A stretch of 9,539 bases of DNA from Acidobacteriota bacterium (lineage in GTDB: Bacteria; Acidobacteriota; Vicinamibacteria; Vicinamibacterales; JAHECP01). The DNA lies in NCBI GenBank assembly GCA_024641665.1, contig JAHECP010000003.1:37228-46766 (forward strand), in the 5' to 3' direction. This document shows positions 1 through 9,539 of the stretch, in pieces. Numbering within the stretch: position 1 is the stretch's first letter; every line of letters starts with the position of its first letter. The notes under the pieces were generated by a model, which worked only from the letters and a program-made list of their open reading frames with translations, made no database searches and was not told where the DNA came from. Position numbers and translations under genes: made by a program.

Positions 1-13
1 GAACGGACAAGCG

Positions 14-787
14 TCACGCGTACACGAGCGCAGGAATGCCGAGGTCGCGCACGCGGCGAGCGATCGTCTCGAGCCGATCGGCCGAGACGGCGCGCAGGAA
101 GGGAAACGCCGGCTGCTGGTCGATGGTGTAGATGTGCACTTCGCGGGGCTTGACGGCCTTCACGGCCGCGAGCCAGTGGGAGACGGCCTCCTGCCCGGTG
201 TTGTCGAGCCGGCCGCTGCGGTCGGTGACGAACATCGCCTGGATGCGCACGTCGTGCAGCTTCTTGAGACCCGACACGATCTTCTCGACGGGCACGGTCG
301 CGCCGTTGATGCGCTGCAGGGTCTCGTCGTCGCCGGCGTCCAGCTTCATGTGCCGTTCGTCGAGCTCGGCGAGCGCCTTGCGGATCGCCAGCCGGTCGAG
401 CGTCGTCGAGTTCGAGAGGATCACGAGCGGCAGCGACGGCGCCACCCGGTCGCGAACGGTGCGCAGGTCCCGCACGATGGCCGGGAACTCGGGGTGCAGC
501 GTCGGCTCGCCATGGCCGGCGATGGTCAGCCGCGCGATCGCCTCGCCGGCCGCGCCGCGCGCGGTGAGCTCTCGCTCGACGGTGCGGGCGATCTGCTCGC
601 GCTTCGGCCAGGCCGACGAGACCGGCAGCTTGCCGTCGGCCTCGAGCCGCGTCCAGCCGTACTGGCAGTAGGTGCAGTTGAAGGTGCAGACCTTCCGGTC
701 CGGGGGCTGTAGGTTCACGCCGAGCGACGGGCCGAACCGCCGGGACGCCACGGGGCCGTAGACGACGTTCCAGTGCAGTTCCACCAT
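14..787 (-). CDS. Radical SAM protein (COG0731/TYW1-like core fold; specific function unknown), 257 aa
   Basis: The canonical radical SAM cluster motif C-x3-C-x2-C (CTFNCTYCQYG) lies near the N-terminus. It is preceded by YGPVASRRFGPSLGVNL, which I recall as typical of this uncharacterised radical SAM subfamily. A GHGEPTL SAM-binding-like motif follows downstream. I chose the ATG at 787 because the SD-like AGAGG sits 5 nt upstream on the minus strand. The track ORF extends to a GTG at 838, but that start has no SD. Stop is TGA at 14-16. Confidence 0.8.
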   Translation of the reverse strand: MVELHWNVVYGPVASRRFGPSLGVNLQPPDRKVCTFNCTYCQYGWTRLEADGKLPVSSAWPKREQIARTVERELTARGAAGEAIARLTIAGHGEPTLHPEFPAIVRDLRTVRDRVAPSLPLVILSNSTTLDRLAIRKALAELDERHMKLDAGDDETLQRINGATVPVEKIVSGLKKLHDVRIQAMFVTDRSGRLDNTGQEAVSHWLAAVKAVKPREVHIYTIDQQPAFPFLRAVSADRLETIARRVRDLGIPALVYA

Positions 788-822
788 GACAGCCTCTGGG
801 AACGGGACCAAGGTGAGCCGGG

Positions 823-839
823 TGTGCGCCGCGCACACG
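823..839. promoter_or_regulatory. Perfect 17-bp palindrome GTGTGCGC-C-GCGCACAC, a candidate operator or small hairpin upstream of the radical SAM gene
   Basis: Read directly from the sequence: 823-830 is the exact reverse complement of 832-839. It lies 36-52 nt upstream of the preferred radical SAM start and about 70 nt downstream of the Crp-family gene stop. The half-sites TGTGC/GCACA resemble CRP-type TGTGA/TCACA but have N5 rather than N6 spacing. Confidence 0.3.
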
Positions 840-906
840 AAGACCGTTCGCGCGCCGATTCGGAAAGCAAGATGGGTTCCAGGCGGCGCCCGGACCGGCC
901 GGCCCG

Positions 907-1608
907 CTAGGCGAGGGCGAGGTCCTCGAGCGCCTTGCGGTCCACGATGACGAACCCGTCTTTTTCGGTCCGAACCACGTCCTGCTTGCCCCAGCGGCTC
1001 ATGATCCGGATGGTGGTCTCGATGGTCGTGCCGGTGAGGTTGGCCAGCTCCTGCCGGGAAAGCGGCAGCGGGATGAAGAGGCCGTCGGCGCGCGCCTGGC
1101 CGTTCTCGTCGGCCAGCTTCAGGAAGAGGCGCGCGACCCGCGGCTCCACCCGGCCGCCGGTCAGCTCAGCCATCCGGTTGGTGAGCTCGATCAGCCGGTG
1201 CGTCAGGCCGAGCAGCAGACCGCGCACGAGCGAGGGGTGCTGCTCGAGCAGCGCGAAGAAGTCCTGCCGCGGGACGAGCACGCAGACCGTGTCCTCCATG
1301 GCGACGGCCGACGCGGGGAAGCGGCGGCCCTCGTAGACGGCCACCGCGCCGAACGGGTCGCCCACTCCGAACACTTCGAGGATGACGTCCTTGCCGGCGG
1401 GCGTGGACTTGCAGATCTTCACGCGGCCGCTGGCGATCGTGTAGAAGAAGTCCGACGGCGCGCCCTCGTCGAAGATGACGTCGTAGCGGGCGTACACCTT
1501 CACCCGCGCCACCGCCGCGAGCCGCCGGCGATCATCCGGGCTCAGCTTGCGGAAGATCGGTGTCGTGCGAAGCAGGTCCTCGGCGGATGCGGCCATGGCC
1601 GGGATCAT
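907..1608 (-). CDS. Crp/Fnr-family transcriptional regulator (cNMP-binding-like effector domain plus C-terminal HTH), about 233 aa
   Basis: The N-terminal beta-roll has the typical layout (IFRKLSPDDRRRL..., FFYTIASGRVKI, GDPFGAVAV). The C-terminal HTH is SRQELANLTGTTIETTIRIMSRW. There is no FNR-type N-terminal Cys cluster. The start is uncertain. The ATG at 1608 gives a family-typical length, but its GGAG is only 1 nt upstream. Alternative starts are the ATG at 1596 and the GTG at 1638. Stop is TAG at 907-909. Confidence 0.85.
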   Translation of the reverse strand: MIPAMAASAEDLLRTTPIFRKLSPDDRRRLAAVARVKVYARYDVIFDEGAPSDFFYTIASGRVKICKSTPAGKDVILEVFGVGDPFGAVAVYEGRRFPASAVAMEDTVCVLVPRQDFFALLEQHPSLVRGLLLGLTHRLIELTNRMAELTGGRVEPRVARLFLKLADENGQARADGLFIPLPLSRQELANLTGTTIETTIRIMSRWGKQDVVRTEKDGFVIVDRKALEDLALA

Positions 1609-1668
1609 ACTCCGGGCCGCCGCCGGACACTCCCGCACGGCCTGATCGGCGTCATGCCGCCGAACGCA

Positions 1669-1678
1669 CCCCCCCCCC
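1669..1678. repeat. C10 homopolymer (G10 on the minus strand) in the leader/promoter region of the Crp-family gene
   Basis: Counted directly: ca-CCCCCCCCCC-ga. On the minus strand it lies 31-70 nt upstream of the candidate regulator starts. Confidence 0.9.
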
Positions 1679-1900
1679 GACGATCATCGAACCGTGTCGG
1701 GCACGGAGGCCCCGCAAGCACTCCCGGTCGGCCGCCCGTGCGCCGAGGAACCTGATCGACCGCTTCGCCGAGGTGCCAGGCGCCCGCGCCGCGCGCACCA
1801 GCGGTCCAGCCGGGTCTTCCCTCGCGCGCGGTTGGGAGACCCGCACGCGGCCCAGCTTTTGGGGGCCGCCGGTGCCAGGGGCGCGATCGTCCGCGCTGGC

Positions 1901-1913
1901 GAAATCCCGGCGG
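1901..1913 (+). promoter_or_regulatory. Conserved far-upstream box GAAATCCCGGCGG (candidate activator/UAS site) for module 1
   Basis: It matches GGAATTCCGGCGG at 5548-5560 in 11 of 13 positions. The two boxes lie 127 and 130 nt upstream of their respective -24 GG dinucleotides. Confidence 0.3.
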
Positions 1914-1963
1914 GCGTTTGAGGCGGCGCCCAAACCGCATGCCGGGTTTCCGTCAGGGGTGTT

Positions 1964-1977
1964 GGATTTCTGAACGA
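1964..1977 (+). promoter_or_regulatory. Distal AT-rich box GGATTTCTGAACGA upstream of the module 1 promoter
   Basis: It resembles CGATTTTTCAACGG at 5611-5624 and the promoter-proximal boxes GGATTTTTCAGCGG (2016-2029) and GAATTTCTCAGCGG (5666-5679). The distal boxes sit 64 and 67 nt upstream of the -24 GG. They are conspicuously AT-rich in a GC-rich background. Confidence 0.35.
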
Positions 1978-2026
1978 AAATGGCCGGAAAAAGCAGATCT
2001 GTCGTGGTGCCTGGTGGATTTTTCAG

Positions 2027-2042
2027 CGGTACGGGCTTTGCT
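2027..2042 (+). promoter_or_regulatory. Candidate sigma-54 (RpoN) -24/-12 promoter of module 1: CGGTACG-GGCT-TTGCT
   Basis: GG at 2028-2029 and GC at 2040-2041 are separated by exactly 10 nt. About 10 of 12 informative positions match TGGCACG-N4-TTGCW. The same element with the same spacing is retained upstream of the paralogous module at 5677-5692, while the flanking sequence has diverged. Confidence 0.6.
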
Positions 2043-2163
2043 CGTGGTGGGCATAGCCCATACGGGAGGTGGGCACGGGTGGAGCCCTGCACTCGGGCTC
2101 CGGCGGTTCACGTAGTCATAGTCCACGTCGCGGCCGCGTCCCGAGGCCGGAGAGGAGATCTAC

Positions 2164-3147
2164 ATGGGTCGCTGGAAGCGAACCCTTGGCCCTGCGGTTC
2201 CCATCGCCGGTGCGTTGGCGTTGTGGATCGTGGCGGTGGCGACGGTGCCGGCGGAAACGACGCCGGCGGCCGCCACGGTGACGAGCGGCGCGCAGGCGTC
2301 GGCCCAGGCCAGTGGGTACGTGGGGGAGGAGACCTGTCTCACCTGCCACGACGACAAGAAAGCCATCCACGGCACCCCGCACGGGATGACGGGCGACGCG
2401 AAGACGCCCGCCGCCACGCACGGGTGTGAGTCGTGCCACGGTCCCGGCCAGGCGCACGTCGACGGCGGCGGGGACAAGACGAAGATCCGGACGTTCGGCA
2501 CGCTGACGGCGAGCGAGGCGAGTGCCGTCTGCACGACGTGCCACAACCGGGGCGAGCACCTGATGTGGGACAGCAGCGCGCACGAGAGCCGCGGCGTGGG
2601 CTGCACGACCTGCCACAGCGTGCACAGCTTCAAGTCGCAGCAGGCGCAGCTCAAGAAGGCCACGATCAGCGAGACGTGCGCCACCTGCCACCGCGACAAG
2701 GTGATGAAGACGAAGCGGTCGGCGCACATGCCGGTCTCGAACGATCCGAACCGTCCGGCGAACCACATGGAGTGCACGACCTGCCACAACCCGCATGGCA
2801 GCACGAACGAGAAGATGCTGCGGACGGGGACGTCGGTGAACGACCTCTGCACGAGCTGCCACACGGAGAAGCGCGGGCCGTATCTGTGGGAGCACGCGGC
2901 GGTGGTGGACAGCTGCACCAACTGCCACGACCCGCACGGCTCGTCGTTCGACCGGATGCTCGTGACCAAGGCGCCGATGCTCTGCCAGCGTTGCCACGTG
3001 ACGACGCGGCACCCACCGACGGTGTACGACAACTACGCACGGGAGAACACGACGAGCGCCAACCGCATCGTCGGGCGGTCGTGCGTGGTGTGCCACCAGA
3101 ACATCCACGGGTCCAACGCGGCGTCGGGCGAGTTCTTCCTGCGGTAA
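2164..3147 (+). CDS. Periplasmic decaheme c-type cytochrome, MtrA/DmsE/PioA/MtoA family (copy 1), 327 aa
   Basis: It has ten CXXCH motifs: CLTCH, CESCH, CTTCH, CTTCH, CATCH, CTTCH, CTSCH, CTNCH, CQRCH, CVVCH. It has an N-terminal signal peptide (MGRWKRTLGPAVPIAGALALWIVAVATVPA). The SD AGGAG lies 6 nt upstream of the ATG. The C-terminal half is CTSCHTEKRGPYLWEHA...CTNCHDPHGS..DRML....P.LCQRCH...GRSC.VCHQNIHGSN..SG.FFLR. This closely matches my recollection of Shewanella MtrA (CYSCHAEKRGPKLWEHAPV..., ...[24 protein letters not shown]). Stop is TAA at 3145-3147. Confidence 0.95.
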   Translation: MGRWKRTLGPAVPIAGALALWIVAVATVPAETTPAAATVTSGAQASAQASGYVGEETCLTCHDDKKAIHGTPHGMTGDAKTPAATHGCESCHGPGQAHVDGGGDKTKIRTFGTLTASEASAVCTTCHNRGEHLMWDSSAHESRGVGCTTCHSVHSFKSQQAQLKKATISETCATCHRDKVMKTKRSAHMPVSNDPNRPANHMECTTCHNPHGSTNEKMLRTGTSVNDLCTSCHTEKRGPYLWEHAAVVDSCTNCHDPHGSSFDRMLVTKAPMLCQRCHVTTRHPPTVYDNYARENTTSANRIVGRSCVVCHQNIHGSNAASGEFFLR

Positions 3148-3164
3148 CCGAGGAGGCCAAGAAG

Positions 3165-5351
3165 ATGCGAACGAAATTGCTTGCAGTTGCAGCCGCACTT
3201 CTGCTCGCCTCGGCTGGGACGACCTTTGCCCAGGACCAGGCGGCGGACACGGCATTCAACCAGAACATCTGGGCGAACATCGGGTTCAGCACGTCCAGCG
3301 TGACGGGCGACCGGGCTCGCTTCGACCGGTTCAGCGACCTGCGGAAGAACGGGCTGGCGCTGGACCTGTTCGGCGAGAAGGTCACGCCGGACCTCAGGGT
3401 CCGGTTCGGCGGGCAGCACGTGGGCTACGACGACCAGATGCTCGTCGCCGCGATCAACGCCGGCGGCAAGGTGAAGGCGTCGGTGAGCTTCGACGGCCAG
3501 CCGCTCAACTACGGCTTCAAGGACGACGGCTACGTCCGGACGCCGTACGACGCCGACTACAAGCTGGACTACGCGACGCGGGCGGCGGTGCAGGCCGGGA
3601 CGGCGGTGGCCGTGCCCGGCAACCCCAGCCAGCGGACGTCCTTCCTGGGCTTCTACCACCCGATCGACCTGAAGTCGCTCCGGAACACGGTCGACGGCAA
3701 GTTCCTCTTCTCGCCGACCGAGCAGGTGGACCTGTCGTTCCACGTGAAGACGTTCACCCGGCAGGGCACGCAGCCGTGGGGCGCGTCGTACGGCTTCAGC
3801 CAGGCGGTGGAGATCGCGGCGCCGGTGGACAACCGGACGTCGGACGTGGAAGGCAAGCTCGAGTGGGGCAACCAGCGCGGCGCGGTGAACGTCGGCTTCG
3901 CGCACTCGCAGTTCGACAACCACATCCAGGAGCTGGTGTGGGACAGCCCCTACCGGGTGACCGACACGACGGCCTCGAACGCCTACACGACGGGCAACGG
4001 CACGTCGCAGGGCCGGCTGTCGCTGCCGCCGAGCAACACCGAGGACACGTTCAGCGGCACGGCGGTGGGCCGGATGGCCCGCCGGACCACAGTGGCCGCG
4101 AACTTCGCGGTGTCGACGCTGAAGCAGAACGGCACGATCATTCCCTTCACGATCAACACGGCGATTCCGACCATCCCGCTCGAGCGCGACACGGCCGAGG
4201 CGAAGGTGGACGTGGCCACGTTCGGCCTCAACTTCACGTCCCGGCCCGCGCCGAAGCTCTGGCTGAAGGGGCGCTATCGCTACTTCAATCACGACAACAA
4301 GACGCCGACGTTCAACGGCGAGGAATACGTGCGGCTCGACCAGGTGCTGGAAGAGACCGGCGGTGAGACCGACCAGCTCAACATCACCCAGAACCAGCTC
4401 ACCCTGGGGATGGCGTACAACGCGCTGCCGCACGCCTCGTTCAAGGTGGACTACGGCCGGAACGCGATCGACCGCACGCACCGTGAGTTCGCCACGACGA
4501 CCGAGAACTCGATCAAGTTCTCGGTGGACTCGGTCGGCTCGCCGCTCCTGACGCTGCGCTCGTCCTACGAGTATGCCAAGCGGACGGGCAGCGGGTTCGA
4601 CGAGGCGATCCTGACCGACGCCGGCCAGCAGCCGGACATGCGGCACTACGACGTGGCCAACCGCAACCGGAACCGCGGCACGGTGCTGTTCACGGTGACG
4701 CCGAACGAGAAGACCGACGTCACGTTCTCGGTGGCGGCCGGCAAGGACACGTACCCGGGCCAGGAGTTCGGCCTGCTGAACAACAACAACCAGGCCTACA
4801 CGGTCGGGTTCGACGTCTTCCCGAACGACATGGTGACGTTCAGCGTCCTGTACGGCTACGAGAAGTACACCAACATGATGAAGTCGCGTAACGCCAGTCC
4901 GGGGGCCACGTTTGTCGACCCGGCCTACGACTGGTACGACAACGCGGACGAGAAGGTGAACAGCTTCTCGGCCAGTCTGGACCTCATCAAGGCGATCCAG
5001 AAGACCGACATCCGGTTCGGCTACGACTACAGCAAGTCGGACGCGAACTTCATCTACAGCGGTCCGAACATCGACCGCCTGACGGCGCTCGGTCAGTTCG
5101 ACCAGCTGCCGACCAATCTGAACCGGTTCAACCGTGCCACCGTGGACGTGCGGTACTACTTCACCTCCCGGACCGCGTTGAGCCTGGCCTATTGGTTCGA
5201 CAAGTACGATGTGGACGACTTCGCGACGCCCGAGCCCGCGCCTGGCGGGAGCCAGCCCCGGGTCGACCCGCAGGGCGCCCTGCTGCTCGGCTACTTCGTA
5301 CGGCCCTACACGGCGCACACCGGCTTCTTCCGGGTGCTCATGTTCTTCTAG
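3165..5351 (+). CDS. Decaheme-associated outer-membrane beta-barrel, MtrB/PioB family (copy 1), 728 aa
   Basis: It starts 17 nt after the cytochrome stop, with the SD AGGAGG 8 nt upstream of the ATG at 3165. The signal peptide is MRTKLLAVAAALLLASAGTTFA-QD. The composition is rich in Y/G/D/N/T with alternating amphipathic strands. It ends in an aromatic beta-signal (GFFRVLMFF). It has no cysteine. Motifs such as GRYRYFNHDNKTPTF and LAYWFDKYDVDDFA resemble my recollection of MtrB (SYDYYDRDNNTQ, FDYKIENYKDNDAA). The track ORF 2433-5351 is only an upstream open extension of this frame. Confidence 0.92.
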   Translation: MRTKLLAVAAALLLASAGTTFAQDQAADTAFNQNIWANIGFSTSSVTGDRARFDRFSDLRKNGLALDLFGEKVTPDLRVRFGGQHVGYDDQMLVAAINAGGKVKASVSFDGQPLNYGFKDDGYVRTPYDADYKLDYATRAAVQAGTAVAVPGNPSQRTSFLGFYHPIDLKSLRNTVDGKFLFSPTEQVDLSFHVKTFTRQGTQPWGASYGFSQAVEIAAPVDNRTSDVEGKLEWGNQRGAVNVGFAHSQFDNHIQELVWDSPYRVTDTTASNAYTTGNGTSQGRLSLPPSNTEDTFSGTAVGRMARRTTVAANFAVSTLKQNGTIIPFTINTAIPTIPLERDTAEAKVDVATFGLNFTSRPAPKLWLKGRYRYFNHDNKTPTFNGEEYVRLDQVLEETGGETDQLNITQNQLTLGMAYNALPHASFKVDYGRNAIDRTHREFATTTENSIKFSVDSVGSPLLTLRSSYEYAKRTGSGFDEAILTDAGQQPDMRHYDVANRNRNRGTVLFTVTPNEKTDVTFSVAAGKDTYPGQEFGLLNNNNQAYTVGFDVFPNDMVTFSVLYGYEKYTNMMKSRNASPGATFVDPAYDWYDNADEKVNSFSASLDLIKAIQKTDIRFGYDYSKSDANFIYSGPNIDRLTALGQFDQLPTNLNRFNRATVDVRYYFTSRTALSLAYWFDKYDVDDFATPEPAPGGSQPRVDPQGALLLGYFVRPYTAHTGFFRVLMFF

Positions 5352-5366
5352 GCGCGAGACGCGACC

Positions 5367-5409
5367 GCCCCGGCCGGGGCCGGGCGTCCGGGATCCTCCC
5401 CCCCGGACG
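5367..5409 (+). terminator. Weak GC-rich hairpins after porin 1 with no T-tract (possibly a decayed terminator)
   Basis: GCCCCGGCCGGGGC (5367-5380) is a 14-nt perfect palindrome, giving a 5-bp stem with a GGCC loop. CGTCCGGG (5385-5392) pairs with CCCGGACG (5402-5409) across a 9-nt loop. Neither hairpin is followed by a U-run. The CCCCGGCC core resembles the left arm of the strong terminator at 9044-9056. Confidence 0.25.
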
Positions 5410-5547
5410 TCCGGTCTCCTGCCGGGTTCACCAGCCGTCATCGACGCACCTCGGTCGGGCCCCTCCGTTTCGGCCCGGTTTTCGGCCCGTGCCTCACGAC
5501 TGCCGGACCTCCGGCGAGGCGGGTTCGGGTGTCGTCCCGCCCTCTAC

Positions 5548-5560
5548 GGAATTCCGGCGG
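5548..5560 (+). promoter_or_regulatory. Conserved far-upstream box GGAATTCCGGCGG for module 2; contains the perfect palindrome CGGAATTCCG
   Basis: It is the paralogous counterpart of 1901-1913 and lies at an equivalent distance (130 nt) from the -24 GG. CGGAATTCCG at 5547-5556 is a perfect 10-bp palindrome. Confidence 0.3.
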
Positions 5561-5610
5561 TTCTTCCGTGCCAGCTCGACTGCTCCAGATGTACTGGGGT
5601 GGTCTATGTA

Positions 5611-5624
5611 CGATTTTTCAACGG
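5611..5624 (+). promoter_or_regulatory. Distal AT-rich box CGATTTTTCAACGG upstream of the module 2 promoter
   Basis: It is the counterpart of 1964-1977 and lies 67 nt upstream of the -24 GG. An imperfect inverted repeat follows: TCAACACG (5629-5636) / CGCGTTGA (5647-5654). Confidence 0.35.
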
Positions 5625-5676
5625 CCGGTCAACACGTTCGGGGTGCCGCGTTGAAGGTCGTTGCAGAATTTCTCAG

Positions 5677-5692
5677 CGGTACACCCCTTGCT
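5677..5692 (+). promoter_or_regulatory. Candidate sigma-54 (RpoN) -24/-12 promoter of module 2: CGGTACA-CCCC-TTGCT
   Basis: GG at 5678-5679 and GC at 5690-5691 are separated by exactly 10 nt. About 9 of 12 informative positions match the consensus. A conserved CGGGAGG lies 22 nt downstream of the -12 GC in both copies (2063-2069 and 5713-5719). Confidence 0.6.
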
Positions 5693-5803
5693 GAACCCTG
5701 CGCGGTTTCCTGCGGGAGGGAGACCGTCCGGGCCCGAACGCCCGGCAGGTACGTGCACTCATTACGTCGTGGCCGCGTCCCGAGGCCAGGGGAGGAGATC
5801 AAC

Positions 5804-6763
5804 ATGGGTCGCTTCAAGCGAACCCTTGGTCCTGCGGTTCCCATCGCCGGTGCGCTGGCGTTGTGGATCGTGGCGGTGGCGACGGTGCCGGCGGCGACGA
5901 CGCCGGCGGCGGCCACCGTGACGACCGGCACACAGGCGCCGGCCCAGGTCAACGGGTACGTGGGGGAGGAGACGTGTCTCACCTGCCACGAAGCACAGAG
6001 CTACAAGGGCACGGCGCACGCCTTCGCCGCTGACGAACGGACGCCGGCGGCGACGCACGGGTGCGAGAGCTGCCACGGACCCGGCCAGGCCCACGTGGAC
6101 GGCGGCGGGGACAAGACGAAGATCGTCAATCCGAAGAACCTGACGCCGCGCGAGGCGAGCGAGATCTGCACGACGTGTCACGACCGCAAGGAGCACGCGC
6201 TCTGGTCCGGCAGCCAGCACGACTCGCGCAACGTGGGCTGCACGACCTGCCACAGCGTGCACACGCCGAAGGGTCCCAAGCAGCTGAAGGAGGCCACCGA
6301 GCCGGCGTTGTGCGTGAAGTGCCACGCGAACATCGTGAACAAGCAGCACCGCTTCAACCACATGCCGGTGCGCGAGGGCGAGCTGGTGTGCACCTCGTGC
6401 CACAACGTGCACGGCTCGGCCAACGTCAAGCTGCTGCGCGCGGGAACGACGGTGGACGAGAGCTGCACGAGCTGCCACACGGAGAAGCGCGGCCCGTATC
6501 TGTGGGAGCACGCGCCGGTGGCCGAGAGCTGCGTGACGTGTCACGACCCGCACGGGTCGAACAATGACCGCATGCTCGTGGCGAAGCAGCCGTACCTCTG
6601 CCAGCGCTGCCACGTGACCTCGCGCCATCCTCCAACCATCTACGACGGCTATCTGCTGAAGAATTCGAGCAACGCCAACAAGATCTTCGGGCGGTCGTGC
6701 ACGATCTGCCACCAGGAGATCCACGGCTCGAATTCGCCGTCGGGCAAGGCGTTCCTGCGTTAG
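5804..6763 (+). CDS. Periplasmic decaheme c-type cytochrome, MtrA/DmsE/PioA/MtoA family (copy 2), 319 aa
   Basis: It has ten CXXCH motifs: CLTCH, CESCH, CTTCH, CTTCH, CVKCH, CTSCH, CTSCH, CVTCH, CQRCH, CTICH. The signal peptide is nearly identical to copy 1. The SD GGAGGAG lies 6 nt upstream of the ATG at 5804. The track ORF 5192-6763 is an R/P/G-rich upstream open extension. Stop is TAG at 6761-6763. Confidence 0.95.
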   Translation: MGRFKRTLGPAVPIAGALALWIVAVATVPAATTPAAATVTTGTQAPAQVNGYVGEETCLTCHEAQSYKGTAHAFAADERTPAATHGCESCHGPGQAHVDGGGDKTKIVNPKNLTPREASEICTTCHDRKEHALWSGSQHDSRNVGCTTCHSVHTPKGPKQLKEATEPALCVKCHANIVNKQHRFNHMPVREGELVCTSCHNVHGSANVKLLRAGTTVDESCTSCHTEKRGPYLWEHAPVAESCVTCHDPHGSNNDRMLVAKQPYLCQRCHVTSRHPPTIYDGYLLKNSSNANKIFGRSCTICHQEIHGSNSPSGKAFLR

Positions 6764-6778
6764 GTGAGGAGGAGTGCG

Positions 6779-9016
6779 ATGCGCAAAACAGTGTGGATGA
6801 CGACTGCCGCGCTTGTGCTGGCCTCCGCGATGGCGCAGGCCCAGCCACAGGCGACCGAACCGGTCGGGGTGACCCCGACGCTGGGTTCGGTGGACTTCGG
6901 CGTGCGGATTGGCTCGGCGAGCGGTGACGAGGCGCGCTTCGAGCGCTACCGCGACCTGCGGACGGGGCTCTTCACGAACCTCTCGCTCGACAAGGCCACC
7001 GACACGTATCTGCTGAACATCAAGGCCGAGAACATCGGCTACAACGACCAGGCCTACGACGGCCTGTACCGGAACGGCAAGCTGAAGGCGACGTTCTCGT
7101 GGAACTCGACGCCGCTCAACTACAGCTACGAGTCGATGACGCCGTATTCGGGCCCGGTCATCTCGGGCAACACGGCGACCTACTCGCTCAACCCGGTCGT
7201 GCAGAACGGCGTGCAGACGGGCGTGTTCGCGGGCCTGCCCGCCAACGCGGCCGCGCTGGCGACGCCGTCGATCTACCGCGCGCTGGCCAACCCGTTCAAC
7301 CTGACCCAGCGGCGCGACGTCGTCAACGTCGGCCTGGCCTACGCGGCGACCAAGGCGGTCGACCTCGACTTCGGGTTCAGCACCACCAAGAAGCACGGCT
7401 ACCAGCCGTACGGCGCGTCGTTCGCGTTCGTCACGGGCGTCGAGCTGCCGCTGCCGATCGACCAGCGGACCAACGACGTGACGGCGGGCCTCGAGTGGGC
7501 GAACGCGAAGGGCATGTTCCGGATCGCCTACGACGGGTCGTACTTCACGAACGACATCCAGACGCTCGTCTGGAGCAGCCCGTCCTACGGCCCGAACGAC
7601 ACGACCAACTCGTCGGGCTACAGCAACGGGCAGGGCGCCTCGACGGGCCGCATGGCGCTCGCGCCGAACAGCCACATGAACGTGGTGAGCGTGACCGGGC
7701 TCCGCAAACTCGCCCACCACAGCACCATCAACGGCGTGTTCTCCATCGGCGACTCGAAGCAGAACGGCGAGCTGATCCCGTTCACGATCAACACCTTCAT
7801 CCTCGACAACCCGTCGCTCTATCCGCTCGAGCTCGAGCGGGCGACGGCCGAGGCCGGCGCGCGCGCCTACAACGCGGCCCTCAACTTCACCTCGCGGCCC
7901 AACCAGTACGTGGGCTTCACGGCGAAGTACCGCTACAACAAGCACGACAACACGACCCCGACGTTCAACGGGGAAGAGTACGTGCGGTTCGACCAGGTGT
8001 GGGAGGAGACCGGCGGCGAGACCGAGCAGTTCGACATCACGCACAACACGTTCAACGCCGACCTCTCGTTCACGCCCATCGCCTTCACCACCCTGCGCGT
8101 CGGCTATGGCTTCGACAAGACCGACCATACCAGCCGGGCCTACGCCGACCTGAAGGACAACACGCTCCGCGCCTCGATCGACACGGTGGGGAACCAGTAC
8201 ATCTCCCTCCGCGGCACCTACGAGCACACGACCCGCAAGGGCGAGGGCTTCGACGAGGCCGCGATCGTCGACGGCGGCGCGCAGCCCGACCTGCGGTTCT
8301 TCGACGACGCGAGCCGCAAGCGGGACCGGGGCTCGATCGTGCTCACCCTGAGCCCGACCTCGATGGTCAACGTGAACGTGATCTACGCCAACGGCAAGGA
8401 CACCTACAACGACCCGGCGCAGGAGTTCGGCCTGCTCGACAACAGCAACAGCTCGTACAACGTCGGGCTGGACCTCACGCCGACCGCGCAGGTGGCGTTC
8501 GGGGTCTCCTACGGCCAGGACGAGTACAAGGCGCTGCAGGAATCGCGCAACGCCAACCCGGCGCCCGACCCGTCGTGGACGGACCCGAACCGCAACTGGT
8601 CGCTCAACAACAAGGAGAAGGTCAAGAACGCCAGCGCGTATCTCGACCTGATGCAGGTGATCGTGCGGACCGACCTCCGGTTCGGCTTCGACTTCAGCGA
8701 CTCGAACAACGCCTTCGTCTTCGGCGGCCCGCGCATCGCGGCCCTCGCGGCCATCGGGCAGTTCCTGCCGCTGCCGGCGGTCACCAACCAGTGGCAGCGC
8801 GCCACGGTGGACCTGAAGCACATGTTCACCGCCAAGACCGGCATCGCCCTGGCCTACTGGTACGAGAAGTTCGACGTCGTGGACTTCGCGACCATCGACC
8901 TGCCCGGCGAGCCCGGCGTGCCGCGCATCGACTACCTCGGCGAGATCAACACGGGCTACGGCAACCGCCCCTACAAGGGGAACACCGGCTTCATCCGGCT
9001 GCTGTACCTGTTCTAG
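6779..9016 (+). CDS. Decaheme-associated outer-membrane beta-barrel, MtrB/PioB family (copy 2), 745 aa
   Basis: The ATG at 6779 has the SD GGAGG 6 nt upstream and begins 15 nt after the cytochrome stop. The signal peptide is MRKTVWMTTAALVLASAMA-QA. It has no cysteine and ends in a C-terminal beta-signal (GFIRLLYLF). It is collinear with copy 1. The GTG at 6764 in the track abuts the stop codon and precedes the SD, so I rejected it as the start. Confidence 0.92.
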   Translation: MRKTVWMTTAALVLASAMAQAQPQATEPVGVTPTLGSVDFGVRIGSASGDEARFERYRDLRTGLFTNLSLDKATDTYLLNIKAENIGYNDQAYDGLYRNGKLKATFSWNSTPLNYSYESMTPYSGPVISGNTATYSLNPVVQNGVQTGVFAGLPANAAALATPSIYRALANPFNLTQRRDVVNVGLAYAATKAVDLDFGFSTTKKHGYQPYGASFAFVTGVELPLPIDQRTNDVTAGLEWANAKGMFRIAYDGSYFTNDIQTLVWSSPSYGPNDTTNSSGYSNGQGASTGRMALAPNSHMNVVSVTGLRKLAHHSTINGVFSIGDSKQNGELIPFTINTFILDNPSLYPLELERATAEAGARAYNAALNFTSRPNQYVGFTAKYRYNKHDNTTPTFNGEEYVRFDQVWEETGGETEQFDITHNTFNADLSFTPIAFTTLRVGYGFDKTDHTSRAYADLKDNTLRASIDTVGNQYISLRGTYEHTTRKGEGFDEAAIVDGGAQPDLRFFDDASRKRDRGSIVLTLSPTSMVNVNVIYANGKDTYNDPAQEFGLLDNSNSSYNVGLDLTPTAQVAFGVSYGQDEYKALQESRNANPAPDPSWTDPNRNWSLNNKEKVKNASAYLDLMQVIVRTDLRFGFDFSDSNNAFVFGGPRIAALAAIGQFLPLPAVTNQWQRATVDLKHMFTAKTGIALAYWYEKFDVVDFATIDLPGEPGVPRIDYLGEINTGYGNRPYKGNTGFIRLLYLF

Positions 9017-9043
9017 GACCCGGCTCCCCCGTCCTCCTCGGGA

Positions 9044-9079
9044 CCCCGGCCACCCCACCGCGGGGTGGCCGGGGTTTTT
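9044..9079 (+). terminator. Rho-independent terminator after porin 2
   Basis: CCCCGGCCACCCC (9044-9056) pairs perfectly with GGGGTGGCCGGGG (9062-9074), giving a 13-bp stem around a 5-nt loop (ACCGC). TTTTT follows immediately at 9075-9079. The hairpin begins 28 nt after the TAG at 9014-9016. Confidence 0.85.
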
Positions 9080-9084
9080 GTACA

Positions 9085-9426
9085 ATGCCCCCCATGGTGC
9101 GCACAGCCATCGCCGTTCTCCTCGGGGTCGCCCTGGGTATCGCCGCGCTCGGCGCGCAGGCGCCCGATTCGCAGGTCGAGAAGGGCAAGGAGGTCTTCAC
9201 GCGGATGAAGTGCCTCCTCTGCCACAAGTTGGGGGACAAGGGGGGCGCCCTGGCGCCGGTCCTGGACGGGGTGGCCCGGCGGCGCGACGCCGAGTCCATG
9301 CGCCGACTGCTGGAGCACCCCGACAAGGAGATGAAGGACCCCCAGTACAAGGTGACGATGCCCGCGTTCCCGTTCAAGGACGGGGAGCTGGACGAGCTGG
9401 TCGCCTACCTCCAGACCCTCAAGTGA
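9085..9426 (+). CDS. Small secreted monoheme class I c-type cytochrome, 113 aa (110 aa if it starts at the ATG at 9094)
   Basis: It has a single CXXCH (CLLCH) about 20 residues after a signal peptide (MVRTAIAVLLGVALGIAALGA-QA). A distal Met candidate sits in the class I-typical context KVTMPAFPF. The C-terminal helix is ELDELVAYLQTLK. Two in-frame ATGs occur at 9085 and 9094, and neither has a convincing SD. Stop is TGA at 9424-9426. The track shows this only as the tail of the spurious 7099-9426 ORF. Confidence 0.85.
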   Translation: MPPMVRTAIAVLLGVALGIAALGAQAPDSQVEKGKEVFTRMKCLLCHKLGDKGGALAPVLDGVARRRDAESMRRLLEHPDKEMKDPQYKVTMPAFPFKDGELDELVAYLQTLK

Positions 9427-9539
9427 CGGGGCGGGAGCCCCTCAGGGAGAGGCCCCGTCCCGGGGGAAATTCCCGCAGGGCAGGGCGGTGGCGGGCGATT
9501 TTCCCCCGATTCTGACGGGGGTTGGCCGCTCCTGAGGGG

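Follow-up and report, generated by a model that had tools for sequence, protein, structure and literature searches.

What do two similar head-to-tail units in the genome of a soil Acidobacteriota encode, and how old is their duplication? The window, which is the whole 9,539-nucleotide stretch analysed here, comes from the order Vicinamibacterales, and each of its two units runs from a sigma-54-type promoter through a leader to a gene A and a gene B. The source organism belongs to an uncultured MAG lineage. We propose, with a probability of about 0.8, that this is a conserved locus holding two old and diverged MtrAB-type conduit operons, which have their own sigma-54 promoters and structured leaders and undergo gene conversion. 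All four A and B genes lie on the plus strand:

2164–3147, plus strand: A1, decahaem c-type cytochrome of the MtrA/DmsE/PioA/MtoA family, periplasmic, 327 aa, 10 CxxCH motifs (HMM, phmmer)
3165–5351, plus strand: B1, outer-membrane beta-barrel of the MtrB/PioB family, 728 aa, with a signal peptide (PF11854, phmmer, AF2, Foldseek)
5804–6763, plus strand: A2, decahaem cytochrome, 319 aa, 10 CxxCH motifs; mature part of clade II, N-terminal codons homogenised with A1 (HMM, trees, dS)
6779–9016, plus strand: B2, MtrB/PioB-family barrel, 745 aa; alternative GTG start at 6764 (PF11854, AF2, Foldseek)

The offset between the units was 3640 nt for the A starts, 3614 nt for the B starts and 3665 nt for the B stops, in line with the value of about 3.64 kb given by an earlier, sequence-only reading. 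Comparing the window with itself confirmed that the units are collinear, direct repeats with spacings of 3616–3665 nt being present over the full unit length. In both modules 15–17 nt, including an RBS, separate the A stop from the B start. Scans for ORFs, HMM matches and repeats found neither transposase-like ORFs nor terminal repeats flanking the units in the window, as the same reading had stated.

The description of the units as two complete promoter-cytochrome-porin modules was also borne out by the family assignments. Both cytochromes passed the NCBIfam model for DmsE-family decahaem proteins (TIGR03508; scores of 240 for A1 and 255 for A2, cut-off 192), and A1 matched MtrA (6r2q_A) with a phmmer E value of 6e-58. 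The estimate by eye that they are two-thirds identical with all haems retained was accurate: identity was 66% (BLASTP), and each protein contains exactly 10 CxxCH motifs. The porins are far less similar, as had been noticed, with 41% identity over the full length (37% in predicted strands versus 50% outside them). Their expected place in the MtrB/PioB family was supported by Pfam PF11854 (269 bits for B1 and 252 for B2, cut-off 23), but in the stricter TIGR03509 both remained just under the cut-off of 240, with scores of 215 and 213. B1 matched MtrB (6r2q_B) by sequence (E 3e-15), and the AF2 models of B1 (pLDDT 81) and B2 (pLDDT 83) were the predicted large barrels, matching the same chain in Foldseek with E values of 3e-35 (TM 0.78/0.87) and 9e-37 (TM 0.77/0.88), respectively, at an identity of approximately 16–17% in the structural alignments. 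Against the Geobacter models the cytochromes scored under the cut-off (GSU2203) and the porins gave weak matches (GSU2204). Judged from sequence, each module is a two-gene operon of the MtrAB/PioAB type. A conduit of this kind, made of a cytochrome and an outer-membrane porin, is already known.

Assembly errors often arise from tandem repeats, and the A1 and A2 genes share 91% identity over their first ~200 nt, two observations which might point to a recent amplification, an assembly artefact or a decaying pseudogene in one of the copies. We regard this as extremely improbable. Over most of their length the proteins retain just the 66% (A) and 41% (B) identity given above. Each module was also assembled independently, on the Logan contigs L001 and L052 (sample SRR12825371), and B2 is additionally present on a 90.5-kb NCBI contig. 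Both copies have intact frames with 10 haem motifs each, and the dN/dS values (0.18 for A1 and 0.20 for B1, both versus L002a, and 0.33 for A2 versus L053) indicate purifying selection on both. Trees built from about 50 loci of Vicinamibacterales placed A1B1 and A2B2 in separate clades, I and II, with bootstrap values of 86–100%, and each clade includes several other species. The divergence, the clades, the independent contigs, the intact frames and the purifying selection all contradict a recent, artefactual or decaying copy.

The number of modules per slot ranged from one to four in a non-exhaustive census based on pattern-seeded scans. The two modules of the window are ancient paralogues of a tandem family which gains and loses copies, and the clades agree with the old duplication advanced earlier. 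The unequal divergence of cytochromes and porins had been taken, in addition, as a sign of sub-functionalisation. This argument does not hold, because orthologous pairs are equally unbalanced, with A and B identities of 84% versus 61% to L053 and of 68% versus 49% to L003.

The similarity of the 5′ ends of the A genes corresponded to a tract with a different history:

2126–2365, plus strand: gene-conversion tract of ~240 nt, paired with 5765–6001 (windowed identity, dS)

The tract spans the 3′-terminal ~40 nt of the leader and the A codons 1 to ~60–67. Identity in 60-nt windows was 0.84–0.97 inside it, then fell to ~0.65, and dS between A1 and A2 was 0.175 in the 5′ tract versus 0.549 in the rest of the gene. 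Within the tract, A2 is nearer to A1 than to its own orthologue in L053. In L002, the closest, sister genome, both modules are of the A1B1 type, although the leader of the second is the orthologue of the module 2 leader in the window. The dS between the two L002 copies was lower than that between species (0.058 versus 0.21 for A, and 0.17 versus 0.29–0.32 for B), and the extra distance of the second copy is non-synonymous (dN/dS 0.44), a combination which fits a conversion or duplication event within the lineage of L002. The two copies still recombine and do not evolve independently, and the entire second module of L002 was apparently overwritten by an A1B1-type copy. Gene conversion affects the tandem family in general, but in the window genome homogenisation is confined to the end of the leader and the region of the signal peptide.

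The leader of the second L002 module and the A1-like 5′ end of A2 could also be explained if the window genome and L002 descended from an ancestor with two copies of the A1B1 type. The second module would then result from replacement and not from an old in-place duplication: in the lineage of the window, an A2B2-type cassette would have arrived by transfer from another member of the Vicinamibacterales or by ectopic recombination, the old leader and the first ~60 codons being retained. Towards the 3′ end of B, the second L002 copy is about equally far from its neighbour and from the window B1 (identity 0.73–0.79 versus 0.83–0.93), which is in favour of such a scenario; we nevertheless consider it unlikely. 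The lower dS between the L002 copies is seen in every segment, the single A2B2-type module of L053 occupies the same slot with an N-terminus of the same type, and in a contig with four modules in this slot a clade I module again precedes clade II, as in the window.

The array of old paralogues is embedded in a conserved Vicinamibacterales gene order, sigma-54 activators, radical SAM, Crp/Fnr, (A-B)n, cytochrome c, feoB, feoA and nosL, where n is 2 in the present case. Three of the neighbours lie in the window:

14–838, minus strand: radical SAM protein, 274 aa, upstream neighbour of the array (Pfam Radical_SAM, E 3.7e-15)
907–1638, minus strand: Crp/Fnr-family transcription regulator, 243 aa, divergent from module 1 (Pfam cNMP_binding and HTH_Crp_2)
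9085–9426, plus strand: monohaem class I cytochrome c, 113 aa, signal peptide, CLLCH (Pfam Cytochrom_C)

The radical SAM gene is syntenic in five related loci, with relatives near the array in four others, and the Crp/Fnr gene adjoins the first A gene in ten. In many loci the monohaem cytochrome c is retained downstream of the final B gene; in at least 12 related loci, as in the sample that yielded the window, the full series of cytochrome c, feoB, feoA and nosL comes directly after that gene.

The segments preceding each A gene and following each B gene contained the following signals:

2028–2042, plus strand: sigma-54-type −24/−12 promoter of module 1, GGTACGGGCTTTGCT (motif search, conserved position)
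2043–2163, plus strand: 5′ leader of module 1, with hairpin 1, a variable middle hairpin, hairpin 2/box and the RBS GGAGAGGAG (nine-leader alignment, box search)
5369–5426, plus strand: long G+C-rich hairpin after B1, with no U-run (fold, inverted repeats I2 and I3)
5678–5692, plus strand: sigma-54-type −24/−12 promoter of module 2, GGTACACCCCTTGCT (motif search, conserved position)
5693–5803, plus strand: 5′ leader of module 2, with hairpin 1, a middle hairpin, hairpin 2/box and the RBS GGGGAGGAG (covariance model, MFE fold)
9043–9080, plus strand: intrinsic terminator after B2, a 14-bp G+C stem followed by U5 (fold)

The motif GGYAY-N5-TTGCT had exactly two matches in the window, where 0.03 would be expected by chance, at 137 nt (module 1) and 127 nt (module 2) upstream of the A start codon. 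It was found at −119 to −141 in all nine MGRxxRTLGP-type A genes of the genome loci and L053 (background of 4% per 350 nt), and at −117 to −137 in the 14 of 14 metagenome leaders having enough upstream sequence. Genes for sigma-54 activators (Sigma54_activat and HTH_8, 334 aa) are located 2–4 kb upstream in 11 related loci, from which alone they are known, the window itself containing neither a sigma-54 gene nor an activator gene. The conserved position and these activators agree with the sigma-54-like promoter noticed earlier in front of each module, and expression is probably sigma-54 dependent. Each module would be transcribed from its own −24/−12 promoter with a structured leader of ~110–120 nt, in which a 5′ hairpin would expose a CGGGAG loop, and a second hairpin, just before the RBS, the complement UCCCG.

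In module 1, hairpin 1 (2056–2074, loop ACGGGAG) was read by eye, as the covariance model, which matched 2079–2166, mis-registers it here; the invariant box of hairpin 2, GGCCGCGTCCCGAGGCC, is at 2132–2148. The module 2 leader was the best match of the covariance model (96 bits, 5702–5806), with hairpin 1 at 5704–5725 (GGTTTCC-TGCGGGAG-GGAGACC, present in the MFE fold) and hairpin 2/box at 5771–5787. The model found 27 leaders, every one of them ending at an A-gene start codon. Hairpin 1 covaries: in the alignment fitted to the covariance model, compensatory changes affected six of the seven pairs of helix 1, and 97% of the cells were paired, versus 83% in shuffles (0/500 reaching the observed value) and 27–54% in slid controls. 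No match to the leader hairpin was found in Rfam, and this seems to be a conserved folded mRNA leader undescribed so far.

The elements CGGGAG and GGCYGCGTCCCGARGCC might instead be DNA operators, for instance for the adjacent Crp/Fnr protein. Both boxes are unchanged across divergent species and form an inverted pair (CGGGA ... TCCCG) separated by ~70 bp, and single-sequence folds of the leaders were no more stable than shuffles (z −0.3 and −0.4). We nevertheless find operators quite improbable. Their position is 3′ of the −12 box, within the transcript, and the flanks of the CGGGAG box vary freely while pairing is kept (GCCCAT/GTGGGC, GGTTTCC/GGAGACC, GGCGCTC/GAGCGCC, GGTTCTG/CAGGACC and GACGCTC/GAGCGTC), a pattern typical of a folded strand and not of a sequence-specific operator. 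The CGGGAG loop of hairpin 1 and UCCCG in the loop of hairpin 2 are complementary and invariant across leaders. We infer that the leader acts as RNA. Folding of the segment after B1 (5352–5450) gave −63.8 kcal/mol (z −4.75), and this hairpin may be a terminator or an insulator between the modules. The terminator after B2 (9017–9090; −43.2 kcal/mol, z −3.6) was missed by a consensus scan.

No surface cytochrome of the MtrC type was found in the window, nor in the related loci within 10 kb. Because of this and of the small soluble cytochrome c, the architecture is PioAB/MtoAB-like. As in PioAB of Rhodopseudomonas palustris TIE-1 and MtoAB of Sideroxydans/Gallionella, a decahaem MtrA homologue is directly followed by an MtrB/PioB-family porin (PMC6831781, PMC3274759, PMC11511738), without an MtrC-type surface cytochrome and with a small soluble periplasmic redox protein encoded nearby, which here is a monohaem cytochrome c, like MtoD in the mto cluster. 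The present cytochrome c has no specific similarity to MtoD, sharing no detectable relation with it beyond the class I fold. Unlike these systems, the present loci belong to a different phylum, form tandem arrays of one to four paralogous modules and have sigma-54 promoters and a structured leader, and neither a HiPIP (PioC) nor a CymA-type gene was seen here.

Given the homology to the Shewanella Mtr complex of known structure, A would assemble with B, its haem chain sitting inside the barrel. Through the pair, electrons would cross the outer membrane, passing between what we infer to be an extracellular redox substrate and a carrier in the periplasm, for which the neighbouring monohaem cytochrome c is the probable candidate. 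Since the architecture best matches PioAB/MtoAB, electron uptake by oxidation of extracellular Fe(II) or of minerals is slightly favoured, as a guess held at somewhat less than even odds. The opposite direction is less probable still: outward conduits would reduce extracellular Fe(III) to Fe(II) for import by FeoAB, in reductive iron acquisition or iron respiration. The Vicinamibacteria in cultivation are aerobic heterotrophs from soil, to which iron is available as Fe(III), and the genes cytochrome c, feoB, feoA and nosL come right after the last B gene. However, a strong terminator separates B2 from the cytochrome c and feo genes, several decahaem proteins would presumably be costly under iron scarcity, and no MtrC-type surface cytochrome was found, as stated above. 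The characterised MtrAB-only systems, PioAB and MtoAB, take up electrons (PMC6831781, PMC12016527).

Tandem conduits are known elsewhere. Shewanella has two paralogous whole clusters side by side, MtrCAB and MtrDEF, which arose by duplication of the entire cluster (PMC8805035). The present A and B proteins resemble those of this complex (6R2Q) in sequence and fold, respectively, but B is only distantly related to MtrB, the modules lack an MtrC/MtrF/OmcA partner, and they are direct tandem repeats with a promoter each. Within the Acidobacteriota, Mtr-family conduits occur in the MtrCAB 'Group 5' of Baker et al. (2022), from Bryobacterales/Acidobacteriia and with MtrC (PMC8805035), whereas the present loci are from the class Vicinamibacteria, lack MtrC and are arranged as arrays; no description of such arrays was found in the searched literature. 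In Geobacter sulfurreducens, complete outer-membrane porin-cytochrome clusters, ombB-omaB-omcB and ombC-omaC-omcC, are likewise in tandem at one locus (PMC4282303). Their porins and cytochromes have no family relation to the present ones, the periplasmic cytochrome having 8 haems and the outer one 12. The two Geobacter copies are almost identical to each other, unlike those of the window, at 66% (A) and 41% (B).

The genes of the window (G+C content about 68%), taken from a six-frame ORF listing and translation, included two tandem modules, A1B1 then A2B2, each with a decahaem cytochrome gene (A) and a porin gene (B). Each module is preceded by a leader of about 120 nt, the 5' stretch between a sigma-54-type promoter and the A start codon.

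14-838, minus strand: radical SAM gene
907-1638, minus strand: Crp/Fnr-family regulator gene (crp)
2043-2163, plus strand: predicted structured leader of module 1
2164-3147, plus strand: A1, decahaem cytochrome, 327 aa
3165-5351, plus strand: B1, MtrB/PioB-family porin
5693-5803, plus strand: predicted structured leader of module 2
5804-6763, plus strand: A2, decahaem cytochrome, 319 aa
6779-9016, plus strand: B2, MtrB/PioB-family porin
9085-9426, plus strand: monohaem cytochrome c, 113 aa

The A gene adjoins a co-oriented B gene after a gap of 17 nt (module 1) or 15 nt (module 2), with a ribosome-binding site in each gap, and the same arrangement was observed in about 50 related loci. The start of A2 lies 3640 nt downstream of that of A1. 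Collinear direct repeats at a spacing of 3616-3665 nt span the whole unit, and the dot-plot-type collinearity predicted by the sequence-only reading is therefore present.

A1 and A2 resemble the MtrA/DmsE/PioA/MtoA cytochromes in having about 300-350 aa, a signal peptide and ten CxxCH motifs, with exactly 10 in each protein. They scored 240.3 and 254.7 bits, respectively, against the DmsE-family decahaem model TIGR03508 of NCBIfam (cut-off 192.2), and A1 matched MtrA of the solved Shewanella Mtr complex (6r2q, chain A) over nearly its full length (phmmer E 6e-58). Membership of the Geobacter GSU2203 family (NF041028) was not found, the scores being 245 and 260 bits for a cut-off of 325. The Pfam model PF11854 (MtrB_PioB) covered nearly the whole of B1 and B2 with 269.5 and 252.5 bits (cut-off 23); on the stricter NCBIfam model TIGR03509 the scores of 215 and 213.5 bits were slightly under the cut-off of 240.05. 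Public annotation already names B homologues as members of the MtrB/PioB family. By sequence, B1 matched MtrB (6r2q, chain B) with an E value of 3e-15. AlphaFold2 models built from an 89-sequence alignment had a mean pLDDT of 81 for B1 and 83 for B2, and 6r2q chain B was their best Foldseek match in the PDB (E values of 3e-35 and 9e-37, respectively, TM 0.77-0.88); the runners-up were 22-strand TonB-dependent receptors with a TM of about 0.4. The barrel of MtrB has 26 strands. B1 and B2 are thus predicted to be large beta-barrels that resemble MtrB in overall fold. The family-model matches and the barrel models together leave the porin assignment standing. As expected of an MtrAB-type complex, A would putatively lie inside the B barrel and conduct electrons across the membrane. 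Layout, family matches and barrel models agree, and the observation of two tandem promoter-cytochrome-porin modules is confirmed. Its interpretation is supported with two corrections, namely that the unequal divergence of A and B is uninformative about function and that the two copies exchange sequence.

The cytochromes were estimated by eye to be about two-thirds identical with all ten haem motifs kept, and the porins to be much less alike. The measured identities, 66% for A1 and A2 and 41% for B1 and B2, bear this out. An assembly artefact or a recent amplification was rejected on these values and on the independent assembly of the copies: B1 and B2 were each found, 100% identical, on separate Logan contigs of run SRR12825371, and B2 was also present on a 90.5-kb NCBI contig. 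The unequal divergence had been taken as a sign of sub-functionalisation. This argument does not hold, as the same imbalance exists between orthologues, with A and B identities of 93% versus 85-89% to L002 (the closest genome), 84% versus 61% to L053 (A2 and B2 compared with the single module of that locus) and 68% versus 49% to the related locus L003. A is more conserved than B because ten haems are packed tightly into about 300 residues. Between B1 and B2 the identity was 37% in predicted strands and 50% outside them; a concentration of the divergence in the surface loops was therefore not supported, and there is no sign of loop-specific diversification. Purifying selection acts on both copies, and sub-functionalisation of the two modules is possible. 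Around FNGEEYVR.DQV.EETGGET, the porin sequence hardly varies in the whole family.

Related loci were sought by a pattern-seeded scan in which each species was represented by one genome. It yielded 50, nearly all in metagenome-assembled genomes of Acidobacteriota (Vicinamibacterales). The closest relative, L002 (CAWEUE010000003.1, 93% identity to A1), has the gene order of the window: radical SAM, crp, A-B, A-B, cytochrome c. Neighbour-joining trees (Kimura distances, 100-200 bootstraps; distance trees and not maximum likelihood) of the A and B proteins were mutually consistent. Clade I (support 94-100%) united A1 and B1 with L003, L070, the two L002 copies and a single module of a metagenome contig; clade II (support 86-98%) comprised A2 and B2, L053, L054 and many further Vicinamibacterales proteins. 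Since A1B1 and A2B2 belong to different multi-species clades, the copies separated before many of these species, in line with the old duplication, as opposed to a recent amplification, that had been proposed. The number of modules varies. In L053 the slot is occupied by one module, of clade II; L003 and L070 each carry only one, of clade I, and L008 carries three. The contig Ga0326597_10001082 (L073 4969-9425 and L058 3-9844) apparently carries four tandem A-B modules, the junction of its two non-overlapping stretches being inferred. They lie between crp and the cytochrome c gene in the order clade III, I, III, II, each with its own leader. This copy number of one to four across related loci shows that the locus is a tandem family whose members are gained and lost.

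The two copies have also recombined. Sliding 60-nt identity between 2126-2365 and 5765-6001 was 84-97%, compared with approximately 65% beyond. The dS between A1 and A2 was 0.175 in codons 1-62 and 0.549 in the rest of the gene. It was uniform along the gene between A2 and L053 (0.35 and 0.38) and between A1 and L003 (0.73 and 0.60), so the 5' region of A is not intrinsically slow-evolving. In residues 1-57, A1 shares 88% identity with A2 and 56% with its clade-mate L003, and for residues 58-216 these values are 61% and 66%. The segments 2126-2365 and 5765-6001 are a short gene-conversion tract, which takes in the 3' end of the leader and, in A, the signal-peptide/linker region of about 62-67 codons.

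In L002 the exchange appears to have involved a whole module. The leader of its second module is orthologous to the second leader of the window, and the coding region behind it is of the A1B1 type. The two copies (6362-9549 and 10001-13188) are a mosaic of 78-100% identity with about 600 identical nucleotides, and the dS between them climbs from 0 to 0.32 along B, yet remains below the between-species dS. This indicates that, in the lineage of L002, the first module overwrote the second. The opposite event, in which the second cassette of the window is the replacement, is unlikely in our view; on Ga0326597_10001082 a clade I module stands upstream of a clade II module, as in the window. In the second L002 module, the 3' part of the porin gene showed a raised dN/dS of 0.44.

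Sigma-54-dependent promoters have GG at -24 and GC at -12 with fixed spacing, and use an enhancer-binding protein. The motif GGYAY-N5-TTGCT was present in the window at 2028-2042 and 5678-5692 only (0.03 expected by chance). A -24/-12 motif with a score of 9 or more out of 11, for which the background rate is 4% per 350 nt, was located 119-141 nt before the start codon of all nine A genes of the MGRxxRTLGP type that were examined (genome loci and L053). A -24/-12 motif was also present, at -117 to -137, in 14 of the 14 metagenome leaders with enough upstream sequence (13 scoring at least 9 and one scoring 8). The GG, the A and the TTGCT were invariant in the aligned leaders. Motif and spacing are therefore conserved as in a sigma-54 promoter, and activator genes are found in related loci, 2-4 kb upstream of crp (L002, L003, L005-L007, L035, L048, L053, L064, L070 and L073). 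They encode proteins of 334 aa with an AAA+ domain and an HTH_8 domain but no receiver domain, often as two paralogues. These short activators resemble the PspF or HrpR/HrpS type. A consensus scan of the window for sigma-70-like promoters found none. The sigma-54-like promoter suggested for each module thus recurs at a position kept across related loci, and control of the modules by sigma-54 is, from these motifs and genes, well supported, though not proven.

Where the activator genes were paired, the two products of about 334 aa were 70% identical and had no sensory domain, and the genes flanked a DUF302 gene upstream of the radical SAM and crp genes (L053 1-2300, L002 787-3411, L073 708-3201). 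A search for activator binding sites upstream of both promoters gave unconvincing repeats alone. A direct repeat, TGTTGGATTTCTGAACG (1960-1976) and TGGTGGATTTTTCAGCG (2012-2028), has a spacing of 52 nt, the second copy running into the -24 element of promoter 1, and an imperfect inverted repeat of 30 nt was seen at 1896-1956. Both may be candidate sites for an activator or IHF.

Downstream of B2, an intrinsic terminator was revealed by folding at 9043-9080 (14-bp G+C stem followed by U5, z -3.6), where a consensus terminator scan had reported none on the plus strand. B1 is followed by a long hairpin without a U-run (z -4.75). Together with the separate promoters, these elements suggest two separate transcription units.

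The nine aligned leaders shared, 3' of the -12 box, a CGGGAG motif, an invariant 17-nt box GGCYGCGTCCCGARGCC and a ribosome-binding site. The box occurs twice in the window, compared with 0.01 expected. The sequence flanking CGGGAG differs between species, yet it always forms the 5-7-bp stem of a hairpin (hairpin 1) with the invariant CGGGAG in its loop (GCCCAT/GTGGGC, GGTTTCC/GGAGACC, GGCGCTC/GAGCGCC, GGTTCTG/CAGGACC and GACGCTC/GAGCGTC). The middle of the leader is a variable hairpin, where a semi-conserved CACTCAT or CATCAT-like element was visible at 2110-2125 and 5745-5760 and in related leaders. Directly before the ribosome-binding site, the box forms a second hairpin with the stem GGCY/RGCC and the loop GCGUCCCGA. 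This loop contains UCCCG, the complement of the CGGGA in loop 1, and both loops are invariant.

Hairpin 1 was misaligned by MAFFT in several of the leaders, and a covariance model was therefore built from eight seed leaders; it still misplaces hairpin 1 in the first leader of the window, in the first of L002 and in L060 (7-nt loop). The model found 27 instances in the 0.92 Mb scanned, the two of the window and 25 in L002-L091, each of which stops at the start codon (ATG) of an A gene; they include the leaders of the four Ga0326597_10001082 modules. A metagenome pattern scan returned 46 stretches, of which 16 were true leaders and the rest chance matches. In helix 1, six of the seven pairs were changed on both sides, and pairing was observed in 97% of cells, compared with 83% in shuffles (0 of 500 reached the observed value) and 27-54% with a slid partner column; these counts are somewhat inflated because the alignment was fitted to the model, and the compensatory stems are plain in the raw sequences. 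No Rfam family matched the window, scanned over its full length, at E <= 1. A further hairpin at codons 2-7 (TCGCT-N3-AGCGA) was dropped, since it did not covary consistently and the pattern is accounted for by conservation of the protein.

The leader is a probable cis-regulatory RNA, apparently undescribed. It may represent a new class, in which the two loops could kiss or swap partners and thereby control the translation or stability of the cytochrome mRNA. The leader would be transcribed from the sigma-54 promoter, and gene conversion would keep it uniform across all copies of the variable array of one to four modules. On this view, the modules would together make up a set of outer-membrane wires that is regulated, can be expanded and is linked to iron uptake by FeoAB. 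We assign this reading as a whole a probability of about 35%.

The link to ferrous-iron uptake genes is itself conserved. In the sample of the window, the cytochrome c gene is followed by feoB, feoA, a NosL-family gene and a radical SAM/SPASM gene (L052 2861-7212). In L002 the same series, cytochrome c included, directly follows the last porin gene (13237-16840), and the order cytochrome c, feoB, feoA, nosL is kept in at least 12 related loci. No other multihaem ORF was found in the window, or within 10 kb in L002, L003, L052, L053, L058 and L073, and hence no MtrC; the MtrCAB and MtrDEF clusters differ in containing a surface decahaem cytochrome of the MtrC/OmcA family. No tetrahaem NapC/CymA-like ORF was seen in the same set. 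Compared with the MtoAB-MtoD-CymA cluster, the window has a class I monohaem cytochrome c, whose PDB matches at E <= 1 did not include MtoD. It is a generic class I protein without specific similarity to MtoD, and the sequence comparison does not support its being an MtoD orthologue. A two-gene conduit without MtrC has the PioAB/MtoAB architecture. In the characterised systems of this type, the electrons come from Fe(II), minerals or electrodes (PMC6831781, PMC12016527, PMC3274759). By analogy with them, the modules may serve oxidation or electron uptake, a tentative reading that we place a little short of even odds. As the conduits are conserved beside FeoAB, outward Fe(III) reduction for iron uptake is possible too, at somewhat lower odds.

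The kind of system is already known. PioA/MtoA homologues have been noted in Acidobacteria by surveys (PMC10654088, PMC3669403), whole-cluster paralogues exist in Shewanella (mtrCAB/mtrDEF, PMC8805035) and tandem conduit clusters in Geobacter (PMC4282303). What this locus adds is an array of variable size, 5' ends that evolve in concert and a leader that is a candidate new RNA; in the searched literature, neither the arrays of Vicinamibacterales nor their control by sigma-54 nor the leader was described. The array offers a case study of the duplication, divergence, loss and partial homogenisation by gene conversion of a cytochrome-porin module, and the structured leader is a testable candidate for the post-transcriptional control of multihaem cytochrome synthesis, a little-known topic. 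Vicinamibacterales are common and abundant in soils, occur also in the subsurface, and few are cultivated. Many of them may carry one to four MtrAB/PioAB-type conduits beside ferrous-iron uptake genes under sigma-54 control, and if so, they may take part in extracellular iron redox cycling.

Two features of L002 were also observed. A single open reading frame of 817 aa (13237-15690) contains a cytochrome c domain together with FeoB; this may be a true fusion or an error of sequencing or assembly, and in the genome of the window the genes are separate. Downstream of the locus, at 16893-20459 on the minus strand, genes for a DUF6755 protein, a Rieske protein and a molybdopterin oxidoreductase form an arsenite-oxidase-like arrangement.
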